Below, piece by piece: positions 1-64,000 of a stretch of 64,000 bases of DNA. This DNA is from Escherichia coli. GTDB taxonomy: Bacteria; Pseudomonadota; Gammaproteobacteria; Enterobacterales; Enterobacteriaceae. Below the pieces are notes generated by a model. The model saw nothing but the letters and a program-made list of their open reading frames with translations, searched no databases and was not told the origin of the DNA. Positions within the stretch are counted from its first letter, which is position 1, and the number at the start of each line of letters is the position of its first letter. The position numbers were made by a program, and so were the translations under genes. The stretch lies in assembly GCF_001677475.2 (NCBI RefSeq), contig NZ_CP015229.1. One strand, 5' to 3'.

Positions 1-300
1 CTGAATGAGCTGCTACTGAAACTGGATCGCTACCGGGTGATAGTGGTGGATGATCTTGGCTATGTCAAACGCGATAGTGCCGAAACGGGTGTGCTGTTCG
101 AGTTAATAGCGCATCGCTATGAACGTGGGAGCCTGGTGATAACCAGTAACCATCCGTTCAGCATGTGGGGCAGCATCTTCGTGGATGAGACTATGGCGGT
201 GGCTGCGGCAGACAGGCTGATCCATCACGGATATATGTTCGAACTGAAAGGGGAAAGCTACAGGAAAAAGACAGCGAAGGCAGTAACAAGCGCGACTTGA
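1..300 (+). CDS. istB: IS21-family transposition helper IstB, C-terminal part (gene begins upstream of window)
   Basis: Frame is open from nt 1; C-terminal motif ...DRLIHHGYMFELKGESYRKK typical of IstB AAA+ helper proteins; stop at 298-300. Confidence 0.7.
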   Translation: MNELLLKLDRYRVIVVDDLGYVKRDSAETGVLFELIAHRYERGSLVITSNHPFSMWGSIFVDETMAVAAADRLIHHGYMFELKGESYRKKTAKAVTSAT

Positions 301-366
301 TGTCGCCCTGAAGGGTGCGGCCAGTATAGTTGGCGCGAGTCGGCAAAACTAGTTGACGTCTAATAG
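1..366 (+). mobile_element. IS21-family insertion sequence, 3' portion with right terminal inverted repeat
   Basis: istB 3' end followed by ~45 bp (320-366) that is an imperfect inverted copy of the IS left end at 63429-63480 (GGCCAG.ATA..GGCGC.AG.CGG ... GTCT.ATA). Confidence 0.55.
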
Positions 367-451
367 TTTAAATTTTATCTGGAGCAACACGGCTGGATCG
401 TTGCCCGTAAAGAACAACTGGTGGAACGGTTGATGCGGTTTTAATGCATGC

Positions 452-476
452 AAAACCCCGGATGATCACCGGGGTT
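452..476 (-). terminator. Rho-independent terminator at end of prophage late operon (after tfa)
   Basis: Minus-strand hairpin CCCCGG-7nt-CCGGGG followed by UUUUG, directly downstream of tfa stop. Confidence 0.6.
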
Positions 477-480
477 AATT

Positions 481-1068
481 TTATCGAGCGTGATTGCCGC
501 TAATCGCCATCTCTCTGATTGAGCGTAAATCATCCAGGCTGCTCAGTTCCTCTTTCATCTCCCGCTGACGTTCGTGGATTTTAAAGCCCTCCGCCACCAT
601 GGCCACCATCATGGCATCGTTCAGCGCAATAAGTTTCTCCCTGGTCAGTACGACGTTATTATTATCCGCATCAGTCCAGAAAAATCCCTCCGGAAGCAGT
701 CCGGCCTGTGCTGTTGCAACCACGGGGGCAAGGCGTGACTGCGAGGTTTTTCCGCCATCAAAACGACGGCCATCAAACGTGAAAATAAACTCAACGTTTT
801 CCTGACTGTCGCGCCATGCCTCAATTTCCCGCCTTTTGGCATCCTTTGCCGCTGCAATAAGTTCCGGCGTGACGGTGAACGGGGCGATTTCGCCCCATTT
901 CCCGCTTTGCAGCTCCTGCCAGACATGCTGGCCTGTCGGGGCCATATCATCCTGTATGGCGGTATACAGGACGAACTCCGTTTCACCTTCAAATAACACC
1001 TCGCAGTCAACCGCACCATTTTCAAGATAATGCGCGTTTCTGATGCCTTTCACCGCTCTGATTTTCAT
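481..1068 (-). CDS. tfa: Tail fiber assembly protein (lambda Tfa-like)
   Basis: 195-aa ORF downstream of tail fiber gene; size, position and sequence character match the Tfa chaperone family. Confidence 0.8.
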   Translation of the reverse strand: MKIRAVKGIRNAHYLENGAVDCEVLFEGETEFVLYTAIQDDMAPTGQHVWQELQSGKWGEIAPFTVTPELIAAAKDAKRREIEAWRDSQENVEFIFTFDGRRFDGGKTSQSRLAPVVATAQAGLLPEGFFWTDADNNNVVLTREKLIALNDAMMVAMVAEGFKIHERQREMKEELSSLDDLRSIREMAISGNHAR

Positions 1069-1082
1069 GTCTTATTTCCTTA

Positions 1083-3179
1083 TTACTCAATGCGTACAAA
1101 AAGACCGATATAGCCACGCGTTGTATCGTGACTAATGCGGGTCCCCGAAAGCGCCGTGTAACGACCGGGGAAGTTGTATTCACCAGCACCGCCAATCACA
1201 ACCTGCGGTGAGGATGCGTATGTCCCTGTATCGCTAACCCGTGCACTCATAGCCAGAGGGCCAAGACGGGAACCCGGCACAATATCACCGAGCCCCAGAG
1301 ACGCATCTGCACCAAAACTCTCCCCCTGATATGCCGCCATAATCGGCACACCAACGGCCGGGTATTTATAATATGAGCCTGAGCCCGCCATCCTGGACAG
1401 CAGGTACGCCAGTGAATCTCCGTCGTATACAACTACCCGCGATGACATGTTCCAGCTGTTATCGCTGTCGTTGTACCGGTACTGCATATAGTGAATACAG
1501 TGTTCACCCTGATAATACTGGTTGTAGCACATCAGGGTTTTAAATTTGCGGACTGTGTCGGATTCACTGTTGGCGTACGGTGACCACATCACATCAATAA
1601 TGCCGTTAAATTGCGTGGTACCGGTAAGCAGTTGCGAGGAGTCTGTAATACTGACCGCATACCGCCCCGGCGTGACTTTCTTCAACCACTCAACGAAATC
1701 AGACAGCCCCTCAAACGCCAGAGCGTCAGTGCTGGTGAATGCCTGTCCAAACCCATACATCCCGGACAGGGCCAGCCTGCCCGGTGTGCGGTCACGGATA
1801 TCACTCTGGGGTTCCATCGTCGCAGCCGCGTTCAGCTCAAGCTCCGTGCGCATGGCTTCAGCCGTGTCATGCGCCAGTAATGCGCGGCCCTTCTCTGACA
1901 GCAGAGACAGTGAGGCATTCCCGTCTGTATTGAAGTACAGAAGATTATCTGCCCGTTGCGTCAGTGCGCTGATTGCCGTTAAGACGTCATTAAGCGGTTG
2001 TTTGCCTGCCAGCGCGTTTGTGATTGTCGTCGCAAAGTTCGGGTCATTGCCCAGCGCCGCTGCCAGCTCGTTCAGGGTGTCCAGAACTTCCGGCGATGAG
2101 CCAACCAGCGCAGCAAGCAGTTTGCGCACAAACGCTGCGTTCGCTGCTTCCAGACCGGCGGCATCATCCGGTGGGGTTGGGGTGGTTGGGGTGCCGGTGA
2201 AGGCCGGACTGTCCAGTGGCGCTTTTGTTTTCGCCTCGTCCATGACGTCTTTGACAGCCTTTGGCGTGGCAGCCAGTTCCTCGCTGTCGTTGTCCGTATC
2301 ACTACAGAGTTGCACCAGACCTTTTTCTGTCGTGGAGGCATTTGTTGCATTCAGGTCATCAACTATCTGCTGCGCCTCATCCCTGTACTGTTTCGCTTCC
2401 TGCGCATTGTCTGCACCTGCATCCTGGCTGGCTTTAGCCTGTCGGGCGTATTCGGCGGCACTGTTTTTGTGCCCCAGCGCCGCATTTGCCGACAGTTCTG
2501 AACTGGTCGCTGCTGATGATGCGGCATTATGATAAAGGCGGGCGCGTTCGGCGGCATCGACTGATTCGTCCCGCGCTGTGCCTGATGACTGTGCGCTGTT
2601 TTCTGCCTCACCCGCAAAACGTTCCGCATCATCACGGGCCGTTGCGGTTGTCGTCACATCCTGTGCCGTCTGCTGTGCGTTTCCGGCTGCAGCTTCGGCG
2701 CTCTGCTGTGTCTGATTTTTTAGCTCTTCTGCCTCATCCTTACTAACCGCCGCAGATGTTGCTGCATTGATTGCATCATCAGCAGCTGTTTCTGCTCTCT
2801 CCCTGTCACTGACCACCTGCTCAGACAAGCGAACAACGGTATTTACCATTTCCTCAAAACGCTTCATTACCTCAGGGCGTAAATCACCCTCCTTTGGTGC
2901 ATCCAGAAAAGCATTCAGCGTATCCGGCTCATCTGTCGGTGCAACATAAATTTCCCCCGCCTTTACAGGAGGATGCCCTGAGCGGGACAAAAATACATCA
3001 TAAAATCCCGGCTCAGCATTAATAGTATACCCGCCATCACTTCCCGTAAGACAGGTTGCCACAATATTAACCACAACTGTCGGACTGGTTCTTCTGGCTC
3101 GCAATTCAATCGCACAGTTTACGACAGGCTCACCCGCTCCGTCCTTCAGGACACCTGAAATCTTTACTGCCATATTCAC
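1083..3179 (-). CDS. stf: Side tail fiber protein (Stf-like)
   Basis: 698-aa ORF between lom and tfa; Ala/Gln-rich coiled shaft and C-terminal receptor-binding region. Confidence 0.8.
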   Translation of the reverse strand: MNMAVKISGVLKDGAGEPVVNCAIELRARRTSPTVVVNIVATCLTGSDGGYTINAEPGFYDVFLSRSGHPPVKAGEIYVAPTDEPDTLNAFLDAPKEGDLRPEVMKRFEEMVNTVVRLSEQVVSDRERAETAADDAINAATSAAVSKDEAEELKNQTQQSAEAAAGNAQQTAQDVTTTATARDDAERFAGEAENSAQSSGTARDESVDAAERARLYHNAASSAATSSELSANAALGHKNSAAEYARQAKASQDAGADNAQEAKQYRDEAQQIVDDLNATNASTTEKGLVQLCSDTDNDSEELAATPKAVKDVMDEAKTKAPLDSPAFTGTPTTPTPPDDAAGLEAANAAFVRKLLAALVGSSPEVLDTLNELAAALGNDPNFATTITNALAGKQPLNDVLTAISALTQRADNLLYFNTDGNASLSLLSEKGRALLAHDTAEAMRTELELNAAATMEPQSDIRDRTPGRLALSGMYGFGQAFTSTDALAFEGLSDFVEWLKKVTPGRYAVSITDSSQLLTGTTQFNGIIDVMWSPYANSESDTVRKFKTLMCYNQYYQGEHCIHYMQYRYNDSDNSWNMSSRVVVYDGDSLAYLLSRMAGSGSYYKYPAVGVPIMAAYQGESFGADASLGLGDIVPGSRLGPLAMSARVSDTGTYASSPQVVIGGAGEYNFPGRYTALSGTRISHDTTRGYIGLFVRIE

Positions 3180-3238
3180 CCCACAAAAAAGCCCGCCTGA
3201 ACCCGGCGGGCTGTCATAACACTGTGTTACCTGGCTAA

Positions 3239-3838
3239 TCAGAACTTATAACCGACACCCACGATGAAACCGTCAGTGCGCCAGTCGCCACTGCCGGAGC
3301 CTTCATAAGCAATATCAATAGCCACGGATTCGGTCGGGTTAAACTGCACGCCAGCTCCCCACGCCAGAGACGTGTTGCTGTGGCGACCGTCATCACTTCC
3401 GGTCAGCACATCGTGCGTTTTCCCCTTATTGTCAGTTACGCGGAGATAATCCCCGGAGAAAGTCGACACACGGCTGTAAGCCACACCCGCCATCGCATAC
3501 GCGCTGAACCATTCATTCACGCGCACAGACGGCCCCGCCATTACGCTGAACCAGCGGTTACGAACGGAATCTTCATGCCAGCGGGTATCGCTGTAACGGG
3601 TCAGCTGGCGATTCTTGTCTCCTGCATAGCTGAATGACGTCACCATACCCAGTGTGTCCGTAAACTCATAACGGTATTTCACGTTAATCCCGTTCAGATC
3701 ATCGCTGCCGGGAACGTTCGTCGAGACATGAAGATACCCCGCGCTCAGCGTGGACTGATGTTCAGACGCCCATGCAGGCGCACCGGATAAGGCCAGACAA
3801 ATGGCTGCGGACAAAATGGCGGCATAAAGTTTACGCAT
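3239..3838 (-). CDS. lom: Outer membrane beta-barrel protein Lom (Ail/Lom family)
   Basis: 199 aa, signal peptide (AAICLALSGAPAWA), C-terminal ...GYKF, located right after J as in lambda. Confidence 0.85.
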   Translation of the reverse strand: MRKLYAAILSAAICLALSGAPAWASEHQSTLSAGYLHVSTNVPGSDDLNGINVKYRYEFTDTLGMVTSFSYAGDKNRQLTRYSDTRWHEDSVRNRWFSVMAGPSVRVNEWFSAYAMAGVAYSRVSTFSGDYLRVTDNKGKTHDVLTGSDDGRHSNTSLAWGAGVQFNPTESVAIDIAYEGSGSGDWRTDGFIVGVGYKF

Positions 3839-3904
3839 AATTACCTCTCGCTTTTCTGCAATAAAAAAGGCGTCATTTCTGACGCCCGTTATGGGTTATA
3901 AAAT

Positions 3905-6900
3905 TCAGCTGATACTGATACCTGCTGTGGATTTCTTCATCACCACAACCAGCAGATCGCTGATACTGGTTGTTGGTGTCCAGTTATTCGCTCCTGATGA
4001 AGATACGGTGAATGTCAGTGTCAGCGCCCCCTGTCCGGCAGGCATATCTATAACTGAGGAAAATACGCCCTGAGCATCCGTCGTGGACTGATTAAAAATC
4101 TCCTGACCATTGCGGGTCACTCTTAACCGGCAGGTTGAATACCAGTATGACTGTTGGTTATTACTGTTGAAATTCTCATGCTTACCACCACGGAACAACA
4201 CTGGCGGTATCATGACCTGCCGGTCAAATTTCTGATCATCACTGATTCTTACCGTGATGGTGCCACTGGCATAACTGTTCGTGCGGGGGAAAGACTTGCT
4301 GACCGTTTTGACAATATCGCCTTCAATCTGGTTGGCTGACAGTTTCCCCTTAATCTGACAGTTCTCATTTATCGTGACGTTGTTGAGCGTCCCGGAGTTC
4401 GCATTCACGTTACCGCTGATATCGGCATTTTTAGCGGTCAGCTTTCCGTCCGGTGTCAGGGAAAATGCAGGAGGATTACCGCCGCTGGTAATGGTGGGAG
4501 CCGTCAGATATTTCAGGAACACTTCATTCATGAATATCTGATCACCCTGACCAACAAACATCGGTTTTGTGTTGCCATTTGCAGGATTAATCATCGCAAT
4601 CCTGTCTGCCGCCAGCAGCACCTGACTCTGCATGCCGTCGGGGGTGTTCTCAATACCGGCACCGATACCCGCAATATAAAGGCGACCATCCTGCATCTGC
4701 TGCAGTTTCACGGCCCACATACTGTTCAGGTTATTACTGGTGTCCGTCTGAACCTTTTGTATCTGCTGGATGGTGGCCTCCTGATCTCCCAGCTTCTGGT
4801 CCGTTGTCGTCATGATTTCACTGCTTTTTTGATCCACATACTGGCGAACCTGCGCTATCTGGCGTGCATTCTCCTCATTACTCTGACTGACCGTCTGCGT
4901 GAGTTCGCTGCTGACGTTATCCACTCTCTGGCTCACCTGTGATATACCCAGTGACAGCTCATCATTTTTTTTCGCAACCAGCTGCGTGAGGCTGTTTTCT
5001 GTCTCCCCGATTTTTTGGGTCACTTCAGCAATATCACTCTCTATCTGCTGATTGATCTCATCCTCCAGTTGCTCAACTTCACTGCGCAATGCCGAGGCAT
5101 TAATACGATCGTTCAGCTCCTGCCCCAGCAGGGTGCTGTTTATTTTCCCTTCAAAAAAATGGAGATATTTCTCAGCATCGTTACCCGGCTGGCCAACAGC
5201 CTCCACAAATGCCGATTTGCCGACGGTATTCACACTGCGAACGTAAAAATAATAATTATTGCCCGGCTCAATATCCGGTCCGGAGGCTATCCAGTACAGC
5301 GCCGTACCAAGATAGCGGGCTGTGGTTTCAACCTGCCTGATATCGATAATCCGCTTTTCCGATAACCAGAACTCAAACTGTACCGTCGGGTCATATACAG
5401 CCAGTTTCGGGACCGCCGTTATCTGAAAATACCCCGGTATCAGTTCAATAGTGACAGGCGCTACCGGTGCCGCAATCCGGAACGATACCGACGCCGGATC
5501 ACCCTGCTGCCCCCGGGCATTTACCGCCCGGACCGTCAGCATATAACGCCCCAGCGCCAGTTGTCTGAAGCGGTATGTGGTTTCCGTCGTCCGGGCTGTG
5601 CTGACCAGCCGCTCACTGCCGTCGTCCGCTGCCACGGTCAGGCGAAGCATGAAGCTCACGCCCTTCACCACCTTCGGCGTGTCCCAGCGGGCCAGTACCT
5701 GATACTCCCCGCTGTCTGCGGTGACTTCGGCGGTAAGGTGCTGCACCGCTGGCGGCGTGACACCATTCACCGTGCCGCTCTGGTCGCCGTCAAAGTGCGC
5801 CCCGTTATCCACGATGGCTTCTTTTTCCGGTACATGCTGCACGGCAGTGATGGCATACGTGCCGTCGTCGTTCTCACGGATACTCACGCAGCGGAACAGG
5901 CGCTGGCGCAGCGTCGGCAGCTTCAGCCCCCACACGCTGTATTCTGCAACGCCGTCAGGAACACGGCTCACTTTCACCTTCATGCCGTCGGTGACGGACT
6001 GAACCTCCACGCTGACCGGATTGCCATTTCCGTCAACCAGGCTTATCAGAGTGGTGCCGGAGGATGGCAGCGTGATTTCACGGTCGAGCGTCAGCGTCCG
6101 GGTCTGGCTGTTCACCGCCAGCACGCGACCACCGATGCTGATACCCGCATAGTCATCATCGCAGATTTCAATGATATCGCCCGGCACATGGCGAAGCCCT
6201 TCGGCACCCACGCTGAAGTCCACGGTCTGCGTTTCCAGCAGTTCCGTTTTAATCAGCCACAGCCCGGCGCGGTGCGCCTGCCCCCGGCTGGTACAGCCAA
6301 AGGCATCCATCTTCGTGACGTTACGACCGTAACGGGCAATGGCCTGCGTGTCCTCCACAAGCTCTGTTGCCGTCTCCCAGCCGTTGTCCGGGTCAATCCA
6401 GTTCACCTCAACGGCATTATGGCGGTCCTTCAGGGCGCTGAAGCTGTAGCGGAACGGCGCGCCGTCATCCGGCATCACCACATTACTGCGGTTATAGGTC
6501 CACACCTTATCCGACGGCCGGTCCTGCACGAACGTCAGCGTCTGCCCGTTCCATACCGGCATACAGCGCATCGCCGAGCAGAAATCACTGAGCACATCCC
6601 ACGCCTTACGCTGTGTTGTCAGGTAAGCATTACAGGTGATGCGCGGCTCCGTGCCGCCAAAGCCGTCCGGCACTGACTGGTCGCAGTACTGGCCGATGAC
6701 ATACAGCGCCCATTTATCCACATCCGCCGCACCAAGACGTTTCCCCATGCCGTAGCGCGGATGGGTCAGCATATCCCACAGACACCAGGCCATGTTGTTG
6801 CTGTATGCCGGTTTAAACGTTCCGTCCCAGATACTGCTGTATTGCCGCGTCTGCGGGTTATAGTTCGACGGCACCTGCAGAATGCGCCCGCGAAGATGAT

Positions 6901-7606
6901 AATTACGACTCACCTGCTGGCTGCCGAACTGCTCCGAGTCCACCTGTACACCGACCAGTGCCGTGTTCGGGTAGCCCTGTTTCACATCGATGATTTCGGT
7001 GTATGACGACCAGAGCGTTTTGTTCTGCAGCTGGTCTGTAGTGCTGTCCGGCGTCATCCTGCGCATCCGGATACTGAACGGGCGCGGCGGCAGGTTACCC
7101 ACCACCACCGAGGCCAGATACTGTGAGGTGGTTTTTCCCTTAATGGTGATGTCTTTTTCCGTCACCCAGCCACCGTTACGTTGTATCTGAACCAGCAGGC
7201 GGACTTCCGACGGATTCCGGTCCCCCTTTGAGGTGGTTTCCACCAGTGCCTGCACACCGAAGGTAAAGCGCAGACGGTCGATGTTTGCAGACGTGATGGT
7301 CCGGGTAATCGGCGTGTCGTACTTCACTTCCGTACCCAGCACCGTCTCGGAGCCGGAGGATTCAAATCCCTCCGGCGGTGTCTGCTCCTGCTCACCTGCA
7401 CGGAACACCACCGTGACACCGGAGATATTGGTATTCCCCTCACTGTCCAGCACCGGCGTACTGTTCAGCAGCACGCTTTTTAATCCATCCACCGGACCTT
7501 CAACCGGCCCTTCGCTGATGGCATCGATCACACTCAGCAACTGCGTGGACTTCAGGTTATCCTTCGCTTCGCGCGGGGTATGCCCCTTACTGCTGCCTTT
7601 ACCCAT
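3905..7606 (-). CDS. J: Host specificity / tail tip central fibre protein J
   Basis: 1233-aa ORF; N-terminus [24 protein letters not shown]... resembles lambda J; follows I. Confidence 0.9.
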
Positions 7607-7666
7607 TCCTCACGCTCCATAAACGACAAAACCGCCCGCAGGCGGTTTCACATAAAACATTTTGCA

Positions 7667-8338
7667 TCAGCGACCAATCACCACAACCTGACCACCGTCC
7701 CCCTCGTCTGCCGTGCTGATCTCCTGAGAAGCCACCCGCGACCCCACGCGCATTTCACCGTACAGAACAGGCAGAACATTGCCCTGGGCAACCATGTTAT
7801 CCAGTGAGGAGAAATAGGTGTTCTGCTTACCGTTATCCGTTGTCTGTGTACGGGGAGTTCTGGCTTTCGGTGCCAGCATCTGCGCCACACCACCAAGTAC
7901 CATACTGGCACCGAGAGAAAACAGGATACCGGTCATACCACCGGCCCCAATGGCTGCCCCCCATGCTGCAAGGGTGGCTCCGGCAGTAAAGAATGATCCG
8001 GCAATGGCGGCAGCCCCCAGGACAATCTGGAATACGCCACCTGACTTGGCCCCGGCGACTCTGGGAACAATATGAATCACAGCGCCATCAGGCAGAGTCT
8101 CATGTAACTGCGCCGTTAACCCGGACGTGCTGACGTCCCGCCCGGCAATCCGTACCTGATACCAGCCGTCGCTCAGTTTCTGACGAAACGCCGGGATCTG
8201 CATGACCAGCGCCCGGATGGCTTCGGCCCCCGTTTTCACACGAAGGTCGATGCGGCGGCCAAATCGTTGTAAATCCCCGTAAAGGCAGATGCGTGCCATG
8301 CCCGGTGACGCCAGAGGGAGTGTGTGCGTCGCTGCCAT
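7667..8338 (-). CDS. I: Tail assembly protein I
   Basis: 223 aa, lambda I-like sequence with Gly/Ala-rich hydrophobic C-terminal half. Confidence 0.85.
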   Translation of the reverse strand: MAATHTLPLASPGMARICLYGDLQRFGRRIDLRVKTGAEAIRALVMQIPAFRQKLSDGWYQVRIAGRDVSTSGLTAQLHETLPDGAVIHIVPRVAGAKSGGVFQIVLGAAAIAGSFFTAGATLAAWGAAIGAGGMTGILFSLGASMVLGGVAQMLAPKARTPRTQTTDNGKQNTYFSSLDNMVAQGNVLPVLYGEMRVGSRVASQEISTADEGDGGQVVVIGR

Positions 8339-8979
8339 TTGTCGGTATACCTCTCTCGTTTGCTCAGTTGTTCAGGAATATGGTGCAGCAGCTCGCCGTC
8401 GCCGCAGTAAATGGCGGCATGATTCGGCACCGATGAACCAAAACAGCACAGCAGCACATCGCCCGGTTGTGCTGATGACAACGGCACCTGATACAGCCCT
8501 GTGGCCTCCAGATTATCCAGATAGAGATTCTGGCCGTTACGCCACCAGTCATCCCCGCGATGAAAATCCGGCATCTCAATCCCCGCCAGATGGTAAGCAT
8601 CCCGGAACAGCGTGTAACAGTCCGTCACCCCGTACTCAAAGCGTCGCCCGGTAAGATGTGGCACACAGCGGAACTTGTGAATCGCCCCCCGGCAGACCAG
8701 CCACCACGGCAAATCACTCTGCACCTGCAGCCGCCTGTCGGCCTCACTCAGCCAGGGCAGTCCACCGGGGTGGCTGTGGACCAGCGCCACAATCTCACCC
8801 TGCATTTCTGCCCGCAGCCAGTCCTCCGGCGACATCCGGAAATACGCCTCCGGCTCACCGGAGATATTCACGCAGGGAAGATACCTGTCTCCCTCCGGCG
8901 TTCTCACCACGAAGCCGCACGATTCCGCAGGCGAACACCGCCGGGCGTGCGCCAGAATCGCTGATTCAGTCTGTGTCAT
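8236..8979 (-). CDS. K: Tail assembly protein K (MPN/JAMM plus NlpC/P60-like); alternative start at 8835
   Basis: Starts MTQTESAILAHARR..., contains HSHPGG (JAMM-like) motif; overlaps I by ~100 nt. Confidence 0.8.
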   Translation of the reverse strand: MTQTESAILAHARRCSPAESCGFVVRTPEGDRYLPCVNISGEPEAYFRMSPEDWLRAEMQGEIVALVHSHPGGLPWLSEADRRLQVQSDLPWWLVCRGAIHKFRCVPHLTGRRFEYGVTDCYTLFRDAYHLAGIEMPDFHRGDDWWRNGQNLYLDNLEATGLYQVPLSSAQPGDVLLCCFGSSVPNHAAIYCGDGELLHHIPEQLSKRERYTDKWQRRTHSLWRHRAWHASAFTGIYNDLAAASTFV

Positions 8980-8989
8980 AAAATGGGAT

Positions 8990-9688
8990 TTACTGCGAAA
9001 GTTTGTTAATGGAAAGGAAGCCGCCAAAGTTGCCGACGTTATTGCGGTACTTACAACCGCTCAGGCATTTGCTGCATTTATCCTTCGTGATATCGGACGT
9101 TGGCTGGTCATATTCATCCGCGACCGCCGGACCGTGATAACCGCACTCATCGCCGCGATAGGTCCAGGTGCAGGTGTTGGCCAGCATGATACGTCCCGGA
9201 AAAACAGCGCCGTCCGTTTCCGTCGGCGTGGACAGTACAAAAGAGGCACTCACCGCGCTCAGTTCGCTGCACTGCTCAATGCGCCAGCGGCTGATCACCT
9301 CCTGCTCCGGATCGGCGTCACTGTTTCCGTTGACGAAGTTCACCGCATCCAGAAAACGGGCGTAAACCTTACGCCGGACCACCGTTCCGCCGACCAGACT
9401 CTGCAGATCTTCCGCCATCCCGGTGACCATACCGTACAGGTTAGAAACCGTCAGCGTGGGGCGCGTACTGGTGCCTTTGCCATTCAGTTCGAAACCACTC
9501 CCCTGAATGGGATACGCCTGATACTGTCGCCCCTGCCAGGTGACCGGCTCACCTTTTTCGTTCTGCTCATTACAGAAAAAATAACGTTCTCCACCAACCT
9601 CTGTCAGATCGATTTCCCAGAGCACCACGCTGGCCGACTGCTCCGCACGGGTGCATTCATTCAGTGTTTCCTGTCGGATATCCTGCAT
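8990..9688 (-). CDS. L: Minor tail protein L
   Basis: 232 aa, lambda L-like incl. C-terminal Cys cluster (CSKCLSGCKYRNN). Confidence 0.85.
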   Translation of the reverse strand: MQDIRQETLNECTRAEQSASVVLWEIDLTEVGGERYFFCNEQNEKGEPVTWQGRQYQAYPIQGSGFELNGKGTSTRPTLTVSNLYGMVTGMAEDLQSLVGGTVVRRKVYARFLDAVNFVNGNSDADPEQEVISRWRIEQCSELSAVSASFVLSTPTETDGAVFPGRIMLANTCTWTYRGDECGYHGPAVADEYDQPTSDITKDKCSKCLSGCKYRNNVGNFGGFLSINKLSQ

Positions 9689-10017
9689 CAGTTCACCACC
9701 TGTTCAAACTCTGCGCTGAACTCAACACGCAACATACTGACCCGCGACGACCATTTTGCGCAGGTCACCTTTATCTGCCGGTAGCCATAAGGCGGCGTCC
9801 ACAGAAAGGATTTCCAGCCCCCGTGCTCAGCCAGAAACGACTCAAGCGCCGTGGCCTCCCAACGGGGAACAGAAAGCGTCACGCTGTACGTTTTCAGGTC
9901 GGCATTCAGCCCGGCAGGCGCTCGCTGGGAATAGCCATCACCAAAGCGCACCTTTCTTACGGAAGGGGCCGAAGCCACATCCATACCGGGTTTCACTTTC
10001 CAGCGGAAGGTTTTCAT
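9688..10017 (-). CDS. M: Minor tail protein M
   Basis: 109 aa, lambda M-like; start overlaps H stop. Confidence 0.85.
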   Translation of the reverse strand: MKTFRWKVKPGMDVASAPSVRKVRFGDGYSQRAPAGLNADLKTYSVTLSVPRWEATALESFLAEHGGWKSFLWTPPYGYRQIKVTCAKWSSRVSMLRVEFSAEFEQVVN

Positions 10018-12635
10018 CGTCCACCTCCGGAGAACAGACCACCATCGCGCATCTGCCCGGTCACAACATCCATTGCCGCCTTACGGGCTACGTCATAAAC
10101 AGCCTTCAGTGCCTGTGGCCCTATCTGACCGTTCGTGCCGTCGTTGTTAATCACCACATGGTTATTCTGCTCAAACGTCCCGGACGCCTGCGACCGGCTG
10201 TCCGCCATGCTGCCCGGTGTACCGACATAACCGCCGGTGGCATAGCCGCGCATCAGCCGGTAAAGATTTCCCACGCCAATCCGGCTGGTTGCCTCCTTCG
10301 TGAAGACAAACTCACCACGGTGAACAATCCCCGCTGGCTCATATTTGCCGCCGGTTCCCGTAAATCCTCCGGTCGCAAAATGGAATTTCGCCGCAGCTGC
10401 CTGAATGGCTGTACCACCTGACGCTGATGAGCCGCCACCGGCAGCACCGCCAATGGCGCTGCCGATACTCCCGACAATTCCCACCATTGCCTGCTTAAGC
10501 AGAATTTCTGTCATCATGGACAGCACGGAACGGGTGAAGCTGCGCCAGTTCTGCTCACTGCCGGTCAGCATCGCCGCCATATTCTGCGCAATACCATCAA
10601 AGGTCTGCGTGGCAGCACTTTTAACCTGCGACATACTGTCCGTGGCAGTCTCTTTCCACTCGCTCCAGCCGGACCTGAGGCCTGCCATCCAGCTCCCGCG
10701 AAGCTGGTCTTCAGCTGCCCAGGTCTTTTTCTGCTCTGACATGACGTTATTCAGCGCCAGCGGATTATCGCCATACTGTTCCTTCAGGCGCTGTTCCGTG
10801 GCTTCCCGTTCTGCCTGCCGGTCAGTCAGCCCCCGGCTTTTCGCATCAATAGCGGCCCGTTTTGCCCGTTGCTGCTGTGCGAATTTATCCGCCTGCTGCG
10901 CCAGCGCGTTCAGGCGCTCCTGATACGTAACCTTGTCGCCAAGTGCAGCCAGCTGGCGTTTATACTCCAGCGTCTCATCTTTATGCGCCAGCAGGGATTT
11001 CTCCTGTGCAGACAGCTGGCGACGTTGCGCCGCCTCCTCCAGTACCGCGAACTGACTCTCCGCCTTCCACAAATCCCGGCGCTGCTGGCTGATTTTCTCA
11101 TTCGCTCCGGCATGCTTCTCCAGCGTCCGGAGTTCTGCCTGAAGCGTCAGCAGGGCAGCATGAGCACTGTCTTCCTGACGATCGCCCGCAGACACCTTCA
11201 CGCCGGACTGTTTCGGCTTTTTCAGCGTCGCTTCATAATCCTTTTTCGCCGCCGCCATCAGCGTGTTGTAATCTGCCTGCAGGATTTTCCCGTCTTTCAG
11301 TGCCTTATTCAGTTCTTCCTGACGGGCGGTATATTTCTCCAGTGGCGTCAGCAGGCGCTCATACGCCTTCTGCGCCTCTCCGGTATACTTCAGCTGTGAC
11401 GCCTCACGCTCAGCCCGGTCCCTTGCCACCAGTTCACCGGCTTTTTCCATATCCGACTGCAGCGTGGCTGCCGCCAGCCCCAGACGGGCATTTTCACGGT
11501 CATCCCATGCACCCTGAAGGTTGGCACGGAAAGAGGAGGTCTTTCCCCGGCTCTGACTCCGGCTCTGGTACCACTGCCATTTTTTATCCGCCTCATCAAA
11601 TGCCTTCTGCGCACTGGCGAGCATATCCGCTGAGGATTCAGGACGACCGATATCCAGGATGGCATCCCACATCAATTTGAATGCCTTCCCGGTTTTATCC
11701 GCCCAGGTTTCCAGCGTCCCCATGTTTTCTTTCAGGCGACGGGTCTGCTCATCAAAGCCTTTTGTGGCGATATCGTTCGCCGCCTGTAAGGCCCCTGCCT
11801 CATCACCCGAACGCTGCAGCTGCGCAACATACGCAATCTGCTCTGCCGTCACGTTACGGAACTGGCGCGCCATAGCCATCAGTCCCGACGTCGGGTCGGT
11901 GGTCAGCTTTCCAAAAGCCTCTGCAACCTTGTCCACTTCCACACCGGATACAGAAGCAAAACGCGCCACACTCTGGTTGATGGCATCAAACTGCTCACCA
12001 CCACGCACACCGGCATTCACCAGGGCTGCCAGTGACTCACTCGCCTGGTTAAACGTCAGCCCTGCTGCCTGTCCGGCTCTGGAGAGCGTCAGCATGCGAT
12101 CGGCAGTCAGTCCGGACTGATTACCGGAAAGAACAAGGGTTTTATTAAACGCTGAAAGCGTGGAATCCCCCTGGTACCAGGCATACGCCAGCGCACCTGT
12201 CGCCACCGCCAGCGAGGTGACCCCGACCATCGGCAGGGTGATCGCACCGGCAAGCCCCCTGAACATGGGGAGCATCCCGCCGAAGGCGTCCTTCACCTGA
12301 CCGCCCTGTTGCAGCAGAATAAGCCAGGGATTCTGACCACCGGCAAGCTGCGTGGCGATATCCGTAAACTGTGCAGGCAGGGTACGCATGGCCGCTTTAT
12401 ACTGCCCGACGGAAATCCCGGCTTTTTGTGCAGCCAGCGCCTGACGGCTCAGGCCCTGTTCAACGGCAGTGGCCTGTTTCTTAAAAGACTGGCTGACACG
12501 CCCGGCCATCAAATCCGCAAGGTCACTGGTTTCACCCAGTTCTTTCTTTACCCGTGCAGCCTCTTCAGAAAAACGGGTTGAATCCAGTGTAAGAACAGCT
12601 GTCAGATCGGCAAAATTACCCGCCATAGCGTACAC
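10014..12635 (-). CDS. H: Tail tape measure protein H
   Basis: 873 aa, Ala/Gln-rich helical protein between the G-T chaperone and M. Confidence 0.9.
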   Translation of the reverse strand: MYAMAGNFADLTAVLTLDSTRFSEEAARVKKELGETSDLADLMAGRVSQSFKKQATAVEQGLSRQALAAQKAGISVGQYKAAMRTLPAQFTDIATQLAGGQNPWLILLQQGGQVKDAFGGMLPMFRGLAGAITLPMVGVTSLAVATGALAYAWYQGDSTLSAFNKTLVLSGNQSGLTADRMLTLSRAGQAAGLTFNQASESLAALVNAGVRGGEQFDAINQSVARFASVSGVEVDKVAEAFGKLTTDPTSGLMAMARQFRNVTAEQIAYVAQLQRSGDEAGALQAANDIATKGFDEQTRRLKENMGTLETWADKTGKAFKLMWDAILDIGRPESSADMLASAQKAFDEADKKWQWYQSRSQSRGKTSSFRANLQGAWDDRENARLGLAAATLQSDMEKAGELVARDRAEREASQLKYTGEAQKAYERLLTPLEKYTARQEELNKALKDGKILQADYNTLMAAAKKDYEATLKKPKQSGVKVSAGDRQEDSAHAALLTLQAELRTLEKHAGANEKISQQRRDLWKAESQFAVLEEAAQRRQLSAQEKSLLAHKDETLEYKRQLAALGDKVTYQERLNALAQQADKFAQQQRAKRAAIDAKSRGLTDRQAEREATEQRLKEQYGDNPLALNNVMSEQKKTWAAEDQLRGSWMAGLRSGWSEWKETATDSMSQVKSAATQTFDGIAQNMAAMLTGSEQNWRSFTRSVLSMMTEILLKQAMVGIVGSIGSAIGGAAGGGSSASGGTAIQAAAAKFHFATGGFTGTGGKYEPAGIVHRGEFVFTKEATSRIGVGNLYRLMRGYATGGYVGTPGSMADSRSQASGTFEQNNHVVINNDGTNGQIGPQALKAVYDVARKAAMDVVTGQMRDGGLFSGGGR

Positions 12636-13069
12636 CTCCTGGAATTCCCTCAGACACCATCATCAGCATGGCTTCATCCTCTGTACTGCTCCGCATGTCA
12701 TCACTGACCGTAACGATTTCCTTCCCGTCAGCCCCAAAGCGGACACCACCAGAAAGTCCTGCCGCTTTCCGCATCAGCATATCGTCCTCATCCGGCATCT
12801 CCGTCTGCTCATCATCACGTCGGGGTGCAAGCAGACTGAAATCCGCCGGATGCATATCCGGATCGCAAAAAAACAGGCTGAGTACGGCGTACATCAGCCC
12901 GGAAAAATGCATATCCAGCTGGGTATCCTGAAAATAATGCGTGCGGTAAAAACGGTGCCAGTCGGCATATTCGGTGGATGTCATCCCGGCAAGCATGGTG
13001 CGCCAGTCAGGCCTCCCCATCTCACGCGCCAGTCTGAGGGCAAAATTCAGCTCGCCGTCGAAGACTTTC
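12616..13069 (-). CDS. T: T-frame extension of tail assembly chaperone (G-T fusion made by -1 frameshift)
   Basis: Open -1 frame downstream of slippery heptamer in G; continues ...GKVFDGELNFALRLAREMGRPDW... Confidence 0.8.
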
Positions 13070-13478
13070 CCGCAGAAAAATCATCATCAGTAAGCGCATT
13101 ATTTTTCGCCACTTCGGTGATATCCGTATCCACATGAACAGGCTCACTCATCCCGGACAGACGCAACACCACGTCTTCCGCCCGGGCAATGGCATCAGCA
13201 GGCCAGGTGGTCAGGACTTCCTGCTCAATCTGCATCACAGCCTCATTCATTGACGGTGACTCCGTTTTCTGTGGATGGTTATGCCACAGGGACATCGCCA
13301 CCAGAAACGCCCCGGTTCTGACAAGGTCTTCCACGCTCACCTGCAGGTTGCCGCTGGCTTCAGCCTCTTCTGCCCGCCGTTTCAGGAGGGCAAGATGCTC
13401 AATACGCTGCAGCGCAGACAGTTCGGAAAGGGTGACGGACACGCCGTTATATTCAAATTGTTCTGTTTTCAGAAACAT
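13047..13478 (-). CDS. G: Tail assembly chaperone G
   Basis: 143 aa starting MFLKTEQFEYNGVSVTLSELSALQRIEHLALLKRR (lambda G-like). Confidence 0.9.
   Translation of the reverse strand: MFLKTEQFEYNGVSVTLSELSALQRIEHLALLKRRAEEAEASGNLQVSVEDLVRTGAFLVAMSLWHNHPQKTESPSMNEAVMQIEQEVLTTWPADAIARAEDVVLRLSGMSEPVHVDTDITEVAKNNALTDDDFSAGKSSTAS
13064..13070 (-). other. Programmed -1 ribosomal frameshift slippery site G GGA AAG
   Basis: Heptamer GGGAAAG (minus strand) in codons GCG GGA AAG, 5 codons before the G stop, same as the lambda G-T site. Confidence 0.85.
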
Positions 13479-13498
13479 GCTTTTATCACTCCCTCAGC

Positions 13499-14248
13499 TT
13501 AACCCGCAACACCATCCGTGACGGTAATTTCTGCCACTGCCGCAAACTGACCATTTCCGGTCACCACAGGGATCTGCGCTTTACCGGCCGCAACACCTTT
13601 CACCGTGATCGTGTTCCCTTTCACGGTAATGGTGGCGAAATTCTGATTCGCTGACGTGGCGCGGAAGGTTTTATCCGTCGCCCCTTCCGGCTGAACGGCC
13701 ACAGTCAGGGTGATATTCTGACCTTTTGCCACATTGCCCGTTGATGGCGTCACGGTAATACCGGTGACCGGCGTGATGTCCCCCTGATCTTCCGCCAGCG
13801 ACGGACGGCCGATATTGGTGATCTTCACGGTACGGGTGATCACCTCTTTGGCGGTCACCGCTTTACCAATGGCGCTCACCCAGCCACGGAACACATCCAC
13901 CGTGCCGTTCGGGAAACGGATTTTGTAGGCCCGGCTCTCACTGCTGTCAAACCAGGCGATCAAATCGCGCTGCCCTTTCTCGCCGGGCTTCCAGGCCAGC
14001 GTAAAACTGGTATCCCCTGCTGATTTCTGCCCCTGCCCGGTGGATACCCAGTCCGCATCATCATCATCCAGATAGTTATCATCGTAGGATTCTGCCGTCA
14101 TCTCGCCGGGTGTCAGATCCTTTATTTTTGCCAGGCGCGTCCACTCATCGTCTGACAGCGGGTTTGCATAAGCATCACCAGTGCCGGTGTACACCCATAG
14201 TGTGGTGCCGGAACCTTTCACCGGCTCAAGAGGATTTGGTATTGCCAT
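13499..14248 (-). CDS. V: Major tail tube protein V with C-terminal Ig-like (Big_2) domain
   Basis: 249 aa, lambda V-like; C-terminal Ig-like repeat ([22 protein letters not shown]). Confidence 0.9.
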
Positions 14249-14255
14249 ATCGTCC

Positions 14256-14654
14256 TCACATCTCGTAGGTAATTTTCCACAGGAGATCTGCCGATCCCCA
14301 CATCATAAACTCATCATCCCGGCGGTAGTCATACCCCTGAAGATTCATCTTCAGCAGTAACGCACTGAGGCCGGGAACCGCCTCCAGCGCAGGAAGGATT
14401 TTCTCTTCCATCCACATATCCAGTGCCGAGTCCGATTCTTTTGCCCTGAGAAAAACTTCAATATGCAGTGTCGCCTCCCAGGTCCCCTCATCAACGAACT
14501 CGTCAGCAGCAGACGCATCAGTCAGGTAAACAGCAACAGCAGGTAGTTCCTGTTCATCAATAAAAACCGGGCGGCCGTCAAACCAGCTCACCCGCTCAGA
14601 AATATTTTCTTTCAGGGCAGACAGAACTGCCGCCCGTATTTCACGGTGTTTCAT
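14256..14654 (-). CDS. U: Tail terminator protein U
   Basis: 132 aa, lambda U-like ends ...[25 protein letters not shown]. Confidence 0.85.
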
Positions 14655-14666
14655 ACCCCCTCCCTG

Positions 14667-15290
14667 TCATTTTCTTTTCAGCACCAGGCGTAACTGATGC
14701 GTCATGGCTTTCATCATCTGCACCGGTAATTTTTCCCGGTACATCCGGTCCCGTTCACGTTCAAAGGTTTCTGCCAGCGGTCCGGCAGTCGGAATCTTCA
14801 CCACTTCGATCGGCAGACGGTGGCGTTTCGTCCTCCCTTTGCTGTCCGCACCGGTGGACGATGATGCCCACGGCATACGCTGCATCACATGCCACCGGCC
14901 ATTTTCCAGCCGGGTAATAAAAGCATTCGGGATCCGCCGTTTCCCGACAATCAGCACACTGCTACCGCCTTTCGTGACCGAACGCTCACCTTTCTTTCGC
15001 CGCTTTCTGCGGGAAAGCCGCACGCTGGCCGTCCCCAGTTTTATGGCGGGCAGATTACCGGTGTTGATGATGACCTTCGCATAAACCCTGTCTGCGCTGG
15101 CCCGTTGCAGGCGGATACGCTCACGGATGAGACGGCGTGGGACCGCCAGCTCCCGGGCAACCGAAGAGGCCGTTTTCGCGATGATGGACTCCGCCACACG
15201 GTTAAGCGTCGTGGCGGCAGCCCGGGGAACGGCACGGCGGTTAATCGCATCCAGATTTTTCATGGCCTGCGCCAGACCTTTTATCGCCAT
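14667..15290 (-). CDS. Z: Tail completion protein Z
   Basis: 207 aa starting MAIKGL..., basic RRKRRKKG patch, lambda Z-like. Confidence 0.8.
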   Translation of the reverse strand: MAIKGLAQAMKNLDAINRRAVPRAAATTLNRVAESIIAKTASSVARELAVPRRLIRERIRLQRASADRVYAKVIINTGNLPAIKLGTASVRLSRRKRRKKGERSVTKGGSSVLIVGKRRIPNAFITRLENGRWHVMQRMPWASSSTGADSKGRTKRHRLPIEVVKIPTAGPLAETFERERDRMYREKLPVQMMKAMTHQLRLVLKRK

Positions 15291-15292
15291 AC

Positions 15293-15574
15293 TTATTCCT
15301 GTTCGACAAAAATCCGGGGATTACCGTTGTACGTGTCATAACGGGTCACCACCAGTGAGCGACCGTCAAACACAACCACATCATCGCGGGCCGGCCGGTA
15401 CTGCGCTGAAAACACCACCAGTGACAACTGACTGCCGGAAAGCGCCCCCATATCCGCAGACTCATACTCCGGTATCACGTCATACACTACGCCGTTAATC
15501 TCCGCCGTTTTCCCCATCATGCGTACGGTCGCCAGGTCCATCCGGCTGCACATTCGCGCAAACAGATCAGGCAT
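15293..15574 (-). CDS. Head-tail connector protein (FII-like position)
   Basis: ORF upstream of Z; start chosen at MPDLFARM to avoid overlap with preceding gene. Confidence 0.55.
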   Translation of the reverse strand: MPDLFARMCSRMDLATVRMMGKTAEINGVVYDVIPEYESADMGALSGSQLSLVVFSAQYRPARDDVVVFDGRSLVVTRYDTYNGNPRIFVEQE

Positions 15575-15893
15575 TGATTTTAACCGCCACCGTGGTGGTG
15601 CCTGACGGCGCATGCTCCCATGCCATTCCCGCCGCCACTGCACCGTCTGCGGCAGGCTGCACAGTCCCGTCCTTCAGATAAACCGCCACACCGGCCTGAA
15701 TATCGTCGGCAGACTGTTTGGGCAGCAGGAACACGCCTTCGGCGAACCCGTCACCAGTCTCCCCGGCAGGAATATCGGTAATGGTCACTGCCACCATGCT
15801 GCCAACCACCACAGCGGCACCGCTCAGAATGGTCTGATCCCCGGCATTCACCAGCTCAATGGTGGTGCCGTCCTGTACAAAATTTTTAGCCAT
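15567..15893 (-). CDS. Small Gly/Ala-rich head-associated protein (DUF2190-like)
   Basis: 108 aa from MAKNFVQDGTT..., SD GGAGAG; directly downstream of capsid gene. Confidence 0.55.
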   Translation of the reverse strand: MAKNFVQDGTTIELVNAGDQTILSGAAVVVGSMVAVTITDIPAGETGDGFAEGVFLLPKQSADDIQAGVAVYLKDGTVQPAADGAVAAGMAWEHAPSGTTTVAVKINA

Positions 15894-15938
15894 AATGCTG
15901 TCTCTCCGGACAGCCCCCGGGGGGCTGTTTTCAGGCAT

Positions 15939-15957
15939 AAAAAAAGCCCTTTCGGGC
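15939..15957 (-). terminator. Rho-independent terminator directly after the capsid gene
   Basis: Minus strand GCCCGAAAGGGC hairpin followed by UUUUUUU, 22 nt after capsid stop; 17-bp palindrome CAGCCCCCGGGGGGCTG follows at 15911-15927. Confidence 0.65.
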
Positions 15958-15979
15958 AGTGATTGTGATAACGCGGTTA

Positions 15980-17959
15980 TCAGGCCACCGACGAACGCAC
16001 CAGCCCGCGCCAGTCAAGTGGTGCCACACCGGCATCAATACGGATTTTTGTGGCGATACCGTCAGTGGTGAAACCTTCCTGCTGGTCAATGTAGGGGGTG
16101 TCCACACCATCGAGCCAGGCCACTTCAATGGTGTCGGTGCCCTGTGCCGCAGCCAGGTACCAGGTTTTCGGATCTGCCGCATCAAGACGCGCTTCCGCAA
16201 TTACTTCGGCAAAGTTCTGGATCGGGTTAATGACACCGGCGTTTGCATCCGCCCCTTTCACACTGGCCGATTTGATGGTCTGGTTCGCCACCGTCTCCAG
16301 TGACACCGGCACCAGCATAAAGGCCGGACGGATATTCAGGGCGCGATCGCCTTCTTTCTGCAGGCGCATCATCTGACGGGCCGCATCCAGCCCGGAAACG
16401 GAGATCCCGCCGGTGGCTATATTTTTGTGATCGGTATGGAACAGGGCCTTACCGTCTGACAGTTTCGGGTTATCCGTCAGCACCTTGTAAACCAGGTCAC
16501 CAATCGTTGCCTTCGCCGCACGCCCCATCTTCATCGGCACGTCCACCAGCATATTCAGATCATCATTGATAATGGCCTGGCGGGTGATGGAGAAAATCTC
16601 CCCGTAGGTGGCCAGAGCAATGGTCTCCTTGCGATCTGAGGTGGTGATGTATTTATACTCCGCCCCCTCACGAACCTGACGCAGAGAACCAAAACCGCCC
16701 ATCCCCACGCGATACGCTGTTTTGAAGTCTGACAGGCGTCCCTTACGGGTCCACTTCTGGAAGGTTTCTTCTGATTCCTCCCAGCCCTGGATCAGCCCCT
16801 TGTTCGACACATCCAGCAGAATATTGCCAAAATCAGAGGTGCTGTGCGTCAGCGCCAGCCCGACCATCTGCATGGGGTTATAACTGGCCACCCCAATACC
16901 ACGCTCGGTCAGTGACATGCGAGCCCATTCACGCAGGGTCATCCCGTTATAGACATTATCCTTCTCGACATTTTCATATCCGGCACGGGCCAGCATCGCC
17001 TGGCGGATCCCGTCTCCCACAAAATTGCCGTTTCCGGCATAAATATGGGCCGGTGTGTTTTTGTTGGTCGGCGAGGACTCCTTGCCCATTTCATTCAGAA
17101 GGCGCTCGCGGGCCATTTCCAGCGAACAGTCAGGATCGGCCACACACTGCGCCTGAAGCGCCTGATAGCGCCCGCCAAACATGGCAAACAGATCGTTAAT
17201 GCCTGACATGCGGGCTTTCTGCTCAGCCATAACGCGGGCGCGAATGGTCGCCTCATCAGACACTGCCGGTACCGGTGATGGTTCTGTTACCGCCGGTGCA
17301 GGGATTGTCACTGTGGTATCACGCGGGGCACTGTTGTGTGGCTGCGTGATCATATTTCGGATGGATTCCGGCATCTTTTTAAATTCCTCTGTACGTGTTG
17401 ACTGAATACATGCCATTGCCTTAACGGCTGGCGTCACCTGGTCAGCAAATCCGTGTGCCAGACACTCGGCACCGGACATCCAGGTCTCATCCGCCAGCAT
17501 GGCGGCAATTTCATCGGTAGTTTTTCCGGTTTTCTGCGCATATACCGGCACCATAACCGACTCAAGTTTGTCCAGACGTTCGGCATAAGTGCGCATTTTC
17601 TCCGCATCACCACCGCTGATCCCCCAGGGTTTATGGATCATCATGAAGGCATTTTCCGGCATAATGACCGTGTCACCGGCCATCGCAATCAGGGATGCCA
17701 TCGAGGCGGCAACGCCATCCACATACACGGTAATGGCCGCACCGTGATTTTTCAGGGCATTAAAAATGGCGATGCCTTCAAAGACATCGCCACCCGGTGA
17801 GTTGATGTGGAGATTAATGTGGGTGATATCACCCAGGGCATTCATATCGCTGACAAACTGCTTCGCGGTGACGCCCCAGAAACCAATCTCGTCATAAATA
17901 TAAATATCCGCCTCACCCTGACCCCCCGCCTGCATCCTGAACCAGGATTTATTCTTCAT
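15980..17959 (-). CDS. Prohead protease (ClpP/S49-like) fused to major capsid protein
   Basis: N-terminal protease core (INSPGGDVFEGIAIFNAL...VDGVAASMASLIAMAGD) and long C-terminal capsid-like region in one ORF; start MKNKSWF placed just after portal stop. Confidence 0.7.
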   Translation of the reverse strand: MKNKSWFRMQAGGQGEADIYIYDEIGFWGVTAKQFVSDMNALGDITHINLHINSPGGDVFEGIAIFNALKNHGAAITVYVDGVAASMASLIAMAGDTVIMPENAFMMIHKPWGISGGDAEKMRTYAERLDKLESVMVPVYAQKTGKTTDEIAAMLADETWMSGAECLAHGFADQVTPAVKAMACIQSTRTEEFKKMPESIRNMITQPHNSAPRDTTVTIPAPAVTEPSPVPAVSDEATIRARVMAEQKARMSGINDLFAMFGGRYQALQAQCVADPDCSLEMARERLLNEMGKESSPTNKNTPAHIYAGNGNFVGDGIRQAMLARAGYENVEKDNVYNGMTLREWARMSLTERGIGVASYNPMQMVGLALTHSTSDFGNILLDVSNKGLIQGWEESEETFQKWTRKGRLSDFKTAYRVGMGGFGSLRQVREGAEYKYITTSDRKETIALATYGEIFSITRQAIINDDLNMLVDVPMKMGRAAKATIGDLVYKVLTDNPKLSDGKALFHTDHKNIATGGISVSGLDAARQMMRLQKEGDRALNIRPAFMLVPVSLETVANQTIKSASVKGADANAGVINPIQNFAEVIAEARLDAADPKTWYLAAAQGTDTIEVAWLDGVDTPYIDQQEGFTTDGIATKIRIDAGVAPLDWRGLVRSSVA

Positions 17960-19451
17960 GCTGGCTGTCGGTGGCCTGCTGACGCTGTTGTTCAGTTCCG
18001 GCACTGTTGCCTCCTTTGTCGTTGGCGGGGTCAGTATCAAAGACCAGCCCCAGCCTGCGGTTTTCCTCAGTTTCCGCCTTACGGCGACGTTTGACCTCAT
18101 CCGGGTTGCGCCCGCCTGCGCGGATCCAGTCGGATTCCGTCGCGGCACCACCCCGGATCTGTATCCGCCAGGCTTCAGCCTCCTTAACCGGGTCAATCCA
18201 CGGCATCACCGGACCGGAATACGTCGCGTTATATAGCGTCTTCATCTCCACATCCGCCGGAATTTTCAGCAGACCTGCCGCAACCACCATATTCAGCCAT
18301 GTCCGGTACACCGGGCGGGTTACCGCACCAATAAAACAGTCCTGCAGGATCAGGTAACCATCCGTGGACTCGACCAGCTCCTGCCGCTGGGCGCTGTAGG
18401 TGCCGTTATAGTTACGCGCCGCACTGGAAAAGCTCAGACGACTGCCAGCTGCCACTGCACGCAACTGGCCGTTGCGGAAAGTTTCAAGGTTGGGATTGGG
18501 ACGATCGGATTTGACCATGCCGATATCCTCGCCCTTGCGCAAATCGTCATAAATAATTCCCGGGGTGATATGGACTTCCCGCTCGGTTTCTTTGCTCCCC
18601 GGATCTTCATAGTCCTGTCCGTCACCTTTACGGATATACAGTCCCAGCGCCGCAGCAATACGCGCCGCTGTCAGTTCCGCATCCTCATACTCCTTAAGGG
18701 CACTGATCCGCATCAGCACCCCCGATAACATGGATGAGCCTCGCGTCTGATGCAGACGACGAGTGAACTTCAGGTGGATCATTTTTCCGGCGGCGATTTC
18801 TTTCGTATCACTCTGCCGACCACTGACCGGATAATTTTTATAAACCAGATATTTTTTCGGTCTGCCCCACTCATCAAGAAAAACCCCCTGATTCAGCCCG
18901 GCGGATTCATCACTGCGCATGGGAACAAAATCCGGCTCCATCGCTTCAAGCCAGAATGGCACTCCCGCCGTCCGTTCCAGACCGTTTCCCGCACCACTGA
19001 CCATCTGCGCAAACACTTCACCATCCCGCAGCCAGGTCCGCAGCAGTAAACGCTCAAGCACGGGACGGGTATACTGCCCTGTCACATCCGGACTCACGGA
19101 CCATTCAGCCCACAACCGGCGGATATCCGCAGCCAGCTCTGCCGCCATTTCCCCGTTTTTTCGTAATGGCTGAGGCTCCACAGTAATTCCTCTGGCACCA
19201 ATCACCCGCTCTTCAAGCTTGTCAAACACACCAATCACCAGGTCATGATTGATATCCAGAAAACGGGCCTGCTCCCGCAGGGAAACCGCGCCATATTTAC
19301 TGAGTTGATCAGCAGATCGATTTTCACGCCGGGCTTTATGTGTCCGGGTCGGTTTCACCGCCTCATAGGCCATGATTAACGCCCTTGAACGCAGTCTGGC
19401 CGCTTTCCAGCCTGGAGAGAACACGCCTATCACATCATCAATAATTGCCAT
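17949..19451 (-). CDS. Portal protein (lambda B-like)
   Basis: 500-aa ORF between W-like gene and protease-capsid gene. Confidence 0.8.
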   Translation of the reverse strand: MAIIDDVIGVFSPGWKAARLRSRALIMAYEAVKPTRTHKARRENRSADQLSKYGAVSLREQARFLDINHDLVIGVFDKLEERVIGARGITVEPQPLRKNGEMAAELAADIRRLWAEWSVSPDVTGQYTRPVLERLLLRTWLRDGEVFAQMVSGAGNGLERTAGVPFWLEAMEPDFVPMRSDESAGLNQGVFLDEWGRPKKYLVYKNYPVSGRQSDTKEIAAGKMIHLKFTRRLHQTRGSSMLSGVLMRISALKEYEDAELTAARIAAALGLYIRKGDGQDYEDPGSKETEREVHITPGIIYDDLRKGEDIGMVKSDRPNPNLETFRNGQLRAVAAGSRLSFSSAARNYNGTYSAQRQELVESTDGYLILQDCFIGAVTRPVYRTWLNMVVAAGLLKIPADVEMKTLYNATYSGPVMPWIDPVKEAEAWRIQIRGGAATESDWIRAGGRNPDEVKRRRKAETEENRRLGLVFDTDPANDKGGNSAGTEQQRQQATDSQHEE

Positions 19452-19687
19452 TAAAACCTCGCCAGTTTAAATCCCGGTTTTCCCCGCCTGCGGCTCACCA
19501 TCGCGGCAAGCCTGCGTTCCCACTCCTGACGTCCGGCGCGGATCTGAGAAAGGCTTTCCAGCGTCAGTTGCTGTCCGTTGAAGGTGACAGACTTCCCCTC
19601 CAGTACGGCCATTTCCGCTTCACGGTACCGCTGTATCATTTCTCTGGCTTCTTCTGTGCTCACAACCAGCCTCCTGATGTTATCCAT
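19451..19687 (-). CDS. W: Head-tail joining protein W-like
   Basis: 78 aa ending ...RRRGKPGFKLARF, similar to lambda W C-terminus. Confidence 0.65.
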   Translation of the reverse strand: MDNIRRLVVSTEEAREMIQRYREAEMAVLEGKSVTFNGQQLTLESLSQIRAGRQEWERRLAAMVSRRRGKPGFKLARF

Positions 19688-21783
19688 GGATTATCTTCCG
19701 CACGCTCCGTCCGCAGTTTTTTCTTCCGGCGACGGCGTTTTTCTGCCCCGGCCGTCAGTTCCGGGGATGCCGTTTCACCAGAACGCTCCTGCGGGAAGAC
19801 GAGCCACGTTTCCCGCTGTGCCCAGTCCGGTGCGGAGGGCCAGCGGATCTTTTCGTAACCATGCAGAACGGCAAGCGCATCCGCATAAACCAGCAGGTCA
19901 AACGCCTCGTTAGCGCCCCTGCCCGGTTTTCGCCATTTTCCGTCACTGCCGCGCTCTTCATAGGTCAGCTCATCGTAAAACCACCGCCCCAGCCAGTCGG
20001 GAAAGTGGATATAGTTCGGCCCCGGTGTGTCACGCCACAGGGCATTATTTACACGGTCCTTAAACGCATCCGTCTGAACCAGCCACAGCGCGACATCGCC
20101 ACTGGCTCTGGCACGGCGGGCACTTCTGCCGGTATTATCCGGGAAGGTACGGTTAATCAGCCTGTCACGGCGAAGACCATCCCCCTTGAACAGAAACACC
20201 CTGTTGCCCAGTCCGTCACTCCGGCAACGACGCCAGAAACGATAGGCGTTATCTGTCACCCCGGCTTCCCCTCCCGTATCCACCGCCATGGCCATCAGAC
20301 GCATGCGCACATCCGGATCAGAAGCCAGCGGCCATGTTTTATGGAACACATCCGTCAGCAACAAATCCCAGTCCTCCGGATATGCCGCCGGATCAACCGG
20401 CAGACTTTCACCGTTGGGACTGCAGCGCAGTGAATGCCGGATGTTGTAGCGATCAACAATCCAGCGTTCCCCCTGCTCTCCGTATCCGGTGATCTGCACA
20501 ACAAAACGGCGATTTTTACCGCCCTGTACGTCAACCGTTGCCTCAATAAAACGCACACCATCCGGCACAGATCGCCGGGGAAACGGCTCGGCACGCTGTT
20601 CAAGCAGTTCACTTTTACGCTGTTCCGTGGCTGAACGGGGCAGATAGGGTCGTCCGATATCGGTGTTCACCACCACTTTCAGGGTCTCTTCACTGCCGGT
20701 TCGCTCATACTCTTCTTCTGCCGCCAGCAGTTTAAAAATCAGTTGTTCCCAGGTCTGAAACGCCGCAGCCGGCCCCTCCATCCAGAATGACGCAATCCGG
20801 GAATTTCGTGGCGTTCCGGTGATACTGCCGTCCGCCGCCGCCCGTTCACCTTCACGAAGCCAGATCCCCTGGTTATTCAGTTCACGTTTCTGTTCCGGAG
20901 CAATCAGGCCGCAGCAGTGCGGACACATCAGGCGGGCCGCCTGCCCGGCAGCCACAAAATCAGGGTTATTCCGGTAACCGGTCATGTTATCCATCACCGG
21001 CTGAAAATATTCCCCACAGTGCGGACACGGCCAGTACCACCGACGGCGGTCTCCCCGGTTATACAGGGACAGGATCCCCGTTGTTGGGGGTGCCTCATGT
21101 GTGCCGCCACATCGCCATTTGGTGTCAGTGATATCCCGCCCGGGTGAACTCTCGACCAGGGTCATCCCGGAAGACATAAAGGTGGTGGTACGCTTTGATG
21201 CCAGGGTGAAGGCATCCCCTTCCCCGTCCACGTTTTCAGGGAAACGGTCATAATCCGTCAGCGCCACACGACGGTAATCCGAGGAGGAAAATACGGTGAT
21301 CGACGGCCAGCCAATCTTCAGGAAGGAGCCGTCAAGAAACATTTTATCGTGGACGTTGTTGTCATTACGGGAAGGACTGAGACGCTTACTGACCTCCGGG
21401 CTGTGACGAAACGTTCTGGAAAGACGCGTTCTGGAGTGTTCCCGCGCCTTGGTCTCGGTCATCTGCACCACCAGCATATCCGCCGGATCACAGATGATGC
21501 CGTACACAATCCAGCCATCAATCAGCCCTTCGGTTTTCCCGGTCCGCGCCGGTCCTACAAACACCACCGCGTCATATTCACGGGCTGATAATGTATTAAT
21601 GGGGTCAATCATATAGGGCGTCAGTGATGACTCCCACGGACCGGAAGTGTTGGCTCCCCGTGGTACCCGCATATAACGCCTGATGGCTTCCGCTACTGGT
21701 AACCGGCCAGGTGGGCGAAACAGCGAGGCCACTTCGCGCCAGATATCGGATGCGCGGCTATGGCTCTCGTTCACCTGATTCAC
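19660..21783 (-). CDS. Terminase large subunit (lambda A-like)
   Basis: 707 aa; Walker A-like VGPARTGKTEG, lambda A-like N-terminus, basic C-terminal tail. Confidence 0.85.
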   Translation of the reverse strand: MNQVNESHSRASDIWREVASLFRPPGRLPVAEAIRRYMRVPRGANTSGPWESSLTPYMIDPINTLSAREYDAVVFVGPARTGKTEGLIDGWIVYGIICDPADMLVVQMTETKAREHSRTRLSRTFRHSPEVSKRLSPSRNDNNVHDKMFLDGSFLKIGWPSITVFSSSDYRRVALTDYDRFPENVDGEGDAFTLASKRTTTFMSSGMTLVESSPGRDITDTKWRCGGTHEAPPTTGILSLYNRGDRRRWYWPCPHCGEYFQPVMDNMTGYRNNPDFVAAGQAARLMCPHCCGLIAPEQKRELNNQGIWLREGERAAADGSITGTPRNSRIASFWMEGPAAAFQTWEQLIFKLLAAEEEYERTGSEETLKVVVNTDIGRPYLPRSATEQRKSELLEQRAEPFPRRSVPDGVRFIEATVDVQGGKNRRFVVQITGYGEQGERWIVDRYNIRHSLRCSPNGESLPVDPAAYPEDWDLLLTDVFHKTWPLASDPDVRMRLMAMAVDTGGEAGVTDNAYRFWRRCRSDGLGNRVFLFKGDGLRRDRLINRTFPDNTGRSARRARASGDVALWLVQTDAFKDRVNNALWRDTPGPNYIHFPDWLGRWFYDELTYEERGSDGKWRKPGRGANEAFDLLVYADALAVLHGYEKIRWPSAPDWAQRETWLVFPQERSGETASPELTAGAEKRRRRKKKLRTERAEDNPWITSGGWL

Positions 21784-22256
21784 ATATCGGCCTCATCACA
21801 ACAGTCAATGACTGCCTTTTCCAGTGTGTCGCGGATCTCATCAACCACAATCTGCACTTCGTTCAGTTGTGATGCAGTCCACCCCCTGTCCCTCTCCAGC
21901 CTGTCAGGCCAGGTTTCCAGTACCTGAACTATCGCTTTCACCACGACAGAAAACGACCGCCTGACATCACTGACAGGGACAAGCTGAACAGTTTCATGCT
22001 GAAATTTAAGACGCTCGCGCTCGGACTGATACCATGCCTTGCGATCGTGTGGATTCATCTCCTCATCTTCGGTGGATGGTGTTTTTGCCAGCAGCGCAGT
22101 AATCAGGTCCGTCAGGAGATAAAGTTTTTTCTTCTCATTACTGCCCGGAGCAAGAGGAACATCCGCCATTCTTGCGGTAACGGTCTGCCGGTGCAGGCCT
22201 GAAAGGGCTGCCAGTTGATTAATATTTAACTTCATATTTTTCAGCTCGCCGTCCAT
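21780..22256 (-). CDS. Terminase small subunit (Nu1/Noh-like)
   Basis: 158 aa with N-terminal HTH (LNINQLAALSGLHRQTVTARM) immediately upstream of large subunit. Confidence 0.75.
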   Translation of the reverse strand: MDGELKNMKLNINQLAALSGLHRQTVTARMADVPLAPGSNEKKKLYLLTDLITALLAKTPSTEDEEMNPHDRKAWYQSERERLKFQHETVQLVPVSDVRRSFSVVVKAIVQVLETWPDRLERDRGWTASQLNEVQIVVDEIRDTLEKAVIDCCDEADM

Positions 22257-22379
22257 CTACGCCTCCTCCACATACCCCTCTGAACAGAAGTGATTCTGTT
22301 TTTTTGTAAAGAAATGCCGCCACACAAAGATGTCGAACAAAAATTGGCCACAACCATCATCTTTTTTGCATCAATTACA

Positions 22380-22520
22380 TTAAAAACAACAGTTTACATA
22401 CATGATGATGATGACGATAAAATCACAAAAATGCGCTTTTTTCCGCGCCGACCCGCCCCGTGTACAGGCCCACCCCGCCAGGAGGACCCGAAAAATGATA
22501 ATTGTTATCATTTTGTAATG
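22380..22520 (-). other. cos region (cosN/cosB) of the prophage
   Basis: Minus strand reads CGGGTCCT...ACGGGGCGGGTCGGCGCGG (22443-22459), resembling lambda cos ...ACGGGGCGGCGACCTCGCGG, upstream of the small terminase gene. Confidence 0.5.
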
Positions 22521-22718
22521 TGTTCCGGTTTCTTCCACCATCGCACCGGCCAGGCGACTATGAGGGGACAACGCCGCGCTCCGTTAACGCAGTAAACCCC
22601 GGTGTGTATCGTTTTTGATTATCCCCGCACACTCGCGCAGAGGAGTCTCCCGGTCGGGCTGCGGTCTCTGTTAATGCAGGAATACGGCGACAATACCGCG
22701 CATGGATAATAAGGTCAC

Positions 22719-22943
22719 TCAACACACTGGCTGTAATGCAGCGGATACCATGCGGCATTTAGCGGCATTCATCGTACACTCAACGGTCAGCTCTTCATTC
22801 GTGGCATTCACCTGAAAGGTCCGGGAGTGTAATTGCGTACATTTACCACTGAACGAATCTTCAACAAGAACACGACCACGCTGCAAAATACGGAACGGAA
22901 TTGTTCCCTGAAAAGGCTTTACGGTTACCAATAATTTCTTCAT
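22719..22943 (-). CDS. Hypothetical protein downstream of Rz
   Basis: 74-aa ORF from MKKLLVTVKPFQG... with SD GGAGAA; function unknown. Confidence 0.4.
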   Translation of the reverse strand: MKKLLVTVKPFQGTIPFRILQRGRVLVEDSFSGKCTQLHSRTFQVNATNEELTVECTMNAAKCRMVSAALQPVC

Positions 22944-22966
22944 GCATTCTCCGGATAACAAAAATA

Positions 22967-23434
22967 CTAGTTAATACACTGAGTGCGGATATATTCCTGA
23001 AGCATTCTCAATGCTGCCTGGTCGCTGATGATTCCGTCTCTGATACCGAGAACGTTTCGTCCAGCAACCGGAGAGAGTTCGACGGCGGCATCATTGCCCA
23101 CGCCGGAGGTGCCGGTGGCTTCACGCACGGTACCGGGGCAGGTGGCGTTGATCCGCAGGCGCTTACGACCAGCGGCAACATCAGCACGCAGAGTTTCATT
23201 TTCAGCTCTCGCATCGGCTAATTCCCTCGAGTATTTTGCATCGAGCGCAGCAACATCGCGCTGGCGCACCTGCATATCAGTAATGGTTGCGTTTGCCAGC
23301 TCCAGCTCACTGGCTTTTTTATCGCGCTGCGCTTTGTAGGTGATGGCGTTATCGCGGTAATGATTCAGCCCCAGACTAAGCACACCACAGGCTACCAGCA
23401 GGACAATAATCACCACACACAGAACACGGTTCAT
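22967..23434 (-). CDS. Rz: i-spanin Rz
   Basis: Starts [18 protein letters not shown] (TM anchor) then ...[15 protein letters not shown]... lambda Rz-like. Confidence 0.9.
23008..23199 (-). CDS. Rz1: o-spanin Rz1 lipoprotein embedded in Rz (+1 frame)
   Basis: [15 protein letters not shown] lipobox, Pro-rich [15 protein letters not shown], fully inside Rz. Confidence 0.85.
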
Positions 23435-23435
23435 A

Positions 23436-23549
23436 TCACCACCAACGGATTGCCCAGACCAGAACAGCAATGGCTACAATACGAATGGCAAAAGCTGCCG
23501 CTCTTGTTAAATCCAGACTGGCTGGCGTCTCCACTTCAATGCCTTTCAT
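23436..23549 (-). CDS. Putative 37-aa single-TM micro-protein between endolysin and Rz
   Basis: ATG with GAGG upstream; [37 protein letters not shown]; stop TGA 1 nt before Rz ATG. Confidence 0.3.
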
Positions 23550-23767
23550 AATGGACAACCTCAGAAAGAATCTTTTATACTTCCTCACAGGGAAAGCACC
23601 TCCCTACCCATAATTTCTCCCTTGCCTTATCCAAGGTCAGAAACACAACCCCGCTTGCGACCAACAAACGGGGTTTTTACTTTTATTCACTTAGTTTTTG
23701 TCAGTTCGCAGGATTTCGTGTTATCCGTCCGCGTGAGCAAACGCCATTTTTCAGCAAAATATTCTGC

Positions 23768-24301
23768 TTATCTGTCGATACCCCAGCACGCCAGCGCACT
23801 TTCCTGATCTCGCCGGGATACCTGACCGTAGCAATTATTTGAGCGGATACGGCAATCTCTGCCACCGTCCTTAATCCACCAGCGAATCGCTTCGCAGGCA
23901 CCTTTTCGATCACCTGCATTAATTCGTTTATAAAACGTCGACGGGAAACACTTACCGGGGCCAATGTTATACGGGCAGAATGACGCGATCCCCGCTTTCT
24001 GGGGTTCGGTCAGCGGCACTTTGATGTTTTTCTCCACCCATGCCAGCGCCTTGTCACGTTCGATGGCGTTAACCCGGTCGCATTTTTCCTTTGACAGCTT
24101 CATGCCAGGAATAACAGGCTTACCATCCACCAGAATGGCACCACGGCAGATGGTCCAGATCCCCGCACCATCACGGTATGCCGTGGTGTGGTTACCTTCC
24201 TTTTCATCCAGAAACTGGTCGAGGATTTCAGGCGCAGGCGCACCTGCGGCAATCAGCGCCAGAACGGCAGCCGACAGACCGTATTTGATTTTGGTGTTCA
24301 T
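23768..24301 (-). CDS. R: SAR-type endolysin (lysozyme R21-like)
   Basis: 177 aa; weakly hydrophobic Gly/Ala-rich N-terminal SAR segment (GLSAAVLALIAAGAPA) then lysozyme-like body. Confidence 0.8.
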   Translation of the reverse strand: MNTKIKYGLSAAVLALIAAGAPAPEILDQFLDEKEGNHTTAYRDGAGIWTICRGAILVDGKPVIPGMKLSKEKCDRVNAIERDKALAWVEKNIKVPLTEPQKAGIASFCPYNIGPGKCFPSTFYKRINAGDRKGACEAIRWWIKDGGRDCRIRSNNCYGQVSRRDQESALACWGIDR

Positions 24302-24429
24302 GGATATTTATCAGGATTTATCGGTTCCGAATCCCTGGATATGTTAATTCTTCAGCCCGCCAGTGGTGGGCACTGGTGTTTTACCTGATGGCTGAAATAT
24401 ATCTGACAATTCCCGTCGAGGATTTAGCA

Positions 24430-24744
24430 ATGTATAACGATGAACATAAATATACCGCCTGCATGCAGGCCATGAATGAACAATTTAAATCAGCATTCCT
24501 TAAACTCATTCAGCAAAACCACGAAGCAGTAAAATCCATTCAGGCTGAACCGTATGGACACCTCACACCACCAACTCTCGACATTATGTCCAGAATATTA
24601 ACACCAGCCATGCTTCTACGTCTGAAAGACAATATAAATGACTGGTTAAACGAAGAATTAAACTACCTTGAATGTGAGTGGGATCATCATTACGCCAAAT
24701 CACAAAAAGAACGCATCTTCCGTCGATTATCCGGCAACAGATAA
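24430..24744 (+). CDS. Hypothetical protein (alternative start 24376)
   Basis: 104-aa ORF MYNDEHKYTACMQAMNEQ... convergent with the gene below; no recognised motif. Confidence 0.4.
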   Translation: MYNDEHKYTACMQAMNEQFKSAFLKLIQQNHEAVKSIQAEPYGHLTPPTLDIMSRILTPAMLLRLKDNINDWLNEELNYLECEWDHHYAKSQKERIFRRLSGNR

Positions 24745-24753
24745 CGAGCCAGC

Positions 24754-25395
24754 TTATATACGTCCTTTAAGATAAGTCAGTCCTGGATGAAACCAGTAAG
24801 CCGGCACTTTTTTAAAGGGTGAATTATCAAAATCACGAAGAAGAGCCTCCCGCACAACTGCATCCTTGTCCGCACCACTGGCCAGCGCTTCAATCTCAGC
24901 AGCTACCTGCAGATATCCCATGCAACGACCAACGCGCTTCATTAGTCCCTGCTTTTTATTGTTCTTCAGGTAATCAATGGCAAATTCAATGAGCGCCTCA
25001 CTGTGCTGGTGCGATGCTGGTGTTACTTTTCCATCTTCACGGATCGTGATATTCCAGTCATCGCTTGTCACAATAAAAGATGGCCGATTATCCCCCCATT
25101 CCTGGTCTTTATCCGGTGCAGACGCAATAAAATAACGTTTATTGCCTTCCTCTCCGGCACTTTTAACTGTAATGGAGTACTTTTCTGACAATGCGGTCGG
25201 TAAAAACTTTTCCTGCAAAATCTTCGCAAAGGTCCTGCGAGCAATTTTGATGCAATCATCGTAAAACGCTGCTTCCTGCTCATCGCGGCGTTTTTTTTCA
25301 TCTTCAGAAACCATCAGCACCGACAGTTTTTTATTCAGTTCAGTGATTTCATTTTCCAGGCAACTTATGCGCTGATTCATTTCTTCATGGTTCAT
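24754..25395 (-). CDS. Hypothetical coiled-coil protein translationally coupled to the holin
   Basis: 213 aa; N-terminal coiled coil (ISCLENEITELNKKL...); its start codon overlaps the holin stop by 1 nt (ATGA). Confidence 0.5.
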   Translation of the reverse strand: MNHEEMNQRISCLENEITELNKKLSVLMVSEDEKKRRDEQEAAFYDDCIKIARRTFAKILQEKFLPTALSEKYSITVKSAGEEGNKRYFIASAPDKDQEWGDNRPSFIVTSDDWNITIREDGKVTPASHQHSEALIEFAIDYLKNNKKQGLMKRVGRCMGYLQVAAEIEALASGADKDAVVREALLRDFDNSPFKKVPAYWFHPGLTYLKGRI

Positions 25396-25398
25396 CGT

Positions 25399-25614
25399 CT
25401 ACTCTCCCCGCGCCGCCTTACGCCGGTCTTCTTTAATTTTGAAATACAGGTTCGTCAGGTACGTCAGCAGACCAAACAGCAGACTCCCCAGCACGCCTAT
25501 TGCCACCCACTGGGACGGAGAGACTTTGTCCAGCAGCTGCAGTAACCAGTATCCCGTCCCCACCGCTGACGTGGTGTATGACACACCTGTTGTGATTTTT
25601 TCCATCTGGTACAT
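25399..25614 (-). CDS. S: Pinholin S (S21-like) with dual-start motif
   Basis: [71 protein letters not shown] resembles phage 21 S; two Met starts 3 codons apart. Confidence 0.85.
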
Positions 25615-25786
25615 ACCCCGTCTCCCGTTATCCGGAAGCTGACAACAATAAAAAAGCCACCCGTTAATTACTGATGGTCCTGATACCTCATACATCAGAA
25701 AAATAATTCTGCTCTATGGTTTACATTCAAAATTATCATTTATACTTTTCAGAACATCACCAGCAAGGCATAAATAAGGAAACTAA

Positions 25787-26122
25787 ATGAAGTGGATTGT
25801 GATTGACACAGTTATCCAGCCATCATGTGGAATATCTTTTTCAGCCATATGGAGTAAAATAAAATTAATAATCTGGTATCAATCGGATGTTTTCTTACCT
25901 CCTGAAAGTATATTTACGCTGACTCACACAGGTATCGTACTCAATAACAAAGTGCTACCTGTAACCATTTACAACGTTGTACCATTCAATAAAAGATTCT
26001 GGGATTTAATCAAAAACAGCCAAGAATGCCCTGCAAATTCAGATAACGTATTTAATGAATGCTTTAATAACCGTTGCATTCTGCAAATATGCCCCTACGG
26101 GCTAAAACGACACAGGCCATAA
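25787..26122 (+). CDS. Hypothetical Cys-rich protein in low-GC DNA
   Basis: 111-aa ORF with SD AAGGAAA, opposite strand to late operon, C-terminal [25 protein letters not shown]. Confidence 0.45.
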
Positions 26123-26383
26123 TAAGTTTACGCATGTCTGATAGAATCTGTAGAACCTGTTTATATAAAAAGCCCCTCAGGAGAGGGGCATGCTTGCATG
26201 GTGCCGGGTGCCTCCCGATGAATTCAGTATCAGTACCCGAATCAGCATAATAAAGGAGCAGAACAGAAACATACATCACTCATATGCCCACCACCCGGGG
26301 GGATCCACCATGCAAATTTTTTCTAACAAAAGCTCCGTCAACCAGCAATGCCCAATCAACTTAATTGTGATGGATTTAACATT

Positions 26384-26548
26384 TCACGTCTGTGTATTTT
26401 TTACACTCTTCAGCAAAGGCAACACCATTATCACCATCCCCGCCACCAGCACACCATCTGCCAGTACCGACATCAGCCGTCCGGTGAAATCCACTGCCAC
26501 TACCAGAAACAGCAGGATGGCAGCCAGCACAAGGCGCGCACTTTTCAC
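26384..26548 (-). CDS. Putative 54-aa two-TM membrane peptide, GTG start overlapping preceding stop
   Basis: VKSARLVLAAILLFLVVAVDFTGRLMSVLADGVLVAGMVIMVLPLLKSVKNTQT; GTGA overlap with upstream gene. Confidence 0.4.
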   Translation of the reverse strand: MKSARLVLAAILLFLVVAVDFTGRLMSVLADGVLVAGMVIMVLPLLKSVKNTQT

Positions 26549-26970
26549 AGGTACTGCTCCAGTGGTAGCTGCAGCGCCTGAGCAATTTTCTTGAGCTGTG
26601 CTTCTTCATCCGGACCAATACCATCCTGGTCAGCGATATCCAGACACAGGCACAGCACATTAACTGCGTCATCAGTACCTGCAATATCAGCCAGCTGGCG
26701 GAGGGCTTCGGCATTGGCAGAACGCGGCGATGCTTCATAACGGGCGCGGATATTTGCACTCATTTGTGCAATCTCACCCGAGAACGGCGCAAAGGCAGGA
26801 AGTGCTGCAATGGTTTTCTCCAGTACCGCGATTTCTTTCGCGTCACAGGTGCCGTCAGCATATGCAATGGAATACGCACCCCAGACGGTCGCCTCCACTG
26901 CATCGCGATTCTCCATCTTCTTCACTTCGGTAATGGCCTTGCGTGTTTTCTTTTTGAAAATACCAAACAT
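26545..26970 (-). CDS. TerB-like (tellurite-resistance TerB / DjlA N-domain-like) protein
   Basis: 141 aa, two helical half-repeats each with a DG...E...L signature (AYADGTCDAKEIAVLEK ; IADQDGIGPDEEAQLKKIAQALQL). Confidence 0.45.
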   Translation of the reverse strand: MFGIFKKKTRKAITEVKKMENRDAVEATVWGAYSIAYADGTCDAKEIAVLEKTIAALPAFAPFSGEIAQMSANIRARYEASPRSANAEALRQLADIAGTDDAVNVLCLCLDIADQDGIGPDEEAQLKKIAQALQLPLEQYL

Positions 26971-27180
26971 CGTGACTTTTCCTTTTAGTGGGTGAGCCTG
27001 CGCCCTGGGGTGACCAGCCCACAGAGAAAGTCACACTGACCATCCCGTAAGCTCACCCCTGAAAGGCTCTGTGGTTTTTGATATGCGCCGGGCGTGGCGC
27101 GGATACAAAAAAGGCCACGTAAATGCGCAGCCTGGTGATTCTGAGATTTTCGAACGATTCCTTTTTACGACTCCTGCCTT

Positions 27181-27723
27181 CTATCTTCGGCAGAGATGCT
27201 TTGCCAAATTCACATCATTCATCGACATTAAAATACTGTCTTTGATGAACTCGCATACCTCGTTAATTTTTGCATCGGTATCTACGTGCGAAAATGTTCT
27301 GTCCCCATAACCATTAACTGAAATCGTCAGGTTATCGCCATCAAGCAGCACAATCTTTACACCAACTTCCACACTTGCAGACTGGCGGGGATTGTCATCA
27401 ACAACTGTGTATAAATTAAACGCAACTCCGTCCCTAAGGTCTACCTGCAAATCCTCCGGTCGGACACTGAAGCCATTGAGGCAAATATAGACGTAAGGAT
27501 GTAACTCACCCTCAATGTCTCGCCATTGCAGTTCCGGCAACGCCAGTGAAGACTCATAGGCATTGACCAGCCTTGTGGCTGTATCCCGCAACCGCTGAAT
27601 GTATTCCTGCTTAGCTTTCAGTATTTCGGCCCGTTTTGCCCTGATATCAGCATAAGTGACCACTGTATCAATCCTCTTATGAACAAATAAACAAGCCATC
27701 ATAATAACCGCCAGGGTATACAT
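27181..27723 (-). CDS. Hypothetical N-terminally membrane-anchored protein
   Basis: 180 aa, MYTLAVIMMACLFV anchor then coiled region and beta-rich C-terminus; no recognised family. Confidence 0.45.
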   Translation of the reverse strand: MYTLAVIMMACLFVHKRIDTVVTYADIRAKRAEILKAKQEYIQRLRDTATRLVNAYESSLALPELQWRDIEGELHPYVYICLNGFSVRPEDLQVDLRDGVAFNLYTVVDDNPRQSASVEVGVKIVLLDGDNLTISVNGYGDRTFSHVDTDAKINEVCEFIKDSILMSMNDVNLAKHLCRR

Positions 27724-27761
27724 GAAAAAGGCCGCCGTAGCGAGCCATGAAAAAACAGAAT

Positions 27762-27787
27762 AAAAAAAAACCGCCAGGTGTGGCGGT
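27762..27787 (-). terminator. Rho-independent terminator
   Basis: Minus strand ACCGCCACACCUGGCGG followed by a run of 9 U. Confidence 0.6.
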
Positions 27788-27865
27788 AAAGATGTATTCC
27801 CAGGTTTCAGGTTTTACTTAGTAGCAAATTGTTCTATAACTTACTCTAAGTGATGTTTACAACAT

Positions 27866-27934
27866 CGGAATGGTGCATCACCGGTACCTGCCATAGGGCT
27901 CACTACGTAGCCCAACCAATAATGCACCATTCCG
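27866..27934 (-). repeat. Nested inverted repeat (13-bp perfect arms enclosing an 18-bp palindrome)
   Basis: CGGAATGGTGCAT at 27866-27878 and its reverse complement at 27922-27934; inner GGGCTCACTACGTAGCCC. Confidence 0.6.
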
Positions 27935-28067
27935 GTATTGTAAAAAATCAGCACTGAGGCTAACCTGGCCTCAAAACATAGCCCGAAAACTGAGAGTTCC
28001 TAAAAAAAACAATCTGTCCTCACGTAATAAAAATACGCCAGTGCTGCAATACGCCTCTATCAAATGT

Positions 28068-28142
<75 letters not shown>

Positions 28143-28145
28143 ATA

Positions 28146-28221
<76 letters not shown>

Positions 28222-28335
28222 ATTGCTTCCTCGGATGTGAGATGAAATACATCTGAAATGTAATGCACCTTTCTCTCGAAGTAACCCAATAATACGGGAA
28301 GTTAACATTAATTCATTAGCTTATTGTGCAGTGAT

Positions 28336-28885
28336 TTAATTATCTGCCAACGTAACTATTTCACCCGCAGTATGCTCAAAACGTTCAGACTCAAGTTCAA
28401 CGCTTAACGCCATGCCCCCAAGTGCCAGCGCTGCTTTTATTATGGAGCCTGATCCCATGAAAAAGTCGGCAACCAAATCTCCCGGACGCAAACAGAATGC
28501 GCTCTGTTGCCGGGAAATACGCCCGCAGGCTTTCCTTGTTGCACCCGTTCCAGCGCCCGGACAGCTTCGCCCAGATAATGTGGTTCAGCACATTAAAGCG
28601 CTCACGCATCATGATTTCGATATCAGATGCCAGGCGATGACCACAGAACAGGTAAAGACTTCCGGCGGGTTTTAATACCCACCAGAACTGCGCCAGACAC
28701 TGATCCAGCCATTTCAGGTAATCATCGTCGCCCTTCCACTGGTTATCCCAGCCCTCGGGCTTCACTTTAAAGTATGGCGGGTCTGTGACTATCAGATCGA
28801 CAGAGTTTTCCGGTAAGGTCTGGATAAATTCCAGGAAATCAGCGTTGATTAACTCGCAGCTGGATATTTTTACAGTATTAGCCAT
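28336..28885 (-). pseudogene. DNA methyltransferase (DPPY, beta-class) interrupted by a 1-nt frameshift
   Basis: N-part has DLIVTDPPYF; SAM motif DFFMGSGS and C-terminus lie in another frame after a CCGGG run near 28480. Confidence 0.6.
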
Positions 28886-29035
28886 AGATCAATAAGCACT
28901 TCTCTGATAGGCTCATACCGCTTTTGCGCAAAGCAGATGGGCCTGAGGTTTGCTTGTGACCCCAACGCATGAGCAGATGGCTGGCAGGTGCCGCTAACAC
29001 CCACCAGCCGCCCATTACCACAAATTAAAAAGCCT

Positions 29036-29233
29036 TCACTGCGGAAGGCGTCTGTAACAACCGAACTGATAATCTGCCAGACCCGCCATAACAAGCTGAG
29101 TCAGTATTAACTGGCAGCGCTCGCGTGAAAGGTAAGTATTCTGCGCAATCTCCCCGACGGTCGCCGGTTCGGTGACGCTTAATTCATTAAACACCACTCT
29201 GGCGGTTTCGGTCATATCCTGCTGTTTTAGCAT
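29036..29233 (-). CDS. Small putative HTH protein (ORF extends to 29326)
   Basis: 65 aa from MLKQQDMTETARVVFNELSVTEPATVGEIAQNTYLSRERCQLIL... with SD AAGGGA. Confidence 0.4.
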   Translation of the reverse strand: MLKQQDMTETARVVFNELSVTEPATVGEIAQNTYLSRERCQLILTQLVMAGLADYQFGCYRRLPQ

Positions 29234-29521
29234 GTCTTTTTCCCTTTTCTGGTTAACGTGACATACCAATAACTCTTGTCGAAAAAGCCAGCAAGCAGAA
29301 AGACCAGTATTAATAACCACCAGCACATTTAACGCACTGCGCTACTTTGCGGGCACAAAAAACCCGCTCAGAGGAGGCGGGTTCAGGCTATGCAGTGAAA
29401 TAACCACTCTTAAAAGCATACATGATTTTTTACGTACGTAAATGCTTTGCCGTGCATATTTTTCATGCAAATGTCACATACTGCTATTTTCAGTGTTATA
29501 AATTTAAAGCCATAGAAAAAA

Positions 29522-30340
29522 TCAATTATGTTTTAAGAATGGATAGGTAAAGAATAACAAGTGACACAGATTCAGACCAAAATGGAAAAGGGTTGCCACC
29601 CACAAGCGCCCACTCCACATCCATGACAATCCATACACAACACCAGATAACGTGGCAAATAATACAAGTAAAGCACCACCTGAATAGTGATAAAAACCAA
29701 ACAACAAAGACGCCACAATTAACGCAACCAATGGAGACGTCACTTCTGATAGCCGTGATTGAATATACCCTCTAAATAATGACTCCTCTGCCAGAGACAC
29801 AAAAAACAAATTAGCCAATATAAACTCTGGCAACCACTCTGGAAAATGAATCTCTGGCTTTAACCCACCAAAAAAAACAGCCAAAAACAGGATAAGAGGA
29901 ACAGAGAGCAACAGAGCCGCCCATTTCCACAAAGACACTTCTGATTTCACTTCTTTTTTAAAAAAAGAAGCTGTACACAGGACTAACAAAAATGGCACCA
30001 GCGCTTTATCAAAATTAAAATACATTGTATAGGGAGTGCTTTGAGGTCCGACAGTGACAGACTTTAGCACTACAGGATTGTGAAACCCTGGCCATAAATG
30101 AAAAGATAATGCTATGGCTGATAAAACTATGCCAGCTTCATATATGGATTTAGCCCAGGCGTTATATTTCCAGTTGAACTTCAAAATAATAAAAAAAACG
30201 ATTGTAGCAACAAAAAACAACACCGGCCAATCAATAATATCATTAAGCACAGCCAGGACAACAGACACCGTCAACAATGAAAAAGCCACTACCTTATGCC
30301 AACTGAGAGTTGACAGTGACAGTGCTAACACAATCCACAT
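29522..30340 (-). CDS. CPBP-family intramembrane metalloprotease (Abi/CAAX protease domain)
   Basis: Multi-TM protein with the family motifs EESLFRGY (EExxxR), FGFYH and HFGLN; encoded in AT-rich DNA. Confidence 0.7.
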   Translation of the reverse strand: MWIVLALSLSTLSWHKVVAFSLLTVSVVLAVLNDIIDWPVLFFVATIVFFIILKFNWKYNAWAKSIYEAGIVLSAIALSFHLWPGFHNPVVLKSVTVGPQSTPYTMYFNFDKALVPFLLVLCTASFFKKEVKSEVSLWKWAALLLSVPLILFLAVFFGGLKPEIHFPEWLPEFILANLFFVSLAEESLFRGYIQSRLSEVTSPLVALIVASLLFGFYHYSGGALLVLFATLSGVVYGLSWMWSGRLWVATLFHFGLNLCHLLFFTYPFLKHN

Positions 30341-30494
30341 AAACACTCCTTTTATTTAATGATGAAGATTGATTATCAATATTTTCAATTCACCTGGCAA
30401 CATTTTGTTTACCTTCCATAAAATTCATGACCATCAAAAAAATAAACATATTAATTATAAACACAGAAAACATAACCCTCGTCACTATATATCC

Positions 30495-30869
30495 CTACCG
30501 CATATCCATATCTAACCGGACATTCAGAGCCATAAGCATTCCTTCAATAATACCTTCAGCTTTATAAAGTCTTTTACCAATAAGCCCATCAGAACATCTA
30601 TGCTTACGTGCAAGAGCCATAAATGTCATTCCACCTACGTAATAATCGACCAACAAATCGTGCAAATACTGATTATTCTTGTTTAATCGTGCCATACAGC
30701 CACAAATTATCATGGCGTCATCATCAGAACACTGAGGACGTGATTTCACTTTAGTTGGGATTAATCCTTTAAAACCAGCAGCTATCGAGGACCATGTTAC
30801 ATCTTCATGATTATTTGCTGCCCATGCTCCCCACCGCTCCATAACCAGCTGAATATCACGCAACATCAT
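30495..30869 (-). CDS. Q: Late antiterminator Q (QuuD-like)
   Basis: 124 aa, [34 protein letters not shown]...[16 protein letters not shown] matches the small Q family. Confidence 0.85.
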
Positions 30870-31227
30870 TACATCCTCTTATTACGAATATATTCACGCC
30901 CAGTCGCCCACCGCAAACAGGCAGACCATGCACAATATTGATTTCATCAAACTGCTCGTCGTCTATAAGCAGCCCCGCATGTGTCAGCGCATCCAGCAGT
31001 GCTTTCAGGATATTGTCCAGGTCACGACGGCGCTTATCCGGTGGATCTGCAATAATCTTTATCGCCAGCCTTCCGGACAGGTTTAATTTCAACCGCTGCT
31101 GGCGAACAATGAGCACCACATCACGGCGATAACGCTCACCGGCTTTTGATACAAAATATGTGCTGCCATAACGTCGCCAGTAGGTGTTCACCGTCGGCGG
31201 GTAAGGCAAAACAAACTCTATACGCAT
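30856..31227 (-). CDS. rusA: Holliday junction resolvase RusA
   Basis: 123 aa, catalytic region [30 protein letters not shown]. Confidence 0.85.
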
Positions 31228-31239
31228 CAGTAACCTCTT

Positions 31240-32289
31240 TTACCCAAGCACGCCGGTTGCAAAGGCGTGATCAAGAAAACGAAAAATTAAATCAATCTGG
31301 GAACCATGGTTTTCTTCGAACGCCAGCAGATCCGCATGAAGTTCGTTGTGATGCTCCCGGCACAGCGGTAGTGTAAAAATATCGTGGGCCTTTGTTCCCA
31401 TTCCGCCCTGACCATGACCAATCAGGTGATGGGGATCGTCGGCTGGCTTACCACAACACGCACACGGCTGTGTCTTTACCCAGCGCGTGTATTTCTCATT
31501 TACCCAGCGGCGACGTTTAGGTCGCCTCATGAACGATTCAGGAGACTCCGGATCAACGGCGATACTGACAACCGTTTTTTTCTGTGGTGGATTTTGTTGC
31601 TGGTGGACGTGAAGTGGCAGCGCAATATTTTTTGTGCGCTGCTTCAGTATGCTGGTGGCTGTCGGTTCTCCCGGTATGATGTCGCTCTCGCGGTACACCG
31701 AGCAAATTTTCTCTGCACGTAACCCCAGAGAACGACGTAATACTGTCTCCGGTAGCGCGTCCGCCACCTGATTGCAGACCGCCCACCAGGATAATTCAGC
31801 CAAAGATAATTCACGCTCCTGCGTACCGCTTATTGCGTGACCGATGACGTCAATCATCCATGCTGACAGGTTTTGATGAGCAAGTTGCTCGAGTGATTCG
31901 GATGTCTGGTCACGCAGCTGGTTGTCGCAGTGCCAGCACAACACCATTGCGCCGGTACCATAACGGTGAATGACGGTTTCGCTGTGATGATAATCGCCGT
32001 GTGGCCACTGGCAGGATTTAATATGGCGCAACAGCCAGTCAGACAATGCACCAGCACCACCAGCAGCACGAATCACCCGTGCGTTACTGAAAAACGGCAG
32101 CAATGTTTTGTCTTCCACCAGCGGCTGGCGAACGGCAGGAACGACCCCGGACGGCAGATTACGCATGCTTTTCGGTTCCGGCTCCACCAATACCCGGGTA
32201 TTGTGGAATACCGGCATGGATTCACGGCCCGGCTTAACGATCACCAGCCCGAGTTCCGGTACCAGAACAGGTCGAAGTAATACCCGCAC
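31240..32289 (-). CDS. DUF968-family protein (YdfU-like) with HNH-like Cys/His motif
   Basis: 349 aa; C-terminal CACCGKPADDPHHLIGHGQGGMGTKAHD...CREHHNELH. Confidence 0.7.
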   Translation of the reverse strand: MRVLLRPVLVPELGLVIVKPGRESMPVFHNTRVLVEPEPKSMRNLPSGVVPAVRQPLVEDKTLLPFFSNARVIRAAGGAGALSDWLLRHIKSCQWPHGDYHHSETVIHRYGTGAMVLCWHCDNQLRDQTSESLEQLAHQNLSAWMIDVIGHAISGTQERELSLAELSWWAVCNQVADALPETVLRRSLGLRAEKICSVYRESDIIPGEPTATSILKQRTKNIALPLHVHQQQNPPQKKTVVSIAVDPESPESFMRRPKRRRWVNEKYTRWVKTQPCACCGKPADDPHHLIGHGQGGMGTKAHDIFTLPLCREHHNELHADLLAFEENHGSQIDLIFRFLDHAFATGVLG

Positions 32290-32290
32290 G

Positions 32291-32569
32291 TTACCTCCAG
32301 ATGCGTTGCTGGAATGTGCGAGACGGACGCGGTGGGCGCTCGGAGTACGGCAGCCTGACGTAGATTATCCAGAGACGATAATCGAGGCTGAGGGATTTCT
32401 TAATCTCGTATCCACGCCTGCGGTAGTTCTGAATCAGCCATTTGGCCTGTTCTTCAGTGCATGGTTCATGCTGGAACCAGTCAGATTTGAATGTGAGAGA
32501 ACGCCGCCCGTGCCTGCTGGCAAAGACGGCTGAATTATCGGAATTGTGTAGTCTGGAATTTTGCGCCAT
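32291..32569 (-). CDS. Hypothetical nin-region protein
   Basis: 92-aa ORF abutting the DUF968 gene; no recognised motif. Confidence 0.35.
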   Translation of the reverse strand: MAQNSRLHNSDNSAVFASRHGRRSLTFKSDWFQHEPCTEEQAKWLIQNYRRRGYEIKKSLSLDYRLWIIYVRLPYSERPPRPSRTFQQRIWR

Positions 32570-32635
32570 CGGCTTTCTCCGCTGGCACAGTGTTACTCAA
32601 CAGGGGTTCAGCCCTGCGCTGAATTGTAGTTGAAT

Positions 32636-32899
32636 TCACTCATATTCAAAAGCAGAAAAACCAGCCTTAAGCTCAGCTTCTTTCAGAGACTGCAATGATG
32701 TGACAAATTCATTTTCACGCAAAATAAAACCATCCGTCACAAATCCATCCACAAAATAAATTAACGCAGCTCCACTCTTCCCTTGTTGAGACTGTAAACA
32801 TTTAATACGGCAGTGACTGACAATAGCGCCATTCTCAACGCGCGCAGTGTAGAGGCCATCTTCACTAAAAATTTCACGTAATTCTTCGATTTTCATCAA
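32636..32899 (-). CDS. Hypothetical protein
   Basis: 87-aa ORF downstream of hok. Confidence 0.4.
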   Translation of the reverse strand: MMKIEELREIFSEDGLYTARVENGAIVSHCRIKCLQSQQGKSGAALIYFVDGFVTDGFILRENEFVTSLQSLKEAELKAGFSAFEYE

Positions 32900-33050
32900 C
32901 AGAATCCTTCCAGATAAATAGCACTCCCCTGTTCGGGGTCCATCCCTCTTCTCCCTGCGCGCTAACTAAGTAATATGATTCTATTTACCCCAAACGCCCC
33001 CTCAAGAACCGCAACCAATGGAGTACACAAAAAGCTAATCAGCTACGCTA

Positions 33051-33078
33051 CGCAATAAAAAACCCGCCGAAGCGGGTT
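33051..33078 (-). terminator. Rho-independent terminator downstream of hok
   Basis: Minus strand AACCCGCUUCGGCGGGUU followed by UUUUUAUU. Confidence 0.65.
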
Positions 33079-33148
33079 AAGTGCGGGCGCGTTGAGGATG
33101 CCTGACACATCAGAGGTGGCGAGGGATTTCTCCCTCGCCAGGTCACTC

Positions 33149-33304
33149 TTACTCCTCAGATTCGTAAGCTGTGAAGACAGCGACCTCCGTCTGGCCGGTT
33201 CGGATTCGCACCTCGCAGAGGTCTTTCCTCGTTACCAGTGCCGTCACTATGACGGTTAAACAGATGACGATCAGGGCGATTAACATCGCCTTTTGCTGCT
33301 TCAT
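33149..33304 (-). CDS. hokD: Hok/Gef-family membrane toxin (HokD/RelF-like)
   Basis: MKQQKAMLIALIVICLTVIVTALVTRKDLCEVRIRTGQTEVAVFTAYESEE, near-identical to E. coli HokD; longer overlapping in-frame ORF is mok-like. Confidence 0.9.
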   Translation of the reverse strand: MKQQKAMLIALIVICLTVIVTALVTRKDLCEVRIRTGQTEVAVFTAYESEE

Positions 33305-33594
33305 AGCCTGCTTCTCCTTGCCTTTCGGCACGTAAGAGGCTAACCTACATGTGCAAAGCATGAAATTGGCCTCAGATTAATGTTAAGCGTCTTGCCGGAC
33401 GCGTAATGTTAACTGGGGCTTTTCTCTATCTGCCGTTGGTGTTCATGCCCGAGGCAGATAGCCTCAAGCACCCGCTGCAATTCTACTTAACTCTCCTTTT
33501 CCCGCAAACCGTTTTTATCCCCAGCGGCAAATCGAATACACCACCAGCGCCACCGCAAGTGCAATTCCTACCGTTGTGAATGCTTCAGGCCAGG

Positions 33595-34017
33595 TCATCG
33601 ATTCACCTCCTGCTCAATATTTTTAAGGTCATTTTCCGCATACAGTATTGCTGTCCTGGCTGCTCGTAACCGGGCTTTGGCATTTTTCTCTTCACGTTCA
33701 AGTTTTTCCACAGCTTCACGAAGAGCATCCCGCTTTGCATAGAGTGATTTAATCTCAGACACTATGTTTTCACCGTTTCTCGCACGGTCGAGAACAAGCT
33801 CGAACGGATCTAAAGCCAATCCGCATCGGTTACAGGTAATCGTACGATTCACTTCTGAAATTGTTGTACGGATATGCTGACAGCATTTTTGCTCGCCGCT
33901 TTTTCTGTCGGTTATCACAACGTTGAGAAGCCCTTCTTCCTCTGATTTTGGTTGCACAAGGGTGATAACATTGTCGATGTCATTTTTCATTAGCCCCCCA
34001 CTCTTGTGGTGATTCAT
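33595..34017 (-). CDS. Hypothetical Zn-ribbon plus coiled-coil protein
   Basis: 140 aa; CCQH...CNRCG Cys pairs and C-terminal coiled coil (LREAVEKLEREEKNAKARLRAAR); start overlaps upstream stop (ATGA). Confidence 0.45.
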   Translation of the reverse strand: MNHHKSGGLMKNDIDNVITLVQPKSEEEGLLNVVITDRKSGEQKCCQHIRTTISEVNRTITCNRCGLALDPFELVLDRARNGENIVSEIKSLYAKRDALREAVEKLEREEKNAKARLRAARTAILYAENDLKNIEQEVNR

Positions 34018-34190
34018 TCATCACCCCACTCATCACAATATGCTTCGACAGGTGTTTTTCCTGCTTCGTAGTCATCACGCCAGGCTTCAGCATCAACAGC
34101 ACTTCCACCACGTAACTCTGCATAGTCCATTAACAGTTCATGCCATTCTTCAAAACTGACGTTGTATTTAGTTGAACCAAAATCAGCCAT
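34014..34190 (-). CDS. Hypothetical small acidic protein (58 aa), not in ORF track
   Basis: MADFGSTKYNVSFEEWHELLMDYAELRGGSAVDAEAWRDDYEAGKTPVEAYCDEWGDE; coupled to flanking genes. Confidence 0.4.
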   Translation of the reverse strand: MADFGSTKYNVSFEEWHELLMDYAELRGGSAVDAEAWRDDYEAGKTPVEAYCDEWGDE

Positions 34191-34365
34191 TTTGTTCTTC
34201 CTCTTCGTCTTTTATTGCGTGATATGAGTAATTGCAGTAGTTAAAGAAAATTTCTTTTGCTTCATCATGAATTTCATCAGGTGTTGCGTCATCGCCCACT
34301 TCGAATACATCCTCAAAATCTCCACCAGCTATTCCCGTTTCAATAATTATTTTGAACTTTCGCAT
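34183..34365 (-). CDS. Hypothetical small acidic protein
   Basis: 60 aa from MRKFKIIIETGIAGGDFEDVFEV...; hairpin CCGCCCTTTCGGGCGG immediately 5' of start. Confidence 0.4.
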   Translation of the reverse strand: MRKFKIIIETGIAGGDFEDVFEVGDDATPDEIHDEAKEIFFNYCNYSYHAIKDEEEEQNG

Positions 34366-34509
34366 TTCACTACCGCCCTTTCGGGCGGCCTCCTGATGAT
34401 TTGAGAGTGCAAAAATCACTCCGGTTAAGGATTAAATTTTATTTACAGAACTGAATTTAATTATTCAGATATACGTATCTGTAACCCTACGAACCTACTC
34501 ACTGGATGC

Positions 34510-34983
34510 CTATTTCATAAAAATAATCCAGTGAGTTTTATCGTTTTTTCCTGTTCGTTGACCGATAACAGGTTTTCTGTCGGTCAGTGCCAATATCTGG
34601 CGAACAGGTATTTGCGTTTCATTCCATTTGAAAATCAGAACGCCGTATGGCTGCAACACACGAAAGGCTTCTTTAAATCCCTGCCGCAAATCATCACGCC
34701 AGGTATCTTTATTTAGCCGTCCATATTTCTTTCCCATCCAGGCGTTATCACCAACACGCTCAAGATGCGGAGGGTCGAATACAACCATCGAAAAAGATGC
34801 GTCTGCAAATGGTAGTGCACGAAAATCTGCTATCAGGTCAGGGCTAATTATCAGGCGTCGTCCATCACATAATGTGTGCTCTTCTTTTCTGATATCGCTA
34901 AATATCGCCCGGTCGTCATTCTTATCGAACCAGAACATACGACTACCACAGGACATATCAAGAATGGTTGCCGATTCACTCAC
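34510..34983 (-). CDS. Putative SAM-dependent (DNA) methyltransferase
   Basis: 157 aa; motif I-like ILDMSCGSRMFW and motif IV-like MVVFDPPH. Confidence 0.5.
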   Translation of the reverse strand: MSESATILDMSCGSRMFWFDKNDDRAIFSDIRKEEHTLCDGRRLIISPDLIADFRALPFADASFSMVVFDPPHLERVGDNAWMGKKYGRLNKDTWRDDLRQGFKEAFRVLQPYGVLIFKWNETQIPVRQILALTDRKPVIGQRTGKNDKTHWIIFMK

Positions 34984-35203
34984 TGTTTACCTCCTGCAAC
35001 GCTACCCGGTACGCCTTCTTTATCCACGCTGTACTGCCATATAACTTCGTCTTCATAAAAAACACCCCTGCACGGCTCGCCGATATCCCCGGACAGGCTA
35101 ACAGCACTGCATCCACCACACGGTTATGCTTCCGGAACTCCATTACAGTACTGCTGATAACCACCTGTCCCACCGGGCCGTAATCCTGATACAGGATTTT
35201 CAC
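34976..35203 (-). CDS. Hypothetical protein
   Basis: 75-aa ORF with start overlapping upstream stop (ATGA). Confidence 0.4.
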   Translation of the reverse strand: MKILYQDYGPVGQVVISSTVMEFRKHNRVVDAVLLACPGISASRAGVFFMKTKLYGSTAWIKKAYRVALQEVNSE

Positions 35204-35454
35204 GCAGACACCCTCCTGTCGAAATAAACGTAGTTATTCACTGTGCGCAGCGGCATTCCAAATTTTCTGGCGATTTCTCTCCTGGACACGCCACGCTGAT
35301 GCAATTGTCGCGTCAGCTCAATATCACTCTGCGGATATTTTGCTGACTGGTGATAATCACCCCGTAACATCATACTAATACCCAGTTCCCGCGCTTTCGT
35401 TCTGACCGCCGCCTCACTACGGCCAATCAGACTGCCGATGCTTTTTACCTTCAT
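35200..35454 (-). CDS. Small DNA-binding protein with two HTH-like segments
   Basis: 84 aa from MKVKSIGSLIGRSEAAVRTKARELGI...GVSRREIARKFGMPLRTVNNYV. Confidence 0.45.
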   Translation of the reverse strand: MKVKSIGSLIGRSEAAVRTKARELGISMMLRGDYHQSAKYPQSDIELTRQLHQRGVSRREIARKFGMPLRTVNNYVYFDRRVSA

Positions 35455-35510
35455 TGTTCCCGCGCACTGCCGAAGAATAAGGATTTCAGCCCGCACCCAG
35501 CCACGCCATC

Positions 35511-36272
35511 TCACTTCACATCCTCTCTGGAACAATTCATCTGCCGTATAATATCCCGGTACTTGTTCAGCTCCCGCAGCGCGGCGCAGACACGCTCCCA
35601 CTTCTGGACATGGCTTTTCGCCCGACGCAATTCGCGGTTTGCTATATGCAGCGATGGTAAAATCAGGTCATCCCCTTGCGTTTCGGTGAGCGATGGTAAC
35701 GACTGCACCATGTCCGCCACAGTTTCTGTTTTAATATCTTCCTGTGTTGCAGCTTCCTGTACCGGTAACGCAACACCGGCTGGCTGAGGAAAGGCTTTAC
35801 CATCGGTTTCCGCTACCGATGCGGCTTTCAGCTCTGCTGGTAAATTATCTCCCGGCATGCAGTAGCGAAATTTACCGTTCTGGTTTACGCGTGCCAGCCG
35901 CCCCGTTGCGGTTACTACTGCCAGCGTGGAAGCAACCTTGCGAGTGCTGACACAGAACTTACCCGCCAGTTCCTCACACGTTTTAGCTCCCTCCTGACCG
36001 ATAAACTCAATCATCATGTCAGCGGTAACTTTTCGTTCGACCGCCCTGGTCAGCACATCCGGTACTTCAGATTGTGCTGGCTGCTCTTCGGTTACCCCGG
36101 ATTCACCTTCGCCAGCCAGAAACCAGGTGTGACCCGTTTTATCAACGACGCCATTTCTTTTCAGTTCCCACAGCTCGTTCAGCACTTCTTCACGACTGAT
36201 ATCAAGTCGCGCAGCCAGTTCTGTCGACGTGGCTTTCCCCATTGCTTTCAGTGCGTCAAAAACAGTCTCCAT
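35511..36272 (-). CDS. Hypothetical phage protein (DUF1627-like), N-terminal winged-helix
   Basis: 253 aa from [43 protein letters not shown]. Confidence 0.5.
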
Positions 36273-36306
36273 TAAAATTTCCTCCCGGTAAAAATCACTT
36301 CTCAAC

Positions 36307-36972
36307 TCAAACAAAACCAGCCGTTTTCCGGCGTTCATACTCCTGTTTCAGCAACTCAATTGGCGTTGGTCCCGACGGGCGTTTGGGTGCCGCCAGTTGT
36401 CGCCGGACTGGCGGAATGCTCAGGCCATTACCAACATGCTTTGCCCATTTCGTCAGTTGCCGTTCTGCAAGCCGTTTTAACTCCCCTTCGGTCATCTGGC
36501 GCTCAATCCCCTTTGAACGCATCTCGAGGCAAATGTGATACAGCACAGGCTGAGACCACGGGTACTTATCACTTCCGTCGTATCGCCAGGACTCATTGCG
36601 CCAGCGGCGGTACTCCTCCATCACAGCATCCACCGTCAGACCGAATGGATTGGCTCCGCTTTCCGAAATCAGTGCCACAAACTCAGCCAGGTCCGGAGGC
36701 CATGTTTCACCCGCCCGGCAGCGGTCCATGCACTGGCGGCAGACCTGCCGGATTTGCTGCTCAGTCATCGCGCCAATCTGTGCAATCCAGAGCTTCGAAG
36801 GTGCGGCCCCGTTCTTCCGGGGCCAGCGGTTCGAATAAACCTCCCCCATGAGTTCCCACAGCTTCCAGGCCGTTTCCGTCGCTGATAAATCCGTTTTCAC
36901 GTTCCCACTGCTCACGTGCTGCCCGAATTTCCTGAACTGCCCGTGATGCGGTGCCACCTGGTGCTGCTGCAT
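36307..36972 (-). CDS. Replication protein P-like helicase loader (true start probably internal, ~36768)
   Basis: C-terminal half resembles lambda P ([16 protein letters not shown] ; [14 protein letters not shown]...IPPV); 5' part overlaps the O-like gene. Confidence 0.6.
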
Positions 36973-37801
36973 GGTTTGCCCCCTTGCTGACTGGTTTAAC
37001 CTGTGCCCTGACGTGATTTACGTGACGGGCGAATTTCTGCTCCCACTGAACCTGCGTGAAAACTTTACCCTCCTCAGTCCAGTAATCCCTGAATGCGGCA
37101 AGTTCAGCAGGTGTAAATTCCGGCTCTGGCAGAGCCATCCCCCACAACGCAGCCCGTCGTCGAAAATCCCGTGACGGATACCAGCTATCGGTCATCGGAA
37201 ATTTTCCGATGGGTTCGTTCACGCCGTCCAGGAGCACGGGGGGGGTTGTCTGTAGCGACAAAACTCCCCGCTCACTGGTCGGAGCACTCTCACGTGCGTT
37301 ATGTGTGGGGTTTAGATCTTTGGGTTCCTTTGGGTTCCGTGATCCGTTTTTGGGTGTCTTTGATGGAAAATTTGGGTGTCTTTGGTTATTTTCCATGCAG
37401 CAAAGAGTTCCGTTTTTGGGGCTGTTTTGTGCTGAAACATAACCGTTTTCGGTACTGTTTTTATTAACAGCACCAATTTTACCCACCTTTAAAGACACCC
37501 GTTTTTGGGTGTATTCAGGCTCGGCAACACTTTCTTCTACACCGATAAGTCGGTACACCACAATTTGCTTTGTTCTGCCTTTTCTCTCACCGGTATCAAT
37601 AATTAACCCAATCTCCATCAGGTGTCGTAAGCTGTCCTGCACAGTCTTTTTGTTCAGTTCCGTTACTTCTGCCAGTGCAGATACAGACGGGTATGCACAC
37701 AAATCGGCACCGCACATATCAGCAAGCCAGGTCAATACTGACTTACTGGATGAACTGCCGGTTTTCACCTTTTTAGCCCACCGTAGTGCATCGATACTCA
37801 T
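36761..37801 (-). CDS. Replication initiator (lambda O-like), contains ori iterons
   Basis: 346 aa from MSIDALRWAKKVKTGSSSSKSVLTWLADMCGADLCAYPSVSALAEV (HTH); internal repeated KTPKNG / PKEPKD encoded by iterons. Confidence 0.65.
   Translation of the reverse strand: MSIDALRWAKKVKTGSSSSKSVLTWLADMCGADLCAYPSVSALAEVTELNKKTVQDSLRHLMEIGLIIDTGERKGRTKQIVVYRLIGVEESVAEPEYTQKRVSLKVGKIGAVNKNSTENGYVSAQNSPKNGTLCCMENNQRHPNFPSKTPKNGSRNPKEPKDLNPTHNARESAPTSERGVLSLQTTPPVLLDGVNEPIGKFPMTDSWYPSRDFRRRAALWGMALPEPEFTPAELAAFRDYWTEEGKVFTQVQWEQKFARHVNHVRAQVKPVSKGANHAAAPGGTASRAVQEIRAAREQWERENGFISDGNGLEAVGTHGGGLFEPLAPEERGRTFEALDCTDWRDD
37320..37530 (-). repeat. Putative replication origin iterons inside O-like gene
   Basis: Repeats of TTTGGGTGTCTTTG / TTTGGGTTCC / CGTTTTTGGG in direct and inverted orientation. 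Confidence 0.55.
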
Positions 37802-38324
37802 ACGAACCTCTGGCAGACATTTGTTTATCTGCAAAGTAATAATGATATTGCTGACGATACGCATGCTTGAAAGCAATAGCTTTTTCTATAAGCTCGTCAG
37901 TCTCACGTTCCACAACAGATGGATCCGCAAAAAGCAGCCCGGACTCCACCACATCGCCATATTCTTTGTTTAACCCGGCGATCATGTACGTAATGCTTTT
38001 TCCGTCAGTAATTTCACAATACAACCTGAAATCGCTGATCCGGATAGCCTCCATAATTGCCGGAATCAGCGCCGTGAATTTTTCCCGCTTATCCCTGGTG
38101 TCGATAGCTTTCCAGCGTTCGAATATCTTCACCCGGTTAACGCCCAGCGCCCGTTGATCAACCTCGCCATCATTAAACGTGACGCGTTGAACATCGATGT
38201 TCGGGCGTTCTTTCAGAGCCCAGAATGCTTCCGTGATTAAAATAGTCGCCTGCTCCTGTGTCATTCCTGGTCGGCATACCCAGGCATCCAGAGCCTCACA
38301 AACCTGTTCAGGGGTGATTTTCAT
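37773..38324 (-). CDS. YdaT-like regulatory protein (cII-position gene)
   Basis: 183 aa starting MKITPEQVCEALDAW..., located between the cro-like gene and O. Confidence 0.45.
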   Translation of the reverse strand: MKITPEQVCEALDAWVCRPGMTQEQATILITEAFWALKERPNIDVQRVTFNDGEVDQRALGVNRVKIFERWKAIDTRDKREKFTALIPAIMEAIRISDFRLYCEITDGKSITYMIAGLNKEYGDVVESGLLFADPSVVERETDELIEKAIAFKHAYRQQYHYYFADKQMSARGSYEYRCTTVG

Positions 38325-38535
38325 TGTTCAACCGCCCCGCCCGCTTTGCCTTACGATATTCGTCATAAACTTTGGGGTCGTACTGAAGTTCCCCGCCGGA
38401 TGCCTCTTGCAGGCGCATCGCGCGACCTTCAGGAACCAGTTCCCCCCATGCAGCAATGCTTGCCAGCCTAACTCCTGCGGCATTGGCAAGCTTTGTTTTG
38501 CTGCCAAAAAACGCTATAGCATCAATTTTCAACAT
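38308..38535 (-). CDS. dicC: Cro-like repressor (DicC-like)
   Basis: 75 aa, MLKIDAIAFFGSKTKLANAAGVRLASIAAWGELVPEGRAMRLQEASGGELQYDPKVY, P22 Cro/DicC-type. Confidence 0.75.
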   Translation of the reverse strand: MLKIDAIAFFGSKTKLANAAGVRLASIAAWGELVPEGRAMRLQEASGGELQYDPKVYDEYRKAKRAGRLNNENHP

Positions 38536-38611
38536 ATCGAGTTCCTTAGATTTTCCTAAGGAAACTAGATCGTAGAGAAACCTAAGTCAATAAAAATTAG
38601 AATTCCCTAAT
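38536..38611 (+). promoter_or_regulatory. Divergent promoter/operator region between dicC and dicA
   Basis: Palindrome TTCCTTAG-ATTTTC-CTAAGGAA (38542-38563) plus further ACCTAAG half-sites. Confidence 0.6.
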
Positions 38612-39019
38612 ATGAAAAACGAAACCTTCGGTGCTCGCCTCTTACATAGGCGTAAAAAATTAAAACTGTCTCAGGCCGCATTAGGTAAGCTGGTCAAAGT
38701 GGCTCACGTAACAATTTCTCAATGGGAAAGAGATGAAACACAGCCGGCGGGGAAAAGATTATTCGCACTGAGCCAAGCGCTTCAGTGCTCACCGACTTGG
38801 CTTCTTTTTGGGGATGAAGATAAACAACCAGGCGAACCGATCCCGGATAATCAGCCAGCCATTCTGACAGAAGATCAAAAAGAGTTACTTCAACTGTTCG
38901 ACGCACTGCCTGAGTCAGAGCAAAAGGCCCTGTTGTCAGAGATGCGTGCTCGAGTTGAAAATTTCAACAAACTTTTTGAAGAACTACTCAAAGCTCGCAA
39001 AAGAAGCGCAAACAAATAA
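38612..39019 (+). CDS. dicA: Prophage repressor DicA-like (XRE HTH, no LexA-type peptidase domain)
   Basis: 135 aa; LSQAALGKLVKVAHVTISQWERDETQP...CSPTWLLFGDEDKQP...NFNKLFEELLKARKR resembles DicA. Confidence 0.8.
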   Translation: MKNETFGARLLHRRKKLKLSQAALGKLVKVAHVTISQWERDETQPAGKRLFALSQALQCSPTWLLFGDEDKQPGEPIPDNQPAILTEDQKELLQLFDALPESEQKALLSEMRARVENFNKLFEELLKARKRSANK

Positions 39020-39079
39020 CCCCCTTTTTTCTCCACACCCTGTAATAAAAAGCACAAAATTTCAAACAATTGTGTTTTT

Positions 39080-39150
39080 TACATCAAAAAACTTAGGTTT
39101 TTCTACATAAACAGCTTGACCACATACCTTAGGTTATTCTAAATTTCATT
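39080..39150 (+). promoter_or_regulatory. Second operator cluster (OL-like) downstream of dicA
   Basis: Repeated CTTAGG/CCTAAG half-sites (AAACTTAGGTTTTTC ... ATACCTTAGGTTATTC) like those between dicC and dicA. Confidence 0.45.
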
Positions 39151-39221
39151 CATCAAGACACCGCACGGTGTTCTCAGCAAACAGTTCCGCTACCCCAGCG
39201 TTAAGGGGAAATGAGGTCAGC

Positions 39222-39377
39222 ATGGATACTATCGATCTTGGTAACAACGAATCTCTGGTGTGCGGCGTGTTCCCAAACCAGGACGGCACATTCACCGCGA
39301 TGACGTATACCAGAAGCAAAACGTTTAAAACCGAAGCTGGCGCGCGTCGCTGGCTGGAAAGAAATTCAGGTGAGTGA
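39222..39377 (+). CDS. ydfA: YdfA-like small protein (DUF1391)
   Basis: 51 aa MDTIDLGNNESLVCGVFPNQDGTFTAMTYTRSKTFKTEAGARRWLERNSGE; SD GGGGAAATGAGG. Confidence 0.6.
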   Translation: MDTIDLGNNESLVCGVFPNQDGTFTAMTYTRSKTFKTEAGARRWLERNSGE

Positions 39378-39378
39378 T

Positions 39379-39507
39379 ATGGATTTCGACGCAATCATGG
39401 AAAAGGCTTACGAAGAATACTTCGAAGGCCTTGCCGAAGGCGAAGAAGCTCTCAGCTTCAGTGAGTTTAAACAGACGCTTTCCAGTTCGGCAAAATCTAA
39501 CGACTGA
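39379..39507 (+). CDS. ydfB: YdfB-like small acidic protein
   Basis: 42 aa MDFDAIMEKAYEEYFEGLAEGEEALSFSEFKQTLSSSAKSND; start 1 nt after ydfA stop. Confidence 0.5.
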   Translation: MDFDAIMEKAYEEYFEGLAEGEEALSFSEFKQTLSSSAKSND

Positions 39508-39536
39508 TAAGAGAAGCGGCACCGCGAGGAATCAGT

Positions 39537-39752
39537 ATGCAGAAACGAGAACCCGTCATCATCGCACCAGACTATACCGAGGATGAAATTTACGAATGGA
39601 TGTGCGGAAAGATACGCGCCATTAATTACCTGAAGCAGGCCGCTGACTACAAAGAGCGCCTCTCTAAAGAACTGGTGTCAGCGGAGCAGGATATTACCAC
39701 TCTGGCAAAAAGCGCGGCATTAAACGTTTCGCGAGTGACTGAAAACTACTGA
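39537..39752 (+). CDS. ydfC: YdfC-like protein
   Basis: 71 aa MQKREPVIIAPDYTEDEIYEWMCGKIRA... Confidence 0.55.
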   Translation: MQKREPVIIAPDYTEDEIYEWMCGKIRAINYLKQAADYKERLSKELVSAEQDITTLAKSAALNVSRVTENY

Positions 39753-39841
39753 CCACTGAGCTCAAGTAGTTCTCCACAGATGAAGTGCGTGCGCCGGACA
39801 CGGATAAACCTCCGGCATGCTCTTTAACAATCTGGATATTC

Positions 39842-40288
39842 CTAACCACAAAGAAATCGCATCAATTTGGATTTTGTGGGCAACTTCTCTTGTTGTTCGA
39901 TGGAGACGCCCATTTTGATCTGTGTTTTTAAGATCGCAATATCTTTAAGTGATGACCAAATATGACCATCTGTTTTTTCCAGAATTTTTAACTGAATTTT
40001 CAATTCCGAATCAGAATATTTTTCTGCATCATCAAAAAGCTGCAAATATTCTGCGGATTTTCTCATGGCATTACCTGACTTTTGTCCGAATCCATAAATC
40101 GTTTGGACGGTTGCGATCACAACAATAAAAACGCCAGAAATTTCCGGAATGAATCCGCCAATGACAGATGAACCGAGGATAACACTCACTACTGAGAGAA
40201 GTTTATCGAGACGACCAGTCGCTACAGAAAATAGTTGCTCAAGAAAATAGCCATATAAAATTCTGTCAAGAATATCATCCCGGTCCAT
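39842..40288 (-). CDS. Hypothetical two-TM membrane protein (accessory, antisense to dicB operon)
   Basis: 148 aa, SD AGGTGA; adjacent TM helices LLSVVSVILGSSVIGGFI and ISGVFIVVIATVQTIYGF; low-GC DNA. Confidence 0.55.
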   Translation of the reverse strand: MDRDDILDRILYGYFLEQLFSVATGRLDKLLSVVSVILGSSVIGGFIPEISGVFIVVIATVQTIYGFGQKSGNAMRKSAEYLQLFDDAEKYSDSELKIQLKILEKTDGHIWSSLKDIAILKTQIKMGVSIEQQEKLPTKSKLMRFLCG

Positions 40289-40294
40289 ACATCA

Positions 40295-40442
40295 TCACCT
40301 GCTTGTTTGGTTGTTGCTGTTCCCCCTCTCCTCCGAAGGAGTTGGAGATGGTTTTGGTCGAATGTTTTTCTCTGGTATGTGATCCCAGACTGTTTTATGC
40401 GTCGAATTGCCACCACCTGCTTGTGCTCTTTGCTCTGTCATA
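40295..40442 (-). CDS. Hypothetical 48-aa Pro/Gly/Asn-rich peptide upstream of the 2-TM protein (longer 87-aa frame to 40558 possible)
   Basis: MTEQRAQAGGGNSTHKTVWDHIPEKNIRPKPSPTPSEERGNSNNQTSR with SD AAGGAAA; stop 7 nt before next gene. Confidence 0.4.
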
Positions 40443-40746
40443 TGATTTCCTTGGATCGTTGGGGATATCCAGATTATACAGATTTCCTGTCGTTGGGGAA
40501 TGACGGAAACCACCTCGCCTGACGTGGTTAAAAGCAGGCACACAACACGAAAGCGCACGGCGAAGTTCGTCTCACTGTACGGTGTCGGTAAATTTAATTC
40601 GACCGTGCGCTTCCGGTTGTGGCACTCCGCGAAATGACGCGGCGGTAAGTATGGCGGGGTTATTCTTTCCCCGTTGAGGACACCGGGTTGTCAGGTTGAC
40701 CATACGCTTAAGTGACAACCCCGCTGCAACGCCCTCTGTTATCAAT

Positions 40747-40799
40747 ATTCTGGTGACATTTGGCGGTATCAGTTTTACTCCGTGACTGCTCTGCCGCCC
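40747..40799 (+). ncRNA. dicF: DicF small RNA
   Basis: TTCTGGTGACATTTGGCGGTATCAGTTTTACTCCGTGACTGCTCTGCCGCCC followed by TTTTT, matches DicF sRNA upstream of dicB. Confidence 0.8.
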
Positions 40800-40983
40800 T
40801 TTTTAAAAGTGAATTTTGTGATGCGGTGAATGCGGCTCAGCGCACGCGGAACAGTTAAATCGGTAAAGAGGTCATTTGCTGAGTAACGGGAATGCTCTGT
40901 ATCCGGCGTTAATTGTTAACTGGTTAACGTCACCTGGAGGCACCAGGCACTGCATCACAAAATTCATTGTTGAGGACGCGATA

Positions 40984-41172
40984 ATGGAAAAGTTATCATG
41001 CAATGCCAGTACGTCTGAACTTCGTTTCGAAATTGGCGTTATCACTGGAGAAAAAACATTTATTGAAGACGCCATTAAGCAGAGAAAACTCGAGCAGGAC
41101 CTGTTAAATGAAGTATGCATTCCTTCAATGCTGGCTCGTCTGGACCTGCTGCAAAAAGGATATAAACAATGA
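40984..41172 (+). CDS. dicB: Cell-division inhibitor DicB
   Basis: 62 aa MEKLSCNASTSELRFEIGVITGEKTFIEDAIKQRKLEQDLLNEVCIPSMLARLDLLQKGYKQ. Confidence 0.8.
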   Translation: MEKLSCNASTSELRFEIGVITGEKTFIEDAIKQRKLEQDLLNEVCIPSMLARLDLLQKGYKQ

Positions 41173-41360
41173 ATACAACATTTGCACTCGTTCTGACAGT
41201 TTATCTTGTTTCCGGCGAATCTCTTGAGCTGGTGACTGGCTTATACGGTTCAATGAAAGAATGCATGGCTGCCGCAGCAGAACAAAAAATTCCCGGTAAC
41301 TGTTATCCGGTAGATAAAGCTACTCACACTAATAATAACGAAATACCGGCGGGACTTTAA
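41169..41360 (+). CDS. ydfD: YdfD-like small protein with N-terminal hydrophobic segment
   Basis: 63 aa MNTTFALVLTVYLVSGESLEL...; overlaps dicB stop. Confidence 0.55.
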   Translation: MNTTFALVLTVYLVSGESLELVTGLYGSMKECMAAAAEQKIPGNCYPVDKATHTNNNEIPAGL

Positions 41361-41453
41361 AACAGCACCGAAATAAACATCCGGTTTCATTTTTATATGC
41401 CAGCAATGGCAGGGATTTGTTCACCCTTAAATCTGTAATGAGGTTAAAACAAA

Positions 41454-43925
41454 ATGAATAAAGTCTTTATTTGCGCAGCTATTCCGGACGAACAGGCAAT
41501 AAAGGAAGAAGGTGCAGTCGCTGTGGCCTCTGCCATTGAAGCCGGTGACGAGCGCCGCGCCCGTGCCAAATTTACCTGGCAATTCCTGGAGCAATATCCG
41601 GCTGCTCAGGACTGCGCTTATAAATTTCTTGTCTGTGAGGATAAACCCGGCATGCCCCGCCCTGCCATTGACTCCTGGGATACCGAATATATGCAGGAAA
41701 ACCGCTGGGATGAGGAATGCGCTTCCTTTGTTCCGGTCGAACCAGAATCCGATCCGATGAACGTCAATTTTGACAAGCTGTCCCCTGAAGTACAGAACGC
41801 GGTCCTGATTAAGTTCGGTACATGTGAAAACATCACCGTTGATATGGCGATTGACGCTCAGGAATTACTGCAGGAAGACGTGGCTACCTTTGACGGGCAT
41901 ATCGTTGAAGCACTGATGAAAACGCCTGAAATTAACGCTATGTATCCGGAACGCAAACTGTTCGCTATCGGATGGGTTAAACACAAATGTAAGCCGGGTA
42001 CCAAATGGACCGAAATTCAGGCTGAATTACGTAACTGGAAAAAACGGCAGGACGCAGAGCGCAAAGAGACTGGAAAATACACGTCTGTTGTTGATCTTGC
42101 CCGCGCCAGAGTCAACCGACATAGCACTGAAAACTCAGCAGAAAAAATCAATTCTGTCACTGCCGCCATTCGTCGCGAATACAAGCAGACCTGGAAAACA
42201 CTGGATAAAGAACTGGCCTATGCTCTCTGGCCTGGTGACATTGATGTCCGGAACATTGACGGCAGCATCCATAGATGGGCAAAAAATGAAGTTATCGACA
42301 AGGATCGCGAAGACTGGAAACGCATCTCCGCATCAATGCGCAAACAGCCTGATGCGATTCGCTACAGCCGTCAGACGATTTTTGGCCTTGTTCGTGAACG
42401 TCCGGTCGACATTCACAAAGACCCCGTGGCACTGAATAAATACATCACTGAATACCTTGCGACAAAGGGCGTGTTTGAAGATGAAGAAGAAGATCAGAGC
42501 GTTGTTGATGTTCTCCAGTCGTCAGCATCACAAACTGATGCAGTGGAAACTGAAGTACCTGATACCCAAAAAAATGAAAGCGCGCTGGAAGATGAATCAT
42601 CTGTAGAGCGTGAGGGGCCGTTCTACTTCCTCTTCAGCGATAAGGATGGAGAAAAATACGGTCGCGCAAACAAACTTTCAGGTCTGAATAAGGCGCTCGC
42701 TGCAGGGGCTACTGAAATCACGAAAGAAGAATATTTTGCTCGAAAAAACGGTACATACTCAGGTTCACAACAAAATACTGGTGCATCTGACACGACCGCA
42801 CAACCAGAGCCGGTAAAAGTTACTGCTGACGAAGTGAACAAAATTATGCAGGCAGCCAATATCAGCCTGCCTGACGCCAGTCAGTTGCTCGCTGCATCAC
42901 GTGGTGAATTTGTTGCAGGGATTAGCGACCCGAATGATCTGAAATGGATTAAAGGGATCCAGACCCGCGATTCTATGAACCAAAACCAGCAAGAAACGGA
43001 ACAGAACGACCAGAAAGCGGAACAAAGCAGCCCAAATGCGCAACAAAACGAGCCAGAAACGAAACAATCCGAACCAGTAGTGCAACAGGAACCGGAAAAA
43101 GTCTGCACCGCCTGCGGTCAGAGCGGTGGCGGCAACTGCCCCGATTGTGGCGCGGTCATGGGCAACGCAACATACCAGGAAACATTCGATGAAGAGAATC
43201 AGGTTGAAGCTCAGGAGAATGATCCGGAGGAAATGGAAGGCGCTGAACATCCACACAAGGAGAACACTGGCGGCAATCAGCATCACGCCAGCGATAGTGA
43301 AACTGGCGAGACGGCAGATCCCTTAATTACGGTGAACAGTCATCACGTTATCACATCCACCAGCAGGACGTGTGACCATCTAATGATCGACCTTGAAGCC
43401 ATGGGAATAAATCCTGATGCCCCGATTATCTCAATAGGTGCAATATTTTTCGATCCGCAAACCGGAGATATGGGACCGGAATTTAGTAAGACTGTCGATC
43501 TGGAAACTGCTGGCGGAGTCATTGATCGGGACGCCATTAAATGGTGGCTTAAGCAATCACGCGAAGCGCAATCTGCCATTATGACCGATGAAATCCCGTT
43601 AGATGATGCACTGTTACAATTGCGGGAATTTATCGACGAAAACTCCGGTGAATTTTTTGTTCAGGTCTGGGGAAATGGAGCAAACTTCGACAACACGATT
43701 TTGCGCCGTTCATACGAACGGCAGGGGATCCCCTGCCCGTGGCGTTACTACAACGATCGCGATGTGCGCACAATCGTTGAGCTGGGGAAAGCCATAGACT
43801 TCGATGCCAGAACTGCTATCCCATTCGAAGGTGAGCGCCATAATGCACTTGATGACGCTCGTTACCAGGCAAAATACGTTTCAGCTATCTGGCAAAAACT
43901 GATCCCGAGTCAGGCTGATTTTTAA
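41454..43925 (+). CDS. Large prophage exonuclease (YdfE/RecE-position) with Zn-ribbon and C-terminal DEDDh 3'-5' exonuclease domain
   Basis: 823 aa; CTACGQSGGGNCPDCG ribbon; C-terminal DnaQ-like motifs (MIDLEAMG..., HNALDDARY). Confidence 0.65.
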   Translation: MNKVFICAAIPDEQAIKEEGAVAVASAIEAGDERRARAKFTWQFLEQYPAAQDCAYKFLVCEDKPGMPRPAIDSWDTEYMQENRWDEECASFVPVEPESDPMNVNFDKLSPEVQNAVLIKFGTCENITVDMAIDAQELLQEDVATFDGHIVEALMKTPEINAMYPERKLFAIGWVKHKCKPGTKWTEIQAELRNWKKRQDAERKETGKYTSVVDLARARVNRHSTENSAEKINSVTAAIRREYKQTWKTLDKELAYALWPGDIDVRNIDGSIHRWAKNEVIDKDREDWKRISASMRKQPDAIRYSRQTIFGLVRERPVDIHKDPVALNKYITEYLATKGVFEDEEEDQSVVDVLQSSASQTDAVETEVPDTQKNESALEDESSVEREGPFYFLFSDKDGEKYGRANKLSGLNKALAAGATEITKEEYFARKNGTYSGSQQNTGASDTTAQPEPVKVTADEVNKIMQAANISLPDASQLLAASRGEFVAGISDPNDLKWIKGIQTRDSMNQNQQETEQNDQKAEQSSPNAQQNEPETKQSEPVVQQEPEKVCTACGQSGGGNCPDCGAVMGNATYQETFDEENQVEAQENDPEEMEGAEHPHKENTGGNQHHASDSETGETADPLITVNSHHVITSTSRTCDHLMIDLEAMGINPDAPIISIGAIFFDPQTGDMGPEFSKTVDLETAGGVIDRDAIKWWLKQSREAQSAIMTDEIPLDDALLQLREFIDENSGEFFVQVWGNGANFDNTILRRSYERQGIPCPWRYYNDRDVRTIVELGKAIDFDARTAIPFEGERHNALDDARYQAKYVSAIWQKLIPSQADF

Positions 43926-43977
43926 TGTTCAACCCTAATTGCCGCTAACCGTATATAGTTAGCGGCGGTTATGAGAT

Positions 43978-44187
43978 ATGGCTATGAGCAGCTTATTTTT
44001 AACCGAAGATGAATTGCTAATATTAACGGGCTGCAAATATGCAAGCCACCAGCGAAAATGGTTAATGGAAAACGGGCTTCCGTTCTATACCAATCGTAGT
44101 GGCAAACCGATTGTCAGCCGGGATCTATTTACCTGCAATAAAACTTTACCACCACGCGAGGTAGAGCCGAATTTTGGTGCAATCTGA
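43978..44187 (+). CDS. xis: Excisionase-like protein
   Basis: 69-aa ORF immediately upstream of and overlapping integrase start. Confidence 0.6.
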   Translation: MAMSSLFLTEDELLILTGCKYASHQRKWLMENGLPFYTNRSGKPIVSRDLFTCNKTLPPREVEPNFGAI

Positions 44188-45212
44188 TGGGAAGACGAAG
44201 GAAAAATCCTGAACACGAAAAATTACCTCCAAATGTATACCCAAATAAATATAGTTATGTATGGAAACCAACATCCAGAGAATCTGTCACACTAACCGCC
44301 ATCAAGGATGGTTTAGCTGCTTTATGGAAAAAGTATGAGGAAACTGTAAATAATCGCGATCGCGCAATGACATTCGGTCGCTTGTGGGAAAAATTCCTCG
44401 CCAGCGCCTATTACAGTGACCTCAGTCCAAGAACACAAAAAGATTATCTGCAACATCAAAAAAAGTTGCTTGCCGTATTCGGTAAGGTGCCGGCAGATTC
44501 CATAAAACCAGAACACATCCGTCGATACATGGACAAGAGAGGGGAACAGAGTAAAACGCAAGCCAACCATGAAAAAAGCAGTATGTCCCGCGTTTACAAT
44601 TGGGGGTATGAGCGAGGGTACGTGAAGGGTAACCCATGTGCAGGTGTAAGTAAATTCAAGGCCAAAAACCGCGAACGATATGTAACCGACAAAGAATACC
44701 AGGCAGTATTAAGTGTTGCACCTCTTCCTGTTTTTATCGCAATGGAAATTGCCTATCTGTGTGCAGCGAGGGTTTCCGATGTGTTATCACTGAAATGGGA
44801 GCAGATTGGAAACGACGGGATCTTTATCCAGCAAGGGAAAACAGGGAAAAAACAGATAAAAGCATGGAGTCCACGATTACAGGCGGCGATCGAAAAAGCA
44901 AAACAGTTACCAACATCTGCCTATGTAATCAGCAATCAATATGGCAACCGATATATGTACAAAGGTTTTAACGAAATGTGGGTAGAAGCAAGAAATCACG
45001 CAGGCAAAATTTCAGGTATTTTAACCGACTTCACCTTTCATGATCTGAAGGCGAAAGGAATTTCAGACTATGAAGGAAGCAGCCGGGATAAGCAACTTTT
45101 CTCTGGTCACAAAACCGAAGGGCAAGTGCTAATCTATGACAGAAAGGTTAAAGTTTCACCAACACTTGATGTCCCGTTACCTGATAATATTCCAAGAAAA
45201 TATTCCAAGTAA
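44187..45212 (+). CDS. int: Tyrosine integrase
   Basis: 341 aa; C-terminal catalytic region with R...HDLKAKG...GHKTEGQVLIY; 3' end 43 nt from serU. Confidence 0.9.
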   Translation: MGRRRKNPEHEKLPPNVYPNKYSYVWKPTSRESVTLTAIKDGLAALWKKYEETVNNRDRAMTFGRLWEKFLASAYYSDLSPRTQKDYLQHQKKLLAVFGKVPADSIKPEHIRRYMDKRGEQSKTQANHEKSSMSRVYNWGYERGYVKGNPCAGVSKFKAKNRERYVTDKEYQAVLSVAPLPVFIAMEIAYLCAARVSDVLSLKWEQIGNDGIFIQQGKTGKKQIKAWSPRLQAAIEKAKQLPTSAYVISNQYGNRYMYKGFNEMWVEARNHAGKISGILTDFTFHDLKAKGISDYEGSSRDKQLFSGHKTEGQVLIYDRKVKVSPTLDVPLPDNIPRKYSK

Positions 45213-45254
45213 TTCCAAGTGTGATTTTTGTCACTGACTTAATGATGTGTAAGT

Positions 45255-45344
45255 GATTGAATTTTGGCGGAGAGAGGGGGATTTGAACCCCCGGTGGAGT
45301 TGCCCCCACTCCGGTTTTCGAGACCGGTCCGTTCAGCCGCTCCG
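45255..45344 (-). tRNA. serU: tRNA-Ser (anticodon CGA), serU; prophage attachment site
   Basis: 90-nt tRNA with long variable arm, anticodon loop CUCGAAA, GGTTCAAATCC T-arm, CCA end. Confidence 0.9.
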
Positions 45345-45447
45345 GCATCTCTCCGTTCAGATGGTTGCCATGATGCCAGGAAATTTGGCATTTTAACAGT
45401 CCCTGTCCGTGCAATTTTGTTCAAGTGACGAGTTTGCGAGCAAAACG

Positions 45448-46245
45448 ATGATTAAGTGGCCCTGGAAAGTACAAGAATCAGCACATCAAACTGCCCTTCC
45501 CTGGCAGGAAGCACTATCGATCCCCCTTTTAACGTGTCTGACGGAACAGGAACAAAGCAAATTAGTCACTCTTGCCGAACGTTTTTTACAGCAAAAACGG
45601 CTTGTTCCTTTACAGGGCTTTGAACTGGATTCATTAAGAAGCTGCCGGATAGCACTTCTATTTTGCCTGCCCGTTCTGGAGTTAGGACTGGAATGGCTGG
45701 ATGGTTTTCATGAAGTCTTAATTTATCCTGCGCCATTTGTGGTCGATGATGAATGGGAAGACGATATCGGTCTGGTGCATAACCAACGTATTGTTCAGTC
45801 AGGTCAGAGCTGGCAGCAAGGGCCTATCGTTTTGAACTGGTTGGATATACAAGATTCTTTTGATGCTTCTGGTTTTAACCTGATTATTCATGAAGTCGCT
45901 CATAAGCTGGACACCCGTAACGGCGATCGCGCCAGTGGAGTTCCCTTTATTCCGTTGCGTGAGGTTGCTGGCTGGGAACACGATCTTCATGCTGCAATGA
46001 ACAACATTCAGGAAGAAATCGAATTAGTTGGCGAGAATGCGGCGAGCATTGATGCTTATGCTGCCAGTGATCCTGCTGAATGTTTTGCCGTACTTTCTGA
46101 ATATTTCTTTAACGCCCCAGAACTTTTTGCTCCTCGTTTCCCTTCATTGTGGCAACGTTTCTGCCAATTTTATCAACAAGATCCTTTGCAGAGACTGCAT
46201 CACGCTAATGATACAGACTCGTTTTCGGCGACGAATGTTCATTAA
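45448..46245 (+). CDS. mtfA: Mlc titration factor MtfA (zinc peptidase)
   Basis: From MIKWPWKVQ...; HEVAHKLD zinc-binding motif; precedes asnT. Confidence 0.85.
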
Positions 46246-46345
46246 TTAACAACTTTGCAGATTAATTAACCAATTGAAATGACTTATGAAATTTAGTGTT
46301 GACAGACAAGGTACCGCTAAGTAATATGCGCCCCGTTCACACGAT

Positions 46346-46421
46346 TCCTCTGTAGTTCAGTCGGTAGAACGGCGGACTGTTAATCCGTATGTCACTGGTT
46401 CGAGTCCAGTCAGAGGAGCCA
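46346..46421 (+). tRNA. asnT: tRNA-Asn (GUU)
   Basis: TCCTCTGTAGTTCAGTCGGTAGAACGGCGGACTGTTAATCCGT...GGTTCGAGTCC...CCA. Confidence 0.95.
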
Positions 46422-46734
46422 AATTCTAAAAATTCGCTTTTTTAGCGCAATGTCACTGACCTTAGTTGAACATTGTTTTTTAACGGATAGCGGTTTTTTA
46501 ACATCTTAAGCGCCCTCGACCTTTATGGTTGAGGGCGTTTTGCTATGAACGCCATCACCATTTTCCCCTCGATTATAAAACTTGAGTTATTCAGTAGTCT
46601 CCCCTCTTGCAACTCACACCCAAAACTGCCTAACGAAAAGTTATTAATTTTCAATCATATTGCTATCAGGATTTACATTTTTTCGCTGTGCTAGAAAGGG
46701 CGCATTTATGTTAGCTCGTTCAGGGAAGGTCAGC

Positions 46735-54738
<8,004 letters not shown>

Positions 54739-55319
54739 TTTTTCGTTATAATTTCTTACAGAGTGCTCCATTCGGGGCGCTCTGCTTTTACATTCGTTTA
54801 CTGTCAAACGCTCTATTAATATACCTGCATTTCCCATACCCCCCTGTTAGTTTGAAGATAGTCGAGCCTCCTTACTTTTTTTATAAAAGCTTTCACACAC
54901 GATATAACCACCTGTTCCACGCCAGCAGGAAACGAAGTACATGAGCTATTTTTGATAGCTATGATTGTTGCTATGTAGTCAAATTACGTTAATGTTTAGC
55001 TAATTACATCAAGAAGGAAGATATGTTAGGACGTACAAACAACATTAATTCATATTTCAATATTACAAATTACATCAGTACCACTCATAATAATGTATGC
55101 CTGTTAACGGAGATTTAAGTTCAGGTTGTCTTATTTATGATGGTGAAATACATTACAATGTTTTAGTTCCACCTGAATCGCGTTCGGTGTGACTATGATC
55201 ATTTTCGGTGAGTACTGCTTTGATCCAAAGGCTGGTTTTCTGTGATGATTAACCAGCCTCAGGGTATTGATGACACCACCGTTCATAACAGATCGGCATT
55301 ACTTTGCATACGTACTGCT

Positions 55320-56372
55320 TCATATTCTTGCCAAAACACTTTTTAATGCCTTTGCGAATTCATCCAGACTTATATTGTCAATTTTTTGCCCAACGACGAC
55401 TGACTCCGAGACATCGGCCATTGCGGGCCATCGCGTTTTGTAATCAGCATAAATTGCAACAACGGGGGTATTATAGGCACTTGCCATATGTAATATTGAG
55501 GTGTCAGGAGTTATTGCGATATAAGCATCTTTTATGATTGCTGCCGAACGTTTAATCGAGGGTGATAAGGATAAACGGAAGACATTATTATAACAATCCA
55601 CTAATACCCTGGCTTTATCTTCCCCTTTTGGTCCATGAACGATCACTATTGGCATATCTGTTTCATTTTTAATTTTTGCTATTAGATTTTCTGCTATCGA
55701 TAATGAAAATGTACGTTCCTGTGCACTACCTTCTAAATTGAGCGCAATGTAAGCTCCTAACGATCGCATTTCCTCGCGCACCTCATCGAGTACATCCTCG
55801 CTTAATGGCAATTCATATATTGGCCTGACTGCAGGAAAACCCGCTTCACGCATCATAAACGCCCATGTCATGGGTACGGGAGCCCTGAGATTCTGATCCA
55901 TCCGGGACGCGTTCTTACACAAAGGGGAATAGCACTTCATGGTTAAACCGACAACCTGAAAATTCGTTTTTGCTTTCAACTGACTGATAAATAACATCGT
56001 TTTCAGGTTCTTTTTACGCATCGCCTCTATACAAAGATCCGGCGTACCGTATTGCTGTGTTATGTTCTTCGCTAAATCTTTTATTTCTTTTAATGTTGCG
56101 TGATCCTGCATAGTCATTGTGACTAATGTTAATTTAGTCTGTTCAAGTTTGAGCGCATTAAAGACTTCTAAATTAATAGTCGAAGTAACAATTAAAAGAT
56201 GCTTTATTTTATGCATTTCAATCGCCCGAATAACTGGAAAGATGGCCATCGCATCGCCAATTTGATCGGGAATATGGATGACAACAAAGTCTGTTTTTCC
56301 AATATTGAAATTATTAGCTTTATAATCGTAGTAACTAAATGCAATACGTCTCAACAATGATGCTAAAAACAT
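55320..56372 (-). CDS. yeeL: Glycosyltransferase family 9 (heptosyltransferase-like) YeeL, intact
   Basis: 350-aa uninterrupted ORF between yeeJ and shiA. Confidence 0.6.
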   Translation of the reverse strand: MFLASLLRRIAFSYYDYKANNFNIGKTDFVVIHIPDQIGDAMAIFPVIRAIEMHKIKHLLIVTSTINLEVFNALKLEQTKLTLVTMTMQDHATLKEIKDLAKNITQQYGTPDLCIEAMRKKNLKTMLFISQLKAKTNFQVVGLTMKCYSPLCKNASRMDQNLRAPVPMTWAFMMREAGFPAVRPIYELPLSEDVLDEVREEMRSLGAYIALNLEGSAQERTFSLSIAENLIAKIKNETDMPIVIVHGPKGEDKARVLVDCYNNVFRLSLSPSIKRSAAIIKDAYIAITPDTSILHMASAYNTPVVAIYADYKTRWPAMADVSESVVVGQKIDNISLDEFAKALKSVLARI

Positions 56373-56686
56373 ACCTAACCTCGCCTCCCTACTGGTTATA
56401 ATGCAATGCAGTCTATCAGACTCATCAGGGTGCTATTTTGTACATATGCGGACTTTTATGTTTCATATCTCGAACCTGTGGGTGCTCTGCTTAATCCTTA
56501 AACAACACCAGCAACACCTGCGCTTTCATCTTCCATCGAATTTTTCATGTTGCCGTTAATCAGCTATAAAATCATTTGCAGATGCGCTCTGTCGAGGTAG
56601 TCTCATAAGGTTCGTTTATAGATCGACGGCAATGTGAGTTACCTTTTCCATACTAATTATAAAAAGACAGTACAAACAGGATCATT

Positions 56687-58003
56687 ATGGACTCCACGCT
56701 CATCTCCACTCGTCCCGATGAAGGGACGCTTTCGTTAAGTCGCGCCCGACGAGCTGCGTTAGGCAGTTTTGCCGGTGCCGTCGTCGACTGGTATGATTTT
56801 TTACTCTATGGCATTACCGCCGCACTGGTGTTTAATCGCGAGTTTTTCCCGCAAGTAAGCCCGGCTATGGGAACGCTCGCCGCATTTGCTACCTTTGGCG
56901 TCGGATTCCTTTTCCGTCCGCTCGGCGGTGTCATTTTCGGTCACTTTGGCGACCGACTGGGACGTAAGCGCATGTTAATGCTGACCGTCTGGATGATGGG
57001 CATCGCGACAGCCTTGATTGGTATTCTTCCTTCCTTCTCGACCATTGGGTGGTGGGCACCTATTTTGCTGGTGACACTGCGTGCCATTCAGGGATTTGCC
57101 GTCGGCGGCGAATGGGGAGGCGCAGCGTTGCTTTCCGTTGAAAGTGCGCCGGAAAATAAAAAAGCCTTTTACAGTAGCGGTGTACAAGTTGGCTACGGTG
57201 TAGGTTTACTGCTTTCAACCGGACTGGTTTCATTGATCAGTATGATGACGACCGACGAACAATTTTTAAGCTGGGGCTGGCGCATTCCTTTCCTGTTTAG
57301 CATCGTACTGGTACTGGGAGCATTGTGGGTGCGCAATGGCATGGAGGAGTCCGCGGAATTTGAACAACAGCAACATAATCAAGCGGCCGCGAAAAAACGC
57401 ATCCCGGTTATCGAAGCACTATTACGACATCCCGGTGCTTTCCTGAAGATTATTGCGCTACGACTGTGCGAGTTGCTGACGATGTACATCGTTACCGCCT
57501 TTGCACTTAATTATTCAACCCAGAATATGGGTTTACCGCGCGAACTTTTCCTTAATATAGGTTTGCTGGTCGGTGGATTAAGCTGCCTGACAATTCCCTG
57601 TTTTGCCTGGCTTGCCGATCGTTTTGGTCGCCGCAGGGTTTATATCACAGGCGCGTTGATCGGAACGTTGAGCGCATTTCCTTTCTTTATGGCGCTTGAA
57701 GCACAATCTATTTTCTGGATAGTTTTCTTCTCCATAATGCTGGCAAACATTGCGCATGACATGGTGGTGTGTGTACAACAACCGATGTTTACCGAAATGT
57801 TTGGTGCCAGTTATCGCTATAGTGGCGCTGGAGTCGGTTATCAGGTTGCCAGTGTGGTTGGTGGTGGATTTACACCTTTTATTGCCGCTGCACTCATCAC
57901 TTACTTTGCCGGGAACTGGCATAGCGTCGCCATTTATTTGCTGGCTGGATGCCTGATTTCCGCAATAACCGCTTCGTTGATGAAAGACAATCAACGCGCT
58001 TGA
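56687..58003 (+). CDS. shiA: Shikimate transporter ShiA (MFS)
   Basis: 438 aa, 12-TM MFS signature (GHFGDRLGRKRM). Confidence 0.85.
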   Translation: MDSTLISTRPDEGTLSLSRARRAALGSFAGAVVDWYDFLLYGITAALVFNREFFPQVSPAMGTLAAFATFGVGFLFRPLGGVIFGHFGDRLGRKRMLMLTVWMMGIATALIGILPSFSTIGWWAPILLVTLRAIQGFAVGGEWGGAALLSVESAPENKKAFYSSGVQVGYGVGLLLSTGLVSLISMMTTDEQFLSWGWRIPFLFSIVLVLGALWVRNGMEESAEFEQQQHNQAAAKKRIPVIEALLRHPGAFLKIIALRLCELLTMYIVTAFALNYSTQNMGLPRELFLNIGLLVGGLSCLTIPCFAWLADRFGRRRVYITGALIGTLSAFPFFMALEAQSIFWIVFFSIMLANIAHDMVVCVQQPMFTEMFGASYRYSGAGVGYQVASVVGGGFTPFIAAALITYFAGNWHSVAIYLLAGCLISAITASLMKDNQRA

Positions 58004-58104
58004 TAGTCTGGCGAAGATCATCCGATCTTCGCCTTACACTTTTGTTTCACATTCCTGTGACATACTATCGGATGTGCGGTAATTGTATGGAACAGGAGAC
58101 ACAC

Positions 58105-59559
58105 ATGAATAATAAGGGCTCCGGTCTGACCCCAGCTCAGGCACTGGATAAACTCGACGCGCTGTATGAGCAATCTGTAGTCGCTTTACGCAACGCCATT
58201 GGCAAATATATTACAAGTGGCGAATTACCTGATGAAAACGCCCGCAAACAAGGTCTTTTTGTCTATCCATCACTGACCGTAACCTGGGACGGTAGCACAA
58301 CCAATCCCCCCAAAACGCGCGCATTTGGTCGTTTTACTCACGCAGGCAGCTACACCACCACGATTACTCGCCCTACTCTCTTTCGTTCGTATCTCAATGA
58401 ACAACTTACGTTGCTGTATCAGGATTATGGTGCGCATATCTCTGTGCAACCCTCGCAGCATGAAATCCCTTATCCTTATGTCATCGATGGCTCTGAATTG
58501 ACACTTGATCGCTCAATGAGCGCTGGGTTAACTCGCTATTTCCCGACAACAGAACTGGCGCAAATTGGCGATGAAACTGCAGACGGCATTTATCATCCAA
58601 CTGAATTCTCCCCGCTATCGCATTTTGATGCGCGCCGCGTCGATTTTTCCCTCGCGCGGTTGCGCCATTATACCGGTACGCCGGTTGAACATTTTCAGCC
58701 GTTCGTCTTGTTTACCAACTACACACGTTATGTGGATGAATTCGTTCGTTGGGGATGCAACCAGATCCTCGATCCTGATAGTCCCTACATTGCCCTTTCT
58801 TGTGCTGGCGGGAACTGGATCACCGCCGAAACCGAAGCGCCAGAAGAAGCCATTTCCGACCTTGCATGGAAAAAACACCAGATGCCCGCATGGCATTTAA
58901 TTACCGCCGATGGTCAGGGTATTACTCTGGTGAATATTGGCGTGGGACCGTCAAATGCTAAAACCATCTGCGATCATCTGGCGGTGCTACGCCCGGATGT
59001 CTGGTTGATGATTGGTCACTGTGGTGGCTTACGTGAAAGCCAGGCCATTGGAGATTATGTACTTGCACACGCTTATTTACGCGATGACCACGTTCTTGAT
59101 GCGGTACTGCCGCCCGATATTCCTATTCCGAGCATTGCTGAAGTGCAACGTGCGCTTTATGACGCTACCAAGTTAGTCAGCGGCAGGCCAGGTGAGGAAG
59201 TTAAACAGCGGCTACGTACTGGCACTGTGGTAACCACAGATGACAGGAACTGGGAATTACGTTACTCAGCTTCTGCACTTCGTTTTAACTTAAGCCGGGC
59301 CGTAGCAATTGATATGGAAAGTGCAACCATTGCCGCGCAAGGATATCGTTTCCGCGTGCCATACGGGACACTACTGTGTGTTTCAGATAAACCGTTGCAT
59401 GGTGAGATTAAACTTCCCGGTCAGGCTAACCGTTTTTATGAAGGCGCTATTTCCGAACACCTGCAAATTGGCATTCGGGCGATCGATTTGCTGCGCGCAG
59501 AAGGCGACCGACTGCATTCGCGTAAATTACGAACCTTTAATGAGCCGCCGTTCCGATAA
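58105..59559 (+). CDS. amn: AMP nucleosidase
   Basis: 484 aa from MNNKGSGLTPAQALDKLDALYEQSV...; upstream ORF extension in track is not coding. Confidence 0.85.
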   Translation: MNNKGSGLTPAQALDKLDALYEQSVVALRNAIGKYITSGELPDENARKQGLFVYPSLTVTWDGSTTNPPKTRAFGRFTHAGSYTTTITRPTLFRSYLNEQLTLLYQDYGAHISVQPSQHEIPYPYVIDGSELTLDRSMSAGLTRYFPTTELAQIGDETADGIYHPTEFSPLSHFDARRVDFSLARLRHYTGTPVEHFQPFVLFTNYTRYVDEFVRWGCNQILDPDSPYIALSCAGGNWITAETEAPEEAISDLAWKKHQMPAWHLITADGQGITLVNIGVGPSNAKTICDHLAVLRPDVWLMIGHCGGLRESQAIGDYVLAHAYLRDDHVLDAVLPPDIPIPSIAEVQRALYDATKLVSGRPGEEVKQRLRTGTVVTTDDRNWELRYSASALRFNLSRAVAIDMESATIAAQGYRFRVPYGTLLCVSDKPLHGEIKLPGQANRFYEGAISEHLQIGIRAIDLLRAEGDRLHSRKLRTFNEPPFR

Positions 59560-59901
59560 TAAGTTCTGAACCTTCTTATCAAAAATAGATGTGAAGGATT
59601 AAGTAAGACATCTGGCAAATAGCCCGCAATAAACGCGGGCTGTTTGCTTCCTTGGGCGGATACGAGTTTTATTATCGTCTTAATGATTTCCACATATTAA
59701 AAGCAAGTATGCTTTCAAAACACAATTATAAAAAATTCCGCCAACAATATAAGTTTTTATAAAATTAAATATAAGATTATGGCTTTAGAATATTTTTATT
59801 TCTAATAGACGAGATTTTTCCTGTTATGATATAATATGCCGAATTAACACATGTTAACGATTTACCAGTAATGTAAATAAATTTTCGAGGAGATCATTCC
59901 A

Positions 59902-60618
59902 GTGGGACGTAAATGGGCCAATATTGTTGCTAAAAAAACGGCTAAAGACGGTGCAACGTCTAAAATTTATGCAAAATTCGGTGTAGAAATCTATGCCGCT
60001 GCCAAACAAGGTGAACCCGATCCAGAATTAAACACATCTTTAAAATTCGTTATTGAACGAGCAAAGCAGGCACAAGTTCCAAAGCATGTTATTGATAAAG
60101 CAATTGATAAAGCCAAAGGCGGCGGAGATGAAACGTTCGTGCAGGGCCGTTATGAAGGCTTTGGTCCTAATGGCTCAATGATTATCGCTGAGACCTTGAC
60201 TTCCAATGTTAACCGTACGATTGCTAACGTTCGCACAATTTTCAATAAAAAAGGCGGCAATATCGGAGCGGCAGGTTCTGTCAGCTATATGTTTGACAAT
60301 ACGGGTGTGATTGTATTTAAAGGAACAGACCCTGACCATATTTTTGAAATTTTACTTGAAGCTGAAGTTGATGTTCGTGATGTAACTGAAGAAGAAGGTA
60401 ATATTGTTATTTATACTGAACCTACTGACCTTCATAAAGAAATCGCGGCTCTAAAAGCAGCTGGAATCACTGAGTTCTCAACAACAGAATTAGAAATGAT
60501 TGCTCAATCTGAAGTTGAGCTTTCCCCAGAAGATTTAGAAATCTTTGAAGGGCTTGTTGATGCCCTTGAAGATGACGACGATGTTCAAAAAGTTTATCAT
60601 AACGTCGCAAATCTCTAA
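59902..60618 (+). CDS. yeeN: YebC/PmpR-family transcriptional regulator YeeN (GTG start)
   Basis: 238 aa; [15 protein letters not shown]... family N-terminus. Confidence 0.85.
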
Positions 60619-60627
60619 TTATATTTT

Positions 60628-60660
60628 AAAGAAATCTGTCTTTATGGCAGATTTCTTTAA
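60628..60660 (+). terminator. Rho-independent terminator after yeeN
   Basis: GAAATCTG-tctttatgg-CAGATTTC followed by TTTAAT. Confidence 0.6.
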
Positions 60661-61071
60661 TCTCATATAATTCTTATAAAAAATATAATATTCAACTCGT
60701 CATATTGATTATAAAAATACCGGTCCCAGAGAAATAATATTTATTAAATTTCCAGGTTTTCTTTTTCTGATTACAGAAGACAAAGTGGCAATTACGTTTA
60801 GTTTCCCGATAAAAACGCGACAGCAACATCCCGCATAAGGCATTTTTCTCTTTATCTTTGTACGATACTTCATGGAACAGAGTTTTTGACCTTGTGAATC
60901 GTGATGTCTGTTGGGGAGGGGCAATTTGCTCACTGAAGCGTGAGACTCGATTAAGCGCACGAAACACAGAAATCAAAAAACCCGGTCACTTTTTTACAAG
61001 GTAACCGGGTAAAAATAATTTTTATTTTTTAATTGTTTTGAGACTCATAGAGATGTCTCAAAACTAAAATT

Positions 61072-61147
61072 TGGCTCCTCTGACTGGACTCGAACCAGTG
61101 ACATACGGATTAACAGTCCGCCGTTCTACCGACTGAACTACAGAGGA
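61072..61147 (-). tRNA. asnW: tRNA-Asn (GUU)
   Basis: Reverse complement identical to the asnT sequence. Confidence 0.95.
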
Positions 61148-61247
61148 ATCGTGAGAACGAGGCGAATATTAGCGATGCCCATCCACAATGTCAAAGCCTG
61201 TTTTTTAAATTTGAAATCGTTTGCTGAAATAATCTGCATTTTGTCGT

Positions 61248-62735
61248 TTATTCCGACACAACTGGCTTTTTTTCACACTTTTGCGGCTCGGGTCGAGGGT
61301 ATTTCCATAGCCAACGTCCAGTAACCATTCGCCAGTAAAACAGCACGGCCCGCACAGCCCAGTCGGCAAACATTCCCATCCAGACACCAACCACACCCCA
61401 GCCAAGCATGATTCCCAGCACATAACCGACTACAACCCGGCAACCCCACATGCTCAACATAGAAACCCACATGGCGTAACGGGCATCACGAGCACCTTTA
61501 AATCCAGCGGGTAGCACCCATGAGGCGGACCAAATAGGCATAAATAAAGCATTTAGCCAAATCAGAATCACAACGACATGTTTAACCTGTGGATCCTGGG
61601 TGTAAAACGATGCCATAAGCCCGGCAAAGGGAGCCGTTAGCCAGGCGATGGCCGTTAACCCAAGAGTGGACAGCCAGAACACATGCCGCAACTGAATCTC
61701 TGCTTGCGCTATCTGCCCTACCCCCAACCTTCGGCCTGTAATGATCGTAGAAGCAGAGCCGAGCGCACTTCCGGGTAAGTTGATAAGAGCCGCAATTGAA
61801 AACGCGATAAAATTTCCGGCAATAACACTGGTCCCCATCCCGGCAACGAACATTTGGGTTAATAACCGACCACTGGTAAATAACACTGATTCGACACTCG
61901 CGGGAATACCAATCCCCATGACTTCCCAGATAATGCTAAAATTCAGCGGTTTAAAATAGCTCTTTAACGAAATCCTTAGCGCAGGATTAAAACCAATCGC
62001 CAGCACCCACAAAATTGCAACTGCGCCAATATAACGAGAAATGGTTAAACCCAACCCAGCCCCGACAAATCCCAGTCCCGGCCAGGAGAAAAGGCCGTAA
62101 ATCAATATGCCGCTAATAATAATATTAAGAATATTCAGGCTACCGTTAATCAGTAGCGGTATTTTCGTATTCCCTGCACCACGAAGTGCCCCGCTACCAA
62201 TTAGAGTGATGGCAGCTGCTGGATAACTGAGTACCGTCAGCTCCAGATAAGTCAACGCCAGTGCTTTAACTTCTGTCGTGGCATCACCCGCGACGAAATC
62301 AATAATTTGCTCGCCAAAATGATGAATAAGCGTTGCCAACAGTACGGCAAACAACGTCATGATCACCAATGACTGCCGCGTCGCCACCCTCGCTCGTCGT
62401 CGATCCCGCTTACCGAGACTAAATGCCACAACGACAGTAGTACCAAGATCGATAGCAGCAAAAAAAGCCATAATGACCATATTGAAGCTGTCCGCCAATC
62501 CCACGCCGGCCATCGCATCTTTTCCCAGCCAGCTGACCAGAAAAGTGCTCAGGACCCCCATCAGCAGGACACAGGCATTCTCCATGAAGATAGGAACAGC
62601 AAGCGGGGTTATCTCGCGCCAGAACAACACTTTGTAGCTCTTGCGTTTAGCGTGCCAGCGAGTGCCGTGAACAACCTGGCGTAAAGCAGAGGAGATATTC
62701 AAAGCCGACCTTAATTGCAGAAAGTGAAACCACAT
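61248..62735 (-). CDS. yeeO: MATE-family efflux transporter YeeO (ORF open to 62888; start at MWFHFLQ chosen)
   Basis: 12-TM MATE-like protein between asnW and asnU. Confidence 0.8.
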   Translation of the reverse strand: MWFHFLQLRSALNISSALRQVVHGTRWHAKRKSYKVLFWREITPLAVPIFMENACVLLMGVLSTFLVSWLGKDAMAGVGLADSFNMVIMAFFAAIDLGTTVVVAFSLGKRDRRRARVATRQSLVIMTLFAVLLATLIHHFGEQIIDFVAGDATTEVKALALTYLELTVLSYPAAAITLIGSGALRGAGNTKIPLLINGSLNILNIIISGILIYGLFSWPGLGFVGAGLGLTISRYIGAVAILWVLAIGFNPALRISLKSYFKPLNFSIIWEVMGIGIPASVESVLFTSGRLLTQMFVAGMGTSVIAGNFIAFSIAALINLPGSALGSASTIITGRRLGVGQIAQAEIQLRHVFWLSTLGLTAIAWLTAPFAGLMASFYTQDPQVKHVVVILIWLNALFMPIWSASWVLPAGFKGARDARYAMWVSMLSMWGCRVVVGYVLGIMLGWGVVGVWMGMFADWAVRAVLFYWRMVTGRWLWKYPRPEPQKCEKKPVVSE

Positions 62736-62895
62736 TTCAAATGATGAGGGAGAATCAGCAAAGCTGCAAAGATTTTCGCCAACAAATTGTCTGCAAATGC
62801 AACAAACTGTTGATAGAAACGGCAAACAGTTGGGGAATTTAAAAATCGGGTTTGACAAAAGATTTTTCGCCGTTAAGATGTGCCTCAACAGCGAT

Positions 62896-62971
62896 TCCTC
62901 TGTAGTTCAGTCGGTAGAACGGCGGACTGTTAATCCGTATGTCACTGGTTCGAGTCCAGTCAGAGGAGCCA
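62896..62971 (+). tRNA. asnU: tRNA-Asn (GUU)
   Basis: Identical to asnT sequence. Confidence 0.95.
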
Positions 62972-62980
62972 AATTTCTAA

Positions 62981-63008
62981 AAAGCCCGCTTTTTTAGCGG
63001 GCTTTTTG
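62981..63008 (+). terminator. Bidirectional rho-independent terminator between asnU and cbl
   Basis: AGCCCGC-TTTTTTA-GCGGGCT flanked by A-run and T-run. Confidence 0.7.
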
Positions 63009-63428
63009 CTATATCTGATAATCAATTTCCTCTTCACTGTTTTCCATCACCTGCCGCTTAATATCCTCAACTGACAGTCCTGCATTACAAAGTTCCAGAA
63101 AGCGCCAGACATAGTTACGCTGAAGTTGTCCTCGCTTGAGTCCCAACCAGACAGTATTAGCATCAAAAAGATGCCGCGTATCCAGGCGGATTAGATTCTC
63201 TTCCTCTTGTTCGCCGCTGGATTGTTCGGCAACTAATCCGATCCCAAGCCCAAGAGCAACATAGGTTTTAATGACATCAGAATCCTGCGCACTTAATACA
63301 ATATCTGCCAGCAAACCTTTGCGGGCAAATGCGTCATCAATACGTGAGCGCCCCGTAATCCCCTGTCGGTAAGTGATTAACGGCCACTTCGCTATTGATT
63401 CCAGCGTCAATGGTGAAATTTGCGTCAA
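63009..63428 (-). pseudogene. cbl: cbl (LysR-family sulfonate regulator), C-terminal 139 codons only; truncated by IS insertion
   Basis: LTQISPLTLESIAKWPLITYRQGITGRSRIDD... to stop; N-terminal HTH and first ~175 codons replaced by IS sequence from 63429. Confidence 0.8.
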
Positions 63429-64000
63429 GTATGAGACGACAATAACTCAGTCCGCCTGGCGCCGATTATTCTGGCCGGTTTTGTAACCTGAGTGTCATTT
63501 ACATGATCCAACAGGAAATGGCGTGACGCTCAATACTTCTCAGGTCAGTTACTATATGACTCAGCGTAAGAAAGGTATAACTCAGCATATCTCGGCCATG
63601 AAGGCTGGTATCTCAGTCCGTTCTGGTCGTCGGATCGAAAAAGGAGAGTGGGCAAAAAACAGTGTTCGGCACTGGCGCACACGCAAAGATCCTCTGGAAG
63701 CTGTGTGGGACAGCATGCTTGTTCCTCTGTTGAAAGAGAGGCCGGCTCTGACACCAACAACTCTACTGGAGATGCTACAGGATAAATATCCCGGCCAGTA
63801 CCCCAACAGCCTTCGAAGAACAATGCAACGGCGGGTTCGCGAATGGAAACTACAGTATGGTACAGAGCAGGAGGTCATGTTCCGCCAGCAACATCAGCCC
63901 GGCCTGCGAGGCCTGTCGGACTTTACTGAACTGAAAGGTGTAGTTGTCACCATCGCCGGTAAGTTGTTGGCGCATAAGTTGTATCACTTCCGTCTGGAAT
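63429..64000 (+). mobile_element. IS21-family insertion sequence, 5' portion (left inverted repeat and istA start), continues beyond window
   Basis: Junction with cbl at 63428/63429; terminal ~50 bp is inverse of the IS end at 320-366; istA follows. Confidence 0.6.
63556..64000 (+). CDS. istA: IS21-family transposase IstA, N-terminal part (runs off window)
   Basis: MTQRKKGITQHISAMKAGISVRSGRRIEKGE... HTH then start of DDE domain; no stop before window end. Confidence 0.65.
   Translation, partial: MTQRKKGITQHISAMKAGISVRSGRRIEKGEWAKNSVRHWRTRKDPLEAVWDSMLVPLLKERPALTPTTLLEMLQDKYPGQYPNSLRRTMQRRVREWKLQYGTEQEVMFRQQHQPGLRGLSDFTELKGVVVTIAGKLLAHKLYHFRLE

Follow-up and report, generated by a model that had tools for sequence, protein, structure and literature searches.

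The anti-adaptor IraL (formerly ycgW) was characterized in uropathogenic Escherichia coli CFT073 (Hryckowian et al. 2014, PMC4045071). [quoted passage not shown] Upon deletion of iraL in CFT073, the half-life of RpoS in log phase fell by half, from about 5 min to about 2.5 min. In growing cells that are not induced, the CFT073 gene is expressed from a start mapped by 5′RACE, and the mRNA 5′-end derived in this way is ACATCACCAGCAAGGCATAAACAAGGAAACCA (PMC4045071). A fragment of CFT073 covering −100 to +33, together with iraL, led to higher RpoS in log-phase K-12 cells, and the upstream region was found to be at least 96% identical among the iraL strains (PMC4045071).

For IraM of E. coli K-12 (b1160), a crystal structure with RssB is available (PDB 8TWD). 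The barrel of IraM docks on the α4-β5-α5 face of the RssB receiver domain and also on the linker and the C-terminal domain, whereby RpoS is excluded (PMC10844676). IraM thus binds both RssB domains, in contrast to the single domain reported for IraL. In fold, IraM is related to PmrD, and both act on receiver domains (PMC10844676). The C-terminal tail of IraM was removed in the structural study and was called flexible and less conserved (PMC10844676).

Small RNAs of the STnc100 family have been described for Stx2 phages, in which the counterpart is the Hfq-binding EcOnc27, encoded downstream of stx2B (PMC12711010). This sRNA is also related to PasD (bioRxiv 10.64898/2026.05.13.724894). The neighboring anti-adaptor gene is mentioned in neither of these two studies, and a literature search for iraM or iraL genes of prophages and Stx phages found no paper beyond the IraL study (PMC4045071).

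Location and conservation of the open reading frame

The window analyzed here, a stretch of 64,000 nucleotides of E. coli DNA, holds a lambdoid prophage. The integrase gene (44187..45212) adjoins a tRNA-Ser gene (45265..45354), which we take to be serU. An ORF with an ATG start and 111 codons plus stop was located at 25787..26122 on the + strand, between a holin gene and a DUF3927/TerB gene pair. The left neighbor encodes a class II (P21-type) holin (25399..25614, −; PF04971, E 2e-32; also annotated by RefSeq in a 99.9%-identical locus), the first of the lysis genes in the late operon; further on lie genes for a lysozyme (23768..24301, −) and Rz (22967..23470, −). The right neighbors encode a DUF3927 (TciB-like) protein (26384..26548, −; PF13064, E 3e-16; phrog_1470) and a TerB-domain, tellurite-resistance-like protein (26545..26970, −; PF05099, E 2e-7; phrog_632). 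In PHROGs, phrog_1470 is described as ‘TciB-like inhibition of cell division or resistance to colicin’ and phrog_632 as ‘tellurite resistance’, and both are placed in the moron category. Late transcription runs in the direction set by the antiterminator Q (30495..30863, −; PF06530, E 7e-52). Since all neighbors are encoded on the − strand, the ORF is antisense inside the Q-dependent late transcription unit.

At 36.3%, the GC content of the ORF is below the 51.3% of the prophage DNA in the window. A Shine-Dalgarno sequence (AAGGA) was found at 25777-25781, 5 nucleotides 5′ of the ATG. The description in the first-pass annotation of an AT-rich 111-aa frame with a strong Shine-Dalgarno sequence, running against the late operon, was therefore confirmed. 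A second copy of the gene was not found in the window by tblastn.

The ratio dN/dS was 0.19 against K-12 iraM, 0.14 against the copy of a Stx2c phage and 0.21 against the copy of phage vB_EcoS-640R1. Full-length relatives were found down to 21% identity. Judged from these ratios and relatives, the reading frame is conserved under purifying selection and is no chance ORF.

In a megablast search of positions 25600-26400 against complete E. coli genomes, 99.9%-identical loci were found, in which RefSeq names the product ‘anti-adapter protein IraM’ (WP_038813346.1). The exact protein is present on 724 public contigs, where it is named IraM as well. Of 5,426 complete E. coli genomes, 4,757 contain DNA of the iraM family, and a single genome can have as many as four copies. 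The 111-aa iraL type, at a nucleotide identity of at least 90%, was present in about 1,440 complete-genome records. A homologue was also found in 46 records of the phage collection, mostly Stx2c or Stx2a phages. The gene is of an already characterized kind, which public databases name an anti-adaptor.

Assignment to the IraM family and the IraL subtype

The protein matched the NCBIfam profile NF007393 (‘anti-adapter protein IraM’) with 163.9 bits at a cut-off of 121, whereby residues 1-110 were aligned to positions 1-113 of the 114 profile positions. Using phmmer, it also matched the IraM core in the PDB (8TWD_A, residues 1-78) with an E-value of 6e-33. A Pfam hmmscan gave no match, even at E 10, for this protein, CFT073 IraL or K-12 IraM. 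As known IraL and IraM are not found either, Pfam is uninformative for this family. Precomputed tables list PF11183 (PmrD) for homologues despite this null result.

The mean pLDDT of the AlphaFold model was 67.6 with an alignment of 19 sequences and 85.6 with an alignment of 33 sequences; in the latter model it ranges between 87 and 96 across residues 1-80. Residues 1-78 form a predicted PmrD-like antiparallel barrel with hairpin and helix as in 8TWD, followed by a tail (residues 79-111). In a Foldseek search with the earlier model, 8twd_A was the top match (TM 0.88, rmsd 1.4 Å), followed by the PmrD structures 4hn7 (TM 0.73), 2jso and 2rqx with an identity of 14-18%. Membership in the PmrD family itself was rejected, since PF11183 was not matched at E 10 and the identity to the PmrD structures is this low. 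PmrD, the polymyxin-resistance connector (4HN7), has the barrel-plus-helix fold in common with the protein and likewise binds a response-regulator receiver domain, but its identity is about 15% and its target is PmrA, not RssB. The first-pass annotation had classified the product as being of unknown function. This did not hold: the profile match, the similarity to 8TWD and an identity of 99 of 111 residues to IraL identify an RssB anti-adaptor of the IraM/IraL family.

For the comparison of the binding surface, 15 RssB-contact positions (clusters I-III and Pro66) were taken from the IraM-RssB crystal structure (PMC10844676). Eleven of the 15 are identical to K-12 IraM, including all five positions of cluster I, and the only differences are T13S, L75I, H63N and I64V in clusters II and III. 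Asn63 is the family norm, to which His63 of K-12 is the exception. All 15 positions are identical to CFT073 IraL; the contact map comes from IraM, which bridges both RssB domains, and its transfer to a protein of the IraL type is an approximation.

Compared to K-12 IraM, the protein belongs to the same family and has the same fold, contact cluster I and four-cysteine tail. The two are 64% identical across 107 collinear residues, and K-12 IraM lacks the last four residues. The K-12 gene adjoins the e14/icd junction instead of lying in an intact interval between Q and holin, and its flanks have no homology to those of the window outside the coding region. The similarity to CFT073 IraL (C_RS06710, WP_000871291.1) is considerably higher, with 99 of 111 identical residues and 313 of 336 identical nucleotides in the coding DNA. 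The 12 substitutions, given with the residue of the window protein first, are A20V, V35A, V51M, R70T, D73N, A83T, S85T, F89L, I98T, R108Q, H109Q and R110S. None of them affects a contact position, and five are assigned to the uncharacterized tail. The moderate identity to K-12 IraM, the unalignable K-12 flanks and the close match to CFT073 IraL place the protein in the IraL subtype. On these comparisons, the prophage carries in this ORF an allele of iraL, the iraM paralogue characterized in CFT073.

In CFT073, the printed 5′RACE start lies in the potB prophage, 33 nt 5′ of the ATG of C_RS06710, which is annotated as a 111-aa ‘IraM’ gene. A 108-aa homologue (P0018) had been considered as IraL and was rejected, since its loci represent a different subtype adjoining LpxR; the CFT073 sequence settled the identity.

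The ORF encodes five cysteines (positions 14, 81, 92, 97 and 102), the last four of which form a C-terminal cluster. This cluster had been pointed out in the first-pass annotation and is real. C81, C92, C97 and C102 (codons 81-102, 26027..26092) fit the motif C-P-x9-10-C-x4-5-C-x4-C-P. For the analysis of its conservation, 33 full-length relatives with identities down to 21% were aligned, originating from Escherichia, Citrobacter, Salmonella salamae, Enterobacter and Intestinirhabdus. Only Met1, Trp72, Cys81, Cys97 and Cys102 are invariant, while Cys92 is present in 32 of the 33 sequences (97%) and Pro103 likewise in 97%. By this alignment, no other part of the family proteins is as well conserved as the cysteine cluster. 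The pLDDT of the tail increased from below 50 with the 19-sequence alignment to about 70 with the 33-sequence alignment. A small metal-binding knuckle would be a reasonable guess for this tail; no paper on metal binding by the IraM or IraL tail was found.

Promoter region, convergent small RNA gene and prophage context

The transcription start was placed at 25754 by homology to the 5′RACE start of CFT073, which would result in a 5′-UTR of 33 nt (25754..25786, +). This putative leader is identical to that of CFT073 in 31 of 33 positions, and the printed CFT073 5′-end differs from the window by two mismatches in 32 nt. The core promoter block (25692..25753, +) is identical to positions −62 to −1 of CFT073 in 60 of 62 nucleotides. 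The region from −62 to +33 thus matches in 91 of 95 positions (96%), including the mapped start. The putative −10 hexamer is TATACT (25741-25746), which is retained in the form TATAAT by the Stx2c-phage copies. TTTACA at 25720-25725 is a candidate −35 hexamer with a spacer length of 15 nt. A scan for consensus promoters was uninformative, as sites were no more numerous than in shuffled sequence, and the promoter call therefore rests on the homology to the mapped CFT073 start.

Upstream of the core promoter, the junction DNA that separates the iraL module from the start of the holin gene (25615..25691) has no homology to positions −100 to −63 of CFT073. With 5 of 38 identical positions, the two segments are unrelated, and over the entire range from −100 to +33 the identity is 96 of 133. 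The alignments break at about 25692. Since the segment from −100 to −63 of the complementing CFT073 fragment is replaced in the window, the promoter strength or regulation could differ.

The regulation of iraM in K-12 is linked to Mg2+ and PhoP. As the K-12 flanks cannot be aligned, this regulation is not transferable to the gene in the window. In the 200 nt upstream of this gene, the best match to a PhoP box reached only 8 of 12 positions. The copies of phage vB_EcoS-640R1, O55:H7 and phage 2851 have a PhoP-box-like match of 11/12 in reverse orientation between −112 and −96 from the ATG. The segment carrying these matches is missing from the window, and such T/A-rich matches are weak evidence.

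Downstream of the gene, a gene for an sRNA of the STnc100 family, with EcOnc27 and PasD as relatives, was identified at 26167..26342 on the − strand (Rfam RF02076, 93.7 bits compared to a gathering score of 47). It is convergent to iraL and lies 45 nt beyond the iraL stop codon. The sRNA ends in an intrinsic terminator hairpin (26172-26189) with a T run. On the + strand the hairpin has no T run behind it, and it therefore acts as a terminator for the − strand alone. The minimum free energy fold of the sRNA region was not significantly more stable than that of shuffled sequences (z = −1.77), so the sRNA was called on the strength of the Rfam covariance model.

The tail-to-tail arrangement of an iraM-family gene and STnc100 was present in seven of seven prophage loci examined, comprising three protein subtypes. 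These loci are the window, CFT073, phage vB_EcoS-640R1, O55:H7 DEC5B, phage 2851, O157:H7 SS17 and the 108-aa subtype adjoining LpxR. In the numbering of the other loci, the sRNA gene is located at 5335..5546 (L003, phage 2851), 5362..5550 (L004), 4362..4551 (L006), 4335..4546 (L007), 23251..23440 (L011) and 4374..4583 (L008). Beside K-12 iraM, STnc100 is absent. An alignment of five loci delimits a shared AT-rich module of roughly 680 bp (about 25692..26375), and iraL and the sRNA travel as one cassette in a cargo hot-spot between Q and holin.

The same genomic slot and orientation were found in CFT073, phage vB_EcoS-640R1, O55:H7 and Stx2c prophages. The CFT073 locus resembles the window in the 111-aa length, core promoter, 33-nt leader and Shine-Dalgarno sequence. 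It is also a lambdoid prophage with Q, tRNAs, DUF3927, an opposite-strand iraL antisense to the late operon, and holin, and has the convergent STnc100 sRNA just 3′ of the iraL stop. In CFT073, DUF1737 and a small ORF precede the holin, whereas the holin adjoins directly in the window. The two prophages differ in their location, which is potB in CFT073 and next to tRNA-Ser here, and the STnc100 copy of the window is more diverged (93.7 bits compared to 132.4 bits in CFT073).

The iraM-like ORF of Stx2c and some Stx2a phages (phage 2851; O157:H7 SS17, WP_001303568.1) has the same orientation, interval and STnc100/EcOnc27 partner, and the −10 and Shine-Dalgarno sequences are kept. It differs in its length of 107 aa, in a protein identity of 76% to the window protein, in extra cysteines at positions 23 and 41 and in its location directly after the toxin genes. 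In phage 2851 (FM180578), this 107-aa ORF lies immediately after stx2B on the opposite strand (L003 5001..5321). Most of the listed phage GenBank records have no annotation for the ORF after stx2B; RefSeq annotates the copy of O157:H7 SS17. In PHROGs, the family (phrog_4407) is described as ‘unknown function’.

Strain GB089 is collinear with the window around iraL, with 99.9% identity over 25600-26400 and agreement of the checked ORFs from Rz (22967) to Q (30863). The head genes (15980..19451, −), which comprise a lambda-family portal gene and a 738-aa ClpP-protease/capsid fusion ORF, differ from those of GB089. The prophage is therefore a mosaic, and the cassette is common to different phage backbones.

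Several other features were observed in the prophage. A further opposite-strand ORF (24388..24744, +; 118 aa according to the GB089 annotation; roughly 40% GC) has a 213-aa ORF of the late strand on one side and the lysozyme gene on the other. It matches phrog_1853 (unknown function), had no Pfam or NCBIfam match and may be another cargo gene. Downstream of Q, prophage-borne tRNA-Gly(UCC) and tRNA-Thr(UGU) genes were found at 28068..28221 (−). The ORF beside them (28397..28885, −) corresponds, in the near-identical locus of GB089, to what RefSeq annotates as a truncated DNA methyltransferase pseudogene. A gene for a CPBP/Rce1-like intramembrane protease (29522..30340, −) lies directly downstream of Q, which is unusual cargo for the head of a late operon. 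Furthermore, sok antisense RNA (33299..33473, −; hokD in the matching GB089 annotation) and DicF sRNA (40748..40799, +; dicB nearby in GB089) were identified, both of which are typical of Qin/Rac-like lambdoid prophages.

Proposed function and alternative explanations

With high probability, the ORF is a working iraL allele whose product stabilizes RpoS by sequestering RssB, by analogy with CFT073 IraL and K-12 IraM. The lysogen would transcribe iraL from its own sigma-70-type promoter, with a predicted start at 25754 and a 33-nt leader that includes a good Shine-Dalgarno sequence. The cytoplasmic product of roughly 12.8 kDa would bind the response-regulator adaptor RssB via the N-terminal PmrD-like barrel, and RssB would thereby be unable to deliver RpoS (sigma-S) to ClpXP. 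RpoS would be stabilized and the general stress response raised during growth. Family membership, fold, contact residues, core promoter and purifying selection were established from the sequence, and expression, RssB binding and RpoS stabilization are extrapolated to this strain from CFT073 IraL and K-12 IraM. Points against this reading are the 12 substitutions relative to IraL, the replaced segment from −100 to −63, possible silencing of the AT-rich DNA by H-NS and the use of contact positions taken from IraM.

A different expectation follows if the gene is an intact but silent passenger, with an IraL-like protein that is not made, or is made at too low a level to act on RssB. Possible causes are the loss of the upstream region, silencing by H-NS, or collision with the convergent sRNA and the late operon. 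AT-rich DNA of foreign origin is a frequent target of H-NS silencing, and the ORF with 36% GC lies within a prophage of 51% GC. The lack of homology to CFT073 between −100 and −63 and the convergent STnc100 gene 45 nt past the stop, with no T-run terminator on the + strand, also fit a silent gene. The core promoter and the 5′-UTR, however, are identical to the active CFT073 promoter in 91 of 95 positions, the dN/dS of 0.14-0.21 indicates a protein under selection across lineages, and the 111-aa type at a nucleotide identity of at least 90% occurs in about 1,440 complete-genome records. A silent passenger is accordingly considered unlikely. The suggestion in the first-pass annotation of a lysogen-expressed cargo gene stands as far as the self-contained AT-rich insert and its own promoter (60/62 identical to CFT073) are concerned, and by analogy to CFT073 expression in the lysogen is probable.

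The two remaining explanations concern the nature of the protein. Its PmrD-like fold (4hn7, TM 0.73; 2jso; 2rqx), together with the action of both IraM and PmrD on receiver domains (PMC10844676), would also fit a PmrD-like connector for another response regulator, for example PmrA or a phage-relevant one. The identity to PmrD is 14-18%, compared to 89% to IraL and 64% to IraM, and all RssB-contact positions match IraL, an experimental RssB binder, which makes another target very improbable. Even less credence is given to an exported or membrane-anchored Cys-rich protein, such as a secreted toxin, a bacteriocin-like peptide or a lipoprotein. This idea goes back only to the first-pass annotation, in which the N-terminus had been perceived as hydrophobic and the C-terminus as rich in cysteine. 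The N-terminus is indeed mildly hydrophobic, but the maximum 19-residue Kyte-Doolittle mean is 1.32 and the segment is interrupted by Asp7. A positively charged n-region with an h-region behind it is lacking, as is a lipobox. The longest uncharged run comprises 11 residues and lies inside the barrel. Residues 2-11 correspond to strand 1 of the barrel, with the RssB-contact residues I4 and I6, and the homologues are cytoplasmic anti-adaptors. A signal peptide or transmembrane helix was therefore rejected on the basis of hydropathy and the placement in a barrel strand.

With the assignment as a prophage-borne iraL allele, some small testable leads arise, namely the four-cysteine tail and the Hfq-binding sRNA with which the gene is constantly paired, neither of which represents a new kind of system. 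It is possible, but rather doubtful, that the tail is a small zinc- or redox-sensing knuckle tuning how stable or active IraL/IraM is and that iraL and the STnc100 sRNA form a co-regulated unit shut off by Q-dependent late transcription at induction. If true, the anti-adaptor would, through the Cys4 knuckle, act as a sensor in its own right. A further residual lead is the upstream segment replaced in the window, as this might alter regulation.

For annotation, the proteins named ‘IraM’ by RefSeq at this locus correspond to an iraL allele, and phrog_4407 as well as the ORFs behind stx2B gain an identity. For the biology of E. coli, prophage-borne anti-adaptors reset the amount of RpoS held by the growing lysogen and, with it, the tolerance to acid, oxidative stress and starvation in food-borne and uropathogenic strains.

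Follow-up and report, generated by a model that had tools for sequence, protein, structure and literature searches.

A long hairpin behind the tRNA genes of an Escherichia coli lambdoid prophage appears to belong to a conserved, structured RNA trailer

The hairpin-forming stretch that follows the tRNA-Thr and tRNA-Gly genes in Escherichia coli contig NZ_CP015229.1 is one of several conserved helices which together fill positions 27762-28067, and we are highly confident that this long hairpin and the trailer around it constitute a selected RNA element of the tRNA trailer. Its role is modelled here as that of a processing or stability module, the hairpin being one domain of the conserved non-coding 3′ trailer of a prophage tRNA operon, a reading to which we assign a probability of roughly 0.55. 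The window, i.e. the whole 64,000-nucleotide stretch of DNA that was analysed, represents a lambdoid prophage of E. coli, and the genes of its late region lie on the minus strand in the order antiterminator Q (30495-30869), CPBP protease gene, disrupted DNA methylase gene, tRNA-Thr and tRNA-Gly, and thereafter the ORF-free stretch, a terminator, a 180-aa ORF, TerB, a DUF3927 gene, an STnc100 RNA and the holin. The trailer unit itself runs from tRNA-Thr and tRNA-Gly through a linker of approximately 20 nt, a four-way-junction domain, a U tract, the long hairpin and a short 3′ module to an intrinsic terminator. The original prediction had correctly placed a hairpin here; its extent was underestimated, as the feature is larger and forms part of a conserved multi-domain RNA with hundreds of homologues which had been overlooked. 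The features are as follows.

28289..28350, minus strand: candidate promoter region of the tRNA unit, weak here (scan and by eye)
28146..28221, minus strand: tRNA-Thr (UGU), from ARAGORN; 65.0 bits with the Rfam tRNA model
28068..28142, minus strand: tRNA-Gly (UCC), last of the array, from ARAGORN; 65.6 bits with Rfam; the trailer begins at its CCA
27949..28046, minus strand: four-way-junction domain, in which P1 encloses P2, P3 and P4
28046-28039 with 27956-27949, minus strand: helix P1, CAGCACUG/CAGUGCUG, 8 nt, 100% complementary
28038-28022, 28021-27985 and 27984-27957, minus strand: P2, P3 and P4, respectively, from the predicted fold
27942..27948, minus strand: A/U tract (AUUUUUU; U6-7 in the family), directly after P1, its last three U forming the foot of P5
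27856..27944, minus strand: long hairpin P5, 5′ arm 27944-27915 and 3′ arm 27885-27856, with 20 contiguous bp including several G-U
27896..27913, minus strand: apical stem-loop of P5 (GGGCU, 8-nt loop, AGCCC), from the predicted fold
27886..27895, minus strand: unpaired 3′-side bulge UAUGGCAGGU, its core UGGCAGG near-invariant in alignments A2 and A3
27788..27855, minus strand: short 3′ module, consisting of hairpin P6 (27852-27816) and single-stranded 27815-27788 (AAAACCUGAAACCUGGGAAUACAUCUUU)
27762..27787, minus strand: intrinsic terminator ending the unit, ACCGCCA-CACC-UGGCGGU followed by U9, with a 7-bp stem

The 13-bp inverted repeat from which the hairpin had been recognised is indeed perfect, 27866-27878 (CGGAATGGTGCAT) being the reverse complement of 27922-27934 (ATGCACCATTCCG), and was found by the repeat finder to grow into arms of 30 nt (27856-27885 and 27915-27944) that are 83% complementary as DNA. 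The inverted repeats had been described as nested and perfect; they are nested, and perfection is confined to the outer one because the supposed 18-bp palindrome GGGCTCACTACGTAGCCC (27896-27913) pairs only over GGGCT/AGCCC (5 bp) around an 8-nt loop. This apical stem is swapped among lineages, where GGAGAU..UUUCC or AGAGAU..UCUCU is found instead, and three of the four modelled apical pairs change on both sides. The 102-nt hairpin folds with -49.3 kcal/mol as compared to -26.2 +/- 3.2 kcal/mol for dinucleotide shuffles (z = -7.2, 0 of 200), and the whole 313-nt trailer reaches -112.5 kcal/mol on the minus strand (z = -6.8) and -87.6 kcal/mol on the plus strand (z = -4.7). The folding check thus returned the structure beyond chance that had been anticipated, and the long stem-loop proposed to lie between the tRNA pair and a strong terminator is borne out at the RNA level on the minus strand, which is the sense of the late genes and the tRNAs. 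The terminator, too, was correctly called at 27762-27787, with its ACCGCCA/TGGCGGT stem and 9-T run on the minus strand. P5 was considered as an intrinsic terminator in its own right and rejected, since it is followed by AAACAUCAC rather than a U run. The CTGGCAGGG bulge was likewise rejected as the -24 element of a sigma-54 promoter, a GC at the required 10-bp spacing being absent by eye, and with regard to sigma-70 promoters the promoter scan found none inside the hairpin, where spacers appeared unsuitable by eye.

Selection on the pairing of the minus-strand transcript was assessed with covariance model R1, which describes the hairpin, and with alignment A4, which holds 53 sequences (52 distinct homologues). 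R1 scored 88.1 bits on the minus strand as compared to 46.4 bits on the plus strand. Pairing at the 28 modelled stem positions is retained in 97.6% of the cells of A4, and 96.6% of its pair cells are standard pairs as against 35-60% when the partners are slid, figures which, like those of alignment A6 below, lean towards the modelled structures as both alignments were fitted to covariance models. At 17 of the 28 stem pairs one side varies via G-U intermediates with pairing retained, and both sides change in six pairs, one of which occurs as A-U 26, G-C 19 and G-U 4. Non-Watson-Crick cells among the 52 distinct homologues comprise 367 G-U/U-G versus 27 A-C/C-A, an asymmetry that is expected only with a selected minus-strand transcript and speaks against a palindrome acting as DNA. 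In the centre of the helix, 12 bp are near-invariant instead of covarying, which suggests either a sequence-specific role beyond that of a pure processing helix or recent common descent. Mean identity amounts to 83% in the 5′ arm, 63% in the four-way-junction domain and 91% in the 3′ arm, the last value being inflated because the first IMG/VR search pattern sat in that arm.

The structure of the adjoining four-way junction was derived with RNAalifold from alignments A3 and A5. The domain measures about 108 nt in the family and occurs in at least two sequence types, A and B, which are approximately 60% identical and share one architecture: an 8-bp closing helix P1 with invariant GCACUG/CAGUGC, three hairpins inside it, and junction linkers of 0-1 nt. 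Model R2, built on type A alone, recovered type-B copies at exactly the expected position. In alignment A6, 97.6% of cells are paired and two-sided changes were observed in 12 of 29 pairs, with a covariation score of 0.357 versus 0.220 in shuffles (0 of 500), a comparison whose significance is overstated since the sequences share descent. The U-run columns of the A/U tract are invariant in A2 and A3, and a scan for terminator-like elements flagged 27974-27954 together with TGCTGATTTT; the tract is a possible candidate for an RNase E or Hfq site, or for a weak first terminator. A riboswitch-like aptamer composed of junction and U tract was rejected because the loops of types A and B are unlike in sequence and length, no junction nucleotides are both unpaired and conserved, the linkers measure 0-1 nt, and a riboswitch match in Rfam is absent.

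The part of the trailer beyond the hairpin occurs in two lengths, the terminator being reached after 54-72 nt (the type present in the window) or after 144-158 nt (an STnc100-like module). A terminator of the form CCGCC-N6-GGCGG-U7-9 follows in 67 of 73 distinct downstream sequences, and in alignment A1 the sequence AAGCAAAACCUGGAAAUACAUC is conserved ahead of the terminator in five prophage lineages; the short module is possibly the body of a small RNA. The long module of the relatives gave a full-length match to the STnc100 model which is sub-threshold at 24.4 bits (E = 0.0022 in a 436-nt search), it has the CGGGAGGCACCCG motif in common with STnc100 and PasD2, and position 1 of the STnc100 model falls inside the 3′ arm of the hairpin. 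Assignment of the trailer to the STnc100/PasD family (RF02076) was rejected, the score of the relatives' long module lying below the Rfam gathering threshold of 47 bits, and within 27600-28400, an interval that includes the 3′ module of the window, the STnc100 model matched nothing up to E = 10. A genuine full-length STnc100 (RF02076, 93.7 bits) is encoded in the window 1.4 kb downstream at 26167-26342 on the minus strand, between the TerB/DUF3927 genes, which it directly follows, and the holin; no hairpin precedes it, and STnc100-family sRNAs thus do not need the hairpin. In the nearest relative, the 180-aa ORF, TerB and DUF3927 also stand between hairpin and STnc100, and these three genes may represent cargo inserted into an ancestral hairpin-STnc100 arrangement.

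Several minor observations concern the boundary with the 180-aa ORF (27181-27723, minus strand), which starts directly after the trailer, is annotated in RefSeq as hypothetical protein WP_236923124.1 with a start that sits 7 codons further in, and yielded no family in a Pfam search. Around its start codon and RBS, this ORF shows complementarity to the single-stranded stretch and to the terminator's 5′ half (27700-27723 with 27781-27804, and 27703-27715 with 27766-27778; 11/13 and 11/14 positions), and the ORF start carries a direct copy of the 3′ half of the terminator (AACCGCCAGG). Judged by this complementarity, the terminated or read-through RNA could mask the translation start of the ORF, or the match could be left over from a terminator duplication. 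Between the main terminator and the downstream ORF lies another, weaker terminator-like hairpin (27733-27749, minus strand; GGCUCGCUACGGCGGCC followed by UUUUU), which is conserved in E24377A (L002, 4007-3990).

BLAST searches returned a trailer match in 386 of 5426 complete E. coli genomes (approximately 7%) at 70-78% identity, and in only two sequenced phage records. The matches cover the hairpin alone, the hairpin with the upstream part or the hairpin with the downstream part, and on account of this variation in the flanks covered the hairpin represents the constant core of a mosaic region; it is kept even where both flanks have been exchanged (e.g. locus L006). A pattern scan of IMG/VR, combined with the loci already fetched, gave 104 copies (48 unique), nearly all of them on IMG/VR contigs (about 100), and a looser IMG/VR pattern, AATGGTGCAT-N22-50-TGGCAGG, produced mainly chance matches from which the R1 filter kept 21 further true ones. 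The single match among GTDB species representatives, where about two were expected by chance, came from Marinomonas and was rejected by both R1 and R2. From the genomes, IMG/VR contigs and GTDB representatives scanned, the known range of the element is E. coli-group prophages. A dispersed repeat of the REP, ERIC or MITE-like kind was rejected, given a single copy in the 64-kb window and a median of one place per genome (maximum five). In all seven annotated loci the trailer lies between the Q gene or the tRNA array and the holin, in unchanged orientation, within the late region upstream of the lysis genes. One LT-IIb enterotoxin phage fragment, SerU-LTIIb (L003, KU052038.1), harbours two copies of the tRNA-Gly/junction/hairpin unit (4943-5038 and 3042-3138), one of type A and one of type B, about 1.9 kb apart and upstream of lysis and toxin genes.

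The association with tRNA genes is close. Of 104 copies, 94 (approximately 90%) have the 3′ end of a tRNA-Gly within the 300 nt that precede the hairpin, and in these 94 copies the distance from the tRNA-Gly CCA to a point 8 nt past the conserved 3′-arm motif is a constant 206-223 nt. Among 89 copies scanned for arrays, 83 have a tRNA array ahead of them: Thr-Gly in 49, Met-Lys-Thr-Gly in 14, Met-Arg-Thr-Gly in 10, Gly alone in 8 and Met-Thr-Gly in 2, with none detected in 6. In SE11 (L005, 3311-3368) a gene for a MazF-like toxin is followed by a truncated, unannotated tRNA-Gly, which covers Rfam model positions 8-63, and then by the element; as this tRNA is truncated, the trailer can outlast a functional tRNA. 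Right before the first tRNA, relatives possess sigma-70 promoters close to consensus, e.g. TTGCAA-17-TATTAT (L015, 996..968), followed by a GC-rich discriminator, so that on sequence grounds the trailer unit probably has its own predicted promoter in those relatives and would not be solely part of the late transcript. The candidate found by the scan in the window (TTGGCA-16-CACAAT, 28350..28323) is weak at 9/12, and autonomous expression here is therefore uncertain; a TATTAT -10-like hexamer was noted by eye at 28294-28289. The best sigma-70-like match of the region, TCGGCA-16-TATAAT (10/12; 28127-28154, minus strand), is built from the tRNA-Thr 3′ end and the tRNA-Gly D-arm; it is found again in relatives because it is made of tRNA sequence, and is probably fortuitous.

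Rfam release 15, run over the whole window at gathering thresholds and over 27600-28400 at E up to 10, returned the two tRNAs and no family for the trailer, the outcome of a check that had been proposed at the outset; matches to microRNA precursors at E up to 10 were dismissed as meaningless reflections of a generic hairpin. A literature search by arm sequence retrieved just unrelated eukaryotic primer matches, and one by topic (prophage, tRNA, sRNA) retrieved no description of the element. STnc100 and PasD1/PasD2 (PMC8550237; bioRxiv 10.64898/2026.05.13.724894) likewise occupy the lambdoid late region near Q, TerB/DUF3927 and the holin; however, the described copies follow a protein gene, whereas the trailer follows a tRNA array, and hairpin and junction lie outside those families. 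The Pas sRNA preprint links PasD to STnc100 and notes tRNA matches near PasA/PasC, and a description of the trailer was not found in the sections and term searches covered. PasA and PasC, taken from EPEC E2348/69 by their published coordinates (loci L008 and L009), are also prophage late-region small RNAs beside a holin, and PasA is reportedly processed from a longer transcript. They are, however, antisense to the late genes while the trailer lies in the late-gene sense, and identity with them was rejected, since BLAST of the trailer against L008 and L009 gave nothing better than E = 2.3; the PasA/PasC sequences had no match in the region of interest of the window, and R1 found nothing at L008 or L009.

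Closer parallels exist among processed tRNA-operon and phage transcripts. The 3′ETS-leuZ RNA of the E. coli glyW-cysT-leuZ operon is a 3′ external transcribed spacer RNA of about 50 nt. Like it, the trailer is non-coding and lies between the last tRNA and the intrinsic terminator of the operon, and by analogy it would be co-transcribed with the tRNAs and may be released endonucleolytically; the long U tail of its terminator is typical of Hfq-binding RNAs, Hfq binding and a sponge role being putative here. Unlike 3′ETS-leuZ, the trailer measures about 300-390 nt, is composed of several domains (the four-way junction and a hairpin of about 30 bp) and is prophage-borne. Phage polycistronic transcripts contain RNase III processing hairpins such as the R1.1-type sites of T7, lambda sib and the N-leader, and P5 resembles them in being an imperfect, extended intramolecular helix (20 bp or more) that separates functional units of a phage transcript; a form arising only by read-through could be handled unlike the terminated form. 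The T7 sites have a central internal loop, whereas P5, for which cleavage is predicted only, has a conserved asymmetric bulge near its top and sits in a tRNA-operon trailer. The stable RNAs of phage T4 known as species 1 and species 2, to which no function is assigned, are co-transcribed with the T4 tRNA genes; like the trailer, they are structured non-coding RNAs encoded where a phage tRNA cluster ends, and they are released from the precursor of the tRNAs, as is proposed for the trailer. T4 is an unrelated virulent phage, and the likeness is purely conceptual. Taken with these comparisons, the trailer probably represents a new and undescribed RNA family of a familiar kind, that of a prophage tRNA-trailer or small-RNA precursor element.

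Of the explanations offered originally, those of a processing site and of a small RNA are plausible and are the leading ones. It is conceivable, though we consider it unlikely, that the hairpin, with or without the four-way junction, is itself the functional product, either as a protein-binding RNA recognised through bulge and helix core or as an sRNA precursor with a seed in its 3′ arm (GAUGUUGUAAA). The arms are more conserved than the junction domain (83-91% against 63% mean identity), the unpaired UGGCAGG bulge is invariant, the hairpin survives exchange of both flanks, position 1 of the STnc100 model aligns within the 3′ arm, and there is precedent for a hairpin-derived small phage RNA in 24B_1 of phage Phi24B, said to be of microRNA size (PMC4426718); the near-invariant core and the bulge fit a sequence-specific partner or a hairpin-derived sRNA at least as well as a simple processing helix. 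Such a seed is, however, locked within the -49 kcal/mol helix that holds both arms and would require cleavage and unwinding, the 3′-arm conservation is partly an ascertainment artefact of the search pattern, and no Rfam family resembles the hairpin. We regard it as improbable that the repeat is a DNA-level element, be it a conserved linker, or a hotspot of recombination, between exchangeable prophage modules, or else an inverted repeat that binds a protein or forms a cruciform, with an incidental RNA fold: the 367 G-U against 27 A-C cells on one strand would be mismatches on the other strand or in DNA, RNA pairing survives one-sided changes at 17 of 28 stem pairs, and the many compensatory changes in the adjoining four-way junction are sensible only for an RNA. 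Lambdoid genomes are mosaic, and what speaks for a DNA-level role are the similarity breakpoints at the hairpin edges (matches cover query positions 94-202, 102-298 or 2-202) and the near-invariance of the helix core; a role as recombination linker could accompany an RNA function.

The position of the stretch directly after two tRNAs, and the four helices and 8-bp closing stem of its upstream domain, would suit a decayed third tRNA or tRNA-like remnant carried with the array, an explanation that had been offered originally beside the remark that the stretch is not tRNA-like. The latter remark holds, and the former is very improbable: ARAGORN detects nothing besides the two annotated tRNAs, 27755-28067 gives no match to the Rfam tRNA model up to E = 10, no T-loop or D-loop is seen by eye, arm and loop sizes are wrong (about 108 nt) with linkers of 0-1 nt, and the hairpin is a single helix of about 30 bp whose covariation speaks of active maintenance and not of decay. 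Least credible of all is a coding function on either strand, be it for a micropeptide, a type I toxin or another small protein. A 37-aa ORF (minus strand) and a 35-aa ORF (plus strand) overlap the hairpin, a 15-aa ORF, MVHYRWRFCISWQGR, was found again in many type-A copies, and in E24377A the region is spanned by a hypothetical protein of 86 aa in the RefSeq annotation. Yet the sense-strand ORF varies from fewer than 12 to more than 27 codons (running off the extract), shifts frame between variants and is absent in some, the apical indels are not multiples of three, a Shine-Dalgarno sequence is not evident, and substitutions preserve pairing, not codons. Small ORFs were accordingly rejected, as they are not conserved in homologues, and the stretch is ORF-free as originally described, its largest ORFs spanning merely 30-37 aa and lacking conservation in homologues.

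We therefore return to the processing or stability module, which is favoured by the size of the helix, by its flanking linkers and by a presumed need of tRNA-operon transcripts for protection. RNase III accommodates about 22 bp of double-stranded RNA, and it typically cuts intramolecular stems twice (PMC6212723). The fold of the window offers 20 contiguous pairs, within the range of an intramolecular helix of about 20-22 bp, and the family helix comprises about 28 pairs with two mismatches, so that the helix is long enough for RNase III and is possibly a candidate site for this enzyme; the A/U-rich linkers on both sides of it resemble RNase E sites. That the hairpin acts specifically through endonucleolytic processing at or beside the helix is modelled on these properties and is a tentative proposal, to which we give somewhat less than even odds. 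In a lysogen the unit would be transcribed from its own tRNA-type promoter and stop at the terminator, which would thereby shield the downstream cargo and lysis genes from transcription; after induction, Q-modified polymerase would read through the terminator. RNase III could then cut within the helix, or RNase E in the adjoining A/U-rich linkers, parting the tRNA precursor from a terminator-proximal RNA, which would be an STnc100/PasD-like small RNA in many relatives and the shorter module in the window, and both cut products would keep structured, protected ends. Excision of tRNAs from a long transcript would leave monophosphorylated ends that invite decay, and the helix and compact junction might shield the products and set their boundaries.

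In the lambdoid prophages of pathogenic E. coli, the ‘moron’ region that holds Shiga and LT-II toxin genes also contains tRNA arrays and several Hfq-dependent sRNAs, and to our knowledge the biogenesis of these prophage RNAs, and the reason why tRNAs sit there, are poorly understood. The present RNA family, which is supported by covariation, physically links a tRNA array to an STnc100/PasD-like RNA and has a terminator that guards the lysis genes. A concrete route of biogenesis for prophage sRNAs, and a new example of RNA derived from a tRNA trailer, would follow should the hairpin prove to be a processing site; failing that, approximately 7% of complete E. coli genomes still contain a structured RNA that lacks annotation and would merit a family entry. 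A more speculative extension, which we consider rather doubtful, is that sRNAs of the STnc100/PasD type are, or arose as, the 3′ end of a phage tRNA-operon transcript, with the hairpin as an RNase III-type cut site exposing a G/U-rich 5′ seed from its own 3′ arm, and with the junction domain as a further stable RNA, e.g. a protein decoy or scaffold tied to phage tRNA function.

Some further observations were made in the surroundings of the trailer. The DNA methyltransferase gene upstream of the tRNAs (28336-28885, minus strand) is split into two overlapping ORFs, and its counterpart in the GB089 prophage, which is 99.6% identical, is annotated as a partial pseudogene; this rearrangement may have led to the loss of the good -35 element that is present upstream of the tRNA arrays in relatives. 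The same prophage encodes a sok antitoxin RNA of a hok/sok-type locus (33299-33473, minus strand, 112.8 bits) and a DicF RNA (40748-40799, plus strand, 77 bits). Beyond the prophage genes lie a tRNA-Ser(CGA) and three identical tRNA-Asn(GUU) genes (45265-45354, 46346-46421, 61072-61147 and 62896-62971), a stretch that presumably represents the chromosomal serU/asn tRNA region and the attachment area of the prophage.

Follow-up and report, generated by a model that had tools for sequence, protein, structure and literature searches.

M.EcoGII and M.EcoGI, encoded by prophages of Escherichia coli O104:H4 C227-11, are non-specific DNA methyltransferases that methylate adenine whatever the sequence context (Murray et al. 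2018, PMC5778455). Both belong to the beta class: DPPY lies in the N-terminal part, FxGxG in the C-terminal part and a target-recognition domain between them. In the lysogen both are silent, their constitutive expression is harmful, and the same authors consider overcoming host restriction during infection to be their likely use for the phage. The enzyme of phage 1720a-02 was named as a very similar relative (PMC5778455).

We describe here a locus that, in our judgement, is very probably a pseudogene of the M.EcoGI/M.EcoGII family with an internal deletion. It lies in E. coli contig NZ_CP015229.1, in a stretch of 64,000 nucleotides which was analysed as a whole and is called the window below. 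The window copy shares with M.EcoGII and M.EcoGI a prophage location and the beta-class order of motifs. Residues 1-133, encoded by its 5' remnant, are 94% identical to M.EcoGII, DPPY included, and the C-terminal 47 residues (about 300-347) are ~67% identical, DFFMGSGS included, the reference being a machine-read sequence (supplementary file 5 of PMC11551740) that contains small reading errors. However, M.EcoGII is described as a protein of 349 aa with a central target-recognition region, whereas the window copy is without codons 134-300 and out of frame, and therefore cannot count as a functional member of the family.

The 5' remnant is also 96% identical at the amino acid level to WP_012138278.1 of E. 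coli E24377A (residues 1-133) and 95% identical to the methyltransferase of phage 1720a-02. These two proteins (348 aa, and 352 aa for AGR48369.1 of 1720a-02), together with L24 of phiP27 (NP_543076.1, 352 aa) and BCI49001.1 of the Stx2a phage Stx2_14040, found at the equivalent phage position, are intact orthologues. Their genes are uninterrupted and, in DNA, 88-96% identical to the first 433 nt of the query. Several other strains carry intact copies as well. At a greater distance, an intact homologue matches the solved beta-class enzymes M.RsrI (1eg2/1nw5), M.MboIIA (1g60), CcrM (6pbd) and DpnA (5hfj) at both ends (E = 1e-15 to 1e-25). These enzymes share the N6_N4_Mtase fold family but are distant and sequence-specific, and serve only for family placement.

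The two remnants and the segment missing between them

Two open reading frames occupy the locus (Table 1). The catalytic motif IV (DPPY, residues 35-38) lies in the N-terminal part of ORF1, inside the 5' remnant. ORF2, which carries the SAM-binding motif, is shifted to the +1 frame with respect to ORF1 and overlaps it by 188 nt, and the frame change adjoins a CCGGG run (minus strand, 28485-28481). On the PF01555 (N6_N4_Mtase) profile, ORF1 reaches 57.8 bits over positions 1-105 and ORF2 34.6 bits over positions 180-218 of 221, both above the gathering cut-off of 26.7 bits; as judged from these scores, the resemblance of both ORFs to N6_N4_Mtase is not due to chance. Profile positions 106-179 are missing from the locus. 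The original prediction of DPPY and DFFMGSGS in separate frames is thus borne out on the minus strand, with both frames recognised by Pfam.

Table 1. Features of the locus and of the surrounding prophage (window coordinates; a slash within a sequence marks the junction)
Feature	Coordinates	Strand	Description
ORF1	28885..28397	-	162 aa; VTDPPYF at residues 33-39; N-terminus MANTVKISSCELINADFLEF
ORF2	28491..28336	-	51 aa from a TTG start; reads (L/M)RPGDLVADFFMGSGSIIKAALALGG...; contains DFFMGSGS
5' remnant of methyltransferase gene	28488..28885	-	nt 1-398 (codons 1-133) of the ~1050-bp ancestral gene, from DNA alignment
Deletion junction	28487..28488	.	Minus-strand reading ...CATTCTGTTTGC/GTCCGGGAGA...; 503 bp gone
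Out-of-frame ORF1 tail	28397..28487	-	29 nonsense codons (SGRFGCRLFHGIRLHNKSSAGTWGHGVKR) and TGA stop; wrong-frame reading of the 3' remnant
3' remnant	28336..28487	-	nt 902 to stop (codons 301-350); SAM-binding motif I DFFMGSGS; +1 frame relative to the 5' remnant
WP_236922851.1	28336..28458	(-)	40-aa "hypothetical protein"; RefSeq call inside the 3' remnant
Antiterminator Q family gene	30495..30869	-	ORF; RefSeq product name in the near-identical module of 09-00049 and GB089
CPBP-family intramembrane protease	29522-30346	-	274 aa; phrog_13291; directly downstream of Q
tRNA-Thr(tgt)	28146-28221	-	ARAGORN and Rfam; phage-borne; directly downstream of the remnant
tRNA-Gly(tcc)	28068-28142	-	ARAGORN and Rfam; phage-borne
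Methyltransferase-like gene	34510-34983	-	Intact ORF of 157 aa
Integrase	44187..45212		341 aa; open reading frame
STnc100 sRNA	26167-26342		Rfam; adjoining iraM
sok antitoxin RNA	33299-33473		Rfam; adjoining a hok-family gene
DicF	40748-40799		Rfam; upstream of dicB

Intact homologues are proteins of 348-361 aa with an end-to-end PF01555 match, and the intact gene under the megablast matches is annotated "DNA-methyltransferase", with a length of 1047-1086 bp. Compared with this intact gene, the locus is without exactly 503 bp, corresponding to gene nt 399-901 (codons 134-300). The two breakpoints, 398/399 and 901/902, agree in the DNA alignments with both references, E24377A and 1720a-02. In the intact gene the left breakpoint reads CATTCTGTTTGC/AGAACA and the right one CAGCAGTC/GTCCGGG, and at the locus the junction (window 28488/28487) reads TTTGC/GTCCGGG. 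The microhomology between the breakpoints amounts to a single common C, which makes this an illegitimate and not a repeat-mediated deletion.

Because 503 = 3x167+2, the 3' remnant, which aligns with residues 301-346 of the intact homologues, is read in the +1 frame, and in the protein alignments the tail of ORF1 is without counterpart in these homologues. The TTG start codon of ORF2 straddles the junction and was therefore created by the deletion itself. On the evidence of these alignments, the loss of 503 bp fully explains the apparent single-base frameshift. Comparison with intact homologues had been put forward with the original prediction as a check, and its outcome is that they align to both remnants with the 503-bp gap between. 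The prediction was right that a prophage gene for a beta-class amino-methyltransferase has been inactivated, but wrong about the cause and about the one-base repair.

The lost codons span the whole of the central region, where target recognition resides, as well as a conserved segment ahead of motif I (HPCEKP...IISASS), and the deletion splits the catalytic motif from the SAM-binding motif. With residues 134-300 of the intact homologues absent, the continuous domain of the PF01555 class is interrupted. Motif I (FxGxG), which in this class stands C-terminal to motif IV on one polypeptide, is found here in the other frame (DFFMGSGS), and ORFs of 162 and 51 aa remain in place of the ~350-aa ORF of the M.EcoGI/M.EcoGII family.

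When 5,426 complete E. coli genomes were searched with the locus by megablast, the 5' part was matched in 1,874 of them, and nearly all of these matches end at query position 433/434, that is, at window 28488/28487; counted as records, the match to the 5' part ends at the junction position in 1876. A copy covering at least 80% of the gene is present in 1,870 of the 1,880 genomes that match it, and full length is therefore the norm.

Origin and distribution of the deletion allele

The 3' end of the locus represents a rare allele, matched by megablast of the 3' part in only 7 complete E. coli genomes. One of them, 08-00022 (NZ_CP013662.1, 2773-3153), carries the same 3' allele with another truncation, which leaves 126 codons, other sequence having replaced the N-terminal two thirds. 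There, ordinary gene sequence extends the 3' allele 228 bp upstream, past the breakpoint of the window copy, so that this allele must once have had a middle. An intact gene ending in the 3' allele (...GEIVTLADN) was not found in complete E. coli genomes (megablast), phage genomes (tblastn) or 5.8 billion protein clusters. These searches returned truncated copies only, the nearest intact genes being 82-86% identical in the 3' part.

Alternatively, two different copies of the gene, such as those of co-resident prophages, might have recombined illegitimately to form the junction, with nt 398 of one joined to nt 902 of the other. Many genomes do hold 2-5 copies of the family, and the 5' part, so close in protein to the E24377A type, is followed by 3' DNA of only ~57-63% identity beyond 60 nt past the junction. 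We nevertheless regard such an exchange as unlikely. The first 30 nt past the junction are 90% identical to E24377A, and the divergence from the common allele starts ~60 nt downstream of the junction and not at the junction itself. Moreover, in 08-00022 an E24377A-like middle precedes the same 3' allele. Taken together, the position of the divergence and the middle retained in 08-00022 favour a deletion within one gene over a join of two unrelated genes, and the comparison indicates that the 3' divergence is an older mosaic boundary, unrelated to the deletion. A single deletion and a recombination between two copies lead to the same pseudogene.

The deletion allele itself was found in several genomes. 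Six complete E. coli genomes give megablast matches that run across the junction. The 66 bp around it are reproduced without a mismatch in four complete assemblies, GB089, RM9088, OkiPb01695 and N96, which come from the USA, Japan and China (RM9088 from a crow in California, OkiPb01695 from cattle in Japan, N96 from a pig in Tibet), while 09-00049 and OkiPb01715 show 100% identity over 276 bp spanning the junction. Over the 550 bp of the locus, GB089 and RM9088 are identical, N96 has two substitutions and OkiPb01695 has the exact junction. The prophages around these copies differ in their structural genes and, in GB089, also in the integration site. Among public contigs, 50 hold the exact 162-aa ORF1 including the 29-codon nonsense tail, and 261 hold the downstream 40-aa ORF.

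In RefSeq the locus bears a pseudogene label, "DNA-methyltransferase, incomplete; missing C-terminus", and the 40-aa WP_236922851.1 comes after it. Its pseudogene status is thus already known, and the locus is no different from the deletion-allele copies annotated in GB089 (CO57_RS08865), 09-00049 (GJ12_RS14270) and RM9088 (FRV13_RS27740).

Coding capacity of the remnants

We propose that the ancestral gene encoded an intact enzyme of ~350 aa, with DPPY in the N-terminal part, target recognition in the centre and the SAM-binding FxGxG in the C-terminal part, and that one illegitimate 503-bp deletion, with 1 nt of microhomology, took out codons 134-300 and put the rest out of frame. Translation that begins at the ancestral start codon would then yield 133 genuine residues followed by 29 nonsense residues, and the SAM-binding end would remain untranslated or at most give a peptide of 40-51 aa. 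We infer that ORF1, ORF2 and their hypothetical fusion would be devoid of methyltransferase activity, and the prophage would therefore no longer make the methyltransferase of this family.

The remnants have also diverged at conserved positions. Nine intact homologues were aligned, and three residues that never vary among them are substituted in ORF1 (C17F, R69W and P108L). In the 3' remnant, otherwise conserved positions show the changes STV/STI to SII, RR to GM, and G to S before VELE. The three substitutions in ORF1, seen against this small sample of nine homologues, fit relaxed constraint and suggest decay.

Two readings would leave the remnants with a role. Beta-class methyltransferases act as dimers, and the dimer is thought to be their sole active form (PMC7544214). 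The 133 genuine residues of ORF1 could conceivably have been kept as a poison of full-length M.EcoGII-type enzymes made by co-resident or superinfecting lambdoid phages, which would leave the DNA of those phages open to restriction by the host. The persistence of the allele, on a shared late module in at least 6 complete genomes and on 50 public contigs, is compatible with this reading, which we hold to be highly improbable. Scarcely more credible, and if anything less so, is a programmed +1 ribosomal frameshift joining the two frames, or a split enzyme assembled from the two pieces. The ORF1/ORF2 overlap makes a shift geometrically possible, and dimerisation is a property of the class. However, no slippery heptamer or other frameshift signal was found in this 188-nt overlap, the only starts offered by ORF2 are the TTG made by the junction and an internal ATG, and any fused or assembled product would be without residues 134-300, that is, 167 residues. 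Furthermore, the full-length relatives have no need of a frameshift, and the substitutions at invariant positions suggest decay.

The weakest alternative, namely that a base inserted in the CCGGG run, or a sequencing error there, splits an otherwise complete enzyme of ~185 aa, retains almost no probability and is refuted by the alignment: removal of one G does mechanically fuse the frames into a 182-aa ORF with both DPPY and FxGxG, but every intact homologue has 348-361 aa, 503 bp are absent at that very point, and the fused protein would be without PF01555 positions 106-179 and residues 134-300. The exact 182-aa fused sequence was not found among ~15 billion public proteins. Since the identical junction recurs in multiple independent complete genomes and the exact 162-aa ORF on 50 contigs, it is not a sequencing error, as had also been suggested.

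The prophage and its late-regulatory module

The window contains a lambdoid prophage integrated beside tRNA-Ser(cga), with an open integrase gene (Table 1). From its anticodon and its mtfA and tRNA-Asn neighbours, we take this tRNA gene to be serU, a name absent from the records.

The remnant has Q on its upstream side and the tRNAs and lysis cassette of the lambdoid prophage on its downstream side, which is where the M.EcoGI/M.EcoGII family, N6-adenine methyltransferases of lambdoid and Stx-type phages, is encoded. Besides Q, the gene of the CPBP-family protease and a small conserved ORF lie upstream of it. The order Q, small ORF (WP_000917767 type), methyltransferase and tRNA recurs in E24377A, 1720a-02 and Stx2_14040, and its small ORF, methyltransferase and tRNA part was observed in phiP27. 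By position, the remnant is that of a late gene. Where the window has the protease, the E24377A prophage has a Ser/Thr kinase and a PP2C phosphatase, and this slot looks like one for interchangeable cargo where the late operon begins.

The intact orthologues differ from the window copy, by mosaicism, in their 3' ends and downstream tRNA sets: the slot of the tRNA-Thr/tRNA-Gly pair holds tRNA-Ile/Arg or tRNA-Met/Arg in the compared Stx phages and related prophages. The Thr/Gly pair also follows the intact gene in E24377A. Further downstream, the near-identical 09-00049 module has its annotated holin at ~25.4-25.6 kb. Between the tRNAs and the holin, the cargo consists of a hypothetical 180-aa protein, a TerB-family protein, a DUF3927 protein and IraM, and no toxin gene is annotated in this interval. 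Rfam and promoter/terminator scans around the locus gave nothing bearing on the deletion. Elsewhere in the prophage, Rfam recognised the sok, STnc100 and DicF RNAs (Table 1).

A second methyltransferase-like gene, also predicted originally, is present in the prophage as an intact ORF. It matches phrog_954 ("DNA methyltransferase", E = 4e-86) over profile positions 50-201 of 229 and, weakly, the Pfam family Methyltransf_11. In this protein LDMSCGS precedes DPPH, a motif order unlike that of the deleted gene, and its equivalent in related strains is named class I SAM-dependent methyltransferase in RefSeq.

From Q to the holin (~24.4-32.6 kb), the late-regulatory module shows 98.6-99.4% identity to the prophages of GB089, adjoining potC, and of 09-00049, at the same tRNA-Ser site as in the window, whereas the structural (head/tail) genes (1-23 kb) are 80-95% identical to the same two prophages. 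In the sampled structural region (14-24 kb), no match above 95-98% was found among the complete E. coli genomes in the collection. On these identities, the boundary between the late module and the structural genes appears as a clear mosaic boundary. Since the near-identical module occurs at different chromosomal sites and with divergent structural genes, the dead gene must travel with a module that is shuffled between prophages. The deletion allele is thus inherited, carried on the late-regulatory module. In the closely related 09-00049 prophage, four genes bear a flag as frameshifted or partial, namely those of the integrase, an S49 peptidase, a DUF1627 protein and gpJ. As the integrase is open in the window and flagged as defective in 09-00049, these relatives stand at different stages of decay.

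We therefore regard the locus as an ordinary case of decay in a prophage gene, from a phage methyltransferase family that is well characterised. The main value of the analysis is a correct annotation, that of an internally deleted M.EcoGII-family pseudogene and not of a frameshifted small methyltransferase. A one-base "repair" is unwarranted, and no methylation motif is to be expected from this locus in SMRT or nanopore data. More generally, the locus offers a small and clean case of a dead gene carried on a late-regulatory module exchanged among mosaic lambdoid prophages: the prophages persist, and the module still spreads, without a functional methyltransferase gene.

Follow-up and report, generated by a model that had tools for sequence, protein, structure and literature searches.

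A conserved CPBP-family intramembrane protease gene between a QuuD/Q21-type antiterminator gene and its proposed late promoter in a lambdoid prophage of Escherichia coli

A gene encoding a complete CPBP-family intramembrane protease was located on the minus strand of the window (the whole stretch of 64,000 nucleotides of E. coli DNA that was analysed), where it follows the gene of a QuuD/Q21-type antiterminator Q and precedes an element that is most likely, as judged by sequence comparison, the PR'/qut/tR' region of this Q. The gene is a single-gene accessory cassette of a lambdoid prophage. The explanation that accounts best for all observations jointly, to which we give a little less than an even chance, is that an intact CPBP cassette lies between Q and PR', is expressed from its own promoter and by early read-through, and would serve as a protective protease of the lysogen.

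The ORF of CPBP spans 29522..30346 (minus strand), and the Shine-Dalgarno sequence AAAGGAG places the start codon ATG at 30340, giving a product of 272 aa (29522..30340). Assignment to the CPBP (Rce1-like, type II CAAX) intramembrane glutamic proteases was done by using profile, motifs and fold, and the CPBP signature named in the original prediction was borne out by all three. The Pfam search, which had been proposed as a check, gave a significant match of PF02517 (Rce1-like) to residues 171-260 (i-Evalue 8e-20, model positions 3-92 of 93). The motifs E185-E186-xxx-R190 (EExxxR), F214-xxx-H218 (FxxxH) and H253-xxx-N257 (HxxxN) were without variation in a family alignment of 42 sequences, and the E-to-H spacing of 33 residues is one that we take to be the same as in Rce1. 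A family-specific conserved loop (H81, PGFxN88, Y107-N109-D111-K112) was also found in the 42-homologue alignment, and the protein matched phrog_13291 over its full length. For the AF2 model (pLDDT 94.6, pTM 0.91), the top PDB matches by Foldseek were Rce1 4CAD (prob 0.96) and SpdC 6U0O (prob 0.99), with no further PDB fold match at E<1; the PDB sequence search gave no match, the fold search alone giving matches. Among the NCBIfam models, which include the myxosortase/CTERM-sorting CPBP subfamilies and MroQ, the best score was 45.5 bits versus a cut-off of 435, and all nine matches fell far under their respective cut-offs. All catalytic-motif residues of a CPBP protease are present, and proteolytic activity is predicted. 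An attempt to assign the active site's membrane topology from the helix list was dropped, as the long motif-1 helix leaves the assignment ambiguous.

It is improbable that the protein is instead a membrane partner with a non-proteolytic or regulatory role, as SpdC and Abx1 are, which would bind a membrane enzyme or a sensor kinase of the host and retune envelope physiology or virulence regulation. Such a role would fit the best TM-score match of the model, which is SpdC complexed with SagB (TM 0.47-0.50), the location of the Pseudomonas aeruginosa homologue, which has gpmI on one side and an EnvC-like M23 peptidase and ctpA on the other, and the conserved loop, which could serve as a docking surface. 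However, the invariance of the catalytic-motif residues in 42 homologues argues for retained catalysis, and the Enterobacterales homologues have no conserved neighbour.

The base composition of the region was determined as a GC profile, as had been suggested together with the claim that CPBP sits in AT-rich DNA. That part of the claim stands: the GC content of the CPBP gene was 0.392 (GC3 0.385), versus 0.50 for the window and 0.495 and 0.533 for RusA and DUF968, respectively, as the comparison genes. The AT-rich block does not begin downstream of Q but takes in the Q gene, which has a GC content of 0.405 (GC3 0.344); it consists of Q, CPBP and the promoter region after CPBP, with GC contents of 0.27 and 0.32 in the two intergenic regions, and excludes the 65-aa ORF (GC 0.51, GC3 0.56). 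This ORF (29036..29233, minus strand) is present as predicted and matches phrog_331 (E=1.4e-37), but its HTH-like character is weak: the best Pfam match was TrmB (winged helix) at E=0.0086, other profiles were above 0.1 and the NCBIfam search gave no match. PGAP annotation names some copies TrmB family. It was also proposed that CPBP and the 65-aa gene form a pair on one insert, which had to be abandoned: they are separated by an intrinsic terminator (29383..29357) and, before it, a promoter-like element, the 65-aa ORF being the first gene past this terminator, and it is found in many CPBP-less phages and prophages, among them phiP27, Stx2 phages and NmpC-cargo prophages, with the same terminator 5' of it in CPBP-less Stx phages and in the NmpC-cargo prophages. 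The 65-aa ORF is, as read from these sequence contexts, phage backbone and no partner of CPBP.

The element that follows CPBP begins 79 nt past its stop codon and has the form TTTACGTACGTAAA-N8-TATNNT-TAAGAGTG, followed by a short leader and an intrinsic terminator. On the minus strand, the palindrome TTTACGTACGTAAA (29429..29442) overlaps a -35-like TTTACG and is proposed by comparison to be the Q-binding element of QuuD-type Q; the -10-like TATGCT (29420..29415) and then the TAAGAGTG box (29412..29405), together 29405..29420, are the proposed -10, start region and pause element of PR'; and the terminator ACCCGCC...GAGCGGGT with T6 (29357..29383) is the proposed tR', which would also end the CPBP mRNA. 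The leader before this terminator folds at -22.5 kcal/mol (z=-3.1). The TTTACGTACGTAAA block was identical in four CPBP modules that diverge elsewhere, and TATnnT was retained in the sequences recovered by BLAST. The invariance of the motif among IMG/VR loci is partly circular, the motif itself being the search pattern; the TG.TAAGAGTG box lay outside that pattern, and its columns were invariant or at least 90% conserved among 21 aligned variants, nearly all of which also have a GC hairpin and then a U-rich tract. A QuuD-like Q was found upstream, on the same strand, at every one of the 120 IMG/VR motif loci with enough upstream DNA. In DLP12 of K-12, the TTTACGTACGTAAA block lies about 170 nt upstream of essD, with nmpC between the block and quuD, and a terminator hairpin homologous to that at 29383..29357 was found in phiSTEC1575, 3' of a lambda-like PR' with AACGATGGG. 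The hexamer pair of the proposed PR' also scored as a promoter in L015. The conserved TAAGAGTG resembles the SDPE TAAGCTG of phage 21, but lies only 2 nt past TATGCT, nearer than the phage 21 SDPE to the -10, and the assignments of -10, start and pause within the proposed PR' are uncertain. The PR'-tR' leader was also considered as a known anti-sRNA such as AgvB; this was unsupported, as the Rfam search at gathering thresholds returned nothing there.

Because this element always trails a QuuD/Q21-type Q and abuts Q when no cargo is present, CPBP is assigned to a slot for cargo genes that has Q on one side and PR' on the other. The element is carried by 3,044 E. coli genomes. The location of the CPBP cassette in the gap between Q and the late promoter and loading site of this Q is strongly inferred. 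In relatives without cargo, which have the Q21-type layout, only 27-69 bp separate Q from the start of the element (IMG/VR loci), and the terminated leader comes next, whereas here the element follows CPBP. Among the IMG/VR loci, the gap from Q to the motif measured about 1,053 bp where CPBP is the cargo; with the NmpC/Lc porin, the commonest cargo of the slot (Lc is a lysogenic-conversion envelope protein), it measured about 1,550-1,700 bp. The remaining gap sizes represent antirepressor cargo or an uncharacterized protein, and phiP27 has a GIY-YIG protein at the equivalent site.

Q itself (30495..30869, minus strand; 124 aa) was assigned to the QuuD/Q21 family on its homology to Q21, with matches to the Q21 structures 6P18/6JNX at E=2.6e-8 (phmmer versus PDB) and with PF06530 present on its homologues; the NCBIfam search with Q gave no match. 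Of the 591 E. coli genomes that carry this allele of Q, 571 also have CPBP, and the CPBP homologues of 84%, 62% and 59% identity are each found 3' of a PF06530 Q gene, whereas their other flanks differ. CPBP thus forms a conserved block with the QuuD/Q21-type antiterminator, and its description as an insert downstream of Q was replaced by that of a unit of two genes that are alike in base composition and are inherited jointly. As CPBP lies between Q and the site of Q, recombination would be unable to separate Q from its own site unless CPBP moves too, and this nested position therefore would account for both the tight linkage of Q and CPBP and their common low GC.

The nested position gives linkage even without selection, and CPBP might be regarded as a hitch-hiking passenger, retained solely through entrapment between Q and qut and with no present function. 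A phenotype has not been reported for the gene, no paper naming ECs1085 was found in the literature searches, and 313 member sequences belong to a truncated, 220-aa version of the protein called after a T8 run (30198..30191), all of which agrees with a passenger. We consider this very improbable, as the gene is under purifying selection: dN/dS was 0.12-0.23 over saturated synonymous divergence (dS >1.4 between modules), the 272-aa ORF was unbroken in 16/16 loci checked, with zero indels across 272 codons, and the motifs are invariant. Cargo-less Q-PR' junctions also occur, and loss of CPBP by deletion is therefore possible. These results uphold the earlier view of CPBP as a functional accessory gene.

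The expression of CPBP was analysed from promoter and terminator predictions. A candidate sigma-70 promoter, TTGCCA-17-GATAAT (30372..30400, minus strand), was predicted from consensus about 30 nt upstream of the ATG and agrees with the consensus at 10/12 positions. It was retained as TTGCC(A/T) or TTGTCA-17-GATAAT in 14 related loci; the 62% module has ATGACA-17-TATTGT at the equivalent position, and in the most divergent, 59% module no candidate promoter upstream of CPBP was found. Promoter matches in the region numbered 10 versus 6.8+/-3.0 in shuffles, i.e. not above shuffles. Matches to the sigma-70 consensus are common in AT-rich DNA. The search for a terminator-like site between Q and CPBP found none. 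CPBP probably has its own predicted promoter together with read-through from Q.

The promoter directly 3' of Q was at first favoured as PR' and was given up after the comparative survey of the TTTACGTACGTAAA element. With PR' at TTGCCA-17-GATAAT, CPBP would be the first gene of the late operon and would be made mainly late after induction, with 29383..29357 as tR' downstream. This hexamer pair is the best sigma-70 match of the region and stands just past Q like PR' of lambda and phage 21, and its spacer has ATTGAAAAT/ATTGATAAT, faintly like the Q21 half-sites ATTGAGCA/AATGAGCA. It is nevertheless quite improbable as PR', because TTTACGTACGTAAA..TAAGAGTG, downstream of CPBP, co-varies with QuuD-type Q over all cargo types and adjoins Q in cargo-less phages and the lysis genes in DLP12, and because the 62% and 59% modules show no conservation of the DNA that precedes CPBP. 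The comparison of Q-motif loci places CPBP most likely upstream of PR' and not in the Q-antiterminated late transcript; the expression at induction that was originally expected would then stem from read-through of the early/Q transcript. With PR' after CPBP, the gene would be transcribed in the lysogen from its own sigma-70 promoter (30400..30372) into an mRNA that stops at tR', and after induction it would be transcribed also when the early transcript, from which Q is made, reads through into it, which puts it before the Q-antiterminated late transcript.

The distribution of CPBP was determined from genome annotation and sequence searches. The gene is annotated by RefSeq in 571 of the 5,426 complete E. 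coli genomes (about 1 in 10) and is ECs1085 of prophage Sp4 in O157:H7 Sakai; among the matches listed, many are O157:H7, O145, O111 and O103 STEC and cattle isolates. It is an already annotated, common accessory gene of cattle-associated E. coli and not a new one. In the INPHARED phage collection no record with the CPBP gene was found, only backbone downstream of it, and tblastn of plasmids with CPBP gave one E. coli 'plasmid' match, which is the EDL933 record of 287 kb. Homologues of about 50% identity are present on the chromosomes of Dickeya, Salmonella, Enterobacter, Providencia and Pseudomonas, each as a lone gene, and they have no neighbour in common. These stand-alone chromosomal homologues favour single-gene action of CPBP. 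No study of the CPBP gene was found in literature searches (ECs1084-1086; CPBP with prophage; CPBP with phage defence), and the StxS paper contains nothing on Sp4.

By analogy, the CPBP protease would be an inner-membrane enzyme that needs no partner, has a peptide or a membrane protein as its substrate and shields the lysogen. Its role would most likely be immunity to a membrane-targeting peptide toxin, like that of McsI against microcin S. The previously suggested link to bacteriocin immunity gains from this E. coli precedent (PMC3316575) but loses from the neighbourhood: no structural or export gene of a toxin or bacteriocin was found beside CPBP or its chromosomal relatives in the contexts examined, the neighbours of CPBP in the window being Q, the PR' region, the HTH gene and a methylase. 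The link to abortive infection was not sustained, as the PADLOC-DB v2 defence models gave no family at E<=0.1 for CPBP.

A close alternative to toxin immunity, again by analogy, is exclusion of superinfecting phages, in which the protease would cleave or block an inner-membrane DNA-entry component or a phage protein and so protect the lysogen. An anti-phage role would suit CPBP as an accessory gene that a prophage carries behind a likely (predicted) lysogen promoter; it would also suit the slot, which is often occupied by the NmpC/Lc porin and antirepressors as phage-phage conflict genes, and the family, which is single-gene and horizontally mobile. Such a role is nonetheless judged unlikely, given that PADLOC has no match for CPBP, that no paper linking CPBP proteins to tested phage defence was found in the literature searched, and that stable chromosomal homologues occur in housekeeping neighbourhoods (Dickeya, Providencia and Pseudomonas).

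Returning to the preferred reading of a protective protease between Q and PR', a broader generalization is possible but rather doubtful: the gap from QuuD/Q21-type Q to PR'/qut may be a cargo hotspot whose cargo is locked to the Q/qut pair and expressed independently of late antitermination, and the CPBP protease there may be typical of EHEC/STEC prophages as an orphan factor for immunity or exclusion that works as a single gene and has one defined substrate, a peptide or a membrane component. If it is true that CPBP gives microcin-type immunity or blocks phages, it would be a fitness factor of STEC in the bovine gut and also one of the rare CPBP proteases of Gram-negatives whose role is known. 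The placement of CPBP indicates the location of the late promoter in QuuD-type prophages, DLP12 of K-12 included. Genes 'after Q' are not necessarily controlled by Q, which matters for predicting the prophage cargo that is co-induced with Shiga toxin.

Among known systems, the CPBP / type II CAAX superfamily (PF02517; Rce1 4CAD) shares its motifs and predicted fold with CPBP, with an identity of only 17%; residues 1-150 of CPBP, with the conserved PGFHN...YxNxDK loop, differ from Rce1 and are specific to the enterobacterial subfamily. To our knowledge, a prenylated substrate is not to be expected in bacteria. The CAAX-family protein McsI, which gives microcin S immunity in E. coli G3/10, is likewise an E. 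coli CPBP-family protein, and experiments showed that its gene by itself gives protection from a membrane-active peptide (PMC3316575). It differs in being a plasmid-borne protein of 216 aa adjoining its microcin and exporter genes, whereas the prophage CPBP is without a toxin neighbour; McsI was absent from the tblastn matches of CPBP on plasmids, where no specific similarity to it was seen. In Gram-positives, CAAX proteases have been tied to bacteriocin immunity or processing (PMC9298176). SpdC/LyrA of Staphylococcus aureus (6U0O) has the same fold as CPBP (Foldseek prob 0.99, TM about 0.5) at 16% identity, and together with the Gram-positive Abi/CAAX proteins PlnI, SagE and SilX it belongs to the membrane proteins that are linked with envelope or peptide biology; the roles of SpdC, PlnI, SagE and SilX need partners or bacteriocin loci, both of which are absent at the CPBP locus.

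The phage 21 cassette (OL657228.1; Yin et al. 2019, bioRxiv 10.1101/651190) is annotated as a -35 (starting 7 nt past the Q stop), QBE, -10, SDPE TAAGCTG and terminator. It resembles the present locus in its homologous Q (E=2.6e-8), the same order of elements, a TAAG-type box near the start site, here a proposed one, and a short terminated leader. The binding site differs, being the palindrome TTTACGTACGTAAA here and the direct repeats ATTGAGCA/AATGAGCA in phage 21, and the phage 21 cassette adjoins Q, whereas here the CPBP gene stands between Q and the cassette. The nmpC/lc porin moron, known from DLP12 and from lambdoid prophages related to it, occupies the same slot as CPBP, from QuuD-type Q to TTTACGTACGTAAA..terminator before the late genes, although NmpC is an outer-membrane porin, is encoded on the opposite strand and is unrelated to CPBP as a protein.

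The CPBP gene, encoding a 272-aa CPBP/Rce1-like (CAAX-type) protein, is carried on the minus strand by a lambdoid prophage that lies beside a tRNA-Ser gene and has its integrase at 44187..45212. The gene order on this strand was RusA (31227..30856), Q (a QuuD/Q21-type late antiterminator of 124 aa, 30869..30495), an AT-rich spacer of 154 bp, the CPBP ORF (ATG at 30340, stop at 29522), 136 bp of non-coding DNA, a terminator composed of a GC-rich hairpin and T6 (29383..29357), a 65-aa ORF (29233..29036), a truncated DNA methylase gene, and tRNA-Thr and tRNA-Gly genes. The ATG is preceded by AAAGGAG, and a GTG at 30346 is a possible alternative start. The observation is real and the identity of the gene is ordinary, being already annotated (PGAP: CPBP family intramembrane glutamic endopeptidase) and frequent: the locus was found at ≥93% identity in 564-571 of 5,426 complete E. 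coli genomes, with many STEC (O157:H7, O145, O111, O103) and cattle isolates among the matches listed. The O157:H7 Sakai counterpart is ECs1085 of prophage Sp4 ('phage CAAX amino terminal protease family protein'), which adjoins the Q gene ECs1084. The gene was absent from all deposited phage genomes in INPHARED, and no paper mentioning ECs1084-1086 was found by literature search.

Other features of the prophage were recorded as follows. Its end (44187..45354) has the integrase adjoining tRNA-Ser(CGA), and the DNA beyond it (46660..54738) contains three tRNA-Asn genes and an ORF of 2,692 aa that probably encodes a giant adhesin. The early region holds a hok/sok toxin-antisense locus (33149..33473, minus; Rfam sok 112.8 bits plus a Hok-like ORF) and the DicF sRNA (40748..40799, plus; 77 bits). 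The DNA methyltransferase gene 3' of the 65-aa ORF (28336..28885, minus) is split or truncated; it is annotated as an incomplete pseudogene in strain GB089 and is an intact 1,059-bp gene in phiP27 and Stx2 phages. The late region contains tRNA-Thr(UGU) and tRNA-Gly(UCC) at 28068..28221 (minus), the corresponding place in Stx phages, ahead of stx, being occupied by tRNA-Ile/Arg or Met/Arg genes. A full-length STnc100 sRNA (Rfam, 93.7 bits) with a strong terminator at its end was matched at 26167..26342 (minus); it has a TerB/DUF3927 pair on one side and an IraM-like gene on the other, and the holin region lies downstream of it.

The predicted family assignment was upheld, as Pfam PF02517 (Rce1-like) matched residues 171-260 (E=8e-20), and CPBP is a full-length member of phrog_13291, a PHROG without assigned function. 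In the alignment of 42 homologues, the motif residues E185, E186, R190, F214, H218, H253 and N257 were invariant, as were H81, G85, N88, Y107, N109, D111 and K112 of a subfamily-specific loop. The AlphaFold2 model from this 42-homologue alignment (mean pLDDT 94.6, pTM 0.91) had archaeal Rce1 (4CAD, prob 0.96) and S. aureus SpdC (6U0O, prob 0.99, TM about 0.5) as its sole meaningful PDB matches. All scores against the NCBIfam subfamily models (myxosortases, MroQ) were far under the cut-offs, and no PADLOC defence model matched CPBP. The SpdC match would suit an SpdC-like partner protein, a reading that is improbable with the catalytic motifs intact; since these motifs are also invariant, catalysis is probably retained. 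A T8 homopolymer lies within the coding sequence (30191..30198, minus; codons ~48-51), and a 220-aa form in the protein database (P0004; 313 members, all on short contigs) starts at the TTG right after it; this form could represent frameshift alleles or assembly errors.

By composition, the low-GC unit begins with Q and stops just short of the terminator. GC and GC3 were 0.405 and 0.344 for Q, 0.392 and 0.385 for CPBP, 0.51 and 0.56 for the 65-aa ORF, 0.495 and 0.492 for RusA, and 0.507 and 0.601 for the methylase fragment, respectively, while GC was 0.27 for the Q-CPBP spacer, 0.32 for the spacer to the terminator and 0.50 for the whole window. AT-rich DNA therefore begins at Q and not downstream of it as originally predicted, and of the AT-rich insert proposed to hold CPBP together with an HTH protein, CPBP belongs to the low-GC unit and the 65-aa ORF lies outside. 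The latter is a member of phrog_331, and its HTH-like character comes down to a marginal TrmB match. It is the first ORF past the terminator also in phiP27, several Stx2 phages and some NmpC-cargo prophages, and is phage backbone with no specific tie to CPBP, contrary to the proposed unit. Its stop codon overlaps a hairpin resembling a terminator (GCCTTCCGCAGTGAAGGC, then a T-rich tract; 29032..29049, minus).

CPBP was present in 571 of the 591 genomes matching the Q allele of the window; the other 20 have only a partial Q match (about 86% identity) and therefore a different Q allele. In E. albertii/E. coli, E. coli and Shigella, CPBP homologues of 84%, 62% and 59% aa identity, respectively, each lie directly 3' of a 122-124-aa PF06530 Q gene, with variable flanks (RusA or DUF968 upstream, holin or TerB downstream). 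In all four modules, i.e., these three and that of the window, CPBP is exactly 272 codons long, with pairwise dN/dS of 0.12-0.23 and dS of at least 1.4, and Q co-diverges with it (79-81% identity). Q-CPBP is thus an old two-gene block under purifying selection and not a recent insertion. No paper tying an E. coli prophage CPBP protein to a phenotype was found by literature search; that CPBP is a functionless passenger is very improbable in view of its intact motifs.

The DNA 3' of CPBP was aligned across the four modules, and a lone invariant island was found in otherwise divergent sequence: ATTTACGTACGTAAA, 8 nt, TATnnT, TAAnAnTGnTT and a hairpin. The island sequence was present in 3,044 of 5,426 E. 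coli genomes by BLAST, mostly without CPBP. In the K-12 prophage DLP12, GTTTACGTACGTAAAAAATTGGTTATGCTGTTAAGAGTGG with a terminator lies ~170 nt ahead of the first lysis gene, essD, and IS5 and nmpC (opposite strand) lie between quuD and this element. An IMG/VR scan with the pattern TTTACGTACGTAAA-N8-TATNNT returned 120 loci, and all of them that extend far enough upstream have a QuuD-like Q (60-99% identity) preceding the motif in the same orientation. Since the motif was itself the search pattern, its invariance in this set is partly circular, but that of the BLAST-derived copies and the unsearched TAAGAGTG box is not. Among 21 distinct variants, TG.TAAGAGTG, a small hairpin and AGCTTA were conserved outside the search pattern, and nearly all variants continue into a GC hairpin and U-rich tail resembling a terminator. 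The QuuD-type cassette, TTTACGTACGTAAA-N8-TATNNT-TG.TAAGAGTG with leader and terminator, was located at 29357..29442 (minus) in the window and in the compared loci L019 (4501..4582) and L020-L139. The small hairpin right after the TAAGAGTG box (29391..29409, minus; alignment A4 columns 36-51), followed by AGCTTA, seems to be kept by compensatory changes (GTGG..TCAC, GTGA..TCAC, TGAC..GTCA) and may be a structured leader RNA.

Measured from the end of Q, the Q-to-motif distances in the IMG/VR loci fell into discrete classes: 27-69 bp (empty), ~800-820 bp (a 197-aa protein of phrog_34160, function not assigned), ~884 bp (Ant-type antirepressor), ~1,053 bp (CPBP), ~1,550-1,700 bp (NmpC/Lc porin, opposite strand), ~1,580 bp (antirepressor plus secreted protein) and ~1,730-1,746 bp (Ant plus Arc/Mnt-like genes). 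The gap is thus a multi-cargo slot, either empty or holding CPBP, an NmpC/Lc porin, one of three kinds of Ant antirepressor or phrog_34160, and is commonly filled by envelope-changing or phage-conflict genes. We conclude that 29442..29357 is most likely the cassette of the late promoter PR', Q site qut and terminator tR', with CPBP nested between Q and the cassette. CPBP does adjoin Q, as originally predicted, but the cassette conservation and the empty-slot loci place it upstream of the proposed PR', and its membership of the late operon is quite improbable.

Because no terminator-like site was found in the Q-CPBP interval, transcripts making Q should run through CPBP and stop at tR', and CPBP would be transcribed by such read-through. 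A sigma-70 match at 10 of 12 positions (TTGCCA-17-GATAAT, 30400..30372, minus), ~30 nt before the ATG, was kept in 14 related loci; the 62% module has an equivalent ATGACA-17-TATTGT upstream of CPBP, no equivalent was found in the 59% module, and promoter-like matches in the AT-rich stretch were no commoner than in shuffles. It is a weak candidate for CPBP's own promoter; if real, CPBP would be expressed in the lysogen as a classical moron, its transcript ending at tR'. The spacer of this candidate (30372..30400, minus) holds tandem ATTGAAAAT/ATTGATAAT, which bears a faint resemblance to the half-sites bound by Q in phage 21, ATTGAGCA/AATGAGCA, probably by chance in AT-rich DNA.

Relatives of CPBP at ~50% identity were found in Dickeya, Pantoea, Serratia, Providencia, Hafnia, Enterobacter, Salmonella islands and Pseudomonas as stand-alone genes with differing neighbours, which points to a family that acts through one gene and is horizontally mobile. 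A non-exhaustive search turned up no E. coli chromosomal (non-prophage) homologue. The P. aeruginosa homologue (L140, 6001..6819; 61% identity over 74% of the query) is flanked by gpmI on one side and by genes for an EnvC-like M23 peptidase, ctpA and a polysaccharide deacetylase on the other, a context suggestive of a connection with the control of cell-wall hydrolases. McsI, a CPBP-family protein, was shown to confer microcin S immunity in E. coli (PMC3316575), and in Gram-positives CAAX proteases are linked with bacteriocins, through immunity, processing or sensing (PMC9298176). On the basis of the intact motifs, the stand-alone relatives, these precedents and the kinds of slot cargo, CPBP is tentatively read as a protective lysogenic-conversion protease within the Q-CPBP-PR' layout, with peptide-toxin immunity favoured; a role in phage exclusion, which the phage-conflict cargo would suit, is the less likely alternative. 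The function is easy to test.

The candidate cassette was compared with the corresponding regions of related phages. In phiSTEC1575, which has another Q allele, the terminator hairpin of the window has a homologue just after a lambda-like PR' (TTGCAT-17-TAAGAT, then AACGATGGG). In phiSTEC1575-Stx2k (L004, 2300..3020), two copies of the terminator hairpin flank a small lipoprotein-like cargo gene just past a lambda-like PR', which suggests a second cargo insertion point at tR' itself. phiP27 and Stx2_EH2201, also with other Q alleles, have a different dyad at the equivalent place ahead of a shared TTAAGAGTGGTTA..terminator block, with a GIY-YIG family protein between Q and the dyad in phiP27 and nothing in Stx2_EH2201. 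Phage 21 (curated record OL657228.1), with the homologous Q21, has the layout proposed for the cassette of the window: in phage 21 the -35 starts 7 nt past the Q stop, the Q-binding element lies between -35 and -10, the sigma-dependent pause element TAAGCTG occupies +2..+8, and the terminator is complete by +50.

Follow-up and report, generated by a model that had tools for sequence, protein, structure and literature searches.

An acidic gene pair and a zinc-ribbon/coiled-coil gene: two modules in a rare arrangement in the nin-equivalent region of a Qin-like Escherichia coli prophage

Three small genes in the 64,000-nt stretch of Escherichia coli DNA analysed here (the window) raise the question of whether they form one unit and of what their products do. 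The initial annotation described them as a translationally coupled chain in the nin region of a phage, the first two encoding highly acidic proteins and the third a protein with zinc-binding motifs and a coiled coil. The three ORFs (g60, g58 and g131; Table 1) are indeed present, all on the minus strand of a Qin-like lambdoid prophage, and the first two products are as acidic as described. An identical locus is annotated (PGAP) in E. coli GB089, where the gene order is replication protein P, DUF1627, HTH, methyltransferase, g60-g58-g131, hokD, DUF968, RusA and Q; the trio lies between the replication genes and Q and is nin-equivalent, which bears out the assignment to a nin region. An orphan DPPH-motif methyltransferase gene directly precedes the trio (motif VVFDPPH in the translation; weak Methyltransf_11/25 matches), and the nearest HTH gene (85 aa, Sigma70_r4_2/HTH_23) is located two genes further upstream. 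A hok/sok locus follows the trio, as it also follows g131 homologues in phages 933W (sokW/hokW after ST933Wp77) and 606R7 (annotated as “host killer protein”). Between the methyltransferase gene and hok, the analysis found neither a sigma-70-like promoter nor an intrinsic terminator; because no promoter-like site was found in the 144-bp spacer 5′ of g60, transcription of the trio is assumed to read through from upstream.

Table 1. Coordinates of the three genes, their signals and domains, and the neighboring loci (positions in the window).
Feature	Coordinates	Strand	Remarks
Orphan class I SAM-dependent methyltransferase, 157 aa	34510..34983	-	PGAP; DPPH motif; upstream of trio
Structured RBS of g60	34372..34394	-	AGGAGG 34394-34389; hairpin 34389-34372; 6 nt; ATG 34365
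g60, 60 aa	34365..34183 (34183..34365)	-	pI 4.14, net charge -12; Pfam DUF7167 / PHROG 1997
g58, 58 aa	34190..34014 (34014..34190)	-	pI 4.05, net charge -12; PHROG 519, C-terminal half
SD sequence of g131, GGGGGG	33994..33999	-	3 nt (CTA) upstream of ATG 33990; 5′ edge of module 2
g131, 131 aa	33595..33990	-	PHROG 1621; zinc ribbon and coiled coil; 140-aa ORF = 34017..33595
Zinc ribbon, g131 residues 37-60	33811..33882	-	Invariant C37, H39, C53, C56
Coiled-coil helix, g131 residues 62-130 (69 residues)	33601..33807	-	AF2 pLDDT 84-96
hokD/mok/sok type I toxin-antitoxin locus	33149..33473	-	Rfam sok 112.8 bits, E 7e-26; PGAP hokD; downstream

All three genes are real, conserved, and under purifying selection: dN/dS is 0.06-0.14 for g60 and g58 (0.07 for g60 against the copy in phage ArgO145) and 0.1-0.3 for g131, and each gene has homologs at 35-60% identity in unrelated phages. 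The initial annotation had found none of them recognizable, and the families to which they belong (DUF7167, PHROG 519, and PHROG 1621) are catalogued as being of unknown function. The first protein, g60, matches DUF7167 (PF23768) over the full length of the profile and above the gathering threshold (E 2.4e-12; 47.2 bits, cutoff 24.4; residues 2-53 aligned with profile positions 1-60 of 60) as well as PHROG 1997 (E 1.4e-29), and an identical protein is already named “DUF7167 family protein” in RefSeq/PGAP; because the function of this family is unknown, the membership explains nothing about g60. The AF2 model predicts a β-hairpin (strands 2-9 and 16-23) followed by a helix (29-43) and a disordered acidic tail. 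Homologs of g60, with net charges of -11 to -16, occur in Stx phages, Enterococcus Herelleviridae, Phapecoctavirus, and a Pseudomonas phage, and in the Klebsiella phage VLCpiS11a the homolog overlaps the start of an exonuclease gene. The ribosome-binding site of g60 includes a hairpin of 7 bp with a GAAA loop (-14.4 kcal/mol), and the fold of the 91-nt leader has z = -2.3 relative to shuffled sequences. This element, which may work as a split SD sequence, is identical in ArgO145, where the DNA further upstream differs; the hairpin travels with g60. What is new for DUF7167 is the predicted fold, the structured ribosome-binding site, the almost obligatory pairing with PHROG 519 among E. coli prophages, and the presence in phages of Gram-positive hosts.

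The second protein, g58, has no Pfam match and belongs to PHROG 519 over the C-terminal half of that profile only (E 1.8e-22, positions 76-137 of 143). Among 1.84 billion representatives, its family accounts for 120 clusters (E ≤ 1e-3); the median net charge of the family is -7, and the conserved residues are core aromatics and a DY..G.TP turn, with no fixed carboxylate array. AF2 predicts a three-helix bundle (pLDDT >90 at residues 13-26, 34-42, and 47-55); g60 and g58 were modeled as an artificial fusion with chimeric alignment rows, a model that is uninformative on their interaction. Homologs are found in temperate and virulent phages, including Arya, the Autographiviridae (phiKDA1, between the DNA polymerase and 5′-3′ exonuclease genes), and the Ackermannviridae (52-59% identical, after the major capsid gene and so probably in a late region). 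The family is also found on 554 plasmids, 516 of them conjugative and most of them IncI2, where g58 is part of a CaiF/GrlA-DUF1187-g58-SPFH-NfeD operon. A location in the plasmid leading region is not supported for this copy, which lies about 15 kb from mobC and adjoins T4SS genes. The g58 domain is additionally fused to GemA and to DUF1187, as would be expected of an adaptor or binding module. A ParB-like reading of another fusion partner, P0293 (374 aa), is without Pfam support, and the 67-aa gene after the Mu-like g131 homolog was rejected as a relative of g58, since its product is hydrophobic and probably a membrane protein. PHROG 519 has been flagged as a candidate Acr family by the machine-learning predictor PaCRISPR in Kuttervirus genomes, as a prediction only (PMC9409062); the family is also abundant on conjugative IncI2 plasmids and includes the GemA and DUF1187 fusions. 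In the literature, searches by DUF7167 or PHROG number, RefSeq accession, or peptide string returned nothing but this in silico flag.

The trio consists of two modules in a rare arrangement, rather than one conserved unit. The genes g60 and g58 share an 8-nt overlap, ATGGCTGA, and are together covered to at least 80% in 1,748 of 5,426 complete E. coli genomes (about 32%), whereas the g58/g131 junction is found in just four of the 5,426, a distribution that argues against the chain as originally described. The same separation is seen among 80 viral contigs of IMG/VR, in which g60 is directly upstream of g58 in all but one (79), with an identical 8-nt overlap at every locus whose offsets were inspected. 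The gene 3′ of g58 encodes a 171-aa protein in 71 of these contigs (ATGA-coupled in 62), g131 in four, and an Ead/Ea22-like protein in three. These contigs are close relatives, with 95-100% identity in g58, and are informative on modularity rather than on deep co-evolution. Module 1 is composed of the SD hairpin, g60, and g58; module 2 is composed of g131 with its own SD sequence. The pair belongs to the early-left region of ArgO145 but to the nin region of this prophage and of 606R7, and it normally lies among Ead/Ea22-like genes, a niche shared with the lambda exo-xis/ea region. There g58 is usually ATGA-coupled to a gene whose product starts MSEINY, as is typical of the Ead/Ea22 family (PF13935); none of the trio is, however, homologous to that family (hhalign probability <1%). 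No homologs of the trio were found in the K-12 prophages Rac or Qin. In 60 of the 80 contigs (75%), a zinc-ribbon/coiled-coil superfamily member is encoded on the same strand within 3 kb of the pair, 5′ of it in at least 50 (a gp17 type, 25% identical to g131) and 3′ in eight. The gp17-type gene is directly upstream of g60 where offsets were inspected, and with g131 downstream, two different subfamilies are found on either side of the cassette.

The family start of the third gene lies further downstream than the start first read. The stop codon of g58 overlaps an in-frame ATG at 34017 (ATGA, 34014-34017), from which the third gene had been read as 140 aa; this overlap exists, as does that between g60 and g58, but the start used by the g131 family is ATG 33990 (131 aa), which is also the PGAP call, and the ATGA start is an alternative. 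Most of the 105 g131 homologs found, and nearly all of the full-length ones, are 128-135 aa long; a start at 34017 would add nine non-conserved residues; and homology with g131 in other contexts stops exactly at 33999, the edge of the G6 SD sequence (megablast; E. coli O103 RM8385, with DUF551 upstream). With the start at 33990, any coupling between g58 and g131 would have to act across a 23-nt spacer.

The g131 protein is not acidic (pI 6.6-7.7) and belongs to PHROG 1621 over its full length (E 1.4e-48; residues 10-139 of the 140-aa ORF aligned with profile positions 5-134 of 134); its AF2 model has a mean pLDDT of 81. The CxxH...CxxC motifs that were noted earlier correspond to the putative metal ligands of a zinc ribbon, with one correction: across a 38-sequence alignment the invariant set is C-x-H...C-x2-C (C37, H39, C53, and C56), and the first cysteine of the “CC” pair varies. 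In the model, the ribbon has two β-hairpins (42-45 and 50-53) on which the four conserved ligands are predicted to sit, as in TFIIB-type ribbons. TFIIB zinc-ribbon profiles of Pfam match 9 of the 38 members weakly (best E 1.6e-4) and below the gathering score, so that no family-level Pfam zinc-ribbon membership was obtained, and the best Foldseek match in the PDB is the N-terminal domain of TFIIB (E 0.8). Unlike g131, TFIIB-type ribbons have C4 rather than CxH...CxxC ligands and no 69-residue coiled coil. The C-terminal coiled coil was correctly recognized in the initial annotation: the predicted helix has one continuous heptad register, with 15 of 20 a/d positions hydrophobic.

Within this helix, residues 93-124 (33714-33619) are nearly invariant (26 of 32 positions at least 90% conserved) and include the basic stretch EKNAKARLRxAR, with five basic residues within 11; the motif E-[KR]-N-A-K-A-R-[LI]-R is common even to the distant subfamily. 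Against the Salmonella and Mu-like homologs, synonymous sites are saturated (pS 0.44-0.87) while pN is 0.10-0.16. Conservation at the DNA level, for example by upstream elements of hok/sok, was rejected on this ground, and because surface and core are both invariant despite the saturation, the helix probably contacts a conserved partner rather than serving self-association alone. Homologs of g131 are found in 933W, in Salmonella prophages, and in Mu-like prophages, there between gam and gemA/mor, in each case without the acidic pair; the gene usually lies beside hok/sok or in Mu-like early regions. The 933W protein ST933Wp77 (PHROG 1621, hypothetical) is 58% identical to g131 over the full 131 aa and shares the CxH...CxxC ligands, the invariant C-terminal helix, and the hok/sok neighbor, but it follows an Ead/Ea22-like gene, whereas g131 here follows the acidic pair.

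Searches for characterized relatives gave no sequence or fold match for any of the three proteins, Ocr, ArdA, and Acr proteins included. Pfam, NCBIfam, PADLOC, and PHROGs returned DUF or unknown families only, with no enzymatic signature; PDB sequence searches with single sequences and profiles yielded nothing, and a BFVD fold search retrieved only uncharacterized phage proteins. Several matches were set aside: those of PADLOC to Cas12f and LmuB, with E between 1e-3 and 4e-2, reflect generic zinc-ribbon/coiled-coil noise, and those in the PDB to designed repeat proteins (dTor) are spurious, arising from a 14-residue repeat. A relationship of g131 to Ead/Ea22, the label of its neighbor in one phage record, was rejected, as the g131 alignment reached hhalign probabilities of only 0.7% and 0.1% against the Ead/Ea22-like proteins of 933W and ArgO145, and Pfam gave no Ead_Ea22 match. 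A match to characterized nin-region proteins, which would have pointed to an unrelated function, was likewise absent: none of the families NinA-NinH, Ren, Rap, and Orf appeared in the Pfam scan, and the phage tblastn matches that were listed, like the organism tallies, include no lambda record. The trio comprises catalogued families that are reasonable candidates for host interference or anti-defence.

The reading preferred here, and held tentatively at somewhat less than even confidence, is that two independently mobile accessory modules meet at this locus and that their gene products act by stoichiometric binding in early lytic development. The junction would lie in the delayed-early, nin-equivalent operon of the prophage, where the 8-nt overlap would couple translation of g60 and g58 and the ATGA at the end of g58 would couple it to whichever gene follows. 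The proteins have no catalytic motif and would most likely be stoichiometric binders, and their predicted folds are of binder size. As far as can be read from the sequences, g60 and g58 probably serve as decoys for, or inhibit, basic proteins that bind nucleic acids and belong to the host or to rival elements, with nuclease, restriction, CRISPR, or nucleoid proteins as possible target classes, whereas g131 is probably a coiled-coil dimer or oligomer whose invariant basic C-terminal helix would dock onto nucleic acid or a host protein as its conserved partner. Anti-defence or host interference through such putative binding is plausible, and the wide spread across mobile elements is expected of an element-versus-host function. 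Circumstantial observations in the direction of anti-defence are the conserved acidity, the occurrence on 516 conjugative plasmids and in virulent phages, the orphan methyltransferase, and the PHROG 519 flag (PMC9409062); observations in the other direction are the lack of DNA-mimic or anti-CRISPR similarity, the absence of an HTH aca-type gene from the cassette, and the distance of about 15 kb between the IncI2 copy and mobC. Acidity is also weak evidence for function, because phage early regions commonly encode small acidic proteins regardless of what these do. The Ackermannviridae copy located after the major capsid gene and the IncI2 copy that is not clearly in the leading region count against the preferred reading.

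Should the acidic pair or g131 prove to inhibit a defence system or a host enzyme acting on nucleic acids, the practical consequences would be wide-ranging, with the pair in about one-third of sequenced E. coli and the 58-aa family riding on the IncI2 plasmids that spread mcr-1 and in Ackermannviridae phages that are therapeutic candidates. With correct gene starts, module boundaries, predicted folds, the invariant C-terminal helix of g131, and family distributions in hand, three “hypothetical proteins” become well-defined, testable candidates.

Among the alternatives, a phage-internal developmental role is possible, if on the unlikely side. The trio would tune lysis-lysogeny, replication, or recombination, and g131 and its distant relative gp17, each a zinc ribbon joined to a dimeric coiled coil with a basic helix, would be “Aca-like” DNA-binding regulators of the acidic cassette. 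The small ORFs of the lambda exo-xis/ea region and Ea22 provide a model, given the usual place of the pair among Ead/Ea22-like genes, and the presence of a zinc-ribbon/coiled-coil protein of one or the other subfamily near the pair in three-quarters of the contigs is consistent with such regulation, as is the basic motif that extends to the distant subfamily. Non-HTH Aca regulators have been shown in a 2026 preprint, which raises zinc fingers as a possibility (10.64898/2026.07.27.740549). However, the contigs are so closely related that the association may represent a single inherited block plus one recombination event, and g131 occurs without the pair in 933W, Salmonella, and Mu-like prophages. 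Furthermore, if the helix read DNA, its invariance among phages with unrelated regulatory regions would be difficult to square with binding to specific operators. No operator-like repeat shared by the loci was identified, and g131 is not homologous to Ead/Ea22.

It is also tempting to speculate, although this seems unlikely, that g60-g58 is an unrecognized two-component anti-defence or host-takeover module, with g131 or gp17 as its non-HTH regulator or co-factor, either a zinc-ribbon “Aca-like” class or a third inhibitor. Like acr-aca operons, the locus is short, encodes small acidic proteins, has a gene for a putative nucleic-acid binder at one end, and is found on many mobile elements; unlike them, it includes no HTH or RHH Aca in the same operon (the neighbors are the methyltransferase upstream and the zinc-ribbon protein downstream), its candidate “regulator” is a zinc-ribbon coiled coil, no promoter with an inverted-repeat operator was identified, and no similarity to a known Acr was detected. 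Circumstantial observations in the direction of anti-defence are the conserved acidity, the occurrence on 516 conjugative plasmids and in virulent phages, the orphan methyltransferase, and the PHROG 519 flag (PMC9409062); observations in the other direction are the lack of DNA-mimic or anti-CRISPR similarity, the absence of an HTH aca-type gene from the cassette, and the distance of about 15 kb between the IncI2 copy and mobC.

Quite unlikely is the more specific proposal that g60, g58, or both are DNA mimics similar to Ocr, ArdA, and T7 gp5.9, which would sit in the groove where type I restriction enzymes, RecBCD, or a CRISPR effector bind DNA. Like T7 Ocr, ArdA, T7 gp5.9, and phi29 p56, the two proteins are small, are encoded in early or accessory regions, and have no enzymatic motif; they are strongly acidic (pI about 4.1 and net charge -12 within 58-60 residues), which g131 is not, and acidity is conserved in both small families. 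The phiKDA1 homolog of g58 lies between the DNA polymerase and 5′-3′ exonuclease genes, a position like that of T7 genes 5.5-5.9, the VLCpiS11a homolog of g60 overlaps an exonuclease gene, and an orphan DNA methyltransferase is encoded next door. By contrast, comparison with Ocr, ArdA, gp5.9, Arn, p56, and the Acr proteins of the PDB showed no resemblance in sequence or structure, conservation in g58 concerns core aromatics and the DY..G.TP turn instead of a carboxylate array, and both proteins are predicted to be compact, monomer-sized domains. The PaCRISPR flag on PHROG 519 (PMC9409062) also agrees with mimicry, but machine-learning Acr calls are known to favor any small acidic protein.

A role in host killing or growth arrest, similar to that of Kil, DicB, and other prophage early toxic peptides, is improbable. 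The coiled-coil protein might in that case target the divisome or replisome. The g131 gene adjoins hok/sok here, in 933W, and in 606R7, dicB is encoded by the same prophage, and Mu-like prophages carry g131 homologs in the semi-essential early region, where kil-type functions reside. Weak profile matches of the coiled coil to DivIVA- and EzrA-type coiled coils point the same way, but they are generic coiled-coil noise (E 0.02-3), and no homology to Kil, DicB, or SulA-like inhibitors was found. Moreover, about one-third of E. coli genomes have the cassette with no antidote gene next to it, which speaks against strong toxicity.

Finally, DUF1627 is frameshifted and a truncated methylase pseudogene lies nearby, but the notion that the trio represents non-functional leftovers or annotation artefacts of a decaying prophage is effectively refuted by the strong purifying selection on all three genes, by homologs in virulent phages, plasmids, and other genera that are 35-60% identical, and by the confident predicted folds and good SD sequences. 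As a minor observation on the history of module 2, part of the similarity of g131 to 933W reflects a recombination joint: near position 33696, DNA identity changes from 53-67% before the joint to 88-99% after it.

The three small genes described here form two modules, not a trio: a cassette of the genes for the 60-aa and 58-aa acidic proteins (g60 and g58), and the gene for a 131-aa protein (g131). The initial annotation had treated them as a chain of three translationally coupled genes; however, when 5,426 complete E. coli genomes were searched with junction-spanning queries (coverage ≥80%), g60-g58 was found in 1,748 and g58-g131 in 4, and the chain does not stand as a unit. Among 80 IMG/VR viral contigs, g60 lies immediately 5′ of g58 in 79, and the 8-nt overlap of the two genes (ATGGCTGA in the window, where the purine tract GAGGAAGA precedes the g58 start) is kept at every locus with inspected offsets. 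The pair occurs in different operons across phages, namely in the early-left Ead/Ea22 region of ArgO145 and Stx2a phages and in the nin region of the window prophage, 606R7, and PhiR42_1. Outside close relatives, the two families separate: g58 is partnered with DUF1187 in IncI2 plasmids, likewise with an 8-nt overlap, and g60 is found without a g58 partner in Enterococcus phages and Phapecoctavirus. g131 moves independently of the pair, its homologues lying after an Ead/Ea22-like gene and before sokW/hokW in 933W, among small genes close to a Dam-type methylase in a Salmonella prophage, and between gam and gemA/mor in Mu-like prophages. Compared with 933W, the first 300 nt of g131 have 53–67% DNA identity and its final 102 nt 88%, and the sok leader beyond the gene reaches 99%; this jump places a recombination joint near 33696, inside the g131 coding region, with the 33595–33696 side closer to 933W. 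The conserved C-terminal coding segment of g131 may be a recombination linker between alleles.

The modular arrangement also bears on the start of the third gene, which had been described as a 140-aa ORF linked to g58 by an ATGA junction. The stop codon of g58 does overlap an in-frame ATG as reported, but the conserved product is a 131-aa protein, with a spacer of 23 nt between its gene and g58. PGAP calls the 131-aa form; most of the 105 database homologues (nearly all of the full-length ones among them) span 128–135 aa and start at the equivalent Met; and the PHROG 1621 profile alignment begins at residue 10 of the 140-aa ORF. A G6 Shine-Dalgarno (SD) sequence (33999–33994) lies ahead of the ATG at 33990, and nucleotide homology to an E. 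coli O103 context with DUF551 upstream ends exactly at 33999. In the 80 viral contigs carrying g58, the gene's 3′-terminal ATGA couples it to varying next genes: a 171-aa protein starting MSEINY in 71 (ATGA overlap in 62), an Ead/Ea22-like protein in three, and g131 in four. Since the ATGA joins whatever gene comes next, it is a feature of the g58 module; in the window, its frame happens to be that of g131. A 140-aa isoform is possible.

Coordinates of the three ORFs and neighboring elements in the window
Feature	Position	Strand	Details
g60	34365..34183	minus	60 aa, pI 4.14, acidic/basic residues 17/5
g58	34190..34014	minus	58 aa, pI 4.05, acidic/basic residues 16/4
Third ORF	ends 33595; ATG 34017 or ATG 33990	minus	140 aa or 131 aa, respectively
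g60 SD AGGAGG with hairpin, before ATG	34372-34394	minus	7 bp, GAAA tetraloop, -14.4 kcal/mol
Perfect inverted repeat	34497-34507 / 34526-34536		11 bp, 18-nt loop; spans methyltransferase stop codon (34510)
Complete hokD/mok/sok type I toxin-antitoxin locus	33149-33473	minus	Rfam sok 112.8 bits
IsrK-like match (Salmonella Hfq-binding sRNA)	33057-33138	minus	Rfam 31.3 bits (gathering score 50), E 6e-4

The window locus is 99.9% identical to a prophage in E. coli GB089 and three other genomes. In GB089, the annotated genes upstream are Cro/CI-type regulators, YdaT-like, DnaT-like, replication protein P, DUF1627 (frameshifted), a DNA-binding protein, a hypothetical protein, and a class I SAM methyltransferase; the trio (DUF7167, hypothetical 58 aa, hypothetical 131 aa) is followed by hokD, two hypothetical proteins, DUF968, RusA, and antiterminator Q. 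This gene order places the trio in the nin-equivalent, delayed-early region, in agreement with the initial annotation. The prophage is a full-length relative of the K-12 cryptic prophage Qin, as compared by the Qin gene set dicA/dicC, ydfA/B, dicB, hokD, ydfU, and Q; searches of K-12 Qin and Rac for homologues of g60, g58, and g131 returned none. Its cargo between Q and the lysis genes includes IraM, TerB-family, and CPBP-family genes, and it shows two signs of decay: the DUF1627 gene (35511–36338) marked as frameshifted by RefSeq, and a partial DNA-methyltransferase pseudogene near a tRNA-Gly/tRNA-Thr pair (locus L001, 4087–4485). A second g60-g58 cassette, 99.7% identical, is present in another GB089 prophage (chromosome 1484056–1484407), and E. 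coli genomes carry as many as four copies.

All three ORFs are real genes, each with homologues far beyond E. coli: g60 in Klebsiella, Enterococcus (Herelleviridae), Phapecoctavirus, and Pseudomonas phages (35–46% identity), g58 in Ackermannviridae, phiKDA1 (Autographiviridae), and Arya (45–59%), and g131 in 933W/Sakai Stx phages and in Tyrion, Hafnia, Cronobacter, and Providencia phages (41–62%). In comparisons with unsaturated synonymous sites, dN/dS is low: 0.07 for g60 (ArgO145), 0.14 for g58 with ArgO145 and 0.06 with IncI2, and 0.1–0.3 for g131. The view that the ORFs are junk is effectively ruled out. The three proteins fall into catalogued families without an assigned function: g60 into PHROG 1997 and, at 47.2 bits against a cutoff of 24.4, Pfam DUF7167, and g131 into PHROG 1621; g58, which has no Pfam family, matches PHROG 519 in its C-terminal half. 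RefSeq already lists identical proteins under the names “DUF7167 family protein” and “hypothetical protein”; the locus is a well-characterised new case of lambdoid-prophage mosaic accessory genes and not a new kind of system. Searches of NCBIfam, PADLOC, and PDB sequences with single sequences and profiles of the three proteins gave no meaningful match. An exhaustive g58 profile search collected 120 clusters (E ≤1e-3), almost all of stand-alone proteins of 48–66 aa, with the signature T-x5-F-x2-W ... A-W-x2-D-Y-x2-G-x-T-P-x-E-A-W; the few fusions place the domain at the C-terminus of a Mu GemA-family protein or with DUF1187 (P0274, P0243).

An artificial fusion of g60 and g58 through a 25-residue Gly/Ser linker was modeled; its alignment rows are chimeras of unrelated half-homologues, so only within-domain covariation is informative, and the model speaks to the separate folds, not to their interaction. 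g60 is predicted to form a β-hairpin (2–9, 16–23), a helix (29–43), and a disordered acidic tail (pLDDT 66–89), and g58 a three-helix bundle (pLDDT >90). The AlphaFold2 model of g131, based on 38 aligned sequences (mean pLDDT 81), has a poorly ordered N-terminus, two short β-hairpins bearing the invariant C37-x-H39 and C53-x2-C56, and one uninterrupted helix at residues 62–130. The single heptad register of this helix (15/20 a/d positions hydrophobic) leads us to expect a coiled-coil dimer or oligomer. Foldseek comparison of g131 with the PDB gave no informative relative (best E 0.8, a TFIIB zinc ribbon), and a BFVD fold search retrieved uncharacterised phage proteins only, including those of Lactococcus and Streptomyces phages.

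Residues 93–124 of g131 (A/S-V-x-x-L-E-R-E-E-K-N-A-K-A-R-L-R-x-A-R-T-A-I-L-F/Y-A-E-N-D-L-K-N) are conserved to at least 90% at 26 of 32 positions, and the remainder of the protein to 50–70%. Synonymous sites in this segment are saturated against the Salmonella homologue (pS 0.87) and much diverged against the Mu-like homologue (pS 0.44), with pN at 0.10–0.16; hence, the constraint acts at the protein level. Fixation is not confined to the a/d positions but extends to solvent-facing ones, and the core E-[KR]-N-A-K-A-R-[LI]-R is kept even in the gp17 type, a distant subfamily of 25% identity. From this pattern, we infer that the helix makes contact with a conserved partner, which would be nucleic acid or a host protein, and does not serve self-association alone.

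Homologues of g58 were found in 198 phage and 554 plasmid records. The plasmids, 516 of which are predicted to be conjugative, are mostly IncI2 of ~60 kb, one mcr-1.1 carrier among them. In IncI2, the g58 operon (CaiF/GrlA-DUF1187-g58-SPFH-NfeD) lies beside T4SS genes and ~15 kb from mobC, so that a leading-region location is not supported. Large plasmids of Klebsiella and Aeromonas have g58 within long same-strand arrays of tiny ORFs; the Aeromonas plasmid pAeme3 encodes two identical g58-domain proteins (3703–3861 and 4998–5156 of locus L028). g60 homologues occur in 114 phage and 19 plasmid records, and those of g131 in 66 and 21; 20 of these 21 plasmids are non-mobilizable and may be phage-plasmids or prophage DNA assigned in error. 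A same-strand gene of the g131/gp17 zinc-ribbon coiled-coil superfamily lies within 3 kb of the pair in 60 of the 80 viral contigs. The gp17-type gene (118–145 aa, with the shared ERNAKARIR motif; e.g., locus L002, 4173–4529) is 5′ of the pair in at least 50, directly 5′ of g60 where offsets were inspected, and a superfamily gene follows g58 in eight. Two subfamilies at two positions are suggestive of a functional link with the pair; the contigs are close relatives, and the association could therefore come from shared ancestry and a single recombination.

None of the three proteins carries a catalytic signature, and their size and predicted fold are typical of binders. We tentatively favor their being non-essential early host-interference proteins that act by stoichiometric binding: the acidic g60 and g58 miniproteins would act against basic proteins that bind nucleic acids, whether from the host or from rival elements, and g131 would work via its invariant basic helix. 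A phage-internal developmental or regulatory role, which might include g131 as a non-HTH cassette regulator, is rather unlikely. The narrower proposal of the initial annotation, that the acidic proteins are DNA mimics, could draw on their conserved acidity, the orphan DPPH methyltransferase adjoining the trio, the phiKDA1 g58 homologue between polymerase and exonuclease genes, and a PaCRISPR flag on PHROG 519 (PMC9409062), but we consider it improbable, since neither structure nor homology lends it positive support. A role in toxicity or growth arrest is more doubtful still. If the g60-g58 cassette, which is widely distributed, or the zinc-ribbon superfamily proves to be anti-defence, interest in it would grow.

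The SD of g60 lies 23 nt from the AUG in linear spacing and ~6 nt if its hairpin forms, an arrangement resembling T4 genes 38 and 25, which have split ribosome-binding sites. The hairpin is identical in ArgO145 despite different upstream DNA, and thus belongs to the cassette. Upstream, the 11-bp inverted repeat is not a canonical terminator, since no T-run follows it; the 144-bp spacer ahead of g60 holds other small palindromes (CAGATACGTATATCTG, TGAATAATTAAATTCA). On the other side, a hok/sok-type module also lies 3′ of g131 homologues in 933W and 606R7, and K-12 Qin has relBE upstream of hokD instead. The sub-threshold IsrK match, just 3′ of hokD, ends in a terminator-like hairpin (33061–33078, minus strand) followed by a T-run.
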